A program made the translations under genes and the position numbers. This document shows positions 1-64,000 of a stretch of DNA of 64,000 bases, one piece after another (the first letter of the stretch is position 1; the number at the start of each line of letters is the position of its first letter). The notes beneath the pieces were generated by a model. It worked only from the letters and a program-made list of their open reading frames with translations. It had not been told where the DNA came from and did no database searches. Source of the stretch: Enterobacteria phage ATK47; the sequence record NC_055708.1; one strand, 5' to 3'.

Positions 1-74
1 AGATTCGCGCAATAATTTTTGGATTTTACTCATTGCATTTTTTCCTTATGTGATATAGATTATTTATAAAGATT

Positions 75-104
75 GTTTACAACGTATTTGGTATGTGATA
101 CTAT
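75..104 (+). promoter_or_regulatory. T4-type early promoter
   Basis: GTTTAC (75-80), 18-nt spacer, TG-n-TACTAT (96-104); SD GAGGAG and ATG at 134 downstream. Confidence 0.55.
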
Positions 105-133
105 AGACTTATCAAAACATGAGGAGATTAAAA

Positions 134-400
134 ATGAACAAATTAAACTTTATCCGTACCACACTTTCTAACCTTGACAAAGACATCAAAGCTCTGGTAG
201 AAAAATTTGGTACCAATCCTAACGGTAATGCAGTTAATGCATTGGTTAAGAAATACGAAGCCCTGGCTTATGAAACTGACTTCTGGTGGAACGGTGAATA
301 TTCTACCCATACCAAAGACAAATCTGGTAACTGGCTGAAAATCCAAGAAAATCGTATTGACTTCCGTGATATCATCAACCGTCGTGTCAAAGCAGCGTAA
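134..400 (+). CDS. hypothetical protein (88 aa) co-transcribed with homing endonuclease
   Basis: ORF with SD GAGGAG 8 nt upstream of ATG 134; no recognisable motif. Confidence 0.5.
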   Translation: MNKLNFIRTTLSNLDKDIKALVEKFGTNPNGNAVNALVKKYEALAYETDFWWNGEYSTHTKDKSGNWLKIQENRIDFRDIINRRVKAA

Positions 401-403
401 AAT

Positions 404-1063
404 ATGAATTATTTAATTTACAAAATAACCAATCTCATTAATAACAAGATTTATGTTGGAGCCCATGCCACTACAGATGTTAACGATTCTTATATGGGTT
501 CCGGGGTTAACATAGTAAAATCCATAAAGAAATACGGCTTAGAGAATTTTAAAAAGGAAATCCTTTTCAATTTCGAAACATCTGAAGAGATGTATGCTAA
601 GGAAGCCGAACTAGTTGACGAGGCTTTTGTCATGAGAACAGATACTTATAATGCAGCCTTAGGCGGCAAGGGTAATCCTGTTATAGTAGCTTTACAGGAA
701 CCTGGGTATCGTGAGATGTTATCCGAAAAGACAAAAGCTGGTATGTCTGAAGAAGTTCGGGCCAAAATATCTAAAAAGAAATTAGGTTCTAAAGAATCTA
801 AAGAACATCGAGAAAACAAATCTATAGCAAATAAAAAGTTTTATAAAAATAGAGATTCTCATCTTAAAGGTAGAAAACTATCAGAAGAGCATAAAGCAAA
901 AATTAGAAAGAATTCTAATAAAGGTAAGAAATTTGTATTTGTGGATATTTCTATTAAAGGTCATGAATTTAACCACTACGATTACGCTGCCGAATTCTTT
1001 AACGTATCCGCAAAAACTATAAGAAATTGGATTAATGAACGCGATGATTGTTTTAAGCTATAG
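404..1063 (+). CDS. GIY-YIG homing endonuclease (Seg-like)
   Basis: N-terminal YLIYKITN...KIYVGAH (GIY-YIG signature), lysine-rich linker, C-terminal HTH-like DNA-binding tail (SAKTIRNWINER). Confidence 0.85.
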   Translation: MNYLIYKITNLINNKIYVGAHATTDVNDSYMGSGVNIVKSIKKYGLENFKKEILFNFETSEEMYAKEAELVDEAFVMRTDTYNAALGGKGNPVIVALQEPGYREMLSEKTKAGMSEEVRAKISKKKLGSKESKEHRENKSIANKKFYKNRDSHLKGRKLSEEHKAKIRKNSNKGKKFVFVDISIKGHEFNHYDYAAEFFNVSAKTIRNWINERDDCFKL

Positions 1064-1073
1064 AAACAAGAAT

Positions 1074-1091
1074 GGGAGACCGGAGTCTCCC
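1074..1091. terminator. GC-rich hairpin between convergent genes (GGGAGAC-CGGA-GTCTCCC)
   Basis: Perfect 7-bp stem with tetraloop between endonuclease stop (1063) and gene 23 stop (1121); could serve both strands. Confidence 0.5.
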
Positions 1092-1120
1092 ATAAGGTTA
1101 TGTATTTTATCGTTAAAGCA

Positions 1121-2689
1121 TTAAATTCCTTTAACGTAGACGCGTCTAAAGTAAGCGTTCTTACCAAGGCTGTTCAGGATAGACGGCATACCGGACTGGA
1201 TGCGAGCACCTGGAGCCTGCAGGGAACTTTCAGCAAACGGGTTAACACCGATACCGTAACGAGTTTTAAAGCCCATTACCGGCTGGAAGTTCTTAGGATC
1301 GGAACCACGCAGTGGGGTAAGTGCAACGTAAGGAGCATAGTAAATACCTGCATCCATTTCGTTAGCGCCTTTGTAACCAACGGTGAAGTAATCCTGTTTA
1401 GCATACTGGTCGATGTATACGCGGTATTTACCACCAAGTACACCGGCAAATACAGACTTAGTAGTGTCGGTATTAAAACCAGAAGCCAGACCCTGTGCAG
1501 CGTAAGAAATACCAGTATCAACTGAAGCCAGTACGTTAACTACGTTACGGGAAGCGATAATGAAGTTACCTTCACCACGACCGGTTTGACGAGCAATTTC
1601 AACTGCTTCTTTATCAATCTGGAACAACAGAGATTTAAAGCTTTCACCGGCCCAACGAGCACCACGGATATCAATCGGGTCCTGGAAGTCAAATACACCA
1701 GCTTTAGAACCCGGAGTCAGGGTCATACCAGATTTACCAACCTGTGCCGAGTAGTTAATCCAATCAACAACTTCACGGTTGATTTCTAGCATAATTTCTG
1801 TAGCCAGAATACCGCTCAGTTCAGCATCAGCATCCATACCGTGTACTGCACGGAGGTCTTGTGCCAATTCGATGGAGTAAGCAGCTTTCAGCTGGCGAGA
1901 TTTAGCTTCGATAACTTGTTTATCGATACGGAAGCCCATTTCGTTCCACGGGTTGTCGGTAGAACCGTTGAAACCTTCCTGGAGTTCAGCGATAGAAGTA
2001 GCCATACCTTCAGCGATTTCTACCAGTGCACCAGCTTCCATTTGTTTCTTAACTTCTGCATCTAATTTAGCTGCATCAGTTGCACCAGAATCAAGTGTTA
2101 CGATAGCAGAAGCTTGCAGATATACAGTACCAGTTTCTTGGAAGAAGTGAGTATAGATATCACCTACAACGGTAGTAGTGTCAGCAGCCAGAGCTGGGAA
2201 TTTCTTAGCAGCACCCTGACCAGAGAACATCGCGTCCGGGGCATACATCGGATGGAAAGCTTCTTTAGCGCCAGCAGCGATAGGGTCTTTACCATATACT
2301 GCACGGAGAGCAAATACCTGACCGGTAGGGCTGTTCATAGGCTGAACACCACAAATATCAAAAGCGATCAGATTAGGAATAGCACGACGAACCATACCCA
2401 TAACTGCCGGCCCAATTTGGGTTACTGCACCAGAGGTTTGACCTGCTGCGATGTTCTGAGCATTATAACCGTGGTCACCACCAATTTCAGCTTCGGTCAA
2501 GAAAGAACCAAATGCCTGAGCGATTTTCTCGTCTTTATATTCAGGGGATACTTCGAAATCTTTTTCCTGGTTTTCGAAGATTTTAGCGATAATAGCCTGC
2601 TTGCTATTAGCGATTTCCGGCAGGCCTTCACCTTCCAGCAGTTCTTTCCATTTGTCTACGAGCTGAGCTTTAGTTTTGATAGTAGTCAT
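1121..2689 (-). CDS. 23: major capsid protein gp23
   Basis: 521-aa product near-identical over full length to T4 gp23 as recalled (MTTIKTKA...FRRVYVKGI). Confidence 0.97.
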   Translation of the reverse strand: MTTIKTKAQLVDKWKELLEGEGLPEIANSKQAIIAKIFENQEKDFEVSPEYKDEKIAQAFGSFLTEAEIGGDHGYNAQNIAAGQTSGAVTQIGPAVMGMVRRAIPNLIAFDICGVQPMNSPTGQVFALRAVYGKDPIAAGAKEAFHPMYAPDAMFSGQGAAKKFPALAADTTTVVGDIYTHFFQETGTVYLQASAIVTLDSGATDAAKLDAEVKKQMEAGALVEIAEGMATSIAELQEGFNGSTDNPWNEMGFRIDKQVIEAKSRQLKAAYSIELAQDLRAVHGMDADAELSGILATEIMLEINREVVDWINYSAQVGKSGMTLTPGSKAGVFDFQDPIDIRGARWAGESFKSLLFQIDKEAVEIARQTGRGEGNFIIASRNVVNVLASVDTGISYAAQGLASGFNTDTTKSVFAGVLGGKYRVYIDQYAKQDYFTVGYKGANEMDAGIYYAPYVALTPLRGSDPKNFQPVMGFKTRYGIGVNPFAESSLQAPGARIQSGMPSILNSLGKNAYFRRVYVKGI

Positions 2690-2706
2690 TTGTGTTAACC
2701 TTTAAA

Positions 2707-3519
2707 TTAGAAACGAGATGCGACTTTCGCATATAAACTTACATTAGAATTCTGTTCTACCTGAGTTGTGGTAGTGTCAACTGCTTCGGCAACAAAATTA
2801 AGACCGGCAGCGTCATTGTCAACTGTATTTATACTTTCGGTAATAGCGGCTTCTTCTTTAGTAGAACCTTTAACCATTTCTACAATAGCAGTTAACTTAG
2901 TACCAAATGCGTCAGAATAATCCATACCTTCAACCAGGCCAATAACTTTTTCTTTCTGAGATTCAGTCAGGTCTTTTACGCTTTCATTAATAGCGGTTTC
3001 ACGCTGAACGTAATTGATATATGCATCACGTTTGGTAACTTCTTCGAACAAACGAGCGGTTTCTTCTTTATGTTCGGCCAGCTCTTCTTCCATTTCTGCT
3101 ACAACATCTACAGATTCTTCTGGAACAACAACGTTATGTTCAACAAACAGTTCTTTCAGACCACCAAGCATGGATTCGAACAAATCAGCTTTAATGCCTT
3201 TATCAACTGCGATTTGGTTTTCTGCGAGCCATTCTTTTGCAAGATGGTCTAGGAATTTAGAAGCTTGTTCAGCCAATTTTTTATCAGCTTTCTCTTCAGC
3301 ATCTTCTTTGGCCTTTTCAACTTCTTCTTCAGCCTTTTCGGCGATGGCTTTGATATGAGATTCAGCCAGTTTGACTGCTTCCTGCTTAACGGTGGCTTCG
3401 AATACAGTGCTGAAATTAGCTTTAACGTCCGGAGACAGTTCTACTGATTCGAAAACACTATTAAGAGCAACTGAAGTCTCGATGTTCTGAGCTTCTTTCA
3501 AAAGTTGTTCTTTGATCAT
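2707..3519 (-). CDS. 22: prohead core scaffold protein gp22
   Basis: 270 aa, acidic helical protein, immediately upstream of 23; size and synteny as T4 gp22. Confidence 0.85.
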   Translation of the reverse strand: MIKEQLLKEAQNIETSVALNSVFESVELSPDVKANFSTVFEATVKQEAVKLAESHIKAIAEKAEEEVEKAKEDAEEKADKKLAEQASKFLDHLAKEWLAENQIAVDKGIKADLFESMLGGLKELFVEHNVVVPEESVDVVAEMEEELAEHKEETARLFEEVTKRDAYINYVQRETAINESVKDLTESQKEKVIGLVEGMDYSDAFGTKLTAIVEMVKGSTKEEAAITESINTVDNDAAGLNFVAEAVDTTTTQVEQNSNVSLYAKVASRF

Positions 3520-3549
3520 TTTAGTGTCCTGTGGTTTAGATTACATTAT

Positions 3550-3557
3550 TATTTATA
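3550..3557 (-). promoter_or_regulatory. T4-type late promoter TATAAATA (gene 22)
   Basis: Exact TATAAATA on minus strand 30 nt upstream of gene 22 ATG. Confidence 0.6.
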
Positions 3558-4200
3558 ATGCTTTTAAACTCTCTGCGAGAGCTTTAAATGCTTCGTCAGC
3601 ACTGTTTTTGGTGATTTCCACCGAATTTTCTGATTCTGATTCTGATATTTGTTTAGGAGTAACCCAAGCATCTGGAGCAGAAGGTCCCCATACGGCATCT
3701 ACGCCGACGGTTAATTTAAATCCTTCGTTCACGATACGGTACCCTTTATTGGTGTCGGTTAAAGAACCAAGACCACGAGAGGAAACACCTGGAATCCAAC
3801 CAGCTCGTATATTAGCAGCTAATTTATCGCCGGGACCATGGTCACCTTCAATAATTCTAGCACGTCCATATACATCGTTTCCTTTCCACCACATATCTTC
3901 AATAATGATAGCGGCTTGCATAGGGTCAACATTTGCACGAGGTGGATGGTTTAATTCTCCAAGGGCTTGTTTGGTTGCGACTTGTTCTTTAATATAGTCA
4001 CTTACTGCTTTTTCCAAAACGCGTTTAGGATATAAACGTTTATTTCGGTTAACAACCTCTGCCTGAAGAAAAATACCTTCTATATAAAGCCCTGGTTTTA
4101 AGCCAGAATCTTTTCCATCATGAGATTCCAACATTGGAACGCCATCAATAATCTCACCGGGTTGACCCCAAGTTTCAATAAGTAACTCGGGTTTATTCAT
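3553..4200 (-). CDS. 21: prohead protease gp21
   Basis: 215 aa; position and size as T4 gp21. Confidence 0.85.
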   Translation of the reverse strand: MNKPELLIETWGQPGEIIDGVPMLESHDGKDSGLKPGLYIEGIFLQAEVVNRNKRLYPKRVLEKAVSDYIKEQVATKQALGELNHPPRANVDPMQAAIIIEDMWWKGNDVYGRARIIEGDHGPGDKLAANIRAGWIPGVSSRGLGSLTDTNKGYRIVNEGFKLTVGVDAVWGPSAPDAWVTPKQISESESENSVEITKNSADEAFKALAESLKAL

Positions 4201-4625
4201 TAGCTTAATCCTAATGCTTTACGACGTTTAAGAGCCTTTTTACGCTTACGCAAGCCTTTAACTTGGCCTGAAGGGTTAGCTTTTTTAGCTTTAACGACCT
4301 TACGAGCGATTTGTCTACGTTTTGCTTTAGAAAGACCAGTGGTTTGGAACGCGTTACGTTCACGAGTTTTACGGTCTTTAGTGCGGGTGACTTCACCACG
4401 AGAAGAAACATGTTTAACGATAAACTCATTTAACTGTTCTTCATTAATAATGGAAGCCATTGCAACAGCTAAATCCGTTTCAGTTTCAAGCATGTTCTCG
4501 ATAATAGTATTTATATCGTCAATATCGAGAGCAGAAGACAATGCATCGATTCGGCCCTGTGCTTCAGGAATAAGTGCTTCGACATTTTCGAGTACCAATT
4601 CATAAGATTCAGGGATAAGATACAT
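4200..4625 (-). CDS. 68: prohead core protein gp68
   Basis: 141 aa, same length and position as T4 gp68. Confidence 0.8.
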
Positions 4626-4864
4626 TATTCATCGTCCTCATCATCTTCGTCTTCGTCGTCATCGCCTTCATCAGCGTCGTCTTCCGAAGCTTTAGCTTTC
4701 TTTTCTTCTTCTTCAGGTTCTTCGCCTTCAATCAAAAATTGAGAAGCGATTTCTGCTTTGCGTGCTTCAATCAAACGAACCGCTTTTTCTGCCATTGCAC
4801 TTTCAAAAAACTTTCGAGTAGCAACGAGGTCGTTTGATTTAATAGCTTGAATTAAATCGTCCAT
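4625..4864 (-). CDS. 67: prohead core protein gp67
   Basis: 79 aa with poly-acidic C-terminus ([15 protein letters not shown]); position as T4 gp67. Confidence 0.8.
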
Positions 4865-6435
4865 TAAAAATCCTCTTGTTCTTGGTCGGGGTCTTGGAAA
4901 CGAGCCTCTTTCGACTCTTCTTCAATTTGCTTAGCCTCTTGTTCAATTTCCTCGTCAGACATCTGAAGAATATCTTTCATAGCTGTTCTGTGAGAAATAT
5001 ATTTACCAATAAATGGTTCGGCCATCTGAAGCATATTAATGCGACGCTCCAGAATCTCAGCATCCTTTAATTCCGAGAAATAACTATCCCGATGAAATTT
5101 TATCTTAATATTATTTATTTCATCATTCCACTCATCTTCTGTAATAATTCCTTTAAGAATTAAATTAGTTTTAAGCGGGTCTAGGAATATCTCTTCAAAT
5201 TTATGTTGCAGCTCACGAATAAATTTACCAAATGACAATTCATCTCGTGTAATAGAAGTACCAGCATCAAACTGTATACCACCTTGGTCACTTGGAATAC
5301 GGGTAATAGGAATACGTAAAGCCATATAAAGCGCATTACGGAACCAACGTACATCTTCCATATTTCCAGTATTATCTGCACCTGGTAATGTGTCAACTTC
5401 TGTTACTGCTTTACCATCACGTCGTTGTAACCAATAATCTTCGGTCATCGACATAATATGCTGCTGGTTTTTAATCTTGCCTGTAGTAGCATCATATGCA
5501 ATACGGTTTTTCATCGTATTCATAACATGCTGCATATGTTCTGCTGCTTTTCTTGAAGGCATATTACCTGTATCAACGTACCATACACGACGATCGGGAG
5601 CACGAGTAATACGATAAATTACGACGGCATCTTCAAGAAGTTTTAATTGGTTCGCCGGCTTAATAGCCCGATGCAAATAACCGATGATATTTTTACCACA
5701 ACAATCAACTAAACCAGAATGGGCATAAACAATCGCGGCTTTAGGGATTTTTATTTTTGTGCCAGCTTCATATATGCGGCCATCACAAGCATAAGATTCG
5801 TGTGATGTGTCATAAATGAAATATTCTTTATAACCCTTGACTATTTTAACACCGGCTTCAGTGGTTGTAATAACTTCACGGACATATTGAACTTGACGTG
5901 GGTCTAAACGACGAAGCTCTTTAATACCTTCTTTAGGGCGTTTAGGGTCAATAATTTTATGGAAGAAAATTCGAGAATCTACATACCAACGCCTAAAATG
6001 GTCTGAACCTTTACGTTGGAAAGATAAATGATTCAACACTTCGTTAAATTCATCCAACATCATTGATTTTATATTTGGACTAAATTTTGTGTTGTCTAAA
6101 TTTATAGAAACGACTTCTGTGTCATCTTCATATACGATAGCATCAGAAACTATTTCAGAGACTGCATTATCCACTTCATAGTTCGTCATCAAATTTCTAT
6201 ACGTATCGATTAATTCACGCGTTGATTTGAGCCCTGGTTCTTGGCTACCGAACATTCTCTGAAACATAGCATTATATGTTTGCTGTGCTTCATTTTCAGA
6301 TACTTCGTATTCTTTAGCACCGTCGTCTAATTTTGGTGAGGTGATCGATTCTAAATTTTCTTTTTCTTGGTCTTTGTAATCACGTTCGTCCATTTTTGCC
6401 CATGGAGCAAACAAACTTAAGATATTAAATTTCAT
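4864..6435 (-). CDS. 20: portal vertex protein gp20
   Basis: 523 aa; size and synteny as T4 gp20. Confidence 0.9.
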
Positions 6436-6463
6436 TGTATTCTCCGAATGGGAATTATAGTTA

Positions 6464-6471
6464 TATTTATA
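6464..6471 (-). promoter_or_regulatory. T4-type late promoter TATAAATA (gene 20)
   Basis: Exact TATAAATA on minus strand 28 nt upstream of gene 20 ATG. Confidence 0.6.
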
Positions 6472-6519
6472 TGGACTTCTCCGTCATCACGGGAAGCTGG
6501 GGATTTCTCCCCAACCAGA

Positions 6520-7011
6520 TTATTCCCACCAATCAAGAGCAAGAGTTACTTCGAACGTTTCAATCTCGTTATTACTGTCCCAGTCAAGAGATACTTCACC
6601 AACGTTAGTAGGCCACAAGCCAACAATTTCAACTTCTTTAGTGACCGTTTTAGCATCACGAGCAAATTGACGAACGATAGCAGACTTTTTATATTCAGCA
6701 GGTTTACCACCGGTAATTTCATTACCTTGTCCTGCTGCAATACCTTGCCAATCAACAAATTTCTGACGAATGCTATGAGCATCATCGTTCATTACTGTAA
6801 TAGTCCAATCATCAAATGTACGATCACCAGCCACATTAATTTTACGGTTCATATAAGAAACAGGAACCTTTTCAACGATCGCAGCAGGAAGAGCCGTAGC
6901 ACGACACTGGAAGCTAAAGTTTTGCCCAAGATAAGAGATTTCTACTTCGAACAGGTTAGGGCGAGCGAAATCACCAGATTCGAAGGCACGAGTTACGTCA
7001 TCTACAAACAT
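6520..7011 (-). CDS. 19: tail tube protein gp19
   Basis: 163 aa, identical length and position to T4 gp19. Confidence 0.88.
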   Translation of the reverse strand: MFVDDVTRAFESGDFARPNLFEVEISYLGQNFSFQCRATALPAAIVEKVPVSYMNRKINVAGDRTFDDWTITVMNDDAHSIRQKFVDWQGIAAGQGNEITGGKPAEYKKSAIVRQFARDAKTVTKEVEIVGLWPTNVGEVSLDWDSNNEIETFEVTLALDWWE

Positions 7012-7083
7012 ATTAGCCTCTGTAGTAATATGGGCTTAGGATTAACCGGATGCCCATAGAATTAATTTTTAAACGATATAGTA

Positions 7084-7091
7084 TATTTATA
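7084..7091 (-). promoter_or_regulatory. T4-type late promoter TATAAATA (gene 19)
   Basis: Exact TATAAATA on minus strand between genes 18 and 19. Confidence 0.55.
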
Positions 7092-7092
7092 T

Positions 7093-7110
7093 GGGCTACC
7101 GAAATAGCCC
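7093..7110 (-). terminator. hairpin after gene 18 (GGGCTA-N6-TAGCCC)
   Basis: 6-bp inverted repeat directly 3' of gene 18 stop and 5' of the gene 19 late promoter. Confidence 0.45.
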
Positions 7111-7123
7111 ATCAGGCGTCTTA

Positions 7124-9106
7124 TTAACCACCTACAGCACCAATCAGTTCGTCGAAATCGGCACCAGTTGCTGTTGCTACAAAGTTCAACGTAATATAAT
7201 TTATCGAGCGGGCAGGTTGTAAGTAGAAAGTAGCTACAAATTCATTACGGTCGATAACTGCTGGGGTGTTATTGGTAGTATCACAAACAACTTTAAAGTT
7301 ATATACACCACCGAGAGCTTTAATACCCTGTAGATATTGAGAAGTCTCTGTACGGAAAGAAGAACGGGTAAATGCGTTGTTCAATTCAAACAGGCGATAT
7401 TTAGATGCTGAACCAATGTTCGTTTTAACCATATTGAACAAACGACGAACGTTAATACGGTCAAATGGTGAAGGAACGGAAGTGGCAGTTTTATCACCAT
7501 ACAGAACATATCCGTCACCGCCGGTGCCAGTAACAGGGTTAATAGCTTCCTGATACAAACGATCACGTTGTGGTTGACGAGTTTCAATTGCAAGCTTAAT
7601 AACGTTAAGAATTTGTCCACGGTTATAACCGGCCGGAGACATCCAAGGTTGAGAAATATTGTCTGTGCGAGCACAAAGACCTGCAATATCAGCAGCTAAC
7701 GGAACCCAACGATTCACGTCATTATATTTGTCATATTGATATTTATAGTTACCGTCAATAGCAGCATAAGTAGAACTTACATTAAAGTTATTATCAGTGT
7801 AAGTTCCTGATGCAGTACGCCAATCAACCAGATTATCAACTGCACGATTAACAGGAATACCGACTATAGTTGAACGTGGTGGTGAGCAAAGAACCAAGCA
7901 ATCTTGGCGAGAATCACCAATTGCTACAACATGTTTCTGAACCGTGGAAGCAACTTCTAAAGATTCACCTGCACAAGAACCGGCAATAAACAACTGCGCA
8001 TTAACAGATTCGCGGTCAGCAAACAAATCCCAAGCTTCCATTAAATCACCAGCGTCAACCGTTTCATTAGATGATAAGCCACCACTCAGTTTGATTACGC
8101 CAGAGAAACCTTTTGGCCAACCTTGTGCAGTAGCGAAAATATAATTGCTTGCGCCTTTAGCAAAGAAATCATCAATAAAGATATTACTACCATAAATATC
8201 GCGTTCACCACGTTTAGTAGAAAGAACTACACTCTGGACTACAGCATCGTTACGACGAACGATAATTGCATATTGGTCATCTGTTTGTGGGCCATACCCA
8301 AAGATTGCTTTAGCCGTAGATGCACGAGTACCACCATCAGGATAAATTTTTAACTGGGCTGAAGCACCTTTGTCATAGTCTGCTTTAGATACGATTTCAA
8401 TTTCGAGCTGGTCCCCAAGTTCACCAGGATAAAGAGCAACTACGCCTGGGACACCATATTTTTTAATAGATTCTTGGAAAGTTACAGAAGTAATAGCTTC
8501 TTCAGAAGTTTCAACTTCAGTTAACAGAATACCAGAATCAGTTACGATAGAACCAATTGTAATAACGCCAGAGAGCCCAGAAGAAGAACTGGCTACTTCG
8601 GCGGTCCAGTTAGAACCCAATGCCGGATATTCATTAATTTCTTTTGCACGAGCAATAATTTTACCGGTTGGGATATAAATGTTAAGAATTTTACCATCGA
8701 CATCAACTGAAGTTACATAACCATCTGCTTCAACAGTTTCAGTCAAATACTTAACGATAATTTTATCACCAACCGCATAGTTACTACCAGCAGCAGAGAT
8801 TGTGAATTCAATATTGCCTGCTACAGGAGATGAGTTCTTAGCAGTATCACGATCAACTGCGCGTACAACACGAAGGTCATTACCATATTGAAGGAAGTTC
8901 ATAGCAGACATGAAATAATCTGCTGTATCTGTATTAGGAGTACCAAACATATCAACCAATGCAACTTCATCAGTGATTTGTTTAATCTGGAATGCAGGTC
9001 CCCATTGGAATTTTCCAGCCAGGGCAGCAGTACCAGTGGAGTTATTAACTACAGTACTCTGTACGGTAGTTTCTTTGAGCTCAACGCCCGGAGAGAGAAG
9101 TGCCAT
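7124..9106 (-). CDS. 18: contractile tail sheath protein gp18
   Basis: 660 aa; size and synteny as T4 gp18. Confidence 0.9.
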   Translation of the reverse strand: MALLSPGVELKETTVQSTVVNNSTGTAALAGKFQWGPAFQIKQITDEVALVDMFGTPNTDTADYFMSAMNFLQYGNDLRVVRAVDRDTAKNSSPVAGNIEFTISAAGSNYAVGDKIIVKYLTETVEADGYVTSVDVDGKILNIYIPTGKIIARAKEINEYPALGSNWTAEVASSSSGLSGVITIGSIVTDSGILLTEVETSEEAITSVTFQESIKKYGVPGVVALYPGELGDQLEIEIVSKADYDKGASAQLKIYPDGGTRASTAKAIFGYGPQTDDQYAIIVRRNDAVVQSVVLSTKRGERDIYGSNIFIDDFFAKGASNYIFATAQGWPKGFSGVIKLSGGLSSNETVDAGDLMEAWDLFADRESVNAQLFIAGSCAGESLEVASTVQKHVVAIGDSRQDCLVLCSPPRSTIVGIPVNRAVDNLVDWRTASGTYTDNNFNVSSTYAAIDGNYKYQYDKYNDVNRWVPLAADIAGLCARTDNISQPWMSPAGYNRGQILNVIKLAIETRQPQRDRLYQEAINPVTGTGGDGYVLYGDKTATSVPSPFDRINVRRLFNMVKTNIGSASKYRLFELNNAFTRSSFRTETSQYLQGIKALGGVYNFKVVCDTTNNTPAVIDRNEFVATFYLQPARSINYITLNFVATATGADFDELIGAVGG

Positions 9107-9133
9107 TTTAATTCCTCTTAATTTGCTTTATTT

Positions 9134-11450
<2,317 letters not shown>

Positions 11451-11459
11451 ATTTACCTC

Positions 11460-12284
11460 TTATTGTTTTCTAGGACCAGGAGGGGTTGGTGGAGTCGGGA
11501 TTGGAATATCATGAGTATAAGTTTGTTCAACTTCACCATTCCAATCTTGTGCTTCAACGTCTCTCGGTTTAATTTCTGTATCAACTGATTCAAAAACGCT
11601 GGCGGCTGTTTGAAGGTCTCGTTCGTTAGCATGAAAATCAAGATAAGTCGTTTTAATAAGGCCTTCAGCTGCGCCTACCGGAGGATACATCCATCCATTT
11701 ACTTCAAATGTTAATGACCACTCTAAACGTCGACGGGATAAATTATCACCGTCTATTTGTTCATCCATTGCTGCTGCCATCCATACGACTTTAATATCCC
11801 TTTCAAATGGAATATCCTGCCCATATTGCTCAATCATAGTCGTATTAAAATGCGGCTGAAAATATGGAATAATTTGCTCAACGATTTGGAACATATCATC
11901 TTCATAACGAGTAAAGATGCTCAGTTCAAAAATCATTTTAATTGGTGATGGGTTGTATTGGTCTACAATATCCTTAGTCGATTTACTCAAAAGAGAGTTA
12001 TTCAATATATTCGTTTTAAACGTTGGGTTATAAACGAAATCTACCATTTGAAGATTTATACGTGGTAGAATAGTTTCGACTTTAGCCACATCTTCTTGTG
12101 AGTTTATAGAGGTCCATTTATTAAGTTTCATCATAAAGTGCTCTTTAGATGCATACGTAATAGGAACTCTAATTAATTTATTGCCTGTAGACAATTGACG
12201 GTTAACTTGGATATTTGAAAACAAATCGCCCATCATTGTGATATATCGCCTGAACGACGAGTTGTAAAAATAACCAAACATCAT
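11460..12284 (-). CDS. 15: tail sheath stabiliser/completion protein gp15
   Basis: 274 aa; synteny with T4 gp15. Confidence 0.8.
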   Translation of the reverse strand: MMFGYFYNSSFRRYITMMGDLFSNIQVNRQLSTGNKLIRVPITYASKEHFMMKLNKWTSINSQEDVAKVETILPRINLQMVDFVYNPTFKTNILNNSLLSKSTKDIVDQYNPSPIKMIFELSIFTRYEDDMFQIVEQIIPYFQPHFNTTMIEQYGQDIPFERDIKVVWMAAAMDEQIDGDNLSRRRLEWSLTFEVNGWMYPPVGAAEGLIKTTYLDFHANERDLQTAASVFESVDTEIKPRDVEAQDWNGEVEQTYTHDIPIPTPPTPPGPRKQ

Positions 12285-12333
12285 TTCTCCTAACCGGCCT
12301 TTCGACCGGTGTTTGCTTTATCTTATCTATTTA

Positions 12334-13098
12334 TTAATTCATAAACCCATCGTCAAATGGTGAATTTTGTCTACCACGGTTGTTAACTACTACATACGGC
12401 TCAACGTATTCACTTGCCTCTGAATTGATTTGCTCAACTTCAGAATATTCATCGATATTAATGTCATGGATACCGTCAAGATTTCTAACAGGGTTAAGTT
12501 CCAAGTCACTAAATTCAGGTATATTGATACCTTCATTTTTCTGAAGCACCGGATTGATTTCTTCGCCAGAGTAAATAAACTTGCCTGCAGTAATTTTACG
12601 AATCGCATTTTTACCTACTTGATAGAATGGGTCGTATGGTTCAACCCAGTTAATCTCAAACAAACTGTTGTCCATTGGGAAGTATATTAAATCACCTTCC
12701 TTGGGCTCCTGATTGTTGACCTGGTGTTTGAAAAGACCTGGGTTAATAGATAATGTAACTTCGTCTTGAACTTGCATTCCGAAGTTGCTGAAGAACGATT
12801 TCGCTCCTTCATAACCTTCAAAAGAGTTCAGATATGCAGCAAATTTCCATGCTTTAGTAAATTTATTTTTAAGGTCCTCACCAAAGATAAGGTCCACGGC
12901 AACATATTCACGTGGAACATAAAAACATTCAATACCGCGCATCTGTATGCTTTCTGCCACTAGAACATCGGCTAATGTCTGACTATTCTCATAGTTATTA
13001 AAATTGACAAATGGATTGAGGATTTCGGTCTCATTTGTCTGAGAATACCCACCACGATTTTCTAGTTTGGCGAAAAGATTTTTATCATAAGTTGCCAT
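12334..13098 (-). CDS. 14: neck protein gp14
   Basis: 254 aa; synteny with T4 gp14. Confidence 0.8.
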
Positions 13099-13099
13099 A

Positions 13100-14026
13100 T
13101 TAACCTACCAAAATACCTGCAGGAGGGTCCAGTAAATATAACTCTTCTCGTAAAGCTTCTTTCTCTAAACGGGCTTCTTCAATTAATCGAACACCATCAA
13201 CAGTGACGCCACCGGGTAACATCATACCTTGATGTTTAGCAAGAATTTGTCCATTAAGCTCTTTAGCTAATGCAGTTGCATAATCTTTAACCCAGCGGTT
13301 GTTATATGCGCCTTGTTTAGTTGCAGGATCTTCACCGACTCGTCGTCCGACCAAATTATGGTCTGGATTATCATAACGTTCAGAAATAGACCATGAATCA
13401 CGAGGACCGACCTGACCGTACCCTACTGTATTTCCTACCATCTTATGGGTCTCGATATAAGAGCGAACATACGATTCAACGATAATGACATCTTTCTGTC
13501 TAAAGTTACCCATTACTTTTAATTGCTCGTTTGCAGAGTTAAACCAAAAATCTGGAAGAGGAGCAATCATATCTTGAAGCATACCCATATAAGATACTAA
13601 TTGAGAATAATACCCGAGATCAGCGCCAAAAGCGTTCGGGCCGTAGAATTTACCACAATTACTGCCCATACCACCTGAAACACCAGCCATTCCTAAAAGG
13701 AAATCAGTGAACCATGGATAAGTTGCGTTACCATCCATTGAAGTAATAGAGCCAACGTTTGTTCTTATAATTCTTGTTACAGCAAATACATTAGAACCAC
13801 GCATATCAAATACGCCGTGACGGTATTTTTCTTCGTCATCAACAAAAAATACATGGAAACCTTTATTCAACCCGTCAAAATGGTATTCGCCATAAAGTTC
13901 TAACGCTCGTGAAATACAATCATAAATTTGGTCTGTAGTTAATTCAACATTTACAATAGGAGCGCCTAAACGACGTAATATTACATCCTTTAATTCTTTA
14001 GGGTTTTGTGCATTATAACCTGACAT
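13100..14026 (-). CDS. 13: neck protein gp13
   Basis: 308 aa; synteny with T4 gp13. Confidence 0.8.
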
Positions 14027-14038
14027 ATAAATCCTTTA

Positions 14039-14056
14039 GGGCCCGAAGGCCCTTTT
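14039..14056. other. intercistronic stem-loop GGGCC-CGAA-GGCCC plus T4 between wac and 13
   Basis: Perfect 5-bp GC stem with tetraloop; U-tract on plus strand, so may stop antisense transcription or stabilise late mRNA. Confidence 0.45.
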
Positions 14057-14058
14057 CA

Positions 14059-15507
14059 TTAAGCTGTAGGAAGTTCAACCCATGCACCATCTTTGCGAAC
14101 ATAGAATTTACCGTCTGAAGGAGCATCTTCAATATATCCAGCTTCCTTAAGAGTTTGGATTTCAGCTTCTGCAGCGGCCAAATCAGTTTCAAGAGTAGCA
14201 ATTCTAGAAGTTAAACTATTAATTGTCGTATCATGACTTTTAACTGTAGGCAATATACCTCGTTCTTCAACGGTCGAACCATTTGGGTTGGTGCCATTTA
14301 TAAGAGTATTTAATGTGTTTACAGAACCCTTAATTCCTGTGGAATTAGTCCCAACATCAGTTTGAATGTTCTGAATGTCATTACTCATCCCACTGATAGT
14401 TCCTTCAAGCTCTCGAGTACGATAAAGCAAAGAGCCGTCTGGTTCTGGTTTACCGCCTGAAGCGTCAACACCAACTACGTTATTTAACCATGACACATTA
14501 AAACGCAGTCCTGACGAAGAATCAGAGCCGACAACGGTGTTCAATGCTCCGATAGCATCAGTATTGAGTTTAATACGACCTTGGATTGTAGTAGGCAAAT
14601 CATCAGCGCCAATGGCAGTTTCTACTGTGGTCAAACGAGGTTTAATACCGCCTGATTGATTGAGCTCAAGATTAATGTCGTTTATTGCTGAACTATTCGC
14701 ATTAGTTGTAGTAATAATAGAAGTCGTATTAGGATACCCAATAGACTGTTTAATGCCATCCAAGTCAGCATTTTGACGCGACAAAGTTAAATCAATACCG
14801 GAAAGACGACTAAACACTGGAGTAGTGAAAGAAGTACGAGGTCCCATTTCTTCGCGCAAGTGTTCAACTTCAATAGTTAAAGAGCCGACGTCAGAATCAG
14901 CAAATTTAGTTTCTAAATCAGTTAATCGAACACCATGGTCGACAATTACAGAGCTATTGGTCATAATACGGCGTTTCATACCGGTGCTATCATTTCCTGG
15001 AGTAGGAACCCCATTAATATCTTGACCGGTATATTGTCCTAATTCATTTTTAATCCAAAGCAGGTCATTACGAACCGTTCTATAAACTGAATCTGTTTCC
15101 TGATTATAAACACCAATATCATCAGTATTCGCATCAATATGTTCATTCAAATCATTCAATTCACTGGCATGGGTTTGAACTGTGACTTTAATGACATCGA
15201 TATCTTGGGTGTTCTGGCCTATCTGTGCAAGAGCATCAACATCCCCAGAAACATCTAAAATACCTTGAATAACTTTGATATCTTCATTGGCCGTATTCAA
15301 AGAAGATGCTATAGTTTTAATATTAACATCTAACGCTTCTACGTTACGTTGAACTTCAACAATAGGACGGTTCATTACACCTTCAGAACCGTATTTTGTT
15401 TCAGCACCTGTTATTTCTTCATCGTTTTTAATCCATTCAATACGACTCTGACCCGCGTCTGGCGGGCCGTCAACATATGGTAAATCTACCAGAGATATAT
15501 CAGCCAT
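14059..15507 (-). CDS. wac: fibritin (whisker/neck fibre)
   Basis: 482 aa, coiled-coil rich, C-terminal foldon-like GYIEDAPSDGKFYVRKDGAWVELPTA (T4 foldon recalled as [27 protein letters not shown]). Confidence 0.92.
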   Translation of the reverse strand: MADISLVDLPYVDGPPDAGQSRIEWIKNDEEITGAETKYGSEGVMNRPIVEVQRNVEALDVNIKTIASSLNTANEDIKVIQGILDVSGDVDALAQIGQNTQDIDVIKVTVQTHASELNDLNEHIDANTDDIGVYNQETDSVYRTVRNDLLWIKNELGQYTGQDINGVPTPGNDSTGMKRRIMTNSSVIVDHGVRLTDLETKFADSDVGSLTIEVEHLREEMGPRTSFTTPVFSRLSGIDLTLSRQNADLDGIKQSIGYPNTTSIITTTNANSSAINDINLELNQSGGIKPRLTTVETAIGADDLPTTIQGRIKLNTDAIGALNTVVGSDSSSGLRFNVSWLNNVVGVDASGGKPEPDGSLLYRTRELEGTISGMSNDIQNIQTDVGTNSTGIKGSVNTLNTLINGTNPNGSTVEERGILPTVKSHDTTINSLTSRIATLETDLAAAEAEIQTLKEAGYIEDAPSDGKFYVRKDGAWVELPTA

Positions 15508-17090
15508 TATTTTACCTTAATGATATAGTTTAAAGAAATGTTCCATGGGCGTGTTTCATTTCCAATTAATTCAGGACGATTTAATGTATATTTGGAATTT
15601 CGTTGTGATGCCGGGTCAATTTCATATCCGTCATTGGTGAAGTATGAACGGTTATCCCAGTCAAGTCCTTTACGTGTACCAACAAAATTTGATCTACGGG
15701 TATTACCGAATGCTCCAGAATCATCATGCTCACCAAATCCGCCAGCGTGTTTATGATAAGACATCTGTTGTTTCTGTACTTCACCAACATATCCACCAGT
15801 ACAACCTACACCTAATCTAGGCTTACCAAACTGGTCATTACCATTAACATTTGGATTTGTTAAGTGAGAGCCACGACCTGAGCCACGAACAAATAATCCA
15901 CGCATATCAGGCAAGCCTGGGTTAGAAGAACTACCACCATATCGTGTCCCAATTCTGGAAGCATATACCGGACATTCTGAAGCAGAAACGGTCCCACCAT
16001 GACAGAAGCGCCAGTCAGAACTCGGTAAACTATCTGCAGCCCACATTGTAATAGCGCCAACTGGAAGAATTCGGTCTAATTCATTTTGAGTCACAATACG
16101 ATTGCCTTGAATATAACCACCGGACATATTGACATTGCCCGTTATATTAGCGCCGCCAGAACCAACCGTCAACGTATTATTAATGCGAAGTGTGCCGTTA
16201 ATAGTTTGTCCGCCTCGTTGGTGGATAACATCAGCATTCCAAGCAAGAGCAGAAGAACCATCACCACCTGATTGGCTACCCGCTTGTGTAGTTAAACGAA
16301 CAACTCCACGTAAAGAAGTTGTAGCCCCACGCCCGTTTAATGTTGCGCCGGTCACTACAACTGAAGAGTTGTTACTATTTACTTCAGTCTGTGTCCCTAG
16401 TTTAACGACGCCTTTATTAGTTTCTGATGCTACTGAATTCATAAAGGTATAAGGTGAAATTGCATAGCCTTCACGCAGGGTGCCTTGTTGTGCTTGAGCA
16501 ACTGTAGCCAAACGAACAACACCGGTAATAGATTCGGTGGCGTCACTATTATTTGGAGCAATTTGTGAAATAAGTTTAATTGCTAATTGTTGCGTTTTTA
16601 ACGGAGTCATTGCCGTTGTATCGTCAGAACCAGCTAATGCCGCAGCAGAAGTTGAAATTTTAATTACACCATTTGTTGCTTCTGTTGACACTTTTGTCTG
16701 AAATACATTGTCTATTTTTTGATTCAATTTAAGCGGAGTAATTGATGCATCGTCAATAGTTCCGGTTACTGCTTCATCTTCAGTAGCATAACGAGTTAAG
16801 CCGTATTGAGTTTCGGTTGCATTAGGATATTGTAGACGAGCATTCAGTGATGCCGGAGTAACAGCTTTATTATTATCTAATCCATCAATAACTTCTTGTG
16901 GAGTAGCTATTTGAATAATTCCTGGTGTAGTAGTTGTTGCTTCCGGTACACCATTAACACCTGAAGGAGAAATAGCAGCTAATGCGGCTTGGACATTAGT
17001 GACTGTATCTGGAAAATTCGTCCCCGTAGGGTCGAATTCAACGTAAATGGATTCGTTTGAAACGTGTTGGTATGTATTGTTATTACTCAT
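15507..17090 (-). CDS. 12: short tail fibre protein gp12
   Basis: 527 aa, identical length and position to T4 gp12. Confidence 0.88.
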
Positions 17091-17746
17091 GAGGCTCTCA
17101 CAAAGTGGTAGAAAACGGTAGGAGTATCATGGTTATCAAGAGTAACCGTTTGGGCACCCAATAAATTCCATGTTCCGTATCCGGATTTTGCTTCAGACAA
17201 AATTTCTTGCGAAATTGTTACACCAAACGAAGCATATGTTGGCAACACATGACGTTGGTTATCTAAATATGTCACCTGAAGTTTATTACCTTCAGTTGGA
17301 TGGTCTTTATAAGAAGAAATAGCGATTTGATTAGCAATGGCCTCTTGTAAAGCTATACGAACTTGTGCCGTTAATTCGTTATCAGTCATACCGATTGTTG
17401 CTTTAACGGCAAGTCCAAATACGTTAATAACGACCGGCGTTCCAGTGTCCAAAGTATCGTCGAGAACATCACCGGAAAAAGTCCAATAATCAACTTGTGC
17501 TGCACCTTCAGGCGATACGCCTGAAGTGTTTGTGACAACAGTACCAATATCAGCTCGTGCCATATTATGGACATCATTTATTGCAGATTCTACGTTAGCA
17601 TCATAAAAACCGCGAGCTAACTGAGAAATAGTCACGGAACCTACAGCTTGGTTGTTTAAAACATCGATTTGAGCTGGATTTTTTCTGTAATTCAAAAAAT
17701 CAGCATGACGGGAAATAACTCCCGCCTTTGTATTAAGTACAGTCAT
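17087..17746 (-). CDS. 11: baseplate wedge protein gp11
   Basis: Start set at internal [13 protein letters not shown] (T4 gp11 begins MSLLNNKAGVISR); 219 aa. Confidence 0.88.
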
Positions 17747-19551
17747 TATGCAATCCTTACCCAACGGTATACAGTTATAGATGGCTGAATATTAGTTATA
17801 GAACGTGCTGGAACATGAGATCCATTAGTCTTTGCATGGTCTTCACGATATTTAGTGTAAATAGGACCTTCTGCATCTGGGTCATATTGACAACCGCCTA
17901 TAATTACTGTACCATTATCATCAGAAATAAGAACCTTTTCATCGGTTTGTGTAGCTGGTAAATCAGCATTTTCTAATGTGATAGTTGTTACACCAACGGT
18001 ACCACCTGCGGTATGAGTAGGGTTACCATTGATGTCAAGGTCATTATTATTTAATGCAAAATTAGGATCCGATGCGTCATCATTCCAACCGGCTAATACT
18101 TTGCCTTGTCCCCAAATTTTCCACGAACCAAAACCTAAATAAGTGGCCGGATTATTAGGGTTAACCGCATTTTCGTAAATAGTCCCGACAGGATAAATTG
18201 TATCAAATATTGCTGAGATAGTCGAGAATTCACGTTCATACTTAGGAACAGGTTCTACATTAGGCCATCCAATTTTATCGAAATCGGTTAATGCAACGTC
18301 ACCAGTAATTTCAATGTTAGACCCTTGAGAAACATATTTCTCATCAGCGACATCAAGGATTTCTTCCATTTCAAGAAGAGTTCCTAAATCGTTATTAAAC
18401 CATGTGATGGTAATAATGTCTTGGTCTTCAAATTGACGGTCAAACAGAATTGCGCTAGGGATATTATCAGTGTATTCGATAGCATAATCTGTATACGATT
18501 GAGTCCATGTCCCGCCGAGATTAGCGCATGACTCTTCAGAATCAGCATCCACACCTTCACAACGGAAAATAGGAGTTCCAACAGTACCAGCTAATTCTTG
18601 GAGAATACCATTGAAGCGAACTTCTAATGAATTCGGGTTAGGTGGTTCTGTAGGATTAATACCAAATGCTGTAAATGGAATAGACCTGAACGTACTCAAA
18701 TCAGTGACGTAAATACTTCCGTCAATAGACTTTTTAGCAGTCAATTTACTATCTAAAATGCGAACTTGGCGACGAGTATATGAACTACGCCACTGAGAAA
18801 CACCATCTAGGAATGTCTCAATTTGTACAGTATCCCCAACATTACATGGTTGGCGTAATCTAATATTAAATCCATCAAGTGCAACCAGTTCACCAGGATT
18901 AGCGCCCGGAGAACCAAAATCACTATTATCACTGAATACATCGCCATAATACAATTCGTTGCCACGATGTTTTACTCGAATGTTGTTAACGTTATAAGAG
19001 GTCCCGTTAAAAACATCCATGAAATCGGTCTGACCTTGGGTTTCAACCAGATATTCTCTACGAGCAACATTACTAATGTCAGAGCTAACTATTTTATCAA
19101 TTTGTTTGTTCTTGATGTATTCCCAACGTCCAGGAGCACAATAAACTAATTCTAAATCAGAGAACTGAACGTTAATTTCTACCGGAGATGAAGAACCTTT
19201 AATCGTGTCTCCGTTTGCCGGAATTAAAGTAACAGGGTTAATGTTCCAAGTTGCAAATACATCACGAGCACGAATAACTTTATTATAGTCTGCAATTGTC
19301 CCTTTAGGAAGATTTACCGAAACTCGCCCAGAAGTAGTATTAATTGCATAAGATTTACCCCAAGCGGCCTTAAGATTAAGACCATCAGCCGCATCATAAG
19401 TCTTCCATGCGCCAGCGGCATAAGGAACTTCACCATCACCTAATTCATAATAGATTTCGTCAAAGTTCTCATTTATCTTTTCACCACCTCGACGAAGGTA
19501 ATCGCCTTGTCCGTCATCAACGACGTTACCAATTTTAATATTTTGTTTCAT
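17746..19551 (-). CDS. 10: baseplate wedge protein gp10
   Basis: 601 aa; synteny with T4 gp10. Confidence 0.85.
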
Positions 19552-20423
19552 TATTGAGCGACCCCAATTTTCTGAGTTGAGATAATTTTAACTGCTGAAC
19601 GTAATCCAATAATATCGGATGTAATCGTCATAGTAGCAAAGTTGTTAATAATACTAAAGCTAATATTAGCAATCTCGTCGGTTTCATCTACATTACCAAC
19701 TCGCATTACTGCAAATTCGGTAGAAAGAACTTCTGAGTTAATTGTATCTATTAGAATATTTATTTCGCATGTTTTTATTTTTCTACCGTCGGCGGATTGG
19801 CATGTAACAAGCAATTTCGCCATGTTATAATCCGTGCGATAAAACAGAGGAATAGAAACTGTGTTTCCTGTAAGACTCCAAGTCCCATCTACAGGAGATT
19901 CTTTCTGTCCAAACATGCTATCAGTAGAATAATTCCATACTGAAGTCGGCCCATTAATTTCAACACAACGAAGAACAACATGGGTATAAGGTGTGGAAAT
20001 AACAAGATTATTAAGAACACCTTTAATCGAACCATCGGTTACTTGGATACTTAAAGGATTGTTAACAGAAATAGACCCATTAGAGTTTATGAATTCTACA
20101 GAGTCACCTAATTCAGGACGGTCAATAATAACAATCACACCACCGTCAGAAGCATCAATATCATGCATAGTGCCTGGTTTAATAGGAGTTTGATAATCGG
20201 CCGCCTTTCCTTTTTGATAATAACCTGTGGCATGAATAGTTTGACCTGTAGGTCCGGTTCCATCTGCTACGGCCATTTTACGTTGATCGCCAAATGCATT
20301 GTAAATAGCGTTGATATCGTCATTTATTTTATTACCACCGTCGAATAAGATATCACCTGTTGAGGCATTACCAATTTCGCCGGTATCGATTAATTGTTTA
20401 GGAGTTTGCTTAAAAAATGCCAT
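19551..20423 (-). CDS. 9: baseplate wedge protein gp9
   Basis: 290 aa; synteny with T4 gp9. Confidence 0.85.
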   Translation of the reverse strand: MAFFKQTPKQLIDTGEIGNASTGDILFDGGNKINDDINAIYNAFGDQRKMAVADGTGPTGQTIHATGYYQKGKAADYQTPIKPGTMHDIDASDGGVIVIIDRPELGDSVEFINSNGSISVNNPLSIQVTDGSIKGVLNNLVISTPYTHVVLRCVEINGPTSVWNYSTDSMFGQKESPVDGTWSLTGNTVSIPLFYRTDYNMAKLLVTCQSADGRKIKTCEINILIDTINSEVLSTEFAVMRVGNVDETDEIANISFSIINNFATMTITSDIIGLRSAVKIISTQKIGVAQ

Positions 20424-20455
20424 AATTCTGCCTTTTGTTGTCCGATATTATATTC

Positions 20456-20463
20456 TATTTATA
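20456..20463 (-). promoter_or_regulatory. T4-type late promoter TATAAATA (gene 9)
   Basis: Exact TATAAATA on minus strand 32 nt upstream of gene 9 ATG. Confidence 0.6.
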
Positions 20464-20467
20464 GATA

Positions 20468-20492
20468 CAAAAATGGGAGCCCGAAGGCTCCC
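20468..20492 (-). terminator. rho-independent terminator after gene 8 (GGGAGCC-UUCG-GGCUCCC plus U-tract on minus strand)
   Basis: Perfect 7-bp stem, UUCG tetraloop, followed by AUUUUUG on the coding strand. Confidence 0.65.
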
Positions 20493-20495
20493 TAA

Positions 20496-21500
20496 TTAAA
20501 ACATAAACAAAATGTTAATTTCTTCTGTTTGGTCCATTGCCATAATAACAGGTGGTCGGTTTTCCATATAAATCATTTCACCTGAATGACGTTGCAGGTC
20601 TCTAGGGTCGTAATAATCCTTTTCTGCTTTAACATTAGGGTCATTTGGATTTTTCTTAGCTTCTAATGGGTTTGCGATAATTGATATCTGTCTAAAACCC
20701 TTGTTACCAGGCAAAGCTGCCTCAGGGAAATAAACAGAATCAAAATATGCTTTAAACCGCATCGTATTGGCTTTAACACGGTAAATCAAGCCGTAGTCGT
20801 CTTGTTGCCAAGTTAAGTTATTTTCGTATCCCCAACGCGTAGGGTCTTCTTTAATTTCTTCCGGCCATGGAACTACAAGATATTCATTAGTGCAACGGTT
20901 AATTGACACATCGGCAGGAATCTCATAAAGGTATTCCCAAATATATCCATCACCGGTTTCGATAACCCCATTAGCATCGCCTCTGCCTTCAGGAGGAGAC
21001 ATAGAACGAACAGACGGGGTCCATTTACCACCTAATTTAAGACATTCATCTTTATTATCTAAAGATTCTATTGAACAGAGCCCTACGTCAGGGACGTCTA
21101 AACAACGGTAAATTAACCAACCGGCTCCAACTTCTGTCGCGTTGTACGGAGCAGTATTACATGCGACTATATCGTTAATTCTAAACGTGTAAGGGTCTGG
21201 ATATCGCACATCTCCCCAATCACGTCTAGGAATAACAGAATCTAACATTGAAGGTAAAACTTTAACGGTACCCATCATATGGGTCCACATATCAGTAACA
21301 CCAAGAACAGAATCTGTAGGATAAGGTGGGGCGAAGCCCACCTCATTTTCATTTGACGCCCAAGGCTCTGAACGTCCAAACGTAATATAAATGGAGTTCT
21401 TATCATCTCCATCCCCAACTGAATTATAAAAATTCAGCATTTTCTCTGTTCTAAATTTTGATGTAACTATTGCACGATAGATAACACTTGAATCATTCAT
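20496..21500 (-). CDS. 8: baseplate wedge protein gp8
   Basis: 334 aa, identical length and position to T4 gp8. Confidence 0.85.
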   Translation of the reverse strand: MNDSSVIYRAIVTSKFRTEKMLNFYNSVGDGDDKNSIYITFGRSEPWASNENEVGFAPPYPTDSVLGVTDMWTHMMGTVKVLPSMLDSVIPRRDWGDVRYPDPYTFRINDIVACNTAPYNATEVGAGWLIYRCLDVPDVGLCSIESLDNKDECLKLGGKWTPSVRSMSPPEGRGDANGVIETGDGYIWEYLYEIPADVSINRCTNEYLVVPWPEEIKEDPTRWGYENNLTWQQDDYGLIYRVKANTMRFKAYFDSVYFPEAALPGNKGFRQISIIANPLEAKKNPNDPNVKAEKDYYDPRDLQRHSGEMIYMENRPPVIMAMDQTEEINILFMF

Positions 21501-24500
21501 CTAATTTAACCTGTGGTGGATTCACGGGGTCTCTTGGATTTCCTACATTATCGATTAACCGTTGTTCAACCAAATCTCTAAATCTAGAGAATGTTGTTCC
21601 GGACGCATCAAATAATGGGCTCATCAGTTTACGACGTTCCGATGGAAGTTGACCTTGAAATATGGAGTTATTGTTTTCAGCGTTATAATCTTCAGGCAAT
21701 GGATAATCTTGACCAGCCATAGGGCCTATTTCATATATCGCTTTACCTGTAATAGGGTCAAACTCAACATTTCCTTGTGGGTCTAATTTAGCCACTCGGT
21801 CTGCATATTTAGTCGGTAATCCAGAATCCCACTTATAGTTTTTGTATTTATTAATAATGGTTTCAACATGTTTAAGTGTTAATCCGGTGTTAATAAACAT
21901 TGTGAGAAGGGTAATTGCGATAAATCCAAATCCAACCGGATGAACAAAACGTAATACGTCTGATTTCCAACGAGATGATGGAAGTTTAGATTTAATCTTC
22001 ATTACGTAGTATGCTCTACCACGATTTATGTAATCGATGTTGTTCTGAGAAAGCTCTTTACCTTTAATACCACGAACAATTTCACCTTCAAAACCCGGGA
22101 GTCTTTCAGCTTTAACTTCCTGTCCTTGGATTAAACGACCTAAGAGGTTGTGAATTGTTACAGTCCATTGTAATTTACCTTTAGAGTAACTTCTCTCGAT
22201 ATACGTCACATTACAACGTCCTGTAGCGGTGTATATGGTTTGTCCGACCAAATCTTCTGTCAACGAATCAGATTCAATGATGATATCATATTCGGTCCCG
22301 GAACTAGATTCAATTTCAATTTCAACATCTTCGTTATAAAGCACTTTAAACAAGAATTTATATGACGCTTCAGTTCCTTTAGTTGAATAGAAGTCATAAC
22401 TTCTTGATTCAAAGAAACGAGACACTAAATCGCGTTTTTCGGCGTTTAAGTAAATGTTTCGTTTATAAATCTCAGACCATAAATATTCCCACGCATGTTC
22501 TTCTCGCGGATATTGATTTTTAATAAGATTCAAAAGGTTGTTATAATGGGTCCCATAGCCATCAGAAAGATACTGAATATAAGCCTCGCAGAATGCTTCG
22601 AAGTTTGTATTATCTAAAAGATAAGACTCCGGCATCATTGTAGTGAGCAATGGTCGTAAATCTGGGTCCGCAATGCCGTTCTCTTCTACAGGAGTCCATG
22701 TGGTATCTTTTTCTTGGTTTTGTAACGATGCTGTTAAGAATATATTAGTAGGCTTCCAAATTATAGAAACATTATCTCTAACACGATAACTAAAATCATA
22801 ATAAGAAATAATCTCACCTGATGATTTATAGAAAATCATGCCGGATGCATATTTTTTAAATCCGGTGAAATCTACATTAGGCATCACTATTGTACAGTCA
22901 CCGTCCTTCCAATATTCATGAACTTCACGGTCTGAAGAACTAAGTGGATGATTCTCAATAACCTTAGTGTAAAGTAAATCAGAATAAATTACAACGGCCT
23001 TGTCCGAGTTATTAATCCAACAACGAGTACCAGACTTTCTAGAATAACTAAAGAATGGCTCAGCGTAGTATTCCATTGGTTGGGGAGTGAACGATTCCCA
23101 TTGAGAGTCTTCAGTTGAAATAAATGCCATCATATGATAATGTTTATCAGCCAGCCATTCACGAGGATACTCATATTTAACAGCACCGATTAAACCGTAC
23201 TTGACTTGTGTTTTTGGGTCATCAACAATATCCGATTCTAGAAATTTAAAATTACTAGATGAAATAGATAACTCAACACCATCAGTAGACATACTGGTGT
23301 ACCCTGGTTCAATACGACGGCGTTCTTCTTCAGTATTACCAAACACACGTTTAAATGTGCCAGCATCATGGTCTAGAACGTAAACACCCTTATCAGCAGA
23401 ATCAACAATAGGAGTGGTCCTCGGGTCGTCATTAAGATTAACAACTTCACCGATAATTAGTGCAAATATTTTGCCACCGACAGAATCCATTTTATAGCAA
23501 ACTGCCTTAGGGTTACCTGTGATGTTAAATGTTTCTTGTTCAAACAAACGTTCGGAATATGTCGGAGATAACGGGTCTGAATCAATAGGGGCATTACTAG
23601 TTTTAATAAAACGAACTTTATCTCGAGCAGCAACGTATACATAATCGTCGTTGCAAACGATAGCTTCTGCAATACGTGATACGTTAGCAGGTAATGATGC
23701 GTAGTTACCAAATATTTCTACATCAAATCCTAAATTTAACTGGTCACCAATTTTAGCAAATGTTATATCTTGAGAACTAAATCTCACATCATCAGCAGAC
23801 CAACGAACGTCAGTTGATTTACGGCCGTAAAATAATTTATCATACCCAAGAACATACGTGGTATAACCTGTCTGGTAATACACTGTTCTTGATACAGGGT
23901 ACCCTACACGGTCATTAAACAATTTAACCGATTTCCAGGTTTGTCCCTTATCATTAGAGACTTTAACCACAGGCTGATACCGTTCAAACAAATAAAGAAT
24001 TCCTTCAGATTCCATCAAATAAACACGGTTTATATCATGACACACTTGTTGAATCGAACCTTGAATTTCATGATACTCATTTTCACCAATAATGAAATTT
24101 TTAATAGATGAAATATCCGCATAAGCAGGGCTAAATTGGAATGATTCATTCATTAGAGCTGCCATTATAGTGTCGTTATTAAAATCGACATAAGCCATGT
24201 TGTTATTTGTAAATTTTTCTCTAATAAAAGTGTTAGCCAATTGCATTTCAATCATATGTTGAAATGTATACGCGTTAGTCTGAAATGATTCAAATATTTC
24301 GGTATATACCCAATCGGATCTCTCGAAGCCTTCGGCGGCAGTTGATACACGAATAATATAAGAAGTTAATGGGTCTAAGCTACTTTCGAACCAGTTGCTA
24401 TTAGGAGTATATCCTAAATTTATCCATCTGTAGCTGGCAGGGGGAATTATTTCCCCGTCTGCCGTTTTAGTCTCAGCGATTTCTACGAAATAGTAGAAAT

Positions 24501-24591
24501 TAGCACCAACGTCATCCCAGCGTATTTGAACTTGGTTAGCGGACAACTTGGATATTCTGAGACTTGTGACTGCTGGCGCTTTTACTGTCAT
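21493..24591 (-). CDS. 7: baseplate wedge protein gp7
   Basis: 1032 aa, identical length and position to T4 gp7. Confidence 0.88.
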   Translation of the reverse strand: MTVKAPAVTSLRISKLSANQVQIRWDDVGANFYYFVEIAETKTADGEIIPPASYRWINLGYTPNSNWFESSLDPLTSYIIRVSTAAEGFERSDWVYTEIFESFQTNAYTFQHMIEMQLANTFIREKFTNNNMAYVDFNNDTIMAALMNESFQFSPAYADISSIKNFIIGENEYHEIQGSIQQVCHDINRVYLMESEGILYLFERYQPVVKVSNDKGQTWKSVKLFNDRVGYPVSRTVYYQTGYTTYVLGYDKLFYGRKSTDVRWSADDVRFSSQDITFAKIGDQLNLGFDVEIFGNYASLPANVSRIAEAIVCNDDYVYVAARDKVRFIKTSNAPIDSDPLSPTYSERLFEQETFNITGNPKAVCYKMDSVGGKIFALIIGEVVNLNDDPRTTPIVDSADKGVYVLDHDAGTFKRVFGNTEEERRRIEPGYTSMSTDGVELSISSSNFKFLESDIVDDPKTQVKYGLIGAVKYEYPREWLADKHYHMMAFISTEDSQWESFTPQPMEYYAEPFFSYSRKSGTRCWINNSDKAVVIYSDLLYTKVIENHPLSSSDREVHEYWKDGDCTIVMPNVDFTGFKKYASGMIFYKSSGEIISYYDFSYRVRDNVSIIWKPTNIFLTASLQNQEKDTTWTPVEENGIADPDLRPLLTTMMPESYLLDNTNFEAFCEAYIQYLSDGYGTHYNNLLNLIKNQYPREEHAWEYLWSEIYKRNIYLNAEKRDLVSRFFESRSYDFYSTKGTEASYKFLFKVLYNEDVEIEIESSSGTEYDIIIESDSLTEDLVGQTIYTATGRCNVTYIERSYSKGKLQWTVTIHNLLGRLIQGQEVKAERLPGFEGEIVRGIKGKELSQNNIDYINRGRAYYVMKIKSKLPSSRWKSDVLRFVHPVGFGFIAITLLTMFINTGLTLKHVETIINKYKNYKWDSGLPTKYADRVAKLDPQGNVEFDPITGKAIYEIGPMAGQDYPLPEDYNAENNNSIFQGQLPSERRKLMSPLFDASGTTFSRFRDLVEQRLIDNVGNPRDPVNPPQVKLDE

Positions 24592-26561
24592 TGTGAAATA
24601 GGCTCCAAATCTATAGTTAAGTACTGAGGACGTAAGTCATTTTCGAATACGATTAACGAACCATCCTTTGTAAAAATAATATCATCTGCAGGGTCGGAAT
24701 AAAGTTCAATTGTTTGAACTTCAAAACGGTCTGAAGTGAGGTCAATTTTAGCAATGTTCCAATAAATCGAATCGGCAGGATAATTCACTTCACCAATTGA
24801 ATAGTATTTGTTTCGTCCGTCAGTAACAGTAAGTTTATTAAAATCATTACCTGTATAAGGTTGTATATTTTCGTTTTCAACAACATCACCGTCTGCAAAT
24901 GGACCAATAATAACTTGACCTATGCCACGGTCATTACGGTCAGAAGATACTATGCGAACACCGTATTTAATAGTTTCGTTTGCATTTTCTGGATTAGGTC
25001 TGTGCGAATCAAACGAGAATATATTAGATTCCATCGATCTATCTTTAATCTGATTATTGTATTTAATACCGGCCTCAGGCGTTTTATAGAAGTTTTGTAC
25101 TTCGCGAACCATTTGAATAGTAGCTGAAGAACCAATAATAGAAATATCTGCATCATCGACATAAGTTAGCATTTTAGATTTTGCAAACGATGAGTTAAAA
25201 ATTTCTACATCTTCAATATAATATCGGTCAATTTTATTAATAATTTGCCCTTCAAGATATTGTTCTGATTCTTGGAGTTTATTCAACGCGTATGTAACTT
25301 TGATATTCATTTTGATAAACAAATAATCAGGCGAAATAACAACAGGTGTAATAGTCCCTAAGTTATAATCATTCAAATAGTTTTTGATATCATCACGTTG
25401 GACAGAAGTCAAATACAATCCAGATTTAGGCTTAGCAGCAATATAGGCGTACCCTGGTTTAGATGAATCTGTAAATGTTTGAACCGCTTGAATAATAGAA
25501 CCAAACCGCTCAGAAACGAATGTGTCATAGTCGGAAGCGGTTACACAACGTTGTTGAGTTTCGCGTTTAATTGTGCCTAATTCGCGGATACGTTCAATAT
25601 CTTCAGGGTCACCACCGCCATCGGCCCCGACAAAGTCTGGGTTATTGCTAGGGTTCTCGTTAATATCGATTACCGTGATATTAGCTAATGTATCAGCATA
25701 AGAAAATCCTACAGCACCGTTAGCATCTGCGCCATTAGTAGAAATATACTCAATTACGATTTTAGAACCCTGAACAGGTTTAAGGCCACCAATATAGTTG
25801 GATGTTAACGCGCCTTCTGATGTGTTAATAGAGATTTCGCCTTCACCAAAATAAAATTCGGTGTTCCCATCAACTGTTTCACGCATATAATAGATTGTTG
25901 ACGTAGAACCAGCGTGAACCATCGACTTACGAGTCCAGTTAATCCATTCTGCTCCATCAACGTACAACTTAACCAAATTACGGTCAATGTTCTTATCACG
26001 AATAATGATAGGTTTTAATTTATCAAATGTTAATTCAGTGCGAACAATACGACCCTGAGCTAATCGAAGACGTGGGAAATATTGATTATTTTTGTCTTTA
26101 ACTACAATGACATCTTCAGTAGAAACAAAGTTATACGGGTTAACAGAAGTATCTTTAGCATATGCTAAGAAACGAGTGCCACGTGGAATGGTGATATAGT
26201 TTCTATTTAATGCATCTGTACATGTGAGCATAATTTCTGTTTGTGCTGCTGATTTAGATGAAGGCAGATATCCGTTATCTTGAGCCGCTTGTACAACAGA
26301 GCTACGCAAGTTTGCAGTGCGCATAAAACTTTCATACACTGCGCTATTACTAAACTGTTGGATGTAAAGAGTGTTATATGCTAAAAGGTCGCACAATACG
26401 TTTAAGCGTGAACCTTCAAAATCATAATCAAGAAATTCATTCTGTCCATGGAGCCATTCGATAATGTTTTGTTTGATTTCGGCAAATGTGCCCCCGATAA
26501 AAATCTCGGGAATAGCATTCGCTGTTCGGGTTAATTGATAATTTACAGGAGTGTTTGCCAT
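24588..26561 (-). CDS. 6: baseplate wedge protein gp6
   Basis: Start at internal MANTPVNYQLTRTANAIPEIF, matching the recalled T4 gp6 N-terminus; 657 aa. Confidence 0.9.
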   Translation of the reverse strand: MANTPVNYQLTRTANAIPEIFIGGTFAEIKQNIIEWLHGQNEFLDYDFEGSRLNVLCDLLAYNTLYIQQFSNSAVYESFMRTANLRSSVVQAAQDNGYLPSSKSAAQTEIMLTCTDALNRNYITIPRGTRFLAYAKDTSVNPYNFVSTEDVIVVKDKNNQYFPRLRLAQGRIVRTELTFDKLKPIIIRDKNIDRNLVKLYVDGAEWINWTRKSMVHAGSTSTIYYMRETVDGNTEFYFGEGEISINTSEGALTSNYIGGLKPVQGSKIVIEYISTNGADANGAVGFSYADTLANITVIDINENPSNNPDFVGADGGGDPEDIERIRELGTIKRETQQRCVTASDYDTFVSERFGSIIQAVQTFTDSSKPGYAYIAAKPKSGLYLTSVQRDDIKNYLNDYNLGTITPVVISPDYLFIKMNIKVTYALNKLQESEQYLEGQIINKIDRYYIEDVEIFNSSFAKSKMLTYVDDADISIIGSSATIQMVREVQNFYKTPEAGIKYNNQIKDRSMESNIFSFDSHRPNPENANETIKYGVRIVSSDRNDRGIGQVIIGPFADGDVVENENIQPYTGNDFNKLTVTDGRNKYYSIGEVNYPADSIYWNIAKIDLTSDRFEVQTIELYSDPADDIIFTKDGSLIVFENDLRPQYLTIDLEPISQ

Positions 26562-26569
26562 TTTAATTC

Positions 26570-26863
26570 CTATTTTATAAAGACTTTTGACGAGGCCTGA
26601 GAAACAGTATCCCCGCATGAAATTGGGTCAGCCATTTGAACGGCCTTTTTACCGGTGACGTATACTTTAGATGTACGAGGTTCAGTAACACCTCCATGAG
26701 TCTCGTATGGTTTTTTAATTTCTGTATGAGGTGTTATTTGGTCTCCTGCTACAAGAACAGGAATACCACCGGTGAATACTTTAGATTGAGAAGCGTTAAT
26801 TACCGTAGGAGGCCATGCTTCATGACCTGTTGTAACGCACTGGTCGTAACTTAAGCCAGACAT
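26570..26863 (-). CDS. 5.4: gp5.4 PAAR-like spike tip protein
   Basis: 97 aa from internal [19 protein letters not shown]..., near-identical to recalled T4 gp5.4. Confidence 0.9.
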
Positions 26864-26865
26864 TT

Positions 26866-27381
26866 TTATGGCCTCATATAAACATAGTTTCGTAATTGTT
26901 GTGCCCATTTGCTCCAATTTCCTACTATAGTTTTTGTATAAACCTTAGTAAGAGTTTTTTGTACTGGAGTTGGTGGAGGTTCTGTACCAGAGTCACTTCT
27001 AGAACCGCCTGATGAACTTTCTTCTTGGTAGTTATAAATCATTTCAACCGTATAACTAAACACTTTACGAAGATTCTGAGGAGCTCTCCACAAATATAAC
27101 TGTGTGGATTCATCTTTCGGTAAATCATCCCATGAAGATGCAGTTTTAAAATCATCATTTAATCGATATTTCAATGCATCCGAAGAAAAGCTAAACACAC
27201 TTTCATATGTCCCATATAAACGATTACCATCTACCGTAATGCCTTGTGTTGGTTCATAATCTATTATATTTATTGACACTAAAGTTTCGGACGTTTCTAA
27301 CTGTGGAGTAAAAAGGACGTCAATAGACGCCCCTTCCATGTCTTCTCCTAAGTCGGTATTTAAAGGAAGTATTTGTGCCAT
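26866..27381 (-). CDS. 5.1: gp5.1-position protein
   Basis: 171-aa ORF between 5 and 5.4; assignment by synteny only. Confidence 0.6.
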
Positions 27382-27384
27382 ATA

Positions 27385-29118
27385 TTACCCAATATCAATA
27401 CGAGATCCGTCAACAGTGTATTGTCCTGAAGCTATTGAGCTCATTGTAGACATTGTTTCTGCCCAATCCCCGGCAACAGTCATATCAACATTACCATTAA
27501 CAGTCCATTTAACGTTTCCGTTGACGGTGTAATCATGATTCCCTTCGACCTGAGTTTTAGCATCACCTTTAACAAGAATATCTGCATTTCCGTCAACAAC
27601 TATTTTGATATTACCCTTAACGTAAAGAGTTCCATCACCTTCAACAGTTTTAGTTTGGTTACCACGAATAAAGATTGTGTCATTGCCGTCTATTTGATGG
27701 AGGCGGTCTGCCATGTTATAATATATTTCATTAGCACCAACGTTAACAAGCTTATCGCCAGAAATCAAGAAGTTCCCATCACCATTAGTGATGTCAAAAA
27801 GGTCTTCTACAGTTTTACGAGTACGACGCCCAGACGGAGAAACTTCCTCATATGACCCTGTTGGATGAACTAAGCGATAACGTTCATTACCTGGAGTATC
27901 GTCAAACTCTTGGATATGACCACTTTCTGTTTCCATAGCATGAACGTATGGATACTCACCACGATAACTTGATTCCGGTTCTTTAAAAAGGATACGTGAA
28001 TCTAATGGAACAGGAGGACCAGCAGGGTCTTCTGGATCGGTATTTCTAGTAACTAAATCGGCACCAACTCCTGGTGAAGGCGGCGTTTTAACAGGAACAC
28101 CATATGATTCCATGTTACCGGTTAAAATAATTGTTGTTACACGTGAAGCGCGTCCTTTAGTCTGTTGGAACCATAATGAATCGCGTCCAGATTTGTATGC
28201 AGTTTTCCAATCGCCTGTGGCCATTGCTTTAAGCATAGTATTGAATTTTGCTACACCACCAACGCCCATTTGGAAGCACATGTTTTCTAATGCCATTTGA
28301 CGAGACCTGTTCATTTTAGCATAAACAGGACCTACTTTAGAATTAGAACGAATGTCTTTCTGCATCTTAGCAAGGTCTTTCTCAAATAACGCTGTTGCTT
28401 CTTCTAATGTAATAGTTCCCGGATTTCCTGTTACTTCACGCCCTACTTGATCAGATAACAATTTATTAATTCGAGACATATCTCGGGTTTTTTCCATTAC
28501 GATAAGGTGTCCAATACCTACTGTAGGATACCCGAGATGGTCCCAATACACTTTATCACGAAGTCCTTCGTCACGACGTAACATTTCTGTTATTGTAAAA
28601 TTAGGGTCATCATCTTCCGGAATATTTGCTAAATCTGTATCATCTGGGTTTATACCGTAATCCAAGTTGTTATCTTGAATTACGTTAGAGTTTGAATAAT
28701 AACCAGCTTCACCGCCTTGGTTTAATACGTTCGTATCATTACCTAAACGCCGTGGATACTGGCCTGTCGGGTCTGAAAAACCTTCAAGTCTATTAGGCTT
28801 TTCACGTACAATCCCGCCGTATGTACCAAGTACAATCCCGTTTGTTTTCCATTTGTCTAAGAAATGACCATATACTCGAGTTCCTTCAACAGGACCTGTA
28901 ACAGAACCACCAATACCTGACATTGATGCAGACGTAATAGGTTGAATAACAGTCATCCATGGAAGTTTTTCTGTAGGAATACCTTGTACATCACCTTGTG
29001 CTCTCTGTGCCGGATGAAGTCCAACTACTCGCACTCGAACTCGCCCTTGTTTTAATGGGTCCATTCTGTCCTCGACAACACCCACGAACCAATTAAGGCT
29101 ACTGCTAATCATTTCCAT
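27385..29118 (-). CDS. 5: baseplate hub spike and tail lysozyme gp5
   Basis: 577 aa; internal lysozyme motif DEGLRDKVYWDHLGYPTVGIGHL resembling T4 lysozyme; synteny. Confidence 0.9.
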   Translation of the reverse strand: MEMISSSLNWFVGVVEDRMDPLKQGRVRVRVVGLHPAQRAQGDVQGIPTEKLPWMTVIQPITSASMSGIGGSVTGPVEGTRVYGHFLDKWKTNGIVLGTYGGIVREKPNRLEGFSDPTGQYPRRLGNDTNVLNQGGEAGYYSNSNVIQDNNLDYGINPDDTDLANIPEDDDPNFTITEMLRRDEGLRDKVYWDHLGYPTVGIGHLIVMEKTRDMSRINKLLSDQVGREVTGNPGTITLEEATALFEKDLAKMQKDIRSNSKVGPVYAKMNRSRQMALENMCFQMGVGGVAKFNTMLKAMATGDWKTAYKSGRDSLWFQQTKGRASRVTTIILTGNMESYGVPVKTPPSPGVGADLVTRNTDPEDPAGPPVPLDSRILFKEPESSYRGEYPYVHAMETESGHIQEFDDTPGNERYRLVHPTGSYEEVSPSGRRTRKTVEDLFDITNGDGNFLISGDKLVNVGANEIYYNMADRLHQIDGNDTIFIRGNQTKTVEGDGTLYVKGNIKIVVDGNADILVKGDAKTQVEGNHDYTVNGNVKWTVNGNVDMTVAGDWAETMSTMSSIASGQYTVDGSRIDIG

Positions 29119-29693
29119 TATGCAATCTCCATCTCACGAATCAAATCAGTAATAAACGAGTTTATATCTTCTTTTGCAACAATTTTTATTTTACGAAGTT
29201 TTTCATTATCTAATACTGCAGCTTCATAAATATCTACTGCAGCTAAAGGTCCTTTATATTGTGGATACTTACGAGCTTCATCACCTTTATCGTACCACAC
29301 TAAAGGCTCGTCTGGATATGAAACTAAATTGTAAAATTTCTCACGGTTCTCGTTAATATGATAAAGAATTTGGTCGCCGCCAGCATTAGCATATTTCTGA
29401 ATAGAAGCTTGATACGCTGCTTCCTGAGATGTAATCCAACCATAATACGGGTCGTAGTTATCGTTGCACATCAAAAGAACCCAGTATAATTGCGGGTTGC
29501 CATAAATGATATTCGCTAGTTCTTCAGGACGCGGAGAGCCTTTAATGTAATAAGAACGTAATCTATAATTGGCAGCAACACGCTTAAAGTACTCTTTATA
29601 GTTACGAAATATGTCTGTCATAGGAATAGTAGGTGCATTCTTATCAACTGTTTTAGCACTATATCCTATTGGGTCGAAGAATGTAAATAACAA
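29118..29693 (-). CDS. 53: baseplate wedge protein gp53
   Basis: 191 aa; synteny with T4 gp53. Confidence 0.8.
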   Translation of the reverse strand: MLFTFFDPIGYSAKTVDKNAPTIPMTDIFRNYKEYFKRVAANYRLRSYYIKGSPRPEELANIIYGNPQLYWVLLMCNDNYDPYYGWITSQEAAYQASIQKYANAGGDQILYHINENREKFYNLVSYPDEPLVWYDKGDEARKYPQYKGPLAAVDIYEAAVLDNEKLRKIKIVAKEDINSFITDLIREMEIA

Positions 29694-29720
29694 GATAGTC
29701 TCCTTCCAATATGAAATTGG

Positions 29721-29728
29721 TATAAATA
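29721..29728 (+). promoter_or_regulatory. T4-type late promoter TATAAATA (gene 4)
   Basis: Exact TATAAATA 27 nt upstream of gene 4 ATG. Confidence 0.6.
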
Positions 29729-29735
29729 ATAATAC

Positions 29736-29743
29736 TATTTATA
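29736..29743 (-). promoter_or_regulatory. T4-type late promoter TATAAATA (gene 53)
   Basis: Exact TATAAATA on minus strand, back-to-back with the gene 4 promoter. Confidence 0.6.
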
Positions 29744-29754
29744 AGGAGGACAAC

Positions 29755-30204
29755 ATGGCCTACTCTGGTAAATGGGTCCCAAAAAATTTAAAAAAATACC
29801 GTGGAGACCATACCAAAATAACGTATCGTTCAAACTGGGAAAAATTCTTTTTCGAATGGTTGGATAAAAATCCAGAAATTATTGCATGGGGTAGTGAAAC
29901 AGCAGTAATTCCATATTTTTGTAATGCTGAAGGTAAGAAACGTCGATACTATATGGACATATGGATGAAAGATGCATCAGGTCAAGAGTTCTTTGTAGAA
30001 ATAAAACCAAAGAAAGAAACTCAACCACCTATTAAACCGGTGAATCTTACAACTGCGGCTAAGAAACGTTATATGAATGAAATCTACACGTGGTCTGTGA
30101 ACTGTGACAAATGGAAAGCTGCTTCTGCTGTTGCAGAAAAGAGAAATATAAAATTTCGAGTTCTTACCGAAGACGGACTTAGGAAACTCGGATACAAGGG
30201 GTAA
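29755..30204 (+). CDS. 4: head completion protein gp4
   Basis: 149 aa from ATG 29755 with SD AAGGAGG; synteny (divergent from 53). Confidence 0.85.
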
Positions 30205-30206
30205 TT

Positions 30207-31028
30207 ATGAGCATATTCCAAGTTATATCTGAAGGCGTACAAGCCCCCAAGATTGCTCAGTCTATGAATGAAAGAAAATGGATTGAGATAGGATTAGAAT
30301 ACAAGAAAGCTAAAGAGAAAGGAATCACTGCAAAAGCATTTGCAGAATCAAAAGGAATAAAATACTCGTCGTTTACATCTGCAATGTCTAGATATGCATC
30401 ATCTATTAAGACTGCACAGAAAATTGAAACGCTTGAATCTAAACCTAAAAATAAACTCAATAAGCAAGAACGTCAACTTCTGATGATAAACTCGTTTCGC
30501 AGTTCAATACGAGAAAAGATTAGAAATGAAGGCGCAGCAGTAAACAACAAATCATCTAAGTGGTTTGTTGAAACAATTAAGAAAAGTGTAAAAGGTCATA
30601 AAGTAGTCAAGCCTACGCCAGGCAAAATTTATACTTACGTGTATGATGCTAAACATAAAGATACTCTGCCGTATTGGGACAGATATCCTTTGATTATTTA
30701 TTTAGGATTAGGTAAACATAATTTGATGTACGGGTTAAACTTGCACTATATCCCACCTAAAGCACGTCAACAGTTTCTTGAAGAATTGCTGAAGCAATAC
30801 GCTAGCACAACTACTATTACTAATAACACAAAGTTGAAGATAGACTGGAGCAAGGTGAAAGGATTTCAAGGTGCTGACAAAATGATTAAAGCATACCTGC
30901 CAGGCCACATTAGAGGAACAATAACAGAAATAGCTCCTAAAGACTGGGCTAACATAATCATGTTACCTACTCAGCAGTTTATGTCAAAAGGAAAACGTTT
31001 CTCTGCGAATACTGTTTGGAAATCTTAA
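30207..31028 (+). CDS. 2: DNA end protector protein gp2
   Basis: 273 aa; size and synteny as T4 gp2. Confidence 0.8.
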
Positions 31029-31130
31029 TTCTATTCTCTTCCGTTCTTCTGATATTCTGTTGAACCGGATTAATGGAAGAGACCTAAAACCATTATACTG
31101 CATTTTTATTAAAGCGTTTTTGAGGTGCTT

Positions 31131-31715
31131 ATGACTCGTCCAACGAGACAGATTTTTAACCAAACAAATATAACAAACTTTGTTGTGGATATCCCAGATA
31201 GTACACGAACTTCAGGTTTTGTGCTCAATGCCCAAACGGCTCCATTGCCAGGTGTGAGAATTCCTGTTGTTGAAACTGTGACAGGCACGATGGGGTTAGG
31301 ACGTGCAATGCGTGCAGGCACCACATTTGAATATGACCCTTTTGTTGTACGATTTATAGTTGATGAAGACATGACGTCCTGGATGAACATGTATAAATGG
31401 ATGCTCAGCACTAATAACTATATAACCGGATATAATACTGCCCACTCCGATGGTCCTGAGTTTGTTACTTTGCACATTTTAAACAACAATAAGACAGAAG
31501 TAGTTTTGACGGCAAATTTCTATAAACCATGGATTTCTGATTTGAGTGAAATTGAATTTAGTTACACCGAAGACTCTGACCCTGCCGTTACGTGCGTAGC
31601 AACTATTCACTATGCGTATATGACGATAGAAAAGGATGGTGAAGTCATTGTATCTCAACAACCACGTCAAGCAGTCGAATCTAAATCCATTTCTAGACAC
31701 CCTTCCTTGCGTTAA
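31131..31715 (+). CDS. 3: tail completion protein gp3
   Basis: Start at ATG 31131 (MTRPTRQ...) with SD; synteny with T4 gp3. Confidence 0.75.
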   Translation: MTRPTRQIFNQTNITNFVVDIPDSTRTSGFVLNAQTAPLPGVRIPVVETVTGTMGLGRAMRAGTTFEYDPFVVRFIVDEDMTSWMNMYKWMLSTNNYITGYNTAHSDGPEFVTLHILNNNKTEVVLTANFYKPWISDLSEIEFSYTEDSDPAVTCVATIHYAYMTIEKDGEVIVSQQPRQAVESKSISRHPSLR

Positions 31716-31768
31716 TCGCTTCTAGCTCCGTATGTTATAATCACTCATAAATTATATGAGGAAAACCT

Positions 31769-32503
31769 ATGGAGCTAATCTTTTTAAGTGGCATCAAACG
31801 TAGTGGTAAAGACACTACTGCTGATTACATCAATTCAAACTTTAAATCCGTAAAATACCAATTAGCATATCCAATTAAAGACGCTCTAGCAATAGCCTGG
31901 GGACGTAGGCATGCTGAAAATCCTGATGTATTCACAGAGTTGAAATACGAATACTTTGAAGGCATTGGATACGACCGTGAAACACCATTAAATCTCAATA
32001 AGTTGGATGTTATTGAATTATTGGAAGAAGCGCTAATTTATTTGCAAAGTCAATATTTACCGATTAATAATGTTAAAGTATTATCATCGTTAGAAGGTGG
32101 ATATTCGTATCTAGATATTAAACCATATGAAGCCCTGCGTGAAGCTATAAATAATATCAACGACACATGGTCAATCCGCCGTCTTATGCAAGCCCTCGGT
32201 ACGGATGTTGTCGTTAATTTATTTGACCGTATGTATTGGGTTAAACTTTTTGCATTAAACTATATGGATTATATTGGAAGTGATTTCGATTACTATGTTG
32301 TGACCGATACACGCCAAGTCCATGAAATGGAAACCGCTAGAGCGATGGGTGCTACAGTTATTCATGTGGTTCGCTCTGGTACGGAATCCACCGATAAACA
32401 TATTACAGAAGCTGGGTTGCCTATTGAAGAAGGTGATTTAGTTATTACAAACGACGGCTCTTTAGAAGAGCTTTATTCTAAAATTGAAACAATCTTAAGG
32501 TAA
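31769..32503 (+). CDS. 1: deoxynucleoside monophosphate kinase gp1
   Basis: 244 aa; P-loop GIKRSGKDTTAD; close to recalled T4 gp1. Confidence 0.9.
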   Translation: MELIFLSGIKRSGKDTTADYINSNFKSVKYQLAYPIKDALAIAWGRRHAENPDVFTELKYEYFEGIGYDRETPLNLNKLDVIELLEEALIYLQSQYLPINNVKVLSSLEGGYSYLDIKPYEALREAINNINDTWSIRRLMQALGTDVVVNLFDRMYWVKLFALNYMDYIGSDFDYYVVTDTRQVHEMETARAMGATVIHVVRSGTESTDKHITEAGLPIEEGDLVITNDGSLEELYSKIETILR

Positions 32504-32507
32504 TAAA

Positions 32508-33193
<686 letters not shown>

Positions 33194-33205
33194 TTTTACA
33201 AAACA

Positions 33206-33235
33206 GTTTACATAAGGATGATGGCGTGTTACTAT
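33206..33235 (+). promoter_or_regulatory. T4-type early promoter within palindrome
   Basis: GTTTAC, 18 nt, TACTAT; GGATGAT/ATCATCC inverted repeat flanks the -10. Confidence 0.6.
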
Positions 33236-33269
33236 CATCCTATCAAATAAACGACCTCAAGGAAATAAA

Positions 33270-33557
33270 ATGAAAACCTATAAAGAATTTATATCACCTG
33301 ATGCTAACGTTTCTACTCTGACCGAAGCGACCCTTACTTCCGAAGTTATTAAAGCAAATAAAGGACGTGAGGGTAAACCAATGATTAGTCTGGTTGACGG
33401 CGAAGAAGTAAAAGGTACTGTTTACTTAGGGGATGGATGGTCTGCTAAGAAAGATGGCGCTACTATTGTTATCTCTCCGGCTGAAGAGACTGCACTGTTT
33501 AAAGCTAAGCATATTTCTGTAGCTCAGCTTAAAATTATTGCAAAAACCCTTCTGTAA
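33270..33557 (+). CDS. internal protein with capsid-targeting leader (ipI position)
   Basis: 95 aa; N-terminus MKTYKEFI matches T4 internal-protein CTS consensus MKTYQEFIAE; adjacent to 57B as T4 ipI. Confidence 0.75.
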   Translation: MKTYKEFISPDANVSTLTEATLTSEVIKANKGREGKPMISLVDGEEVKGTVYLGDGWSAKKDGATIVISPAEETALFKAKHISVAQLKIIAKTLL

Positions 33558-33560
33558 GTA

Positions 33561-33590
33561 GTTTACATGCTGATAGGATTATGGTATAGT
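33561..33590 (+). promoter_or_regulatory. T4-type early promoter within palindrome
   Basis: GTTTAC, 18 nt, TATAGT; ATAGGA...TCCTAT inverted repeat. Confidence 0.6.
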
Positions 33591-33620
33591 AGTCCTATCA
33601 AAATTAATTAGGAAAATAAA

Positions 33621-33929
33621 ATGAAAACTTTCAAAGAATTTATCAATGAAGCGGCTGCACCAAAGACATTCGTTATTAATACTCAAGCGAGTCTTGATGA
33701 TGAGTACGCGGATGCAATTCTGAGGTCACTTGCTAAGAACGGCGTTGAAGTATCTGCATCAGACTTTAAGAAAGGGTCTTCCGAGATGTTTATTTCTATA
33801 GTTAAAGGATCTAAAGCTAAGATTAAATCATCATTCGGAGTTGCTCGTACCGATCAAATCGACAGTCATGACTTTAAACAAACCGGCGTTAAACGGCAGA
33901 ATACGATTGCATCACGCGGAATAAAATAG
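33621..33929 (+). CDS. internal protein-like (CTS leader)
   Basis: 102 aa; N-terminus MKTFKEFINE with I-N-E site resembling prohead protease motif. Confidence 0.7.
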   Translation: MKTFKEFINEAAAPKTFVINTQASLDDEYADAILRSLAKNGVEVSASDFKKGSSEMFISIVKGSKAKIKSSFGVARTDQIDSHDFKQTGVKRQNTIASRGIK

Positions 33930-33940
33930 TTTATAAAACC

Positions 33941-33970
33941 GTTTACTTTTAGATAGGGTAGTGATACTAT
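33941..33970 (+). promoter_or_regulatory. T4-type early promoter within palindrome
   Basis: GTTTAC, 18 nt, TG-a-TACTAT; ATAGGGTA...TACCCTAT inverted repeat. Confidence 0.6.
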
Positions 33971-33998
33971 TACCCTATCAACTACTGAGGAGAATAAA

Positions 33999-34184
33999 AT
34001 GAAACGCGCTGAACTGATTCGTAATGTTGCTGTAGTAATTGCTTCAATGGCTTTTAGTTTTTCGATGTTTGTAGGATTCATTTGTGGACTACTGACAACA
34101 ACTGAAAATTCTATCTCATTGGTAGTAGCATTTCTAATCGGTTTAATCGCTATTGTTATGGATAAAATTGCAAAAGGTGAGTAA
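33999..34184 (+). CDS. small membrane protein (61 aa, two hydrophobic helices)
   Basis: SD GAGGAGA; hydrophobic segments VAVVIASMAFSFSMFVGFICGLL and LVVAFLIGLIAIV. Confidence 0.55.
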   Translation: MKRAELIRNVAVVIASMAFSFSMFVGFICGLLTTTENSISLVVAFLIGLIAIVMDKIAKGE

Positions 34185-34185
34185 A

Positions 34186-34548
34186 ATGAAATATCACGTA
34201 TATGCGGATTTTGAAGCAAATCCTTCTAAAGACCCGGATTGTCGTTTATTCCGTAATCCGTTTGATTCAGCAGCTCAAGCATGGGCCTGGATTAAAACTT
34301 GTACTCCTTCTTACACTTTCTTTGAAGTGGTAGATGATAATGGTGTTTTGCATCCAGAACCTACAGAAACTATTAATTTCCTTCTGTTTGCTGGTTATGA
34401 CTGTTATCCTCTTGGTGGTATTGACGACCTTGTTGCTACAGGAAAAACTGTTGAAGCTCTTCGCGAAATTTATAAAAACGCAGAAGAAAATTTTGACTGG
34501 TATCATATTGTTGATGCTCATACCTTTGAAGTGGTGGAACATTCATGA
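34186..34548 (+). CDS. hypothetical protein (120 aa)
   Basis: ATG 34186 with SD AGGTGAG; ORF in operon context. Confidence 0.55.
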   Translation: MKYHVYADFEANPSKDPDCRLFRNPFDSAAQAWAWIKTCTPSYTFFEVVDDNGVLHPEPTETINFLLFAGYDCYPLGGIDDLVATGKTVEALREIYKNAEENFDWYHIVDAHTFEVVEHS

Positions 34549-34835
34549 TTCTTTATGCTAAGGTAAAATCCGTTGAGAATGGATATGAAAGCGATCAACG
34601 TGCAGCTAAAGCACTAGTCGATTACTATGGTATTTTGACCCACTTTGAAGTTGAAAAGGTTTACGTCGACCGTTCATCTTCACAGGTTAAATTACTTTGG
34701 GAAGACCGCAAATTTAATAGTGTGAACTTTGATTTCTTTATTGAAACAGAAAAAGGTCCTCTTGAATATGATATTTTCAAGAATCCTTTAAATCTTGAAT
34801 GTATTGAGTATAATTACATTAATATGGTACGGTGA
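34545..34835 (+). CDS. hypothetical protein (96 aa)
   Basis: Overlapping ATGA junction with upstream gene. Confidence 0.55.
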   Translation: MILYAKVKSVENGYESDQRAAKALVDYYGILTHFEVEKVYVDRSSSQVKLLWEDRKFNSVNFDFFIETEKGPLEYDIFKNPLNLECIEYNYINMVR

Positions 34836-34839
34836 GTAA

Positions 34840-35355
34840 ATGAATATTTGTTTAGGCAGTACAATTCCTAAGGGTTATGTAATTGATGTCACTACCTATG
34901 AAAATGACGGGGACAACTATAAAACCAAAACATTGTTTGAAGTGGAAGAGCATGAGCTCCAACAGTTTAAATATCTCTTGAAGAAATTTAAGAGTCGTCA
35001 TTCCAGCACTAAAGCTGAACGTTACTGTGGTAATACACCATTCAGTGACTGCTCGCTTATTATCTACGAATATCTGGTTGAAGGGCTGTTCTCAGACCAA
35101 CTCCGACCAGAATTTATTAAAAAGGTCTTTGGCATCGAAGTAGACCTTGGTGATAAATCTGAAGAAGACGAAGCCCGCGTATTCGACCTGTTCTTTGTGA
35201 AAGGCGATGAGATATCTCAAGGACTTATTGATATTCTTGGCTATGCTTCTGAATACTATGATTACGATTTCTTGCGTGTAGTTGAACGTGTCGAATTTGC
35301 TTATATTGAAGAAGAAATTGTTTTGCCAACTGTTAAAATGATTGATTTGCTTTAA
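34840..35355 (+). CDS. hypothetical protein (171 aa)
   Basis: SD GGTGAG; acidic ORF. Confidence 0.55.
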   Translation: MNICLGSTIPKGYVIDVTTYENDGDNYKTKTLFEVEEHELQQFKYLLKKFKSRHSSTKAERYCGNTPFSDCSLIIYEYLVEGLFSDQLRPEFIKKVFGIEVDLGDKSEEDEARVFDLFFVKGDEISQGLIDILGYASEYYDYDFLRVVERVEFAYIEEEIVLPTVKMIDLL

Positions 35356-35434
35356 GAATTATGTGTTATTATTAATTCATACCCTCTATTACCAAAGGTG
35401 CTCTAAAGTGCCTTTCATAATAGAAAGTTATTAA

Positions 35435-35509
35435 GGCCCTGTAGCTCAATGGGAGAGCTGTCAGCTCATAACTGATAGGTAGCTGGATCGAAACCAGCCA
35501 GGGTCACCA
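35435..35509 (+). tRNA. tRNA, anticodon CAT (Met, or Ile2 if lysidine-modified as in T4 tRNA-Ile)
   Basis: Cloverleaf folded by hand: acceptor GGCCCTG/CAGGGTC, D-stem GCTC/GAGC, anticodon loop CTCATAA, T-stem GCTGG/CCAGC, encoded CCA. Confidence 0.8.
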
Positions 35510-35512
35510 ATT

Positions 35513-35589
<77 letters not shown>

Positions 35590-35607
35590 ACTTCAAGTGA
35601 GGAAAAT

Positions 35608-35952
35608 ATGAAAGGTAATATTTATCTGGTAGTTCATGATTTAACGTTTTATTTTAACGAACAGGATACAGTTATTTCCGACCGGTTGATTAATTCATTA
35701 TATCAACACGCTGATTACGTTTATTTCCAAAATGAATTTGGCCATTGGAAGTTTCTTAAAAACCGTTCCGGGTTAACTAGTTTTGAATACTTTGACCGTA
35801 AAGACCTTTTAAACGAAATCCCATTGCAACATCGGTTCCAGAAACGCGAATCACTATACTATTGTCGCCATATACCAAATGCTGAATGTGTTTATGAAGC
35901 GATTAATCTATGGCGTCGGCGTCGAGAGCAAATTGATGATATGCCAAAATAA
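35608..35952 (+). CDS. hypothetical protein (114 aa) downstream of tRNAs
   Basis: SD GAGGAAA 4 nt from tRNA end, ATG 35608; could alternatively be non-coding. Confidence 0.45.
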   Translation: MKGNIYLVVHDLTFYFNEQDTVISDRLINSLYQHADYVYFQNEFGHWKFLKNRSGLTSFEYFDRKDLLNEIPLQHRFQKRESLYYCRHIPNAECVYEAINLWRRRREQIDDMPK

Positions 35953-36264
35953 GAAGCCGGGTCGCTACCGGCAAGTCGTCGGACTGATGTTCCCTGAGTA
36001 AGGACTGGTCTTAATAAATCTTTATGATTTGTTAATATCCCCTTACATCACAGCAGAAACGGCGCACAAAATTATCGATTCGAGGAAATATCTTTGCCGT
36101 AATCCGAGTAGCGTTTTTGACGGAACGTTCGGATATGGTCGAGATATGGCCTTTTAAAAATATTGAGTAGCGTCAACTGCTTAATAACCAGGTTCAAATC
36201 CCGGCGTTTCGTACAAACACTTGCCTTAGCAGGTGGAACCCCGACAAGGTTGCCGCAAGGCTTA
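35953..36264 (+). ncRNA. candidate stable structured RNA (position analogous to T4 species 1/2 RNAs)
   Basis: About 310 nt without ORF, GC-balanced with several local inverted repeats and a T-loop-like GGTTCAAATCC, ending at a terminator. Confidence 0.3.
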
Positions 36265-36290
36265 GCCCCTTCCGAAAGGTTGGGGCTTTT
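36265..36290 (+). terminator. rho-independent terminator
   Basis: GCCCC...GGGGC stem with GAAA loop followed by TTTT. Confidence 0.65.
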
Positions 36291-36335
36291 GGCATAATAA
36301 TAAATAGATAAGTTAATTAACTTAGGAAAAGCAAC

Positions 36336-36800
36336 ATGAAATCATACGCTGAATTTTTGACTGAACAATCTAGTTCAGATGTAAAAGCCGCTGCGATTGC
36401 AGCAATTCAAGCAGGTAAATATTCTTACAAAGACGCCTCTGATGAAGAACGTTTCCGTTTTATTAGAGATTTTAAAGCCGAAGGTTTTACTAATGCTAAT
36501 ACTGTTAGCCGAGTTTTTAAAAGCCTAGCTGCATCAGGTGAATTGTTCCAGAAAGCTACAGGTAAAGCACCTGCGCCAAAAACAGACCCTAAAGCAGCTC
36601 AAGAAAAAAATATCGCCAAAGGAATTATTTCTAAGTATGAAGCAATTCTTAAAGAGCTTTTAGTAATCAAAACAGAAGGCCAGAAACTGGCACGAGCACA
36701 TAGCTTCAAAGATAATCCTCACGCTCATAGCCTTGAGTATGTTGAAGATATCCAAAAACTTATTAAAGACCGTATCTGGTCTGCTAAACAAATTAAATAA
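36336..36800 (+). CDS. internal protein-like (CTS leader)
   Basis: 154 aa; N-terminus MKSYAEFLTE matches CTS pattern. Confidence 0.7.
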   Translation: MKSYAEFLTEQSSSDVKAAAIAAIQAGKYSYKDASDEERFRFIRDFKAEGFTNANTVSRVFKSLAASGELFQKATGKAPAPKTDPKAAQEKNIAKGIISKYEAILKELLVIKTEGQKLARAHSFKDNPHAHSLEYVEDIQKLIKDRIWSAKQIK

Positions 36801-36806
36801 TAGAAT

Positions 36807-36835
36807 GCCCCTTCCTTATGGTTGGGGCCTTTTGG
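36807..36835 (+). terminator. rho-independent terminator (repeat copy 2)
   Basis: GCCCCTTCCTTATGGTTGGGGC followed by CTTTTGG. Confidence 0.65.
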
Positions 36836-36866
36836 TATCTAGGGCATAAAAATATTTCATAAAGAT

Positions 36867-36895
36867 GTTTACTTCTTCCCTAGATGTGTTACTAT
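36867..36895 (+). promoter_or_regulatory. T4-type early promoter
   Basis: GTTTAC, 17 nt, TG-t-TACTAT. Confidence 0.6.
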
Positions 36896-36923
36896 AGATT
36901 TATCAACCACAGAGGAAAATATT

Positions 36924-37427
36924 ATGAGTCTTTACACTGAACTGAATAAAAAATCTGAAGAATCTGCTGAAACTATTTTTAAAAACGTGCAAAAGCGTAT
37001 TTTGGAAAAGATGTACGATGCAGCATCTAAAGGTGAAAAATCTTGCCGGTTTCCGATGAGGTGTTCTTCTGATTTATGCGCAAATACTATTGAATGGCTG
37101 GAAAGTGAAGGTCTTACGGTAGAGAAAAACCCGGCGACTTCTATTGACAGTGAATCATATATTAGTATTTCTTGGGATAAATCAAGGGTAGAAGAGAAAG
37201 ATGGTGATTGGGTTGTAGATGTTAAAACTTCTGATGGTGGACGTTCTGTTGAAGTTTCAGCTGTAGTTAAAGGTACCCACGGACAAAGGACTTGGGGTTG
37301 GGGTGGTGAAGAAAAAGAAATTGTTCTTAGTGTGATTGCAAGGTCTACTAGCAATAAAATTGCCCAGAGCATCATCTATGCTGCATGTATCGAAGCTGGA
37401 AAAATTTGCAAAATTAAAAATAAATGA
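36924..37427 (+). CDS. hypothetical protein (167 aa)
   Basis: SD GAGGAAA; ORF. Confidence 0.6.
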   Translation: MSLYTELNKKSEESAETIFKNVQKRILEKMYDAASKGEKSCRFPMRCSSDLCANTIEWLESEGLTVEKNPATSIDSESYISISWDKSRVEEKDGDWVVDVKTSDGGRSVEVSAVVKGTHGQRTWGWGGEEKEIVLSVIARSTSNKIAQSIIYAACIEAGKICKIKNK

Positions 37428-37456
37428 TGTACAAACACCATGGACGGTGTTACTAT
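37427..37456 (+). promoter_or_regulatory. T4-type early promoter (variant -35 ATGTAC)
   Basis: ATGTAC, 18 nt, TG-t-TACTAT; overlaps stop of upstream gene. Confidence 0.5.
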
Positions 37457-37485
37457 AGACCTATCAAATCAAGAGGAGAAACAAA

Positions 37486-37713
37486 ATGGCTAAAGTTAGT
37501 ATTGATGTCGTTGATTATGAATACACAGAAGAAGTTATTCGCAACCGTCACCCTGAAGTTCGTATCGATTCAGTACAAGATTCCAAGTTCTGGACAACTG
37601 AGCTTAATCTGAGTGGTCCTTATGAAGCTGTTAAGAAGTTCATGGTTGAAGAATACTGCGAAGGAATGCACCCGGAAGACGCCAAGTTTTATGTCAATTT
37701 GATTAAAAAATAA
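37486..37713 (+). CDS. hypothetical protein (75 aa)
   Basis: SD GAGGAGA. Confidence 0.6.
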   Translation: MAKVSIDVVDYEYTEEVIRNRHPEVRIDSVQDSKFWTTELNLSGPYEAVKKFMVEEYCEGMHPEDAKFYVNLIKK

Positions 37714-37742
37714 TTTACAAACTCTTGAGAGCAGAGTATAAT
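37713..37742 (+). promoter_or_regulatory. early promoter within palindrome
   Basis: ATTTAC, 18 nt, TATAAT; GAGAGC...GCTCTC inverted repeat flanks the -10. Confidence 0.55.
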
Positions 37743-37783
37743 GCTCTCATTGGATAATAAACCACCAATTGAAAGGTAATAAT

Positions 37784-38377
37784 ATGAACACACTGAAGAA
37801 ACTTGTTGAATTCATCCGCACTAAACTGGGTACTGCTATGGCTAAAAATCTGACTGTCGAAGAACAGTATAACGCAGCTGCAGATAAGTTGATTACCCAA
37901 ATCAAAGAACTAAAAACGGCTTCTGTTAAATCTATTAATGAAGAAAAACGTATTCGCGAACTTGTTAATGAAAAGAACAAGCAAGCCGCTTCTAAGGAAC
38001 GTGAAATTCGTAAGCTCCTGGCTGAAGGACAAGATGTTACCATGCATGCTAAGCTTGGTCTTCTGTATCGTCGAACTGCCGAACAACTTAATACAAAAGC
38101 TGACGGGTATGCCGCTATGCGAATTGAAATTGCTCGTAAGGTGGTTGAACTTGATGATGCTCGTCAGAACCTGGCAATCAAACTCGAATACATTCGTGAA
38201 ACTCGAGCAGCCAATGCCCTTGGTATCTCTACGGCTGATGATGTAATTGAAATCGCTGCACTGACTAAGGTTGATATCGAAGACACTCTGACTCGTGTTG
38301 AAACGTTCAATGGCACTCCAGCTGGTGTCGAAACCACTTCTGCTGATGTACAAGAATATATTAACTCTTTGAAATAA
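37784..38377 (+). CDS. coiled-coil protein (197 aa)
   Basis: ATG 37784 with SD; heptad-rich helical sequence. Confidence 0.6.
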
Positions 38378-38385
38378 AATAATAC

Positions 38386-38407
38386 GGAGGACTCCGGTCC
38401 TCCTTTT
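38386..38407 (+). terminator. rho-independent terminator
   Basis: GGAGGAC-TCCG-GTCCTCC followed by TTTT. Confidence 0.7.
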
Positions 38408-38426
38408 GGATAATAAAGGAGTTAAC

Positions 38427-39029
38427 ATGCGAAACCAAAATAATGATATTGACTCAATGTTCGAAGAGTTCCGAGATAAGGTAAATCCACCTACGTCCTT
38501 AGTTGATTCATTACGATATGTTGCAACCGGACGTAAATGGTACTGGTCGTCTTCTTATGAGACCACCGAGAAAACGGCTAGCCATAGCAGAAAATCTTTA
38601 TTAGCCCCAGGTATTATGATTCATGATATCGGAGCTATTGCTAAACTAGTTGCAGACCATGATATTAGATTCACTGATTTCGTTGCTCCTACGTGGTCTG
38701 TTTGTTGTTTAAACACTGAATGGGAATATATCAGCGAACGCTCTGAAGATTATTATGGTTTTAGAGATAAGCTTCTGAGGTCTAATATGTTTTATATCGA
38801 TACAGAAGTTCTAGTCGATAATAAAAAATATTACTTTACGTTAATCATCGATTCTGAAACTATGTATGAAGGCAAGCCTTTGCTTAAAAGAGTTGATGCT
38901 TTAAGTGCTATTGATGCGCTTTATGAAACTATGGTTGTTAGTCCTAATTTCACTAACAATTTAATCCTTGAGCAATTTATTATGGAATGTAGAGAATATG
39001 TCAAAGCCAACCCTATACATGCCAAGTAA
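38427..39029 (+). CDS. hypothetical protein (200 aa) with C-terminal FIMECR motif
   Basis: ATG 38427 with SD AAGGAG; C-terminus LILEQFIMECREY. Confidence 0.6.
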   Translation: MRNQNNDIDSMFEEFRDKVNPPTSLVDSLRYVATGRKWYWSSSYETTEKTASHSRKSLLAPGIMIHDIGAIAKLVADHDIRFTDFVAPTWSVCCLNTEWEYISERSEDYYGFRDKLLRSNMFYIDTEVLVDNKKYYFTLIIDSETMYEGKPLLKRVDALSAIDALYETMVVSPNFTNNLILEQFIMECREYVKANPIHAK

Positions 39030-39393
39030 GCCCTGGGCGTATGAATACAAGCGTAAATTAATCCCAAATGAAGTACTATTTGGCCCTATTTTAGCTTTAG
39101 CATTTTTAATCTTTATGATTATAGGAGCTGTTTTAGATTCTAGTGAAGTTATATCGTCTGATGCAGCATTTTCATTAATGTTCGTCGCACCACTTATTGT
39201 ACCGTTTTTATTAATGCCTATTAATTGGGCGGGATATTGGCACCAAGGCCGTCATCACAGAGCCCGATTAAGAGAATGGAAAGTTCAGTGCGCAAAAGCC
39301 CAAGCTCAGTATGATGAAGCTGTTAAAAAGTATGAATATGAAGAAGCTATGGAATTCGTTAAGGAAATAAGATGCAAAAGCCTCAACTCTTAA
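38998..39393 (+). CDS. small membrane protein (131 aa), two TM helices
   Basis: Weak RBS, overlaps upstream gene by 32 nt; hydrophobic helices; C-terminus EFVKEIRCK. Confidence 0.5.
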   Translation: MSKPTLYMPSKPWAYEYKRKLIPNEVLFGPILALAFLIFMIIGAVLDSSEVISSDAAFSLMFVAPLIVPFLLMPINWAGYWHQGRHHRARLREWKVQCAKAQAQYDEAVKKYEYEEAMEFVKEIRCKSLNS

Positions 39394-39731
39394 CCGTATG
39401 GCCTTCTCTTGGTGAGAACATTCTAATTTTTATTATGAGTATTGGCATGGGATTTGCCTTTGGATTAGTTGGATTTCTTATTGACGGCGTTGTGTTAGGA
39501 TTTATAGGGAACACTGGTGGATTCACAGACCAATGGCAGGACTTACGGTATACCCAAGCCTTTGCATCCATCGCATCATTTTGTACTGTAGTCTATTTTT
39601 ACTACGATTTTATAAACCACAACAAGAAAAATAAAAAGGTTTACGCTTCTCAAATGATTAGTTATAATGAACTCCTAGCTAGACGTGAAAATGAAACAAT
39701 CGAAAACTTTATTAAGGAATGTAGAAAATGA
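39372..39731 (+). CDS. small membrane protein (119 aa) ending ENFIKECRK
   Basis: SD AAGGAA; two hydrophobic helices; conserved C-terminal tail. Confidence 0.6.
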   Translation: MQKPQLLTVWPSLGENILIFIMSIGMGFAFGLVGFLIDGVVLGFIGNTGGFTDQWQDLRYTQAFASIASFCTVVYFYYDFINHNKKNKKVYASQMISYNELLARRENETIENFIKECRK

Positions 39732-40033
39732 GTAAGATTATTGAAATTAAAGTACCAGAGTTTAATGATGCCAAATCCGCTTCAGATGCAATTTATAAAC
39801 TTCTGAATCAAGCTGAACGTATCGAAGAAGAAGCAACAAAGATCGCAGACCAATATGCCGTATCATTTTCTGTAGGTGATTATGGTAGTGGTCGTACTTA
39901 TTATCCTAAGGGTGAAATCGTATCCCAGTGGATGAAAGATGAAATTGAAAATAATGGCGGCGATGTTAAGCGTGAAGGTAATGGATACGTTATTACTGAA
40001 GGTGCTTGGGTTTCGTCTTCTGCGTTGTGCTAA
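39728..40033 (+). CDS. tandem paralogue A (101 aa), C-terminal GAWVSSSALC
   Basis: SD AAGGAA overlapping previous stop; shares YG-x-G-x-TY and GxWVxSSxxC with next two genes. Confidence 0.65.
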   Translation: MSKIIEIKVPEFNDAKSASDAIYKLLNQAERIEEEATKIADQYAVSFSVGDYGSGRTYYPKGEIVSQWMKDEIENNGGDVKREGNGYVITEGAWVSSSALC

Positions 40034-40042
40034 GGAATCATT

Positions 40043-40315
40043 ATGTCTAAAGAACAAACCGAACTGGCTGAAGCTGTAGCAAAAATCTATGCAGCTATTG
40101 AGGCTGCCAAAGAAATTGCTGATAAACAAAACACAACATTCGACTTGTATCCAGCTTATGGTATGGGTGGAACCTATCATTCACCAGGACATCTTAAAGC
40201 CGATCTTGAACGTTGTACAAAAAACGGTTATGCCGAATGGGCTGACGTTTACCAATACGACTACAACCTGAGCCTCGAAACTGGTGGTTGGGTCGCATCT
40301 TCTCACACTTGCTAA
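40043..40315 (+). CDS. tandem paralogue B (90 aa), C-terminal GGWVASSHTC
   Basis: Junction TGCTAAGGAA-N5-ATG shared with paralogue A. Confidence 0.65.
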   Translation: MSKEQTELAEAVAKIYAAIEAAKEIADKQNTTFDLYPAYGMGGTYHSPGHLKADLERCTKNGYAEWADVYQYDYNLSLETGGWVASSHTC

Positions 40316-40324
40316 GGAAACAAT

Positions 40325-40522
40325 ATGTCTCGTGAATTAGATTGTGCTGTACGTACGGCAGTAGCTGCTCTGGAAAACCTGTTCCAAATTGCAACAGAAG
40401 AACGCGAAGAAGTTACATTATGGATTGAAGATAACGCAGGTCTGAATCTCCAGGACGCGATCTCATTATCCCACAATAGTATCACTGTTCAAGGCTGGGT
40501 ATCATCTAGTTATTCTTGCTAA
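40325..40522 (+). CDS. tandem paralogue C (65 aa), C-terminal QGWVSSSYSC
   Basis: Same junction sequence and C-terminal motif as A and B. Confidence 0.6.
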   Translation: MSRELDCAVRTAVAALENLFQIATEEREEVTLWIEDNAGLNLQDAISLSHNSITVQGWVSSSYSC

Positions 40523-40526
40523 AACA

Positions 40527-40556
40527 GTTTACAACAAGATAGGGCTATGTTATAGT
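40527..40556 (+). promoter_or_regulatory. T4-type early promoter within palindrome
   Basis: GTTTAC, 18 nt, TG-t-TATAGT; ATAGGGCTA...TAGTCCTAT inverted repeat. Confidence 0.6.
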
Positions 40557-40584
40557 AGTCCTATCAAAACAAATGGAGTCCACA

Positions 40585-40824
40585 ATGATTTATTACGAAA
40601 GTATCGGAACCAAAGTGGTTGGTAAAACCATTACTCGTGAAAAGTTTGCAAAGATATTCGATATGCGTTATAAAAAATCTGAACACAAAGGCATCCGATT
40701 CGAAGATGCGCACTGTACAATTTGCCCTTATAATGAAGACATAAACGGTACAATCGTTCCATTGGTAGAGGCTTCACATGATGACCTCTGGGATGAATAT
40801 AATATCGCATGTCGTGAAATTTAA
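40585..40824 (+). CDS. hypothetical protein (79 aa)
   Basis: ATG 40585 preceded by GGAG; His and Cys residues near the C-terminus (possible metal site). Confidence 0.5.
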   Translation: MIYYESIGTKVVGKTITREKFAKIFDMRYKKSEHKGIRFEDAHCTICPYNEDINGTIVPLVEASHDDLWDEYNIACREI

Positions 40825-40852
40825 GTTAATGAATTAATCCGAGGAAAATATT

Positions 40853-41809
40853 ATGATGTTAGTTATTGGTTCTCGTGCACTTCACTATCACGGTCTTATT
40901 GATTCTAGCGCTATTAAAAATAGTGATTGGGACTTTATTGCGGACCAAGGTTCTTGGAATGTATTCAAAAATCAAATGATGGGTGTATATGTTCACCAAG
41001 ATAACCCTGATGTCCAAGTTTTCAAATGCTTCCATAACGGACGCGAAACTCATTTTGAAGCATACATCGTTCCGGCTATCACTAACGTTCGCGAACTAGT
41101 CGGTGAACTCACTCCTGAAGATTTCACGTCTTCTTATGACCTTTTAAAATACGCCAAGAAAAATTTGACTAAAGACCGTTTGAACGGGTTTTACTGGGCA
41201 ACTCCTGAGATATGTCTTGCAATTAAGATGTCTCATCGTTTCAAGAAAAATAATCCATTCTTTTTAAAGACTATGAACCATATTCAGTATCTTCGTGGTA
41301 AAGGTGTTACACTGAACGATGAACTTACTGAAATTATGCTGAAACGCCAGAAAGAAACCTTGAATTATGCTCACCCAGTTCTTGACACTTCTAAAAGTGC
41401 GTTCTTTAAAGATGACATCTATACATATGACCATGATACTATTCATGAAGCCATTGCACTAACAGACCGTCCAGCGTATACATTTTATATGAAAGATGGT
41501 TCTGAAGTCATGACCTCACGCGAGAAGTTCGAATCATTACCAGAAATGGTCAAATTGGCCGGCGTATACGAAGAATCATGTGTACTAGCGTTAGAACGTT
41601 CTCAGATTCCTAATAACTTTGAAATCCATCCACGTGATAGTTTTATGATGGCCCTTGAAAAGGTCTGCACATCAATCACATCAGGATGGTTCCGTGAGTT
41701 CGCTTGGGAAAATTATAGCAAAGTAGTAAGTATGTACCAAAGCTTAGGACACGACGATTACGTCAAGCGTTTCAAACAAAACTTTCATATGGTAAAACCT
41801 TTCAAATAA
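40853..41809 (+). CDS. Pol-beta-fold nucleotidyltransferase-like protein (318 aa)
   Basis: N-terminal VIGSRALHYHG...NSDWDFIAD fits the hG[GS]-x(9-13)-D-x-[DE] NTase signature; rest uncharacterised. Confidence 0.45.
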   Translation: MMLVIGSRALHYHGLIDSSAIKNSDWDFIADQGSWNVFKNQMMGVYVHQDNPDVQVFKCFHNGRETHFEAYIVPAITNVRELVGELTPEDFTSSYDLLKYAKKNLTKDRLNGFYWATPEICLAIKMSHRFKKNNPFFLKTMNHIQYLRGKGVTLNDELTEIMLKRQKETLNYAHPVLDTSKSAFFKDDIYTYDHDTIHEAIALTDRPAYTFYMKDGSEVMTSREKFESLPEMVKLAGVYEESCVLALERSQIPNNFEIHPRDSFMMALEKVCTSITSGWFREFAWENYSKVVSMYQSLGHDDYVKRFKQNFHMVKPFK

Positions 41810-41822
41810 TTTCACAAAACAG

Positions 41823-41851
41823 TTTACAAGGTCTGTAGTTGTTGATACTAT
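41823..41851 (+). promoter_or_regulatory. T4-type early promoter within palindrome
   Basis: GTTTAC, 17 nt, TG-a-TACTAT; GGTCT...AGACC inverted repeat. Confidence 0.6.
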
Positions 41852-41889
41852 AGACCTATCAAAACAAATGAGTGAATGGAGATATAAAA

Positions 41890-42090
41890 ATGACTACTTT
41901 GAATAAACGTTTCGGTAAAGCTAAACCTGGTTGTGCAGCAGAACGTCGTTATGTTTTCGCTCAGTTAGAAGATGTAGAGTATCAGATTAATCAAGTTCAC
42001 ATTACTGGTATCGAGCCTATGTGTGGCCTTGAAGCTCTTCGTGAAGTTCGTGATGGGTATCGTCGTGACATCGAAGAAATGTCAAAATAA
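41890..42090 (+). CDS. hypothetical protein (66 aa)
   Basis: ATG 41890 preceded by GGAGA. Confidence 0.5.
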   Translation: MTTLNKRFGKAKPGCAAERRYVFAQLEDVEYQINQVHITGIEPMCGLEALREVRDGYRRDIEEMSK

Positions 42091-42120
42091 GTGTACAAAC
42101 TGATAGGACTATGTTATAGT
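42091..42120 (+). promoter_or_regulatory. T4-type early promoter within palindrome (variant -35 GTGTAC)
   Basis: GTGTAC, 18 nt, TG-t-TATAGT; ATAGGACTA...TAGTCCTAT inverted repeat. Confidence 0.6.
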
Positions 42121-42148
42121 AGTCCTATTAAAACATGAGGAGAATATT

Positions 42149-42454
42149 ATGAAATTAGGCGAAACCAACCGAATTGGTCTTTTAACAATATTTGTATCAC
42201 TTTTTTACGCAGCTCTTTCTGTTGCAGTATTACAAAAGGCTTACAGTATGGATGGTGTTCCTGGTTTTGTATTCTTATCGCCGTTTTTGCTATTCGTTGG
42301 AGCATTGTTATTATATGCCACGACTAGTTTCGACCATAACGTCTGGGTCAATTATAAATGTAAATTGTCTGAAGAAGAACACGCAGAAGCTCGTAAAAAA
42401 GCTATTGAATCTACCAATCTAGAAAATTTCATTAAAGAATGTCGAGGAAAATAA
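42149..42454 (+). CDS. small membrane protein (101 aa) ending NFIKECRGK
   Basis: SD GAGGAGA; two hydrophobic helices; conserved C-terminal tail. Confidence 0.6.
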   Translation: MKLGETNRIGLLTIFVSLFYAALSVAVLQKAYSMDGVPGFVFLSPFLLFVGALLLYATTSFDHNVWVNYKCKLSEEEHAEARKKAIESTNLENFIKECRGK

Positions 42455-42455
42455 T

Positions 42456-43142
42456 ATGAATAGTTCTAAAGTGTTTAATAGTCAAGCTCGTGCAGTAGGT
42501 GGTTTTGCTCATGCGATTAAAAATGACCAGATTAAAAACGAGCCTATGTTCTTTAATTGCGATTTGAATTTTGCTTTTGATAACGGCGGTCCAATTACTC
42601 GTAGCTTTATCCAAAATCTCCCTGACGATTGGAAAGACTCGGATGTAGTATTTGATTCACGAGTCCATATGCTGATGCCTGGTTGGTATCCTGCTATTCC
42701 TGGTTATCACCATGATGACGTACCACGCCCGGATATTCCGGTTGGTCAACATTTTATTACTGCAGGACAACCTGACTATGACAATCCTCGCTATTTGTCT
42801 GAACATATTCTTGGTCTTGTTAACGCTGATGTGTGTCCTACTCATTTTGCAACAGGAACTGCAGAGTTCAGTCAGATTCCTGATGGCGAACTTATCTATC
42901 GCCAGTGTCACAAAGAAGTCCTCGAAAAAATTGAAAAAGGTGAACTAGAGAAATGGGAAGCTCCAGATCGTACTCTTCTTCAGTTTGATTGGCAAACATG
43001 GCACACTGGTTCTCGTGCAATTAGTAATGGATGGCGTTGGTTCGGACGTGTATCTCGTAATACAGACCGAGTTAAAAAGATTACCAATGAAATTCGTGTC
43101 AATGCTCAAGTTTATCTGGAATTCCCTATGGAAGGCTGGTAA
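42456..43142 (+). CDS. putative 2OG-Fe(II) oxygenase-like protein (228 aa)
   Basis: H85-x-D87 ... H183 ... R198-x-S200 spacing fits the 2OG oxygenase facial triad plus RxS 2OG-binding motif; not verified. Confidence 0.35.
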   Translation: MNSSKVFNSQARAVGGFAHAIKNDQIKNEPMFFNCDLNFAFDNGGPITRSFIQNLPDDWKDSDVVFDSRVHMLMPGWYPAIPGYHHDDVPRPDIPVGQHFITAGQPDYDNPRYLSEHILGLVNADVCPTHFATGTAEFSQIPDGELIYRQCHKEVLEKIEKGELEKWEAPDRTLLQFDWQTWHTGSRAISNGWRWFGRVSRNTDRVKKITNEIRVNAQVYLEFPMEGW

Positions 43143-43633
43143 TGATTAACAAAACATATTGGTCTAATATAGACGATGGCAACGAAGGTATTTCGTACTA
43201 TTCAGTGGATTGGACAGGATGTCCATCCTACTTAGTGAAACGTATTTGCCAAGAATTTAAAATCGACCAGCCAGCAGGTATTATCGTGAACAGATACATT
43301 AATGGATATCAACCTATCGATGAAGTAATACGAACAACTCAAGCTGAGCTTGAAAAGTTTTTCAATAAGTGCCAATGGATAACAGGATGGATTATATTTG
43401 TACCGTCGGTATGGTTTTTCAGTACTAAGGTGAGTTCTTTCGGATTTGTTGATATTATTGCTATCTTATTAGCATCTAGTATCGTAAGTGTTGTTGGTGG
43501 CATCATTGGCGGCGGTACCGCCGCCATCATTATTAATCTTATTAAAAGTAGTTTACAAGAACATAAAGACAAGATAAAAGCCAAGAATAATGAAGTTGAA
43601 CGTTTTATTACCGAATGCAGGAATTTGAGATGA
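43142..43633 (+). CDS. membrane protein (163 aa) ending ERFITECRNLR
   Basis: C-terminal hydrophobic helices and conserved tail; ATGA overlap with neighbours. Confidence 0.6.
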   Translation: MINKTYWSNIDDGNEGISYYSVDWTGCPSYLVKRICQEFKIDQPAGIIVNRYINGYQPIDEVIRTTQAELEKFFNKCQWITGWIIFVPSVWFFSTKVSSFGFVDIIAILLASSIVSVVGGIIGGGTAAIIINLIKSSLQEHKDKIKAKNNEVERFITECRNLR

Positions 43634-43866
43634 GTATAGCAATTTACATTAAATCAGAATCATGTGATAGTTATCTGTACACATATGATAAAGATGTGTC
43701 AGAAGAAAAAATCAAAGACGACCTTAATACGGACCTTGATATGTTCTGTCCTATTGCAGATTACAAACTTGCGGTCTCTAATAGTGAAAGTCCATCTAAA
43801 GAAACGCGCATTGAAGAATTTATGTCTGAATTAATGGCCAAATCATGGGACCGAGATGATGAGTAA
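43630..43866 (+). CDS. hypothetical acidic protein (78 aa)
   Basis: ATG 43630 overlapping previous stop. Confidence 0.55.
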   Translation: MSIAIYIKSESCDSYLYTYDKDVSEEKIKDDLNTDLDMFCPIADYKLAVSNSESPSKETRIEEFMSELMAKSWDRDDE

Positions 43867-44314
43867 GAAAAATAAAGTGAAAGAGCTATCAGCCGGTATT
43901 ATTTTCCTTACCGAAGATAAAGAGTTATTCATGGGGCGTGTAACTGGTTCTCGTCCTAAAGGTGCATTAACTCATCGGTGGGATATTCCTAAAGGCCGTG
44001 TCGAACCTGGCGAATCTCCTATTGAAGCCGCTATTCGTGAATGCGAAGAAGAAACTGGGTTTACACAATATGACCCTGCCTTCCTGAAAGACCTAGGTGA
44101 ACATCATTACTCAGACAATAAGAATATTCATCTGTTCCTATATACCATCCCTGTAGAGCACGAGCAATTCAGAAACAGTGTTTGTAATTCCTATCATACA
44201 TTCCAAGACGGACGACAGATTCCTGAATTTGATGCATTCGCTTTAATTAAACCTTCTCAATGGGAATATGTAATGGGCAAATCGTTATATAAGGTGCTCA
44301 CTACCCTCCTATAA
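43856..44314 (+). CDS. nudE: Nudix hydrolase
   Basis: Nudix box GRVEPGESPIEAAIRECEEETGF; immediately upstream of lysozyme as T4 e.1. Confidence 0.85.
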   Translation: MMSKKNKVKELSAGIIFLTEDKELFMGRVTGSRPKGALTHRWDIPKGRVEPGESPIEAAIRECEEETGFTQYDPAFLKDLGEHHYSDNKNIHLFLYTIPVEHEQFRNSVCNSYHTFQDGRQIPEFDAFALIKPSQWEYVMGKSLYKVLTTLL

Positions 44315-44320
44315 GTAATA

Positions 44321-44348
44321 AATACCTCCTATAAACGTGGGAGGTATT
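44321..44348 (+). promoter_or_regulatory. SD-sequestering hairpin with late-promoter-like element for lysozyme gene
   Basis: AATACCTCC / GGAGGTATT 9-bp stem pairs the SD; AATAAATA (44317-44324) and TATAAACG in the loop region. Confidence 0.6.
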
Positions 44349-44837
44349 ATGAATATATTTGAAATGCTTCGTAATGACGAAGGTCTTAGACTGACTTTAT
44401 ACAAAGACACTGAAGGCTTTTGGACGATTGGCATAGGCCATTTAGTAACAAAGAACCCGTCTTTAGCCGTAGCTAAAGCTGAACTTGACAGAATGATCGG
44501 CCGTAAATGCAACGGTACAATTACCCTTGATGAGGCTGAAAAGCTATTTAATGAAGACGTTGATAAAGCTGTCCGCGGAATCTTGGGTAATGCTAAACTT
44601 AAACCGGTATATGATTCTTTAGATGCAGTTCGTCGGTGTGCATTGGTCAATATGGTCTTCCAAATGGGTGTAGCAGGAGTCGCCGGTTTTACTAATTCTC
44701 TTCGTATGCTTAAACAGAAACGTTGGGATGAAGCGGCAGTAAATCTAGCTCAATCTAAATGGTATCGTCAGACACCTAATCGCGCGAAACGCGTAATCTC
44801 AACATTTAAAACAGGAACTTGGAAAGCGTATATATGA
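44349..44837 (+). CDS. e: lysozyme (endolysin)
   Basis: [31 protein letters not shown]; about 85 percent identical to T4 lysozyme as recalled. Confidence 0.97.
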
Positions 44838-45115
44838 AAACATATAGTGAATTTTTATCAGAATCTATTCTTAACGAAGCTACTGACACATTTGCAACTA
44901 AGCTAGGTGCAGCTTTGGTTGAAGCTGAAAGTCTATTAGCACGTATTTCTGAACTTGCTAGTAAGATAGATACTCGCAAATTTGAACGTACCAGCGATAT
45001 CGCTAAGCTTGAAGCCTTGTTGCGTATGTGCGATAAACCAGAAGAAATCGCTAAGAACGGCTCGCTGATGAAACAACGTCTTGAAAAATATATTTCAGGC
45101 GCTTCAGAAAAATAG
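44834..45115 (+). CDS. internal protein-like (CTS leader)
   Basis: 93 aa from ATG 44834; N-terminus [15 protein letters not shown]. Confidence 0.7.
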
Positions 45116-45116
45116 T

Positions 45117-45146
45117 GTTTACTTCCTCCAAGGGTTTTGATACTAT
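45117..45146 (+). promoter_or_regulatory. T4-type early promoter for denV, spanned by anti-SD hairpin
   Basis: GTTTAC, 18 nt, TG-a-TACTAT; TTCCTCCAAG (45123-45132) is perfect complement of SD region CTTGGAGGAA (45161-45170). Confidence 0.6.
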
Positions 45147-45173
45147 ACATTCATCAACTACTTGGAGGAAATT

Positions 45174-45587
45174 ATGACTCGTATCAATTTAACACTTGTT
45201 TCTGAACTGTCCGACCAACATCTTATGGCTGAGTATCGTGAATTACCACGCGTATTTGGTGCAGTCCGTAAACATGTTCAAAACGGTAAACGTGTAAAGG
45301 ATTTTAAAATCTCTCCAACATTTATCTTAGGCACAGGTCACGTAACATTCTTTTACGACAAACTCGAATTTTTACGTTTACGTCAAATCGAGCTAATCGC
45401 TGAATGTTTGAAACGTGGTTTCAAAATCAAGGACACGACAGTCCAGGATATTTCCGACATCCCTGCCGAATTTCGTAATAATTATGTCCCGTCCGAAGCG
45501 TCCATTGCGATAAGTCAAGCACGCTTAGATGAAAAAATTGCTCAACGTCCGACTTGGTACAAATACTATGGTAAATCAATTTACTAA
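45174..45587 (+). CDS. denV: endonuclease V (pyrimidine dimer DNA glycosylase)
   Basis: [34 protein letters not shown]; near-identical to recalled T4 endo V. Confidence 0.97.
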
Positions 45588-45594
45588 GGAAAAA

Positions 45595-45924
45595 ATGAAA
45601 ACATATCAAGAGTTTATCACTGAAGTTACATTATCTGCGGAACAGAAAGCTGCTATCGAAGAAAGTAAAAATCCCAAAGTAACATATAAAGTAAATAGTA
45701 AAGGCGTTTTTGATGGCTTGGTTCAAGACCCTGAATTGAAAAAAGCTCTTTCTAAAACTAATGCGTACTTTGCTCCTAAATTTAACACAGCCGGTGTACT
45801 TATTGGATTGGATGTATTCAACTCTAAAGGTGTTCTATCTAATGCCTTTGGCTATGCCGCTAACAAAATTACCAAAGCCGCATGGGAATCCAATACCAAA
45901 CAAGCTCAAAAGCCTAGAGTATAA
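45595..45924 (+). CDS. internal protein-like (CTS leader)
   Basis: 109 aa from ATG 45595; N-terminus MKTYQEFITE. Confidence 0.7.
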   Translation: MKTYQEFITEVTLSAEQKAAIEESKNPKVTYKVNSKGVFDGLVQDPELKKALSKTNAYFAPKFNTAGVLIGLDVFNSKGVLSNAFGYAANKITKAAWESNTKQAQKPRV

Positions 45925-46030
45925 TTCTTGTCTAATAAAGGGAAACGCAACCTCTCCTTATGAACGTCGAGTCCTCTGAGTGATGTACCTTTTCCAACCT
46001 GTAATAAGGTCGAGCGCAATGCGGTAATGG

Positions 46031-46060
46031 GTTTACATAGCGAGTCGAAGGACCTAACAT
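46031..46060 (+). promoter_or_regulatory. possible early promoter (weak -10)
   Basis: GTTTAC, 18 nt, TAACAT. Confidence 0.3.
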
Positions 46061-46096
46061 GTGCCACGGAATGGCCCAAACCTTAAGAGAAATAAT

Positions 46097-46636
46097 ATGA
46101 GAACATTTTTAACTGGACCTTATCTATCCCTGATGAATGCTTTTACACACCATTCTGATGCTAGAGTAGAAGAAATTTGTAAGAACGGTTATATCCCACC
46201 ATTTGAAGACGTACTCAAGCAGTACTGTACACTTCGTTTAGACGGCGGCAGACAATCAGGTAAATCAATTGCTGTGACTAACTTTGCTGCTAATTGGCTG
46301 TACGATGGTGGAACAGTTATTATTCTTTCTAATACTTCAGCTTATGCTAAAATTTCTGCTGGCAACATTGAAAAAGAATTTTCTCGTTATTCTAGCGACA
46401 ATATTCGATTCCGTTTATTTACTGATTCTGTCCGTAGTTTTATTGGCAATGAAGGTTCTAAATTCCGTGGATTAACGCTTTCTCGTATTCTGTATATAAT
46501 TGACGAGCCTATTAAAGCTCCTGATATGGATAAGATTTACAATGTCCATATTAAAACAGTACAGTACTGCTGCAAAAGCAAATATTGCATCGGCGGTAAT
46601 TCTCGTCCTCAATTTTTTGTGATTGGAATGCAATGA
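46097..46636 (+). CDS. small P-loop NTPase-like protein (179 aa)
   Basis: Walker A-like GGRQSGKS and Walker B-like ILYIIDEP. Confidence 0.5.
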   Translation: MRTFLTGPYLSLMNAFTHHSDARVEEICKNGYIPPFEDVLKQYCTLRLDGGRQSGKSIAVTNFAANWLYDGGTVIILSNTSAYAKISAGNIEKEFSRYSSDNIRFRLFTDSVRSFIGNEGSKFRGLTLSRILYIIDEPIKAPDMDKIYNVHIKTVQYCCKSKYCIGGNSRPQFFVIGMQ

Positions 46637-46941
46637 TGACCACTATTGAAGTTTTTGAATATTGTTATAACAGCCCAGTATGCAATAAAAGGGCTCTTGT
46701 AGAAAATTATGAGATTTACCATTTTAAACCTAAACGATATCGTTTGACTAAAGGCCCGTTCGCAGGGCAGCAGGTTCTTTGTACTGCTCCTAATGCACGG
46801 TTGATGACTAGTATTCCGCATTTCAAAATGGAATTTATTGATGGGCCATTTAAGGGATTAATCACTCAAAGTTTAATGGCGTTTAATTCCGACCCATTTT
46901 TGATTAAAGAAAAATCTTGGATAAATTTATTTTCTAATTGA
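46633..46941 (+). CDS. hypothetical protein (102 aa)
   Basis: ATGA overlap with upstream P-loop gene. Confidence 0.5.
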   Translation: MMTTIEVFEYCYNSPVCNKRALVENYEIYHFKPKRYRLTKGPFAGQQVLCTAPNARLMTSIPHFKMEFIDGPFKGLITQSLMAFNSDPFLIKEKSWINLFSN

Positions 46942-46947
46942 GGTTAT

Positions 46948-47310
46948 ATGAAAGCATATCAAATTCTTGAAGGTGAACATAAAGGCACTATTTATTTTGA
47001 AGACTGTACTCAAGCCCGGATTATTGTCTCTAAGACTTTTAAAGAAGACGCTATTGTAGATCCAGAAATTTTCTACGGTTTGAATGCTCGTGAAATTGAA
47101 ATTGAACATCAACCTAAAGTTAAAATTGAAGGTGGTCAACACCTGAACGTTAACGTTCTGCGTCGCGAAACTCTGGAAGATGCAGTTAAGCATCCAGAAA
47201 AATATCCGCAGCTGACCATCCGTGTATCCGGTTATGCAGTTCGCTTTAACTCTCTGACTCCGGAACAGCAGCGCGACGTTATCGCTCGTACCTTTACCGA
47301 GAGTCTATAA
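46948..47310 (+). CDS. autonomous glycyl radical cofactor (GrcA/YfiD-like)
   Basis: C-terminal [25 protein letters not shown] glycyl-radical motif. Confidence 0.85.
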
Positions 47311-47534
47311 TGGCTAAATTGATTATAGAAGGGTCTGAAGATGTTTTAAAATGTTTTGCCGCCTGGTTTAGTTGCTCAGGCGAGCAATCATTCATTGAAG
47401 CATTTAGAATGGGTGATATTACTGGAAACTATCCGACAACTGATATCACTGTACGTGGATATGGTATTAATGAGCCTATCCAATTGGTCGAATATGACCT
47501 TGCCACAGATGAGGAAATTCCTTATGTCGATTGA
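47310..47534 (+). CDS. hypothetical protein (74 aa)
   Basis: SD GAGAG; ATGA junction. Confidence 0.5.
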   Translation: MAKLIIEGSEDVLKCFAAWFSCSGEQSFIEAFRMGDITGNYPTTDITVRGYGINEPIQLVEYDLATDEEIPYVD

Positions 47535-47790
47535 AGATATTAAAGGCTACAAGCCACATACCGACGATAAAATCAGTAAAGTGAACGCTATTAAAGATGC
47601 AGAAGTCCGTCTTGGATTGATGTTTGATGCTCTGATTGAAGAAGCATATATCTTAAAAGAAAATGAAACAGAGCAACAAACCAAAGAAGATATGGATGCA
47701 GTGCAGGCTCTTAAGTATGCTAAGCAACATCTAAAAGAAGCTAGTATGTGGGCTTGTCGTGCGGTATTTCAACCAGAGGAAAAATACTAA
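47524..47790 (+). CDS. hypothetical protein (88 aa)
   Basis: ATG 47524 with SD GAGGAAA. Confidence 0.5.
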
Positions 47791-48089
47791 TGGCTCAAAT
47801 CCTATCAGGCTTTGGAACTCATTATGAAGCATCTCGACGCATAACTGAAAGCAATCCTTTTGGCCTTGTTCCGAAGCACAAGAAAATTCAAAGCCTTGAT
47901 GACTTTGAGAATCGCCTATGGGCCCTCTTTAATGAGTACAAGGCATATCTGAAAGAAGACGCTGACGATTGTCTTGAAGAAGATGAGATTGCGTATTACG
48001 AACAACGCCTTGAACAGCTCAAGAACTTCCACCAGGTTCGTGACGAAGTATCTAAAGCAGTTAAAAAGTTAATTCCTTTCAAAGAGTAG
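47790..48089 (+). CDS. hypothetical protein (99 aa)
   Basis: ATG 47790 with SD GAGGAAA. Confidence 0.55.
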
Positions 48090-48117
48090 TTTACTTCTCC
48101 TCTAGTTGTGTTACTAT
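48089..48117 (+). promoter_or_regulatory. T4-type early promoter for regB, spanned by 14-bp anti-SD hairpin
   Basis: GTTTAC, 17 nt, TG-t-TACTAT; TTCTCCTCTAGTTG (48095-48108) is perfect complement of CAACTAGAGGAGAA (48126-48139) containing the SD. Confidence 0.65.
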
Positions 48118-48145
48118 AGACCTGTCAACTAGAGGAGAAATCAAA

Positions 48146-48604
48146 ATGACTATCAATTCAGACGTTTTTATCCGCCGCAATAAACTCCGTCGAATCTTTG
48201 AAACGGAGTTCCGCAAAATAAATGCCAGTATAAAAGATGCTGCAAAGTCTCTTGGACTACCAGGCTTTCATATCAAGTATTCTCAACATCTCTTAGATCG
48301 TGCCATCCAGAGAGAAATAGATGAGAATTACGTTTTTGAATTATTTCGTAAAGTAAAAAATCATGTTAAAGAAGTTGCAGAATTTTTATCAATGCCGGCA
48401 CGTCCAGATGTTGATGAAGATTTTGTCGAAGGTGTAGAATATCGCCCAGGCCGTTTAGAAATAACTGATGGAAATCTTTGGTTAGGACTTACAGTTTGTC
48501 GCGAAAATCCGGCATTCAAAATGAAGACTCTTCAATGCAGAATGGCTATTATTAACAATAAACGACTACCAGGAAAAGCTTCTAAAGCAGTGATTAAAAT
48601 CTAG
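48146..48604 (+). CDS. regB: RegB endoribonuclease
   Basis: MTINSDVFIRRNKLRR...YSQHLLDRAIQREIDE; near-identical to recalled T4 RegB. Confidence 0.95.
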   Translation: MTINSDVFIRRNKLRRIFETEFRKINASIKDAAKSLGLPGFHIKYSQHLLDRAIQREIDENYVFELFRKVKNHVKEVAEFLSMPARPDVDEDFVEGVEYRPGRLEITDGNLWLGLTVCRENPAFKMKTLQCRMAIINNKRLPGKASKAVIKI

Positions 48605-48612
48605 AGGTAAAC

Positions 48613-49155
48613 ATGAGAAAAGCACTACTCGCTGGTCTATTTGCTCTTTCATTATCAGCACATAGCTCCGAGCATACTTTTAGTAATGTCCAACTCGATA
48701 ACTTGAATTATGCTTATCAGTTTGGGGAACAGTTTTCTAAGGATGGAAAATTTAAAACGCATGAAAATATGCATAAGAAAGGACTTGGATACATAATGGC
48801 CGCAATACTATGGCAGGAATCATCTGCTGGTATTAATCTTAAAGATAAGAAAGGTCACCATGCGTATGGAATGTTCCAAAATTATCTACCAACAATGAGG
48901 GCAAGAATTAACCAGCTTGGTTATAATATGACTGATGCCCAAATTAAGAAAATGCTATCTAAGCGGTCTAATTCAACCAGATGGGCTTATATCGAATTTT
49001 CTTATTGGTTAAATATACATAATGGGGATATAAGAAAAGCTATATCCTCATACAATGCGGGATGGAAGACAAGTGCTGGAAGTAAATATGCTTCTGAAGT
49101 CCTAGAAAAGGCTAATTACCTTAAATCAAATAAACTACTGGAAATAAAAGAATGA
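48613..49155 (+). CDS. secreted lytic transglycosylase-like protein (SLT domain)
   Basis: N-terminal signal peptide (LLAGLFALSLSAHS); motifs WQESS, YGMFQ, SYNAGW resembling SLT family E-S / GLMQ / AYNxG. Confidence 0.55.
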   Translation: MRKALLAGLFALSLSAHSSEHTFSNVQLDNLNYAYQFGEQFSKDGKFKTHENMHKKGLGYIMAAILWQESSAGINLKDKKGHHAYGMFQNYLPTMRARINQLGYNMTDAQIKKMLSKRSNSTRWAYIEFSYWLNIHNGDIRKAISSYNAGWKTSAGSKYASEVLEKANYLKSNKLLEIKE

Positions 49156-49499
49156 CCAAAATGTTAGCTTTAATAGTTGGCTTGGTTTCATTTAACGCTC
49201 TTGCTAATACTACATATACTGATGTAACGGAGTATACAAACAGAACGGCGTCTGATTATTGTGGTAAAAGTCAAGAGTGTAAAGTAGATTTTTCACAAAA
49301 ATTGTTATATGCGTATAAAGACGGAGAAAAAGATGGGGCGTCTAGTAGGTTCAAGGCGTCTACCTTAATTAAAAGATACTATAAAAAATGGCAAATATTA
49401 GAATGCTCGGTGGCGGAACCTAAAGATAAGGCAGCATGCAATTCTATGGTGGACCGCCTAGTTGACTCTTATACTAGAGGACTTGCAGCAAGTGATTAA
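49152..49499 (+). CDS. secreted Cys-containing protein (115 aa)
   Basis: Signal peptide MLALIVGLVSFNALA; four Cys in mature part. Confidence 0.55.
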   Translation: MTKMLALIVGLVSFNALANTTYTDVTEYTNRTASDYCGKSQECKVDFSQKLLYAYKDGEKDGASSRFKASTLIKRYYKKWQILECSVAEPKDKAACNSMVDRLVDSYTRGLAASD

Positions 49500-49959
49500 A
49501 AACTATATCAAGGGCGATATTGTCGCCCTGTTTTCTAAAGGTAATAATATTGCTCATGGGTGTAATTGTTTTCATACAATGGGCGCCGGTGTGGCAGGAC
49601 AATTAGCAAAGGCTTATCCAAAAATTCTGGAAGCCGATAAACTTCAAACCGAATTCGGAGACGAGTCTAAACTCGGGACTTATTCGGTTTATGAAAAATA
49701 TTTTAAGACCCATAAAGCTTATTGCTTTAATCTTTATACGCAGTTTGAGCCGGGACCTAATTTTGAGTACTCTGCTTTAATGAATTGTATAATAGAATTA
49801 AATGAATTTGGAAAGAATAAGATAACAAAGCCTGTAATTTATATGCCAAGAATTGGTGCAGGTATTGGTGGTGGAAACTGGGATGTCATCGAAGAGATTT
49901 TAGATACGTATTCCACTAAACTAGAAATTGTGATTGTTGATTGGGAACCGTTATTATGA
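49492..49959 (+). CDS. macro-domain-like protein
   Basis: GDIV...IAHGCNCFHTMGAGVAGQLAKAYP and PRIGAGIGGGNWDVIEEIL resemble macrodomain motifs; start GTG 49492 proposed (ORF track start TTG 49462). Confidence 0.45.
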   Translation: MIKNYIKGDIVALFSKGNNIAHGCNCFHTMGAGVAGQLAKAYPKILEADKLQTEFGDESKLGTYSVYEKYFKTHKAYCFNLYTQFEPGPNFEYSALMNCIIELNEFGKNKITKPVIYMPRIGAGIGGGNWDVIEEILDTYSTKLEIVIVDWEPLL

Positions 49960-50168
49960 ATATACATTATCCACATCCATATGATCCAAAGAATAAGGCA
50001 GTAATTATTCGTCAATGGGAACGCATTTGTCGTACTAAATGTCCAATTAATAGTCCACATGATGTAGATAAAGACTACATCGGAACATTCGTTGAATATA
50101 CCTTTATTGATAAGAAAGGCCGTAAACAACATGTAGAAGAATATTGCTTAAAGGTGACATGGCTATGA
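49956..50168 (+). CDS. hypothetical protein (70 aa)
   Basis: ATG 49956 overlapping previous stop. Confidence 0.5.
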   Translation: MNIHYPHPYDPKNKAVIIRQWERICRTKCPINSPHDVDKDYIGTFVEYTFIDKKGRKQHVEEYCLKVTWL

Positions 50169-50371
50169 GTCAAACAAAAATTCTTACAGGTGCTAAATGC
50201 GAAAAATGCGAATGGCCTGTAGTTTTTGCTTTATGCAATGACGAAATGGCTTGTGATTTTGATTATTGGTGTTACTGTTCGAACAAAGGTTGTAGCAATC
50301 ATAAAGGTGAAGGGTTTTACTCAGGATTTTACCCTTACCCAGATTTCGTTAAAGAAGGTGAACCTAAATGA
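50165..50371 (+). CDS. Cys-rich small protein (68 aa)
   Basis: Nine Cys in CEKCEW...CNDEMACDFDYWCYCSNKGC; SD AAGGTGA. Confidence 0.5.
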   Translation: MSQTKILTGAKCEKCEWPVVFALCNDEMACDFDYWCYCSNKGCSNHKGEGFYSGFYPYPDFVKEGEPK

Positions 50372-50550
50372 AATTGACTAAAGAAGAGAAAACTAAACTG
50401 TTTGAACTTATCCATGACCTATTGGATGAGCAAGCAGCCACCAATGCGTATGATGAATATGCTCCTTTGACGGACGAAGAATATCAAGCATTGTTGGAAT
50501 CATTTGACAGGAAAGAACAAGAACTCATTGACTACGTGAATTCGTTATGA
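50368..50550 (+). CDS. hypothetical acidic protein (60 aa)
   Basis: SD AAGGTGA; ATGA junction. Confidence 0.5.
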   Translation: MKLTKEEKTKLFELIHDLLDEQAATNAYDEYAPLTDEEYQALLESFDRKEQELIDYVNSL

Positions 50551-50732
50551 TTACTCGCCAACAGAAAGAAGAAATAATTTATTTGTCTAATGAAATACGG
50601 TTAGCAGAACAAGCTTATGAATGGGAACATTCATCGTATTTCTCGTCTAAACTGGCAAAACAACTTGCAACACAAGAATTGGAAGATGCTCAAAAAGCAT
50701 TGGATGATTATTTAGAACGAATTACCGAATAA
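50547..50732 (+). CDS. hypothetical protein (61 aa)
   Basis: ATGA junction. Confidence 0.45.
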   Translation: MITRQQKEEIIYLSNEIRLAEQAYEWEHSSYFSSKLAKQLATQELEDAQKALDDYLERITE

Positions 50733-50740
50733 GGACTCTT

Positions 50741-51322
50741 ATGGCTAGTTTAATTTTTACATATGCCGCTATGAACGCTGGTAAGTCTGCTTCATTACTT
50801 ACTGCTGCACATAACTATAAAGAACGTGGCATGGGTGTATTAGTTCTTAAACCGGCTATTGATACTCGTGATTCAAAAGGTGAAATAGTCTCTCGTATTG
50901 GTATTCGTCAGGATGCCAATATAATTACAAAAGACATGGATATCTTTGAATTCTATAAATGGGCTGCAGCACAAAAGGATATTCACTGTGTATTTGTTGA
51001 CGAAGCTCAGTTCTTAACTACTGAAAAGGTGTATCAACTTAGTCGTATTGTTGACGTATACAATGTGCCGGTAATGGCATATGGACTACGAACAGATTTT
51101 AAAGGTAATCTATTTGAAGGTTCTCAAGCATTAATGGCTATTGCCGATAAGCTTGTTGAACTTAAAGGTGTCTGTCATTGCGGTAAAAAGGCCACAATGG
51201 TAGCTAGAGTCACGGAAGACGGACTTCCAATTACAGATGGCAGTCAAATTGAAATTGGTGATACCGATAGATACGTGTCATTATGCCGGAAGCATTGGAA
51301 TGATTTGACAGGGTTGTTATAA
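50741..51322 (+). CDS. tk: thymidine kinase
   Basis: MASLIFTYAAMNAGKSASLL...; near-identical to recalled T4 Tk. Confidence 0.95.
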   Translation: MASLIFTYAAMNAGKSASLLTAAHNYKERGMGVLVLKPAIDTRDSKGEIVSRIGIRQDANIITKDMDIFEFYKWAAAQKDIHCVFVDEAQFLTTEKVYQLSRIVDVYNVPVMAYGLRTDFKGNLFEGSQALMAIADKLVELKGVCHCGKKATMVARVTEDGLPITDGSQIEIGDTDRYVSLCRKHWNDLTGLL

Positions 51323-51325
51323 ATA
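51318..51325 (+). promoter_or_regulatory. T4-type late promoter TATAAATA
   Basis: Exact TATAAATA overlapping tk stop, 25 nt upstream of next ATG. Confidence 0.5.
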
Positions 51326-51349
51326 CTAATATCTAACCAAGAGGTATAT

Positions 51350-51562
51350 ATGCAGCAATTAAACGAAAGACAACTTCGTAATCTTACTGTAACCCAATTG
51401 GATGAAATCCGAAGAGAATTAGGACATTCTATTTCTCATTTAAACGAGGATATCCGTCAAACTGGTTCTAAAGCTGATTATACACGCAAGCGCAAGCTGG
51501 AAAAATACCTCGCAGATGTTAAGGCCGTCCAAAGGCGAAAAATAAATACTGGCCAAAATTAA
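51350..51562 (+). CDS. hypothetical basic protein (70 aa)
   Basis: SD AGAGGTA. Confidence 0.55.
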
Positions 51563-51574
51563 CAGGAGGCCTAT

Positions 51575-51877
51575 ATGGCCTTAAGAGCGATAGCTGTCAT
51601 GGCGATGCTGGGGTTTTTTGCAGCAACAACTCCTATCGTTGGTACTGCACATATTGACCCATATTTTGATAACTTTATGGAATCAGGGATTAAAAACGTA
51701 TATACTTTGTTTGAAATTCAAAATGTCGAGAATTCTGAAAAATTCTATAAGTATATGGCAAAGCATTACAAAAATAGCCCCTGTGATGATGCATTTGAAT
51801 GTCATGAACAAGGCATAAAAACTGCCAGACAATTTGCTGAGTTCATGAAAATAAAATTAGAGCCTACATCTATCTAA
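51575..51877 (+). CDS. rI: lysis inhibition antiholin RI
   Basis: MALRAIAVMAMLGFF...DPYFDNFMESGIKNVYTLFE; close to recalled T4 RI. Confidence 0.9.
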   Translation: MALRAIAVMAMLGFFAATTPIVGTAHIDPYFDNFMESGIKNVYTLFEIQNVENSEKFYKYMAKHYKNSPCDDAFECHEQGIKTARQFAEFMKIKLEPTSI

Positions 51878-51883
51878 TTTACT

Positions 51884-51913
51884 AGCCCCTTCCTTATGGT
51901 TGGGGCTTTTTGG
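51884..51913 (+). terminator. rho-independent terminator (repeat copy 3)
   Basis: GCCCCTTCCTTATGGTTGGGGC plus TTTTTGG; identical core to 36807 copy. Confidence 0.65.
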
Positions 51914-51923
51914 CATTTAACAG

Positions 51924-51952
51924 TTTACTTCTCCTTGAGATGTGTTATAGTA
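51924..51952 (+). promoter_or_regulatory. T4-type early promoter
   Basis: GTTTAC, 17 nt, TG-t-TATAGT; TTCTCCT after -35 complementary to SD AGGAGAA. Confidence 0.6.
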
Positions 51953-51978
51953 GTCCTTACTTACTAGAGGAGAACGTT

Positions 51979-52158
51979 ATGACACGTAAAGAAAAGATTT
52001 CTAAGTTGATGTTTTTGATTGAAGAGTACGCTAATGCGGTATCTGATTGGGAAAATGCTCATGGTTGCGAAGATGGAGACATCGACATTAACAGAGCTAT
52101 GAAAAAGATGGCCGACGCTCACACCGAATTGCAAATGTATGTTAACGAGATTATGTGA
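51979..52158 (+). CDS. hypothetical protein (59 aa)
   Basis: SD GAGGAGA. Confidence 0.5.
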   Translation: MTRKEKISKLMFLIEEYANAVSDWENAHGCEDGDIDINRAMKKMADAHTELQMYVNEIM

Positions 52159-52165
52159 GGATATT

Positions 52166-52372
52166 ATGCTTTACGATTATACTGGAAAATCTGAAGACGG
52201 TGTGCTTGAACTTTTACCTGAAAGCGCTGAAGATGATGATATGGTGGCAATGTTTTGTAAAAATGGTCCTGGGGATAAGGGATGGATTTATCTTCGCCAA
52301 GAAAATGACCTAATTGTTTTAGACCCAAAACAAGTTGAAGAACTTTATCAACATTTAAAACACAATCGGTAG
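52166..52372 (+). CDS. hypothetical acidic protein (68 aa)
   Basis: ATG 52166 with SD GAGGA. Confidence 0.5.
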   Translation: MLYDYTGKSEDGVLELLPESAEDDDMVAMFCKNGPGDKGWIYLRQENDLIVLDPKQVEELYQHLKHNR

Positions 52373-52401
52373 TTTACATCTTGGTAGGACTATGTTATAG
52401 T
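52373..52401 (+). promoter_or_regulatory. T4-type early promoter within palindrome
   Basis: GTTTAC, 17 nt, TG-t-TATAGT; GGTAGGACTA...TAGTCCTACC inverted repeat. Confidence 0.6.
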
Positions 52402-52429
52402 AGTCCTACCAAAACAAACGGAGAACAAA

Positions 52430-52540
52430 ATGAAACTTTTGCTTATCGCTTATGTTGTAGTACAATACAATTATCCGATGTTTACTTATAACATGGTAAA
52501 CGGCATAGTGAATCTTATTGAAACGAGTATGGTAAAATGA
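52430..52540 (+). CDS. possible hydrophobic micro-protein (36 aa)
   Basis: ATG with SD GGAGAA right after promoter; below the 60-aa ORF track cutoff. Confidence 0.35.
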   Translation: MKLLLIAYVVVQYNYPMFTYNMVNGIVNLIETSMVK

Positions 52541-52716
52541 CCCGTGAACAAGCTAATAAATTGATGGACCTTATCCGTGACCTACGTGAAGCCGATTCAG
52601 ATTTGAATGATGTAGCTTATCACGCGGTAAATGATAACGGAGACTTTTATGAAAATCAGGTTGATGCGTGCCAGAATGCTTTGGTGAATTTTGTTGAAAC
52701 TTTAATTGGTGAATAA
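52537..52716 (+). CDS. hypothetical acidic protein (59 aa)
   Basis: ATGA overlap with previous; below ORF track cutoff. Confidence 0.4.
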   Translation: MTREQANKLMDLIRDLREADSDLNDVAYHAVNDNGDFYENQVDACQNALVNFVETLIGE

Positions 52717-52717
52717 T

Positions 52718-53248
52718 ATGAAAATTGTAATTGAAACAACCGAGTTGTTTGGTGATTTATGTATCGAAAAACGTGGTTATGCTTACGTTCTGACACAAGA
52801 AGATGATTCTGTTACTATTCTTCCTATGGAACTGGACAAGATTTTGAAACTCAATCCGCCAGGCCATGCATCTGTAATTAACATCGATGAAGACCTTCAA
52901 GTTCGTTTTTATCACGGTCTTTATAGTGGGGTTAATATCGAAACAGAAGATGAATGCCTTTCTATCAATAATTGGAAAACATTCGTCACTAAGGTGAAAG
53001 AATTAATGGAATCTGAAATAGCCAAAAAGGCCAAACTTCAATGGGCTAAATGCCGTAATGCTTTTATTACAAATCAGGACCGCCCTGACTATACAACGGT
53101 CCTAGGCGTTAATCCTTCTTATGAAGATGGCGATGTTGTAGTTATTCGTCAAATTGATGACCTTCGTCAACATATCGTTACATTAGACAAAGATGAAGCA
53201 GTTGCTCTTAAAGCTTATCTCGATTCTATTATCCCAACTTTGAAATAA
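52718..53248 (+). CDS. hypothetical protein (176 aa)
   Basis: ATG 52718 with SD GGTGA. Confidence 0.6.
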   Translation: MKIVIETTELFGDLCIEKRGYAYVLTQEDDSVTILPMELDKILKLNPPGHASVINIDEDLQVRFYHGLYSGVNIETEDECLSINNWKTFVTKVKELMESEIAKKAKLQWAKCRNAFITNQDRPDYTTVLGVNPSYEDGDVVVIRQIDDLRQHIVTLDKDEAVALKAYLDSIIPTLK

Positions 53249-53257
53249 GGAATTATT

Positions 53258-53731
53258 ATGATTATCAATGAAAACTCTTGGCACTTTAAAATTTATGCCG
53301 CGTTCAATAGTACATGGAATCGTCCGAAAACGTTGTGTGCTTATTTTTGGAAAACGTTAATCCCGGTATTGGCTGTTTCAATTATTGGATTTGCGATTTT
53401 AGCAGCAGTCACAATCATTGGCCAGGAAATTTTAACTAAATTCTTTGTTTTTAGCAGTCTATGGACATTAGTTCCAGCCTCAATTGGTGTAGGCATTTTA
53501 ATTGTAGCAGTCATGGCTTTTATTGCTACCGGGTTAGTAATTGGTCCGTCTTGGTTGTTAGACAAATATAACGACAGAAAATATTATAAAGAAATTGAGC
53601 TCATTGCGCAAAACCAAGAACGAATTAAAAATGGACTTGAGCCTATTGAACGTAAGAAATCATTAATAGGTGAATACCTTAAAGCTCGTAAAGAAAAAGT
53701 CTGTCCTACTCTTGAATATAAGGCTAAATGA
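53258..53731 (+). CDS. polytopic membrane protein (157 aa)
   Basis: Three to four hydrophobic helices; SD AAGGAA. Confidence 0.6.
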   Translation: MIINENSWHFKIYAAFNSTWNRPKTLCAYFWKTLIPVLAVSIIGFAILAAVTIIGQEILTKFFVFSSLWTLVPASIGVGILIVAVMAFIATGLVIGPSWLLDKYNDRKYYKEIELIAQNQERIKNGLEPIERKKSLIGEYLKARKEKVCPTLEYKAK

Positions 53732-54717
53732 TGAAAACAATTATGAAAGGCTACTTTGGTAGCCACCTTTATGGAACGTCTACTCCTGAATCTGACGTCG
53801 ATTTTAAAGAAATTTATGTCCCTCATGCTCGTGATATTTTGACCGGTAACGTTAAAGAACATATGAGCAAGAACACGAATAACACATCTTCTAAGAACAC
53901 AAAAGACGACGTAGACCATGAGTTGTATAGTCTAAAATATTTCTTTAAACTAGCTGCGGATGGTGAAACCGTCGCATTAGATATGCTTCATACTCCACCA
54001 AGTCTAGTAGTTAAATCTGATTTGCCTGATGTATGGAAGTATATTCAAGATAACAGGTCTCGTTTCTATACCACTAACATGAAATCTTATTTAGGGTACG
54101 TCCGTAAGCAAGCTTCTAAATACGGTGTCAAGGGTTCTCGACTGGCTGTTCTTCGTCAAGCCCTTAAACGTTCTAATGAATGGGGACAATACTTTGATAA
54201 TGGTGCAGTAATTCGTTTATCACATATGAAGAATGTTCTACCTGTAGGTGAATTTGCTTCATGGGTTGAAACCGAAAACGAGAAAACAGGTAAGCAAACA
54301 TTCTATAGTCTGTTAGACCGTAAATTCCAAGACACGTTAACCAATAAAGAGTTCAATGCTATCCTGGTTAAACTGGAAGAGAACTATGGTGAACGTGCTC
54401 GTAAAGCAGAAGCTAACGAAGGTATTGACTGGAAAGCATTGAGTCATGCATGTCGTGGTGGACTTCAATTATTGGAAATTTACAAAACCGGCGACCTGGT
54501 TTACCCACTTCAGGATGCTCCATTTATTCTCGATGTTAAGCTTGGTAAACATACGTTTAAAACTGTACAAGAATTCCTAGAAGATATCGTTGACCAAGTT
54601 GAACATGCGTCAGAACAAGCTGCCAAGAATGGTATGCAACAAAAAGTAGATACGAGTTTCTGGGATGATTTCCTTGAGCAAGTCTATCTCGAAAATCATA
54701 ATTCTTACTATAAATAA
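53728..54717 (+). CDS. nucleotidyltransferase-domain protein (329 aa)
   Basis: N-terminal GYFGSHLYGTSTPESDVDF matches minimal-NTase signature GS-x(9)-SDhDh; about 230-aa helical C-terminal extension. Confidence 0.5.
   Translation: MMKTIMKGYFGSHLYGTSTPESDVDFKEIYVPHARDILTGNVKEHMSKNTNNTSSKNTKDDVDHELYSLKYFFKLAADGETVALDMLHTPPSLVVKSDLPDVWKYIQDNRSRFYTTNMKSYLGYVRKQASKYGVKGSRLAVLRQALKRSNEWGQYFDNGAVIRLSHMKNVLPVGEFASWVETENEKTGKQTFYSLLDRKFQDTLTNKEFNAILVKLEENYGERARKAEANEGIDWKALSHACRGGLQLLEIYKTGDLVYPLQDAPFILDVKLGKHTFKTVQEFLEDIVDQVEHASEQAAKNGMQQKVDTSFWDDFLEQVYLENHNSYYK
54709..54716 (+). promoter_or_regulatory. T4-type late promoter TATAAATA
   Basis: Exact TATAAATA overlapping NTase stop, 32 nt upstream of ATG 54749. 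Confidence 0.5.
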
Positions 54718-54748
54718 GTAGATAAATAACCCTTAACTTGAGGTAAAT

Positions 54749-55009
54749 ATGAAAAAATTAGCAATTGGTTTATTCGCAGTAATGATGGCATTCTCTGTTG
54801 GTGCTACCACAGGAGCTGGTGGTAACCAGTCTTCTGGGCCTTCCAACGGTTCGGTAAATGCATCACATTCTCAGGGTATTGAGAATATCAAATCGAGCTA
54901 TATTAATAGCACTGCCGGACAAGCAACTGAAGCATGGTCAAAGGGTCGAGTAGTTACACGCTCCGTATTCTGTGATATGCCTAATTATGTTGCTAAGTGC
55001 GATAAGTAA
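54749..55009 (+). CDS. secreted Gly/Ser-rich small protein (86 aa)
   Basis: Signal peptide MKKLAIGLFAVMMAFSVGA; two Cys near C-terminus. Confidence 0.6.
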   Translation: MKKLAIGLFAVMMAFSVGATTGAGGNQSSGPSNGSVNASHSQGIENIKSSYINSTAGQATEAWSKGRVVTRSVFCDMPNYVAKCDK

Positions 55010-55023
55010 ATGTGGGGACCTTC

Positions 55024-55043
55024 GGGTCCCTTTAGGGGGTCAA
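55024..55043 (+). terminator. rho-independent terminator
   Basis: GGGGACC-TTCG-GGTCCC followed by TTT. Confidence 0.7.
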
Positions 55044-55060
55044 AATATTTTTAAAAAGTA

Positions 55061-55089
55061 GTGTACATGCTTTTAGGATATGATACTAT
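55061..55089 (+). promoter_or_regulatory. T4-type early promoter (variant -35 GTGTAC)
   Basis: GTGTAC, 17 nt, TG-a-TACTAT. Confidence 0.55.
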
Positions 55090-55127
55090 AGACCTATCGA
55101 AACGAAATGAGTAAATTGGAGAATAAA

Positions 55128-56108
55128 ATGTTCAACGTTCAAATCAAAAAAGGTATCTATCGTAATAACGAAATCTCTGGTTCTTATGTTGCCACAAAGA
55201 CATGGTTCCCGGCAAAGCTTAATCCTGAATGTTCCCACTTAGGTGATGGTAAAATTTTCGTTATGATTGATGGTTCTGAACGTGGAGTATGGGTCTTCAA
55301 ATCAGACATCGTAATGGAAGGAGTTGAGACGTCACCAGTTGCAGTTGTTGAAAGCACTGAAGATATGAAAACTCGTATCAACAAACGCTTTAAAGTAATG
55401 AACATGATGACGAATGGCATTATTGATGGCAAAATTCGTTCACTCATTATTTCAGGTGCAGCTGGTATTGGTAAGACGTATTCTCTGGATAAAGCACTTA
55501 ATAATGCTAATGATAATGGTTTCATCAAATACAAAAGCATTAATGGTAAAATCTCCGGTATTGGCCTTTACGAACAACTTTGGCTCAACCGTGATGAAGA
55601 CAGCGTTCTCTTAATCGATGACGTTGACGTATTCTCAGATATGGACATCCTGAACCTTCTTAAAGCAGCATTAGATACCGGAGATAAACGCAAAGTTTGT
55701 TGGAGCACTGCGTCATCTTATCTCGAGGATAAGGGTATTGATAAAGAATTTGAGTTTGAAGGTACTATCGTTTTCATTACAAACGTTGATATCGATAAAG
55801 AGTTAGAACGGGGTTCGAAACTTGCTCCACACCTTCAAGCTTTAGTATCTCGTTCAGTGTATCTCGACCTTGGAGTACACTCTAATGAAGAGATTATGGT
55901 TCGAGTTGAAGATGTAATATTATCTACTGATATGATGCAGAAACGTGGCTTGACTGATGCTGAAACGTATAAAGCATTGTCCTGGATGAAGGCTAATGTA
56001 TCTCGTCTTCGCAATGTATCATTACGTACGGCTCTTTATGTAGCAGATTTTATTTCAACCGATAAAGATGGTTGGGAGGAAATCTCCGAAGTAACTTTAC
56101 TGAAATAA
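55128..56108 (+). CDS. AAA+ family ATPase (326 aa)
   Basis: Walker A ISGAAGIGKT, Walker B VLLIDDVD, sensor-like FITN; start at ATG 55128 with SD GGAGA. Confidence 0.7.
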   Translation: MFNVQIKKGIYRNNEISGSYVATKTWFPAKLNPECSHLGDGKIFVMIDGSERGVWVFKSDIVMEGVETSPVAVVESTEDMKTRINKRFKVMNMMTNGIIDGKIRSLIISGAAGIGKTYSLDKALNNANDNGFIKYKSINGKISGIGLYEQLWLNRDEDSVLLIDDVDVFSDMDILNLLKAALDTGDKRKVCWSTASSYLEDKGIDKEFEFEGTIVFITNVDIDKELERGSKLAPHLQALVSRSVYLDLGVHSNEEIMVRVEDVILSTDMMQKRGLTDAETYKALSWMKANVSRLRNVSLRTALYVADFISTDKDGWEEISEVTLLK

Positions 56109-56123
56109 GCTTATAGGAAGTTC

Positions 56124-56167
56124 TGAGGTAACAAAAGCCATAAAGATGAATAATCATATGGCTTACC
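56124..56167 (+). other. long imperfect hairpin in intergenic region
   Basis: GAGGTAA/TTACCTC plus GCCATA/TATGGC arms (13 bp with 5-nt bulge) around 13-nt loop. Confidence 0.4.
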
Positions 56168-56245
56168 TCAAAGAAGGACACCAGGAACCTACTGAGGGCA
56201 TAGAAATATTTAAAATAATGATGTACAAATCAAAGAGGATATGTT

Positions 56246-56533
56246 ATGGATTTTATGCAAAAAATTAAAGCCGCAGTCGAACTCTATGCTCATCGTATGG
56301 TTAGTTCTACGATGCAATATAGCGAGGAGGTTCGCCAGGACTCTTCCTTGAAAGGAAAAACTAAAGCCTTAATTACCTTAGATCGTTTGCAAAAGAATGC
56401 CATAGAGATGCTCCAGTACGACAAGGGTGTATATAAGAAAGAACAGGAAGAGAAACTTAAATCTGAAAAATTACAAAAAATCCCGAAGTCGGTTTGGTTC
56501 AGTGGAAAAAATACCGAAAAAAGTTTCTTTTAG
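56246..56533 (+). CDS. hypothetical protein (95 aa)
   Basis: SD AGAGGA. Confidence 0.55.
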   Translation: MDFMQKIKAAVELYAHRMVSSTMQYSEEVRQDSSLKGKTKALITLDRLQKNAIEMLQYDKGVYKKEQEEKLKSEKLQKIPKSVWFSGKNTEKSFF

Positions 56534-56535
56534 TT

Positions 56536-56564
56536 GTTTACAAGGTCTATGGTTATGTTATTAT
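56536..56564 (+). promoter_or_regulatory. T4-type early promoter within palindrome
   Basis: GTTTAC, 17 nt, TG-t-TATTAT; GGTCTAT...ATAGACC inverted repeat. Confidence 0.6.
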
Positions 56565-56591
56565 AGACCTATCAACTACTGGAGGTAAAAC

Positions 56592-57119
56592 ATGAACGCT
56601 AAAGATATTTTCAACCTGGTAAATTATAACGACGGTAAATTTAAATCTGAAGCACAAAGCAAGTTCTTTAATGACGTTGCTTATGGTAACGAGATTACCG
56701 TAGATGGAGGTCAGATTTTCAAATCTCGCTGGAATTGGATTGTTATCATCGATTCAGTTGGAATTGTGGAAGTCTACAAAAACACTAACAAAAACCGTAC
56801 ATTATTCTGGTCTCGTGAAACTAACGAGCAGTACAAAAAGGATAAAGCATCTCGTTTATCCAAAGTAACCCAGGAAGATATCGAGTTTATTAAGAAAGAT
56901 ATCGAGATGTACGAAAATTTAATCGCTGAAGACCAGGCAGTACTCGATAAGTTTGATGAAATTAAAGCTTCTCGTGAAATCCCTGACTTCATGAAAGAAA
57001 CAGTAAACGAACGATACGCTCTCACTTCAGAACGTATTGCAAACTATACAAAACAGAAAGCAGAACGTATTAGTACTCTTCGGAAATTTGAAGAACGTTT
57101 AAAGACGGTTCACGCATAA
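56592..57119 (+). CDS. hypothetical protein (175 aa)
   Basis: SD GGAGGT. Confidence 0.6.
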   Translation: MNAKDIFNLVNYNDGKFKSEAQSKFFNDVAYGNEITVDGGQIFKSRWNWIVIIDSVGIVEVYKNTNKNRTLFWSRETNEQYKKDKASRLSKVTQEDIEFIKKDIEMYENLIAEDQAVLDKFDEIKASREIPDFMKETVNERYALTSERIANYTKQKAERISTLRKFEERLKTVHA

Positions 57120-57120
57120 A

Positions 57121-57146
57121 CGCTTTACCCAAGGACGGGTTATAAT
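57121..57146 (+). promoter_or_regulatory. candidate middle (MotA-box-like) promoter
   Basis: CGCTTTA (resembles MotA box TGCTTtA) 13 nt upstream of TATAAT (57141-57146). Confidence 0.35.
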
Positions 57147-57181
57147 GGTTTTGAGTTCCAATTCAATCTGAGGAAATAGTT

Positions 57182-58177
57182 ATGAGCATTACATCTGATG
57201 CGATAAAACATGAAATTAACGGTTTATGTGCTTCACAGATTAAAGTGTGGTTTAAAGACCATAATGATCGCAGAGCGCTTAATTATGAACGAATTGCTAT
57301 CCAAGTTCATCAATTACTGGTTAGTAAATTTGATTTTCATATGCCGTCTGAAATCTATACTAATCTACCGCGAGCGCTTATTAAAGCGTGTAAAGGCTAC
57401 GGAAAATCAATGGCTGACGGAATCTTCAGCGCGCTGAATAAACTTAACGTTCTGTCGATGATTAACTCTAACAATATCCTGCGTAATCTAGGACGTACTG
57501 ATTTGTTCGGTCGTGAACAGTGTAAAATGCCTTTGAAACGGATTGTTGCTCATCTTAACGAGAACCAAACACGTTTTATGGCCGTAACAGCACGTTTACA
57601 AATGGGCCTAGATCGTCAGATGAACTTTAAAACTCATCCACGTTATTCAGGTTCAACAGACTTTTATAAATGTGAGCTTCAAAAGGTTGGTGGTAAAACT
57701 GTCTTAGTAGTTCGTGTAACGTTTGAAGGACGACGTCAAGGATATTTTGACATAATCGGCTCTGGTCTTAAACATTGTGGATTTATCGACGAAGTTGATA
57801 TCAAGCGAGACGGCATTGGATACCGTATTGGGTATGTTTGTACTCTTAAAGAAGAGATTTCAGGACCAGCTCCAGGACTAAAAGACGTTAGATATAAAGA
57901 CGAGCTCGTTGAAGAAATAAAAGAAGTTGAATATGATATCAACCAAGAAGATGCTCTTAAAGACCTTATTGATGAACTGAACCAAGATGTTATTCCTGTT
58001 CAGAAATTTGAATCAAAACATGCTGAGCAAATCAAATACTTTGAAGCTTTGATTAACGAACTTAATGTAACTATTCAACAGACTGACGATGAAATCTCAC
58101 GATTAGCAGGCTTAAACGGTAAAAATAAAACAGAACGAGCTAATCTTATTCAAGTAGTAAAACTTCTTAAGGAATGA
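57182..58177 (+). CDS. hypothetical protein (331 aa) with C-terminal coiled coil; array member 1
   Basis: SD GAGGAAA; last about 60 aa heptad-rich. Confidence 0.65.
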   Translation: MSITSDAIKHEINGLCASQIKVWFKDHNDRRALNYERIAIQVHQLLVSKFDFHMPSEIYTNLPRALIKACKGYGKSMADGIFSALNKLNVLSMINSNNILRNLGRTDLFGREQCKMPLKRIVAHLNENQTRFMAVTARLQMGLDRQMNFKTHPRYSGSTDFYKCELQKVGGKTVLVVRVTFEGRRQGYFDIIGSGLKHCGFIDEVDIKRDGIGYRIGYVCTLKEEISGPAPGLKDVRYKDELVEEIKEVEYDINQEDALKDLIDELNQDVIPVQKFESKHAEQIKYFEALINELNVTIQQTDDEISRLAGLNGKNKTERANLIQVVKLLKE

Positions 58178-58206
58178 TGTACAACCAAGGATGGTTGGAG
58201 TATAAT
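58177..58206 (+). promoter_or_regulatory. early promoter (ATGTAC, 18 nt, TATAAT)
   Basis: Shares 24-nt core ACAACCAAGGAYGGTTGGAGTATAAT with promoter at 59197. Confidence 0.6.
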
Positions 58207-58232
58207 AAATTTTTCAACATGAGGAATATAAA

Positions 58233-59192
58233 ATGGCTTTTATTACACGTAGAGAACTTATCAAAGAATTTACCTCGAACGCATATACTCCAGGACCTAA
58301 TCCTATCCGTATGCCTGTAAAGACTCCTGAAGAGATTGAGGAAATCTGTTCATATTATGGGATTACTTCTCGTATGTTTACCCAATTTGAATGCGTTACT
58401 AACACACCCGTTAAAGAGTTCATTAAAAATGGTGAGTTCAGCCGTTTATTGGCCAAACAGAAACTTCGTAATTTTTGTATTGGCGGTGAAGGTCAATATT
58501 TCGCTAAGCAGTTCCGGAATAACCTTAACAATCTGATGGCCATTGCTTCTCGTATTCGTCCTCAAGCAATTAACATGAAACATTTGAAATATACTTACGA
58601 TAAGTTAGAAATCATGGTTATCAGTGAGAACGAGTTCACTCTTACGTATAAACCTAAGAATGATAACGTTGCTCGTGTATTCCACCAAGCGTTGGAAGTT
58701 TTAGGTGATAATATCCACCAGATTAAAGCAATTTATTCTCGTGAGCTTAATATTATCGACCCTATCAAGAATAAGGGCCATATCGCTATCCAGGCTCGTG
58801 TATCTATTGGTAAAAAGGTTCCTGCACCATGGTGGCACAAAGACTCTGAATATTATCAAAATCTTAAAAAGGAAAATGCAACATTTGAAGCGTCAATTAC
58901 TGCAACCCCAATTGGTAATGCTGAAGTTCTAGGTTCATATTCTACTTCGGGTAAATCAATGTTTAAAGGTTTGCCAAATGTGTGCAAACTGTCTGCAGTA
59001 AAACTAAATGTTTCTAATGACCTTCTTCCGGTCGAAGATTACCATTACAATCAAATCAAGGCCACTATGGACCAACTGTCTGTTGAACTTGACAAAGCAC
59101 AAGCTAAGCTTCGTGATGCTCAAAGTGTTGTAACGAATCTCCAGTTGCAGTACTCTAAACTTTTTAACGCAATGAATGCATTAAAATCATAA
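58233..59192 (+). CDS. hypothetical protein (319 aa) with C-terminal coiled coil; array member 2
   Basis: SD GAGGAA; C-terminal heptad-rich tail. Confidence 0.65.
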   Translation: MAFITRRELIKEFTSNAYTPGPNPIRMPVKTPEEIEEICSYYGITSRMFTQFECVTNTPVKEFIKNGEFSRLLAKQKLRNFCIGGEGQYFAKQFRNNLNNLMAIASRIRPQAINMKHLKYTYDKLEIMVISENEFTLTYKPKNDNVARVFHQALEVLGDNIHQIKAIYSRELNIIDPIKNKGHIAIQARVSIGKKVPAPWWHKDSEYYQNLKKENATFEASITATPIGNAEVLGSYSTSGKSMFKGLPNVCKLSAVKLNVSNDLLPVEDYHYNQIKATMDQLSVELDKAQAKLRDAQSVVTNLQLQYSKLFNAMNALKS

Positions 59193-59196
59193 AACG

Positions 59197-59226
59197 GTTT
59201 ACAACCAAGGACGGTTGGAGTATAAT
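59197..59226 (+). promoter_or_regulatory. early promoter (GTTTAC, 18 nt, TATAAT)
   Basis: Same conserved core as promoter at 58177. Confidence 0.6.
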
Positions 59227-59254
59227 GAATCTATCTTAACGAGAGGAAAATATT

Positions 59255-60205
59255 ATGACACGTTCACATTACATTGAATACTTTGCCGGGCTTATCGCTA
59301 ACGTTCATGCTCAGCGCGCTACTGGTGCACTAGGATTTGATGTTCCACACCGAGATGTAGTAAGTGGTATTCTTCGCGATTTTGGTACATACACAGGCCA
59401 AGAAAATCATATCTGTAAAGATACTCAAAATGCATATTCTCATTCATTAGGGACGCTGCTTCAATGGTTCAAACGTTCTCGTTTATTATCTTCTACTGTA
59501 GCTCGCGATAACATTAAAAACTTTATGAAGCCGAGCTTTATTAAATCTGTGACATCTAAAACCGATTTGGTTGAATTCACTATTGTTAATGATGTTAAAA
59601 AGACTCATTTGGCTGATTGGTTATCTACCATTCCTGAAACTAAATTTGCTGATAAATTTGCTTGTGAATTCAATAACCAAGTGAATATGCTTTTTAAACA
59701 TTCTCGTAAATTATTCACGGGCGGTGATGGTCGTACAAATAAAGTTCATGTTAAAGATTGGGTTACTGCAGTATTCAAACCGACCGGTAATGGTAACGCA
59801 TCATTATCAATTGATATCCAGGTTCCTTATTACTACTCACGTAATCTCGGTACCATGAAAGCCGAAGAAATTAATAAGCACAACAAAACCGTTCGTTCAT
59901 TGTCTTATAAACTTATTACATTGTTAGAGACTATGGATGTTGTTGAAACGTTCGACGAATCCGAAGATAACGGTTCAATGTTATACAGTTCTCGTACCAG
60001 AATTAAGCTGAAGAACCCTAACGAGTATAAACTTAAGACTATTAAAGAACCTAAAGTAGAAAAAGTTGACAACTTGAGCGAAGAACGTGAATACCTCAAA
60101 TCTCGTCTGAAAGAAGTCGAAGCCCAGATTAAAGAACAAACTAAATCGTTAAAAGCTCTTAATGCGAAAGCGGATGGTTTACGAAATGCCATTGAGGTTT
60201 TATAA
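59255..60205 (+). CDS. hypothetical protein (316 aa) with C-terminal coiled coil; array member 3
   Basis: SD GAGGAAA; C-terminal EEREYLKSRLKEVEAQIKEQTKSLKALNAKADGLRNAIEVL. Confidence 0.65.
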   Translation: MTRSHYIEYFAGLIANVHAQRATGALGFDVPHRDVVSGILRDFGTYTGQENHICKDTQNAYSHSLGTLLQWFKRSRLLSSTVARDNIKNFMKPSFIKSVTSKTDLVEFTIVNDVKKTHLADWLSTIPETKFADKFACEFNNQVNMLFKHSRKLFTGGDGRTNKVHVKDWVTAVFKPTGNGNASLSIDIQVPYYYSRNLGTMKAEEINKHNKTVRSLSYKLITLLETMDVVETFDESEDNGSMLYSSRTRIKLKNPNEYKLKTIKEPKVEKVDNLSEEREYLKSRLKEVEAQIKEQTKSLKALNAKADGLRNAIEVL

Positions 60206-60510
60206 TGAAACTACGTCTTTTAGAGGATATTGATATGAACACTAATCACAGCTTGGTTAAGTTTATTGACGATAGTTCAAAGATTGAATTTGTTCAGCGA
60301 GATAAAATCCACGGTGAAGAAGAGTTCGTTCCTCCAGCATGGAACGAAATCATGAAAATGGTTGAACGACGTGAAAATGCTGCCAAATCGGCAGCAAAAC
60401 ACCCATGTCCGGAATGTGGAACTATCCAAGTCCAACTGGTTAACTGGACCACTGATAACTTGAAATTGAAATGCCGTAAATGCTTCCACAATTTTGAGAG
60501 AACATTATAA
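60205..60510 (+). CDS. zinc-ribbon protein (101 aa)
   Basis: C-terminal CPECG-x(17)-CRKC four-Cys motif. Confidence 0.6.
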   Translation: MKLRLLEDIDMNTNHSLVKFIDDSSKIEFVQRDKIHGEEEFVPPAWNEIMKMVERRENAAKSAAKHPCPECGTIQVQLVNWTTDNLKLKCRKCFHNFERTL

Positions 60511-60923
60511 TGAGATATAGCCTTCGTTGTTTTATCGCAGCTTTAGTTTTTGCTATTATTCCATTCATTTGGAACAGCCAGAATACTTACATGGAAACTA
60601 AAGTAATTCCTGTGGAGGTAGTGGAATTAATCTCAGGACAATCTACAGGAAAATATTCTAAATTGGAATTTATTGCAGTCTATAAAGATGAGCAAGGACG
60701 AGTTTTTGACAGGCGTGTATCGCCATCGTTTTATACGCTTCTGAATAAAGGTGATACGATAGCTATAGAAATTCGTGAGATGGATATCAAACAAACTACT
60801 AAAGATAACTTGATTTGGTTCTTTGGTACAGTGTTGTTGGTTTCTATCTGTATCACAGGTTTTATTACATGTATTGTATTTGGCGTTGCATATTTAATCG
60901 ATGAAAGGAAAAATAATGTTTAA
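60510..60923 (+). CDS. membrane protein (137 aa)
   Basis: N- and C-terminal hydrophobic helices. Confidence 0.55.
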   Translation: MRYSLRCFIAALVFAIIPFIWNSQNTYMETKVIPVEVVELISGQSTGKYSKLEFIAVYKDEQGRVFDRRVSPSFYTLLNKGDTIAIEIREMDIKQTTKDNLIWFFGTVLLVSICITGFITCIVFGVAYLIDERKNNV

Positions 60924-61179
60924 AGTGTACGGGTACGACTCTACTATTCATAAATGCATTTATTGCGATAATGCGAAACGATTGCTGACTGTTAAGAAAC
61001 AGCCATTCGAATTCATTAATGTTATGCCGGAAAAAGGTGTTTTTGATGATGAGAAAATTGCTGAGCTTCTGGCTAAGCTTGGACGTGAAACACATGTTGG
61101 ATTGACGATGCCTCAGGTGTTTGCTCCTGACGGAAGTCACATTGGTGGATTTGACCAACTACGAGAATATTTTAAATGA
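60916..61179 (+). CDS. nrdC: glutaredoxin (NrdC)
   Basis: MFKVYGYDSTIHKCIYCDNAKRLL; near-identical to recalled T4 NrdC; CxxC active site. Confidence 0.95.
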   Translation: MFKVYGYDSTIHKCIYCDNAKRLLTVKKQPFEFINVMPEKGVFDDEKIAELLAKLGRETHVGLTMPQVFAPDGSHIGGFDQLREYFK

Positions 61180-61472
61180 GTATTGATTTAACTTTCCCTG
61201 GCCCTTATGACCAGGGTGAATTAGAAGCTTTATTATATCAAGAAATGTGCTCTCGTGCCAAGAACGATATTCAGTATGCTATCGATAATCCATGGGGCGA
61301 ATTTCGAGTAATGATGGGTAATCGAATCATCGGTGTCCAATGGCGATTCGTTGGCCTTGAGCCTGAGGACTATGAAGAAAACGAGCACGGTGACTGGATT
61401 CCCGTTGGTGAATATCACTGGGAATACGGTGGTCCTGATTTTGAAGTCTCTTGTTCATGGGTAGAACAATAA
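61176..61472 (+). CDS. hypothetical protein (98 aa)
   Basis: ATGA overlap with nrdC. Confidence 0.55.
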   Translation: MSIDLTFPGPYDQGELEALLYQEMCSRAKNDIQYAIDNPWGEFRVMMGNRIIGVQWRFVGLEPEDYEENEHGDWIPVGEYHWEYGGPDFEVSCSWVEQ

Positions 61473-61490
61473 CCTGCGAGAAAATTTTAA

Positions 61491-61847
61491 ATGACATATT
61501 CATTAAATCTTAAAGATTTCCAGGATGTATACGAAGTTTGTGCCAATGAACTTGGTCCTGATGCTCCAACTATTATTGAAGTTTTAAATGTGCTACCTTC
61601 AACATTAGCTTACGAAGCCAAATCATGGGGATGGAACGACACTGTCGTTCGTGATGACCTTTACATCCTGATGAACGATATGATTGTTAAAAAGGCAGAA
61701 CCGGTTGCACCAATGGTTACCATTACCGTTGAAGAATATAATCGCCTGCAAGCCATTGAAGAGCTTCTGTGGAACATTGAATGTGACCTGCCGTCAGGGC
61801 TAGAATCCTGGATTGATTATGAAGAGCTCAATAAACTCCGGGGTTAA
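61491..61847 (+). CDS. hypothetical protein (118 aa)
   Basis: ORF in operon context, weak SD. Confidence 0.55.
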   Translation: MTYSLNLKDFQDVYEVCANELGPDAPTIIEVLNVLPSTLAYEAKSWGWNDTVVRDDLYILMNDMIVKKAEPVAPMVTITVEEYNRLQAIEELLWNIECDLPSGLESWIDYEELNKLRG

Positions 61848-61975
61848 ACCGTGGTATTCTGCTCGATGGGAGACTGTCGAGCCAGACGTTGAAACGGTTT
61901 ACAACGACGAAGAACCATGTTATGATGAACCTTCAATAAATGAATTAATTGATATGGAAATGGGAAGAGATTATT

Positions 61976-62146
61976 ATGCAAGTTAAATTATTGTACCGTT
62001 TATTAAAAAACGGCAAACATGATTGGTATTTGCTTATTAAAACCGATCCGAATTTTTTCTCTGGACAACCATTTACAGTTCGTCCTACTAAACGTCAGCT
62101 TCGCAAAGCTAAACGTTCTCATCGTAACTTTTATAGAGAATATTGA
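61976..62146 (+). CDS. small basic protein (56 aa), paralogue of 62571 ORF
   Basis: ATG 61976 with SD GGGAAGAG; shares KNG-x3-W...RPTKR-x-hR-x2-KR-x-HR-x-FY with 62571 ORF. Confidence 0.45.
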   Translation: MQVKLLYRLLKNGKHDWYLLIKTDPNFFSGQPFTVRPTKRQLRKAKRSHRNFYREY

Positions 62147-62147
62147 T

Positions 62148-62561
62148 ATGAATATTTCTGAAACTCGCGGTAAATGGTTCAAGATTGTTAAAGAAGATGA
62201 AGAACTACAAGTCAAGTTTCCTGAATTAAAGAAAGGAACAATCATCAAGGTAATTGGTACTACTACCGAAGATGGTTATGGCGACCATGGCATTATCGAA
62301 GTGATGTTGAACACAGGTGAGAAACTTTGCATCTATGACCGTGATACTTCTCTTTGGTGCTTCTGGGAATCCCATTCAATAGATGAACTCGAAGAAATTG
62401 ACCAAGTAGTTTGTGATGGTGGACTTGGCGAATTCGAAGGTGAACGTATTTCTTATGCTTTAGCTAAATTAGCTGGTCAAGAAAATAATGACGGTTATGA
62501 AGGTAATCTGATGCAAGCCGCAGCGGAATACATTGAATACTTAGAAAGACGTTTAAGTTAA
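62148..62561 (+). CDS. hypothetical acidic protein (137 aa)
   Basis: Flanked by the two small basic paralogues. Confidence 0.55.
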   Translation: MNISETRGKWFKIVKEDEELQVKFPELKKGTIIKVIGTTTEDGYGDHGIIEVMLNTGEKLCIYDRDTSLWCFWESHSIDELEEIDQVVCDGGLGEFEGERISYALAKLAGQENNDGYEGNLMQAAAEYIEYLERRLS

Positions 62562-62570
62562 AGGTTTATT

Positions 62571-62750
62571 ATGAAAACTGAACTATTTTATGGTGAAAGA
62601 AAAAATGGGCAAAAATCCTGGAAATTTATTATGATTGGGGCCCCAAACAATCCAAATATGAGGACTTCAATTATTTCAGAAACTCGTCCTACTAAAAGAA
62701 TGATTCGTCAGTATAAGCGTTTCCATCGAGACTTTTATAACGTTTACTAA
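62571..62750 (+). CDS. small basic protein (59 aa), paralogue of 61976 ORF
   Basis: SD AAAGG; below ORF track cutoff; conserved RPTKR...FY motif. Confidence 0.45.
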   Translation: MKTELFYGERKNGQKSWKFIMIGAPNNPNMRTSIISETRPTKRMIRQYKRFHRDFYNVY

Positions 62751-62752
62751 AT

Positions 62753-62760
62753 TATAAATA
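62753..62760 (+). promoter_or_regulatory. T4-type late promoter TATAAATA (gene 49)
   Basis: Exact TATAAATA 29 nt upstream of gene 49 ATG. Confidence 0.6.
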
Positions 62761-62783
62761 CCCTTATCTATTTAAGGTAAGGG
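62761..62783 (+). promoter_or_regulatory. SD-occluding hairpin upstream of gene 49
   Basis: CCCTTA / TAAGGG 6-bp stem, 11-nt loop; right arm is the SD region 6 nt before ATG. Confidence 0.5.
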
Positions 62784-62789
62784 TTTATC

Positions 62790-63263
62790 ATGTTATTATC
62801 AGGCGCAAAATATAAAGAAGAAAAACAAAAATTTTATGATGCACAGAACGGTAAGTGTCCTATTTGCCACCGTGAATTAGACCCTGATGTTCAAGGTAAC
62901 CATCTTGACCATGACCACGAATTAAAAGGGCCAAAAGCCGGTAGAGTTCGTGGTTTACTATGTAACCTGTGCAATGCAGCAGAAGGTCAAATGAAGCATA
63001 AGTTCAACCGTTCCGGTTTGAAAGGTCAAAACGTTGACTACTTAGAATGGCTTGAAGCTCTTCTTGCTTATTTGAAACAAGATTATTCTGATAATAATAT
63101 CCATCCTAATTTTGTTCCGGATAAAACTAAAGAGTTCTCAAGACTAGGTAAAGAGGAAATGATGACCGAGATGCTTCAAAGAGGATTTGAATATAATGAA
63201 TCTGATACTAAAACACAATTAATAGCTTCATTCAAAAAGCAGCTTAGAAAGAGTTTAAAATGA
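62790..63263 (+). CDS. 49: endonuclease VII (Holliday junction resolvase)
   Basis: MLLSGAKYKEEKQKFYDAQNGKCPICHREL...; near-identical to recalled T4 gp49. Confidence 0.95.
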   Translation: MLLSGAKYKEEKQKFYDAQNGKCPICHRELDPDVQGNHLDHDHELKGPKAGRVRGLLCNLCNAAEGQMKHKFNRSGLKGQNVDYLEWLEALLAYLKQDYSDNNIHPNFVPDKTKEFSRLGKEEMMTEMLQRGFEYNESDTKTQLIASFKKQLRKSLK

Positions 63264-64000
63264 AAATTGAAAAAGAAATTGAAGGATTAATTTATAAAAC
63301 TAATAAAGATCTTTTGAACGAGAATGCTAATAAAGATTCTCGTGTTTTTCCAACTCAACGGGACCTTATGGCTGGTATTGTGTCTAAGCACATTGCCAAA
63401 AATATGGTCCCGTCTTTTATTATGAATGCGCATGAAAGCGGAATCATTCATATGCATGATATTGATTATTCTCCTGCTCTTCCATTTACTAATTGCTGTT
63501 TAGTCGATTTAAAGGGGATGCTTGAGAATGGATTTAAATTAGGCAATGCTCAAATTGAAACGCCTAAATCGATTGGTGTTGCTACTGCAATTATGGCACA
63601 AATTACTGCACAAGTTGCTTCCCATCAATACGGCGGAACGACTTTTGCTAATGTAGATAAAGTACTTTCTCCTTATGTTAAACGCACCTATGCAAAACAT
63701 ATTGAGGATGCAGAAAAATGGCAAATCGCTGATGCGTTGAATTATGCTCAATCCAAAACAGAAAAAGATGTCTATGACGCATTCCAAGCTTATGAATATG
63801 AAGTAAATACTCTCTTTAGTTCAAACGGACAAACGCCTTTTGTAACAATTACATTTGGTACTGGAACTGATTGGACCGAACGAATGATTCAGAAGGCAAT
63901 TCTTAAAAACCGCATTAAAGGTCTTGGTCGTGATGGAATAACTCCTATTTTCCCTAAACTTGTTATGTTTGTCGAAGAGGGTGTTAATCTTTATAAAGAC
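63260..64000 (+). CDS. nrdD: anaerobic ribonucleoside-triphosphate reductase, 5' part (runs off window)
   Basis: MKIEKEIEGLIYKTNKDLLNENANKDSRVFPTQRDLMAG...; matches recalled T4 NrdD N-terminus. Confidence 0.93.
   Translation, partial: MKIEKEIEGLIYKTNKDLLNENANKDSRVFPTQRDLMAGIVSKHIAKNMVPSFIMNAHESGIIHMHDIDYSPALPFTNCCLVDLKGMLENGFKLGNAQIETPKSIGVATAIMAQITAQVASHQYGGTTFANVDKVLSPYVKRTYAKHIEDAEKWQIADALNYAQSKTEKDVYDAFQAYEYEVNTLFSSNGQTPFVTITFGTGTDWTERMIQKAILKNRIKGLGRDGITPIFPKLVMFVEEGVNLYKD

Follow-up and report, generated by a model that had tools for sequence, protein, structure and literature searches.

Three adjacent genes of an RB69-like Mosigvirus as putative tandem paralogues of T4 nrdC.3-nrdC.6 and candidate anti-defence genes

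Gene layout at the locus

The window analysed here is a 64,000-nucleotide stretch of Enterobacteria phage ATK47 DNA (NC_055708.1). It is 100% identical to phage ATK48, and the phage is a Mosigvirus, RB69-like. Three genes, denoted A, B and C, follow one another near the end of the window:

57182-58177, + strand: gene A, 331 aa, NrdC.6 family
58233-59192, + strand: gene B, 319 aa, NrdC.5 family (Pfam DUF7235)
59255-60205, + strand: gene C, 316 aa, NrdC.3 family

The first-pass annotation had described three consecutive genes of 331, 319 and 316 aa, and the coordinates indeed coincide with open reading frames, all on the + strand. Each gene has a GAGG-type ribosome-binding site. The array is situated among genes for nucleotide metabolism and host takeover, namely nrdC, nrdD, pin and the gene of the nucleotidyltransferase NrdC.11. 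In T4, four such genes lie side by side in the order nrdC.6, nrdC.5, nrdC.4, nrdC.3, and by sequence A, B and C are the Mosigvirus (RB69-type) counterparts of T4 nrdC.6, nrdC.5 and nrdC.3, respectively.

Family assignment of genes A, B and C

Gene A matched PHROG 2257 with E-value 2.6e-126, and its relatives are annotated with PF26899. Identity to the NrdC.6 proteins of T4, ACG-C40, VR20 and IME341 was 29-33% (29% for T4), with BLASTP E-values from 1e-18 to 2e-32. The similarity was significant over the full length, and the genomic position was the same as well: gene A comes after a homologue of nrdC.8, an arrangement also seen in Dhakavirus and Gaprivervirus. A word-indexed protein search with gene A alone produced four matches, all near-identical.

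In the AlphaFold model of the gene A protein (pLDDT 72), residues 1-141 form a helical N-terminal domain, and residues 162-222 form a small domain with the order strand-strand-helix-strand-strand. An acidic linker at 226-277 is disordered, and the C terminus (281-330) is a helical hairpin made of helices 281-307 and 313-330. Full-length matches of this model in BFVD were proteins of 300-335 aa from other T4-like phages. Among them were a 326-aa Mineola protein encoded at the nrdC.3 position (E-value 6.6e-6) and a 308-aa Tequatrovirus protein (E-value 1e-3), which has the length of NrdC.3 and probably is NrdC.3.

Gene B scored 405.5 bits against DUF7235 (cut-off 30), with residues 15-318 aligned to profile positions 1-307; the score of T4 NrdC.5 on the same profile was 417.8 bits. 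The identity between the two proteins is 25.6%. The AlphaFold model of the gene B protein had a low pLDDT of 41, with a confident C-terminal helix at residues 266-318.

Gene C is the closest to its T4 counterpart, with 56% identity to NrdC.3 (E-value 3e-118). It matched PHROG 1435 with E-value 5.7e-102, its relatives are annotated with PF26897, the similarity to NrdC.3 extends over the full length, and a homologue of nrdC.2 is situated directly downstream, at 60205.

Promoters and the spacer hairpin

We found that each gene has its own promoter, as had been proposed earlier: a MotA-type middle promoter for A and sigma-70 early promoters for B and C. The promoter elements are as follows:

57118-57153, + strand: promoter of gene A, MotA-type middle layout, sequence read directly
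57127-57140, + strand: spacer hairpin of gene A, ACCC/AAGGAC/GGGT
58178-58206, + strand: early promoter of gene B, TGTACA -35, 17-nt spacer, TATAAT -10 (promoter scan)
58182-58197, + strand: spacer hairpin of gene B, CAACC/AAGGAT/GGTTG, then GGAG at 58197-58200
59197-59226, + strand: early promoter of gene C, GTTTAC/TTTACA -35, 17-nt spacer, TATAAT -10 (promoter scan)
59202-59217, + strand: spacer hairpin of gene C, CAACC/AAGGAC/GGTTG, then GGAG at 59217-59220

In the promoter of gene A, the box (A)AACGCTTTA ends at 57127, with GCTTTA at 57122-57127, and a 13-nt spacer leads to the -10 element TATAAT at 57141-57146. The first-pass annotation had called this a MotA-box-like element 13 nt upstream of TATAAT. 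The published rule is (a/t)(a/t)(a/t)TGCTTtA located 12+/-1 bp before a good -10 (PMC2988021); the sequence AAACGCTTTA, followed by 13 nt and TATAAT, fits it with one departure, C for T. Its orthologue in T4 is the middle promoter PnrdC.7, for which the start site (53325) has been mapped experimentally. The transcript of gene A is expected to start near 57153.

For gene C, the promoter scan placed TTTACA-17-TATAAT at 59198-59226. The core ACAACCAAGGAYGGTTGGAGTATAAT occurs exactly twice in the 64 kb, at 58181-58206 and 59201-59226, where no copies are expected. Thus, the sharing of a core between the promoters of B and C, pointed out earlier, holds, while its length is 26 nt, not 24. The earlier annotation had missed that the promoter of gene A takes part in the sharing, since it carries the core CCAAGGAYGGKT at 57129-57140. 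This 12-mer has three exact matches in the window (none expected), all of them in the three intergenic regions of the array.

In the hairpin of the promoter spacer the loop is invariant (AAGGAY) while the stems co-vary, and the hairpin was found in four genera. Its thermodynamic strength, when checked, was not strong. We ruled out an intrinsic terminator because there is no U run and because a scan of 57100-60200 for + strand terminators found none.

Relationships between the families

Pairwise BLASTP of A, B and C gave best E-values of 0.25, 1.8 and 3.7, in line with the earlier remark that the proteins have no obvious mutual identity. Profile comparisons extend much further. With hhalign, nrdC.4 matched nrdC.3 at 97.9% (E-value 4e-13), and nrdC.5 matched nrdC.4 at 80.7% (E-value 1.3e-5 over 243 columns). 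In profile-profile comparison, a Klebsiella-phage relative matched nrdC.5 at 92.5% (E-value 4.8e-7). Genes B and C are connected over 130-240 head columns, via nrdC.4 and via the Klebsiella-phage family. As for nrdC.6, the comparison with the pooled other families gave 92.1% (E-value 6.1e-7 over 202 columns), and 82% with E-value 1.1e-5 when the tails were cut off. Controls for the pooled link, namely unrelated neighbours, 30 column shuffles and a reversed profile, did not exceed 0.8%, with E-values of at least 0.07. The link of nrdC.6 is seen only via the pooled profile; against each single family, hhalign was not significant (E-value about 0.1).

One could argue that the three genes are unrelated and merely alike in size, position and a convergent helical tail, given the null result of pairwise BLASTP, the lack of significance of A against single families, and the fact that profile scores can be inflated by coiled coils. 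We consider this very unlikely, since the pooled link of A survives tail removal and is absent in the controls, B and C are joined over head columns, and Foldseek ties the model of A over its full length to syntenic proteins of other genera. With head-domain similarity exceeding the controls across NrdC.3, NrdC.4, NrdC.5 and NrdC.6, the profiles indicate that nrdC.3/.4/.5/.6 make up one superfamily of anciently diverged tandem paralogues in T-even phages; gene C is a paralogue of T4 NrdC.4. The profile comparisons, also without tails, bear out the earlier suggestion of a diversifying family. The divergence between genera is extreme, with identities of 22-33% for A and B.

A search with a mixed B/C alignment recovered NrdC.3 and close relatives of B only, with no NrdC.4 or T4-type NrdC.5. 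An exhaustive HMMER search against 1.84 billion representatives gave nine matches, which were proteins or fragments from T-even phages with one exception, a eukaryotic low-complexity protein that we regard as spurious. Because these nine were all that was found, the NrdC families are narrow at the level of sequence. A search of NCBIfam had no match, and searches of solved structures and known domains gave no hint of mechanism. The 262-aa gene adjoining the Klebsiella-phage relative was rejected as a family member by profile comparison.

C-terminal tails

A heptad-rich C-terminal tail had been noticed in all three proteins. For each of them, the highest-scoring heptad windows fall within the last 50 residues, with z-scores of 2.8-3.7 against shuffles, compared to -0.2 for a NrdC.10-like control. 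The periodicity is that of a long helix, and the models of A and B have confident helices in the tail; in gene C the heptad tail spans approximately residues 268-316. Tail-related matches in PDB and Pfam were weak and limited to coiled-coil proteins. We also observed one terminal motif, L-x-x-A/V-[LIM]-x-x-L-[LK], in all families, those from Klebsiella and Acinetobacter phages included, so the proposal of a shared tail was correct. Such a tail probably makes the proteins oligomeric.

The common terminal motif and heptad pattern, along with the adjacency and co-expression of the genes, could also mean that the A, B and C proteins, instead of being independent inhibitors, form a single hetero-oligomer through their coiled-coil tails, with a single function. 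This is improbable to a high degree: plasmid-borne T4 nrdC.5 alone sufficed against Dsr1 (see below), T4 NrdC.6 is itself tail-less through a frameshift, and natural subsets of the genes differ between phages.

Gene gain and loss among related phages

The number of copies among related phages varies from one to four, a variation that the first-pass annotation had proposed to look for. T4 has four copies; Mosigvirus, Dhakavirus and Gaprivervirus have three each, in differing sets; and ACG-C40 has one intact copy with remnants. For example, the set of Dhakavirus corresponds to nrdC.6, nrdC.5 and nrdC.4, while AV116 has A and C. In T4, nrdC.6 has a frameshifted tail, and in one phage nrdC.4 is split. 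The T4 orthologues are adjacent; scattered single-copy genes, which would have spoken against the earlier interpretation, were not what we found.

In AV116, which has no gene B, the junction is located exactly in the 26-nt promoter core and is a clean hybrid of two cores. This shows a cassette-mediated loss of gene B. The promoter cassettes also act as short repeats where entire genes are removed or added, so that the composition of the array differs from phage to phage.

Candidate function

The functional information on this superfamily comes from T4 nrdC.5. This gene overcomes Dsr1, a defence of E. coli ECOR17 (PMC9391042), and when it was supplied alone on a plasmid, a deletion clone could again plate on dsr1+ MG1655 (PMC9391042; Srikant, Guegler and Laub 2022). 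As gene B is the homologue of nrdC.5, the earlier idea of an immunity or host-range module gains support. By analogy with T4 nrdC.5, gene B is inferred to counteract host defence, although its target may differ from that of T4 NrdC.5 because the identity is only about 26%.

Since T4 nrdC.5 by itself is enough to restore growth on E. coli that carries Dsr1, the locus is best read as an array of anti-defence proteins undergoing diversification; for A, B and C this is reasoned by analogy, and we hold it to be somewhat probable. In each protein, a head that varies, built from a helical domain and a small alpha/beta domain, would be joined by a flexible linker to a coiled-coil tail that is conserved at the C terminus. 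Transcription would begin within the first minutes after infection, from the sigma-70 early promoters for B and C and from the MotA-dependent middle promoter for A. Each paralogue would bind a different immune sensor of the host and silence it ahead of the late phage proteins. T4 NrdC.5 may act in this way on the SIR2 NADase Dsr1, presumably through direct binding.

On the other hand, the paralogues may be real and their job may be host takeover or nucleic-acid or nucleotide metabolism, with the Dsr1 effect a side effect or special case. Many early genes of the nrdC-tk region have roles of such a kind, the neighbours nrdC, nrdD, pin and NrdC.11 point that way, and the literature searched held no anti-defence data for NrdC.3, NrdC.4 and NrdC.6. 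Still, the sole functional result for the family is the anti-Dsr1 activity. The genes are dispensable and are often deleted, split or frameshifted, and the extreme divergence of A and B between genera is typical of arms-race genes rather than metabolic ones. Therefore, we regard a metabolic or takeover role as unlikely.

Within the anti-defence reading, two linked ideas can be put forward, tentatively and with a rather low expectation that they hold. The superfamily would be a set of modular immune-sensor inhibitors, in which an oligomerising tail is combined with swappable heads for different defence targets; possible targets are sensor domains of the Dsr1/Avs7 type, for which sensing of capsid protein has been reported. 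The AAGGAY spacer hairpin would be a functional nucleic-acid signal, for instance a site of processing, regulation or recombination by which a mobile expression cassette is defined. RegB may cleave at the adjoining GGAG.

Significance and comparison with known systems

The gene set and the kind of locus are known; the superfamily link and the hairpin cassette are new, and the advance is modest. T4 nrdC.5 is one of few known phage escapes from the Dsr1 NADase. If nrdC.3/.4/.5/.6 are one family, three more gene families become testable candidate inhibitors, and genes of this group occur in hundreds of coliphages of the type used in therapy. With a tail in common and heads that vary, such a family would also supply natural head swaps with which specificity could be mapped. 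The promoter cassette gives a single-base view of how T-even genomes acquire and lose such genes, which bears on the prediction of host range in phage therapy.

The gene order and the promoter cassettes are common to the window phage and the nrdC.3/.4/.6 region of T4, while T4 has nrdC.4 and nrdC.7 and the window phage has neither. Gene A retains the coiled-coil tail that T4 NrdC.6 lost by frameshift, and unlike T4 NrdC.6 it has a 50-residue acidic linker insert. Gene B resembles T4 NrdC.5 in its full-length membership in the same Pfam family, its position in the nrdC-mobD region, early expression and the same C-terminal tail; however, gene B has an early promoter of its own, while T4 nrdC.5 follows nrdC.6 without one.

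With respect to function alone, the proposed activity is similar to that of DSAD1, a protein of Bacillus phages that binds the sensor region of a SIR2 NADase and thereby blocks this defence; the target of DSAD1 is DSR2 and not Dsr1. The cassettes themselves are similar to the PeSLs of T4-type phages (Arbiol et al. 2010; Comeau et al. 2014), with short conserved early-promoter motifs and a stem-loop. Both lie next to variable ORFs in hyperplastic regions and are points at which genes are gained and lost by recombination; at the array, the AV116 junction falls in the motif. The stem-loop of a PeSL, however, is positioned just upstream of the promoter (PMC4122927), whereas in the array it is inside the spacer, between the -35 element (or MotA box) and the -10. 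Unlike PeSLs, the array cassettes have the invariant AAGGAY loop and come in early and middle promoter versions.

Gene array and T4 homologues

The three consecutive genes proposed in the first-pass annotation are present on the + strand as ORFs of the lengths given there:

57182-58177, +, gene A, 331-aa ORF of the NrdC.6 family
58233-59192, +, gene B, 319-aa ORF, Pfam DUF7235
59255-60205, +, gene C, 316-aa ORF, NrdC.3 homologue

Over this region the window is 100% identical to Enterobacteria phage ATK48 (Mosigvirus, RB69-like). Homologues of T4 nrdC.8 and nrdC.2 flank the array, which lies upstream of the thioredoxin gene nrdC. Protein A matched the NrdC.6 family (PHROG 2257, E 2.6e-126) and was 29-33% identical to NrdC.6 of T4, ACG-C40, VR20 and IME341. 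The DUF7235 model scored B at 405.5 bits and T4 NrdC.5 at 417.8 bits, with 25.6% identity between the two proteins, while C was 56% identical to T4 NrdC.3. The T4 orthologues nrdC.6, nrdC.5, nrdC.4 and nrdC.3 (275 to 340 aa) are adjacent; therefore, they are not scattered single-copy genes.

We also observed that in many GenBank records (KT184310 and others) the nrdC.x genes (window 55107-61179) are all labelled 'thioredoxin'. Since nrdC itself (60901-61179) is the only true thioredoxin among them, this label is a naming error propagated from the nrdC.x names. The NrdC.10-like protein (window 55107-56108) has a Walker A motif, GAAGIGKT; its matches to AAA/STAND NTPase models and to an HTH domain are weak.

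Four families in one superfamily

Pairwise BLASTP of A, B and C found no similarity, in line with the lack of obvious mutual identity noted from the sequence. We compared profiles of family alignments built from 20 loci in four genera.

Profile comparisons between single families (probability, E-value, columns)
nrdC.4 and nrdC.3: 97.9%, E 4e-13, 211 columns
nrdC.5 and nrdC.4: 80.7%, E 1.3e-5, 243 columns
nrdC.5 and nrdC.3: 54.9%, E 1.2e-4, 129 columns
nrdC.6 and each single family: under 1%, E about 0.1, 22-107 columns

In Klebsiella Jiaodavirus phages, a 324-aa protein encoded at the nrdC.3 position, directly upstream of the nrdC.2 homologue, matched nrdC.5 (92.5%, E 4.8e-7). In Klebsiella phage PKO111 (NC_031095; L033:16996-17970) a 324-aa superfamily ORF, directly upstream of the nrdC.2-like gene, is unannotated in the RefSeq record.

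Against single families, the nrdC.6 profile did no better than an unrelated control. Against a profile pooled from nrdC.3, nrdC.4, nrdC.5, the Klebsiella family and an Acinetobacter ZZ1 protein, it reached 92.1% (E 6.1e-7, 202 columns, residue 78 to the C terminus), and 82% (E 1.1e-5) when the tails, the heptad-rich C-terminal helices, were removed. As controls, 30 versions with shuffled columns, the reversed profile and two unrelated families of neighbouring genes gave 0.8% or less with E of 0.07 or more, and the link stayed at 50-92% when any one family was dropped from the pool. Two motifs common to the heads, the parts before the tails, are visible by eye: an S-R-[LI]...I-L-x-N-[FY] segment, followed by a helix N-x-R-R-[IL]-L...K-G-x-D-[RK]. 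Searched with a superfamily profile and a tail profile, the 64-kb window yielded three members and no more; the best of the remaining ORFs had E 0.04-0.19. The proposal that the three genes form a family is thus borne out by profile comparison, and the joining of four families, filed separately until now, into one superfamily is an addition of the present work.

Structure and the C-terminal tail

The AlphaFold model of A (pLDDT 72) has the following predicted parts:

residues 1-141, helical N-domain
residues 162-222, strand-strand-helix-strand-strand domain
residues 226-277, disordered acidic linker
residues 281-307 and 313-330, C-terminal helical hairpin

A BFVD search with this model returned the NrdC.6 family first, followed by full-length matches (E 5e-7 to 2e-5) to uncharacterised proteins of 300-335 aa from T4-like phages of Enterobacter, Pectobacterium, Acinetobacter and Klebsiella. 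A 326-aa Mineola protein among the BFVD matches has the length of the syntenic Mineola_080; a 308-aa Tequatrovirus protein (E 1e-3) is, judged by its length, probably NrdC.3. Nothing resembling the protein was found in PDB. The model of B had pLDDT 41 overall with a confident tail helix (266-318).

The heptad-rich tails described earlier were recovered: in each of A, B and C the top-scoring heptad window lay within the final 50 residues (z 2.8-3.7), compared to a z of -0.2 for a control protein. All families, the Klebsiella and Acinetobacter relatives among them, have the motif L-x-x-[AV]-[LIM]-x-x-L-[LK] at the C terminus or within a few residues of it.

Copy number and decay

Copy number varies among relatives, a check suggested in the first-pass annotation. 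T4-type phages have four genes of the family, the Mosigvirus set is 6, 5 and 3, and the Dhakavirus and Gaprivervirus set is 6, 5 and 4. Only one gene is intact in ACG-C40, where a 71-codon remnant of nrdC.5 adjoins the final 72 codons of nrdC.3 (L005:4516-4924); a deletion took the whole of nrdC.4 along with the greater part of both nrdC.5 and nrdC.3. In one Tequatrovirus (L008:8950-9982) nrdC.4 is split into ORFs of 193 aa and 158 aa, and the 378-aa NrdC.6 of Shigella phage Sf25 (P0005) has an internal duplication of ~83 residues. Compared to ACG-C40 and other phages, T4 nrdC.6 (275 aa) carries a -1 frameshift that cuts off the conserved tail; the tail's coding sequence (...LSSKAKSEREKLIKIVDLLKS) persists out of frame just before nrdC.5 (L002:9997-10140). 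The reference T4 copy may, then, be defective. By tblastn, A-type genes (at least 95% identity) were found in 150 phage records and B-type genes (at least 80% identity) in 131, so part of the genus has no B.

Putative function

One of the T4 clones that had acquired compensatory deletions during experimental evolution lost the ability to infect E. coli ECOR17 (Srikant, Guegler and Laub, eLife 2022, PMC9391042). Infection by the deletion clone was regained on ECOR17 without dsr1, and plasmid-borne dsr1 protected MG1655 against it (PMC9391042). When T4 nrdC.5 by itself was supplied from a plasmid, a deletion clone could again plate on MG1655 carrying dsr1 (PMC9391042). The genes A, B and C were already known, as was this type of plastic, arms-race locus, and for one of the families, nrdC.5, an anti-defence phenotype is on record. 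This supports the immunity or host-range reading made from the sequence alone, the roles of A, B and C themselves being putative.

Dsr1, a protein with a SIR2 domain, is believed to deplete NAD+. Its repeat-type sensor domain, shared with Avs7, is reported to recognise phage major capsid proteins (2026 preprint, PMC12803255). Inhibitors made early, so that the sensor is already blocked when capsid protein appears, would thus be a coherent mechanism for the NrdC.5 family and, more tentatively, for B. Our literature search turned up no published function of NrdC.3,.4 or.6; paralogy and the evolutionary pattern are what suggest an anti-defence role for A and C.

A hairpin in the promoter spacer

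The core shared by the B and C promoters is real, with two occurrences in the window against an expectation of zero, but is 26 nt long rather than the 24 nt first given. The 12-mer CCAAGGAYGGKT is exact in all three intergenic regions; these are its only matches in the 64 kb, with none expected. In four genera, the promoter spacer before nrdC.7/nrdC.6, nrdC.4 and nrdC.3 contains the same AAGGAY element, as the invariant loop of a hairpin:

window 57127-57140, hairpin, gene A promoter
window 58182-58197, hairpin, gene B promoter
window 59202-59217, hairpin, gene C promoter
L002:11331-11365, hairpin, T4 PnrdC.7

The flanking stems differ yet stay complementary (ACCC/GGGT, CAACC/GGTTG, CATCC/GGATG, TATACC/GGTATA, AGCC/GGCT and CCAC/GTGG). 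A stem of at least 4 bp accompanies 65 of the 568 AAGGAY occurrences (all loci, both strands), and all 65, many of them orthologous copies, are these promoter sites. For 13 distinct hairpin sequences, from which the structure itself was derived, 92.3% of cells were paired compared to 62.6 +/- 4.5% in shuffles (0 of 500 reached the observed value). The covariation score was 0.667; shuffles scored 0.144, and slid partners no more than 0.159. All four Watson-Crick types were seen at one pair. The hairpins are weak (-5.5 to -8.3 kcal/mol, z -0.2 to -1.95).

The gene A promoter is the orthologue of the T4 middle promoter PnrdC.7, the mapped start of which (53325) is 7 nt past the TATAAT that overlaps the hairpin. 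Therefore, the hairpin is absent from the RNA of its own promoter, and read-through RNA and unwound DNA are the only places where it can occur. Early-promoter versions have GGAG after the hairpin; RegB nuclease sites have this tetramer as their core (PMC3014915).

The promoter cassette as a recombination point

In Mosigvirus AV116 (OR352946; L043:2579-2635) A is followed directly by C, without B. Left of the 26-nt core the junction is identical to the A-B intergenic region of phage ATK48, and right of it to the B-C intergenic region. This clean hybrid of two cores shows that recombination inside the repeated core of the promoters removed B, or brought it in. The same cassette (CCAAGGAYGGNNGGAGTATAAT) also lies upstream of a second tandem array downstream of dexA in Mosigvirus contigs (L025:1331-2866, L026:62-620), made up of 139-186 aa paralogues ending ...WVEDG..L.N.V..G.F.VV.

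The hairpin-bearing promoter cassette, with its base-precise deletion example, is a further addition of this work. The recombination behaviour of the AV116 junction is as described for PeSL cassettes (PMC2839356; PMC4122927). However, the PeSL stem-loop is upstream of the promoter, whereas the present hairpin is inside the promoter spacer, so the element is a variant form rather than a standard PeSL.

Follow-up and report, generated by a model that had tools for sequence, protein, structure and literature searches.

A and B, two small basic genes that bracket the pin gene upstream of gene 49 in Enterobacteria phage ATK47 (NC_055708.1), are ordinary duplicated accessory genes in a neighbourhood that recombines frequently. 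Both belong to the DUF7279 family, and the A-pin-B bracket descends from an old duplication of a complete gene. Across T4-like phages, the same segment offers a worked example of accessory-gene turnover, in which microhomology deletion, partial duplication, and recombination between paralogues can all be followed. One consequence is that T4 PinA, on which all biochemical work has been done, ends in 15 residues derived from another gene.

The window, that is, the whole 64,000-nucleotide stretch analysed herein, contains A, pin, and B within a co-directional block of early genes extending from nrdC to gene 49 (Table 1). The 2.4 kb around the trio is 100% identical to the record of ATK48 (KT184310.1), an RB69-like Mosigvirus of the Tevenvirinae. 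The first-pass annotation had described two small ORFs (56 and 59 aa) on either side of an acidic 137-aa ORF, and all three are present as described. It had also remarked that T4 carries pin nearby but that no match to pin could be made; the bracketed "cargo" gene is in fact the T4-type pin itself. This gene matches Pfam Inhibitor_I24 with 165.4 bits (E 8e-49; cutoff 27) over model positions 2-136 of 136 and phrog_2167 with an E-value of 1e-51, and it is labelled pin both in the ATK48 record and in RB69. Inhibition of both ATPase activity and proteolysis by Escherichia coli Lon by the 161-aa T4 PinA is reported in literature cited by one paper (PMC8835725). The shorter, tail-less 137-aa Pin of the window is a predicted Lon inhibitor by family membership.

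Table 1. Positions of the genes, repeats, and control elements of the A-pin-B segment in the window
Feature	Position	Strand	Remarks
gp49.1 homologue	61813-61986	+	57 aa; phrog_2382 E 4e-28; gp49.1-like in KT184310.1 and RB69
ORF A	61976-62146	+	DUF7279 paralogue; 56 aa, pI 10.8; PF23945 54.5 bits; phrog_3272
Repeat copy 1 (in ORF A)	62080-62135	+	encodes RPTKR...FY; repeat search and local DNA alignment
phiE142 crossover site, ACTTTTATA	62127-62135 (A), 62731-62739 (B)	+	last 9 nt of the 56-nt repeat
pinA (Lon protease inhibitor), short Mosigvirus form	62148-62561	+	137 aa, pI 4.4; C-terminal end ...EYLERRLS
ORF B	62571-62750	+	DUF7279 paralogue; 59 aa, pI 10.5; equals RB69ORF087c; PF23945 50.7 bits; phrog_3272
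Repeat copy 2 (in ORF B)	62684-62739	+	repeat search
Gene 49 control region	62753-62784	+	late promoter TATAAATA (62753-62760) overlapping a 10-bp hairpin (62760-62784)
Gene 49, endonuclease VII	62790-63263	+	annotation in KT184310.1 and RB69; downstream module boundary

The genes of this segment are tightly packed. The gp49.1 gene extends 11 nt into ORF A, the TGA stop codon of ORF A lies 1 nt 5' of the pin ATG, and in other phages the stop and start codons of pin and its DUF7279 neighbour overlap. ORF B is the final gene 5' of the gene 49 control region. None of A, B, and Pin matched a PADLOC model at E<=1, and no sequence relatives of DUF7279 or PinA were found among solved structures.

That A and B are paralogues, as had been proposed from their shared motifs, was borne out by every comparison. 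The K-N-G-x3-W motif is present as KNGKHDW in A and KNGQKSW in B, and the C-terminal motif beginning with RPTKR reads RPTKRQLRKAKRSHRNFYREY in A and RPTKRMIRQYKRFHRDFYNVY in B. The two proteins share 39% identity (BLASTP E 4e-12). Their Smith-Waterman score of 102 is far above chance (23.2 +/- 4.7 in shuffled sequences; z 16.8), and none of 5000 shuffles reached it. Independently of one another, both proteins pass the gathering cutoff of Pfam DUF7279 (PF23945; 24.5 bits) over all 53 positions of the model, and both match the phrog_3272 profile along its whole length (positions 1-59 of 59), with E-values of 5.8e-27 (A) and 2.4e-29 (B). No other DUF7279 member was found in the 64-kb window.

DUF7279, or phrog_3272, comprises basic proteins of approximately 51-61 aa that are essentially confined to T4-like (Tevenvirinae) phages. 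A profile search of 1.84 billion representative proteins returned approximately three full-length clusters, a word-indexed protein search with B returned five matches, and a scan of IMG/VR viral contigs returned eight DUF7279 loci. Spurious repeat proteins that match the hairpin region alone were also returned by the profile search. A and B have the same size and charge as, and match over their full length, the catalogued members of the family (RB69ORF087c, RB32ORF078c-like proteins, and JS98 orf76). B occupies the same genomic slot as these relatives; ATK48 differs from them by having two copies, not in kind. The literature search found no paper mentioning DUF7279, RB69ORF087c/089c, or RB32ORF078c.

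Both ORFs evolve under purifying selection. In Nei-Gojobori comparisons of orthologue pairs, dN/dS was 0.08-0.28 for B; A, set against a diverged lineage from metagenomes, gave 0.11-0.12. A and B are therefore real coding genes, and selection together with gene context suggests that they are translated. ORF A is unannotated in the ATK48 record and is a CDS in F31. In RB69, an extra A shifts its frame, and it is annotated there as a 38-aa fragment (RB69ORF089c) because the RB69 reference has a homopolymer of A7 instead of A6. A conserved and selected gene is absent from one annotation and truncated in the other reference by a homopolymer frameshift.

Two copies of a gene on either side of a third could also mark the joint of an insertion, and the first-pass annotation had likened the arrangement to a duplicated insertion joint. 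This likeness did not survive closer inspection. A and B are both complete genes, and their codon-aligned nucleotide identity is only 58%. The sole DNA repeat that they share is a direct repeat of 56 nt with 73% identity, which encodes the conserved C-terminal helix; it lies inside the coding sequences, and near-identical short direct repeats of the kind expected of a target-site duplication were not found at the borders. No inverted repeats were present in 61700-62900, and a Pfam and PHROG search of the six ORFs at 61176-62750 gave no match to a mobility family. Nor does the annotation of the identical record contain mobility genes, the neighbours being nrdC-region genes, 49.1, pin, 49, and nrdD. 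Low identity between the copies, a single repeat of 73% identity, and the absence of inverted repeats and of a mobility gene all argue for an old whole-gene duplication instead of an insertion joint.

The segment from nrdC to 49 was examined in approximately 20 related genomes and contigs, in which 49.1, DUF7279, Pin, and gp49 were mapped by HMMs. The arrangements share one template, 49.1 - (DUF7279 A) - pin - (phrog_13441) - (DUF7279 B) - 49, in which the bracketed elements are optional, and the gp49.1 slot upstream of pin or DUF7279 is kept in nearly all of the surveyed loci. T4 has 49.1-pin-49 with no free-standing DUF7279. The order pin-DUF7279-49 is found in RB33 and G50 (Tequatrovirus) and in Merlin (Moonvirus), and Moon has pin-phrog_13441-DUF7279-49. 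In JS98 and VR7 (Dhaka- and Gaprivervirus), DUF7279-49 is preceded by a pin that is split and permuted, with an ORF for its C-terminal domain ahead of one for its N-terminal domain. X20, F48, and KMB20 carry pin without DUF7279, PS2 carries a 62-aa C-terminal fragment of pin without DUF7279, and L022 (Dhakavirus-like) carries DUF7279 without pin. F31 has A-pin only. In S16 (Gelderlandvirus), 49.1 is followed by a DUF7279 gene, a 116-aa phrog_13441 gene, a second DUF7279 gene, and then a SegE-like homing endonuclease; both DUF7279 copies score 42 bits against the Pfam model. The S16 phrog_13441 gene was considered as a possible relative of Pin and rejected (hhalign probability 0.3%, E 0.18). 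The bracket of ATK48, A-pin-B, is also found in RB69; across relatives, A and B come and go independently of one another and of pin, which likewise speaks against an insertion joint.

B is the widespread copy: in Mosig-, Tequatro-, Dhaka-, Gapriver-, and Moonvirus, it directly precedes gene 49. It groups with the copies that fill this slot in Tequatro-, Dhaka-, and Gaprivervirus, to which it is 51-62% identical; A is equidistant from all of these (36-44% identity). Among the records inspected, A was found only in Mosigvirus-type genomes. A is an older and more diverged copy. In tblastn searches at >=80% identity, A was found in 144 phage records and B in 53, so that approximately two-thirds of A-carrying genomes lack B. 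Gene 49 gave tblastn matches in 1432 records.

At the DNA level, alignments resolved at least seven distinct alleles of this approximately 800-bp segment. In the first (G50-type), the TAA of a pin that ends with ...SFSDRAF overlaps the DUF7279 ATG. In the second (T4-type), a 132-nt in-frame deletion joins the pin codons ending ...SFSDR to the last 15 codons of DUF7279; this junction is contiguous in 365 phage records, including T2, T4, T6, RB3, and RB7. In the third (RB33-type), which is a partial tandem duplication, the pin 3' end recurs after the fused tail, and a complete DUF7279 gene comes next. In the fourth, which encodes the metagenomic protein P0019, the pin of a Mosigvirus runs into the last nine residues of B at a CGTTT microhomology; this pin::tail fusion arose independently of the T4-type. 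The fifth (F31-type) is a clean loss of B between TTA microhomologies, and the sixth, P0020, has a 1-nt deletion that fuses A in frame to pin and was recovered in two separate metagenome assemblies. In the seventh, phiE142, the sequence of A continues to ...HRNFY and is followed by the NVY-stop of B and the region downstream of B, pin being deleted. The crossover in phiE142 took place inside ACTTTTATA, which is common to both paralogues, and left one chimeric gene. The earlier impression that the paralogues resemble direct repeats around pin is thereby given substance: they serve as direct repeats, by ordinary recombination across short homologies rather than by a mobile-element mechanism.

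The C-terminal end of T4 PinA (UniProt P07068, 161 aa), MIQQYKRLHQMFYNT, matches both the DUF7279 HMM and phrog_3272 and is homologous to the end of DUF7279, which reads KMIRQYKRLHRMFYNT in G50 and RMIRQYKRFHRDFYNVY in ORF B. In the window, by contrast, pin and DUF7279 are unfused, and Pin stops 24 residues short of the T4 end. The T4 tail also differs from DUF7279 itself in having no sheet domain, and one or two of the conserved arginines are gone from it. The R-to-Q changes at conserved basic positions of the fused tail look like relaxed constraint rather than retained function. The bracket is a side effect of gene duplication within a segment whose turnover proceeds by short-homology deletions, and deletions with one end in pin and the other in DUF7279 have joined the C-terminal helix of DUF7279 to PinA repeatedly.

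Much of this was already known: the family is catalogued, pinA is a known gene, and this part of T-even genomes is known to be plastic, such that nothing here is new in kind. The literature searched contained nothing on the PinA C-terminus. The origin of the last 15 residues of T4 PinA from a neighbouring DUF7279 gene, and the many recombinant alleles, including the loss of pin mediated by the paralogues, appear to be undescribed in that literature.

The alternative that the bracket is a mobile cassette deserves to be weighed against the whole of this survey. Either pin would have entered a DUF7279 gene or a site beside one, with duplication of the joint, or A-pin-B would move as one unit. Paralogues in direct orientation do flank a gene that is variably present, pin was excised through the repeats in phiE142, and S16 has a second bracket around a different gene that adjoins a homing endonuclease of the GIY-YIG (SegE-like) type. 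However, the copies are full length and only 39% identical in amino acid sequence and 58% in nucleotide sequence, and dS between orthologues is saturated; saturation together with low A/B identity implies an old divergence, not a target-site duplication. Inverted repeats are, moreover, absent, the ORFs directly beside the trio include no transposase, integrase, or homing endonuclease, and pin keeps its slot between 49.1 and 49 whether zero, one, or two DUF7279 copies are present. The mobile-element or insertion-joint reading was rejected on the repeat identity and on the absence of inverted repeats and of a mobility gene, and we regard it as very improbable.

What A and B might do can be approached through a predicted structure. 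The AF2 model of B, computed from a six-sequence alignment, has a pLDDT of 88 and contains strands at residues 2-9, 15-22, and 31-36 and a C-terminal helix at 42-58. The predicted fold is a generic three-stranded sheet packed on a basic amphipathic C-terminal helix. A Foldseek search of the PDB with the B model returned nothing at E<0.001, and a search of BFVD returned uncharacterised proteins of T4-like phages only. In an alignment of nine members from six genera, the residues that are invariant after the start are T41, R46, K49, and R53; T41 is at the helix N-cap, and the other three are spaced so as to fall on the same side of the helix. Aromatic residues mark the C-termini (FYREY, FYNVY, and FYNT), and in the model they form part of the confident helix.

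An exposed helix face bearing R46, K49, and R53 would bind a polyanionic partner early in infection. The most likely single ligand of this face in A and B is, tentatively, nucleic acid; a host protein or an acidic one, for example PinA, could be the partner instead. A nucleic-acid-binding partner pair, the other likeness named in the first-pass annotation, would fit the charge of A and B and the conserved basic face of their helix. Small basic phage proteins that bind nucleic acid through an arginine-rich motif are exemplified by lambda N. DUF7279 is like lambda N and other arginine-rich-motif proteins of phages in its small size, a pI above 10, and an Arg/Lys helix face, but differs from them in having a folded sheet domain packed on the helix and no sequence similarity. 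A and B would serve dispensable accessory functions, their translation being coupled to that of pin. In natural genomes both can be dispensed with: B is missing from T4, F31, and the greater part of the A-carrying genomes noted above, and A is frameshifted in RB69. Such frequent natural loss implies that their function is conditional at best. Taken together, it seems reasonably probable that A and B are a DUF7279 pair whose bracket arose by duplication and short-homology turnover and whose basic helix face binds a polyanion.

The repeated association with pin raises another possibility, namely that the C-terminal helix of DUF7279 (...KRxHRxFYxxY-COOH) docks Lon or the acidic PinA, that A and B serve as decoys, anchors, or co-inhibitors, and that T4 PinA would have captured the docking module as its C-terminal tail. 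DUF7279 adjoins pin, on either side, in five genera and is translationally coupled to it; in-frame fusions with pin occurred three times independently, one of them fixed in the 365 T2/T4/T6-type records; and the proteins have complementary charges (net +9 to +11 for DUF7279 proteins versus about -15 for Pin). By analogy, there is also precedent for small proteins or degrons that address Lon via exposed aromatic or hydrophobic residues at the C-terminus. The 20-residue sul20 depends on Y19 and H20 for Lon (PMC8087443), in LarA a five-residue degron comes after a C-terminal helix (PMC10665427), and one Lon site may be common to PinA and HspQ (PMC8835725). Like DUF7279, the sul20 part of SulA, Caulobacter LarA, and E. 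coli HspQ are small and have a C-terminal helix or an aromatic-hydrophobic end. Unlike them, DUF7279 is strongly basic and shares no homology with them, while being tied genomically to a Lon inhibitor; the likeness could only be one of function.

Several observations weigh against this docking. DUF7279 survives without pin in phiE142, L022, and S16, pin survives without DUF7279 in X20, F48, and KMB20, and the adjacency could equally well be put as a position directly upstream of gene 49. The likeness to sul20 is a brief pattern noticed by eye, without statistics, and the R-to-Q changes described above fall within the very tail that would dock. For P0020, in which A and Pin are naturally fused and which was modelled in search of a fixed arrangement of the two, the AF2 result was of low confidence (pLDDT 48.7, pTM 0.40) and hence uninformative. 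We therefore consider it rather unlikely that the helix docks Lon or PinA, and unlikely that it is a portable Lon- or PinA-docking module that makes A and B additional Lon modulators beside PinA. If the helix were such a module, the PinA of T2, T4, and T6 would owe part of its binding to Lon to the captured 15-residue tail, and the tail-less RB69-type PinA would need free-standing DUF7279 proteins for full activity. The role of the tail is addressable with existing Lon assays and could give a first function for DUF7279.

The position of B suggests a different role again. As a basic RNA-binding protein, B might modulate the hairpin that masks the ribosome-binding site of gene 49 on early read-through transcripts. 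The sequence TATAAATA matches the consensus of T4 late promoters, and the hairpin that overlaps it covers the gene 49 ribosome-binding site with its 3' arm (RNA fold dG -12.9 kcal/mol, z -2.7). T4 is the phage in which the regulation of gene 49 was worked out, and the role of the hairpin in it was reportedly described by Barth et al. in 1988. Directly upstream of this late promoter and hairpin is the most conserved location of the family, and B combines a basic charge with a conserved face on its helix. However, neither copy A nor either of the S16 copies adjoins gene 49, and T4 has no free-standing DUF7279 copy at all. A contribution of B to gene 49 control is accordingly quite improbable, and the binding of a polyanion of some kind by the DUF7279 helix face remains our preferred reading. 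The hairpin region is itself nearly invariant across T4, RB33, G50, ATK48, and F31; in KT184310.1 it is labelled a "terminator".

The PinA protein of phages T4, T2 and T6 (161 aa) consists of the Pin core followed by the C-terminal 15 residues encoded by a DUF7279 gene (compare positions 62540-62750 of the window). With the G50-type phages, in which pin is followed by a free-standing DUF7279 gene, as the reference, the join between the two genes in T4, T2 and T6 is a 132-nt in-frame deletion, and the resulting pin::DUF7279 junction of the T4 type was found in 365 phage records. The 137-aa Pin of RB69 and ATK48 possesses neither the DUF7279 tail nor ...SFSDRxF, a C-terminus commonly found in other genera. 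In phiE142 (L026 3001-3215, IMG/VR copy), pin is absent and a single DUF7279 gene is a chimera of the two paralogues that flank pin in the window, ORF A and ORF B. The crossover site is a 9-nt sequence, ACTTTTATA, common to both paralogues (window 62127-62135 and 62731-62739).

Every deletion seen has the same right-hand limit, namely the promoter-hairpin element that precedes gene 49 (endonuclease VII). This element, which is named a "terminator" in the ATK48 record, shows almost no variation between T4 and Mosigvirus, and its hairpin covers the ribosome-binding site of gene 49.

Features of the pin segment, its upstream region and the T4 counterpart
Feature	Location	Strand	Remarks
98-aa ORF	window 61176-61472	+	phrog_4203 (E 5e-47); directly after nrdC; missing from the ATK48 annotation
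118-aa ORF	window 61491-61847	+	no annotation in KT184310.1
ORF A homopolymer run	window about 62005-62011		
T4 late-promoter consensus TATAAATA overlapping a 10-bp hairpin	window 62753-62790		
T4 pin	NC_000866 (locus L003), record 46897-47382		

A second, independent DUF7279 bracket is present in Salmonella phage S16 (L009 2501-4331), where a 116-aa gene of phrog_13441 lies between two members of the family and a SegE-like GIY-YIG homing endonuclease follows directly downstream; neither pin nor gene 49 occurs in this slot.

Pin itself is rearranged in several relatives. Among the Dhaka- and Gapriverviruses, it is represented by two ORFs in permuted order (JS98, L005 2029-2504; VR7, L007 1056-1501; also loci L020 and L023-L025), the first of which has 57 aa and matches Pin residues 88-136. 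In the Dhakavirus loci (JS98 and L024), the second ORF, 100 aa long in JS98, matches Pin residues from about 3 to 75; the 90-aa ORF occupying this slot in VR7 and the other Gaprivervirus-like loci gave no significant match to Pin. In Enterobacter phage KMB20 (L012 2545-2979), a 144-aa ORF starts like the N-terminal domain of Pin (HMM positions 1-40) and, judged by eye, appears to continue as an XRE-type helix-turn-helix segment; the C-terminal part of Pin resides on a separate 110-aa ORF.

Pin and ORF B also share a direct repeat of 15 nt, borderline against chance, whose copies TATTTCTGAAACTCG (window 62153-62167) and TATTTCAGAAACTCG (62672-62686) differ at a single position. The encoded peptide is ISETR in both cases; it lies at the Pin N-terminus in the one and forms residues 34-38 in the other, and the E is polymorphic, being V in RB69.

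The homopolymer run in ORF A is A7 in the RB69 reference (L002 2290-2300, NC_004928), as opposed to A6 in ATK48 and F31. The additional A shifts the reading frame of ORF A in RB69 and thereby accounts for the 38-aa annotation RB69ORF089c; it may reflect genuine variation or an error in the reference sequence.

Upstream, the ATK48 record holds no features across window positions 61180-61818. The 118-aa ORF matches phrog_3402, described as an "antitoxin from a toxin-antitoxin system", over its C-terminal 55 residues (E 2e-32), and it also gave weak matches to T7 gp5.9-like RecBCD inhibitor models (Pfam E 0.016). As its RB69 counterpart has only 58 aa, the ATK48 ORF is an N-terminally extended or fused version. 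Further upstream (L001, KT184310.1, locus positions 1-1524, before window position 60901), the homologues of nrdC.2, nrdC.3 and nrdC.7 are each named "thioredoxin" in the same record, labels that look like a carry-over from gene names rather than real assignments.
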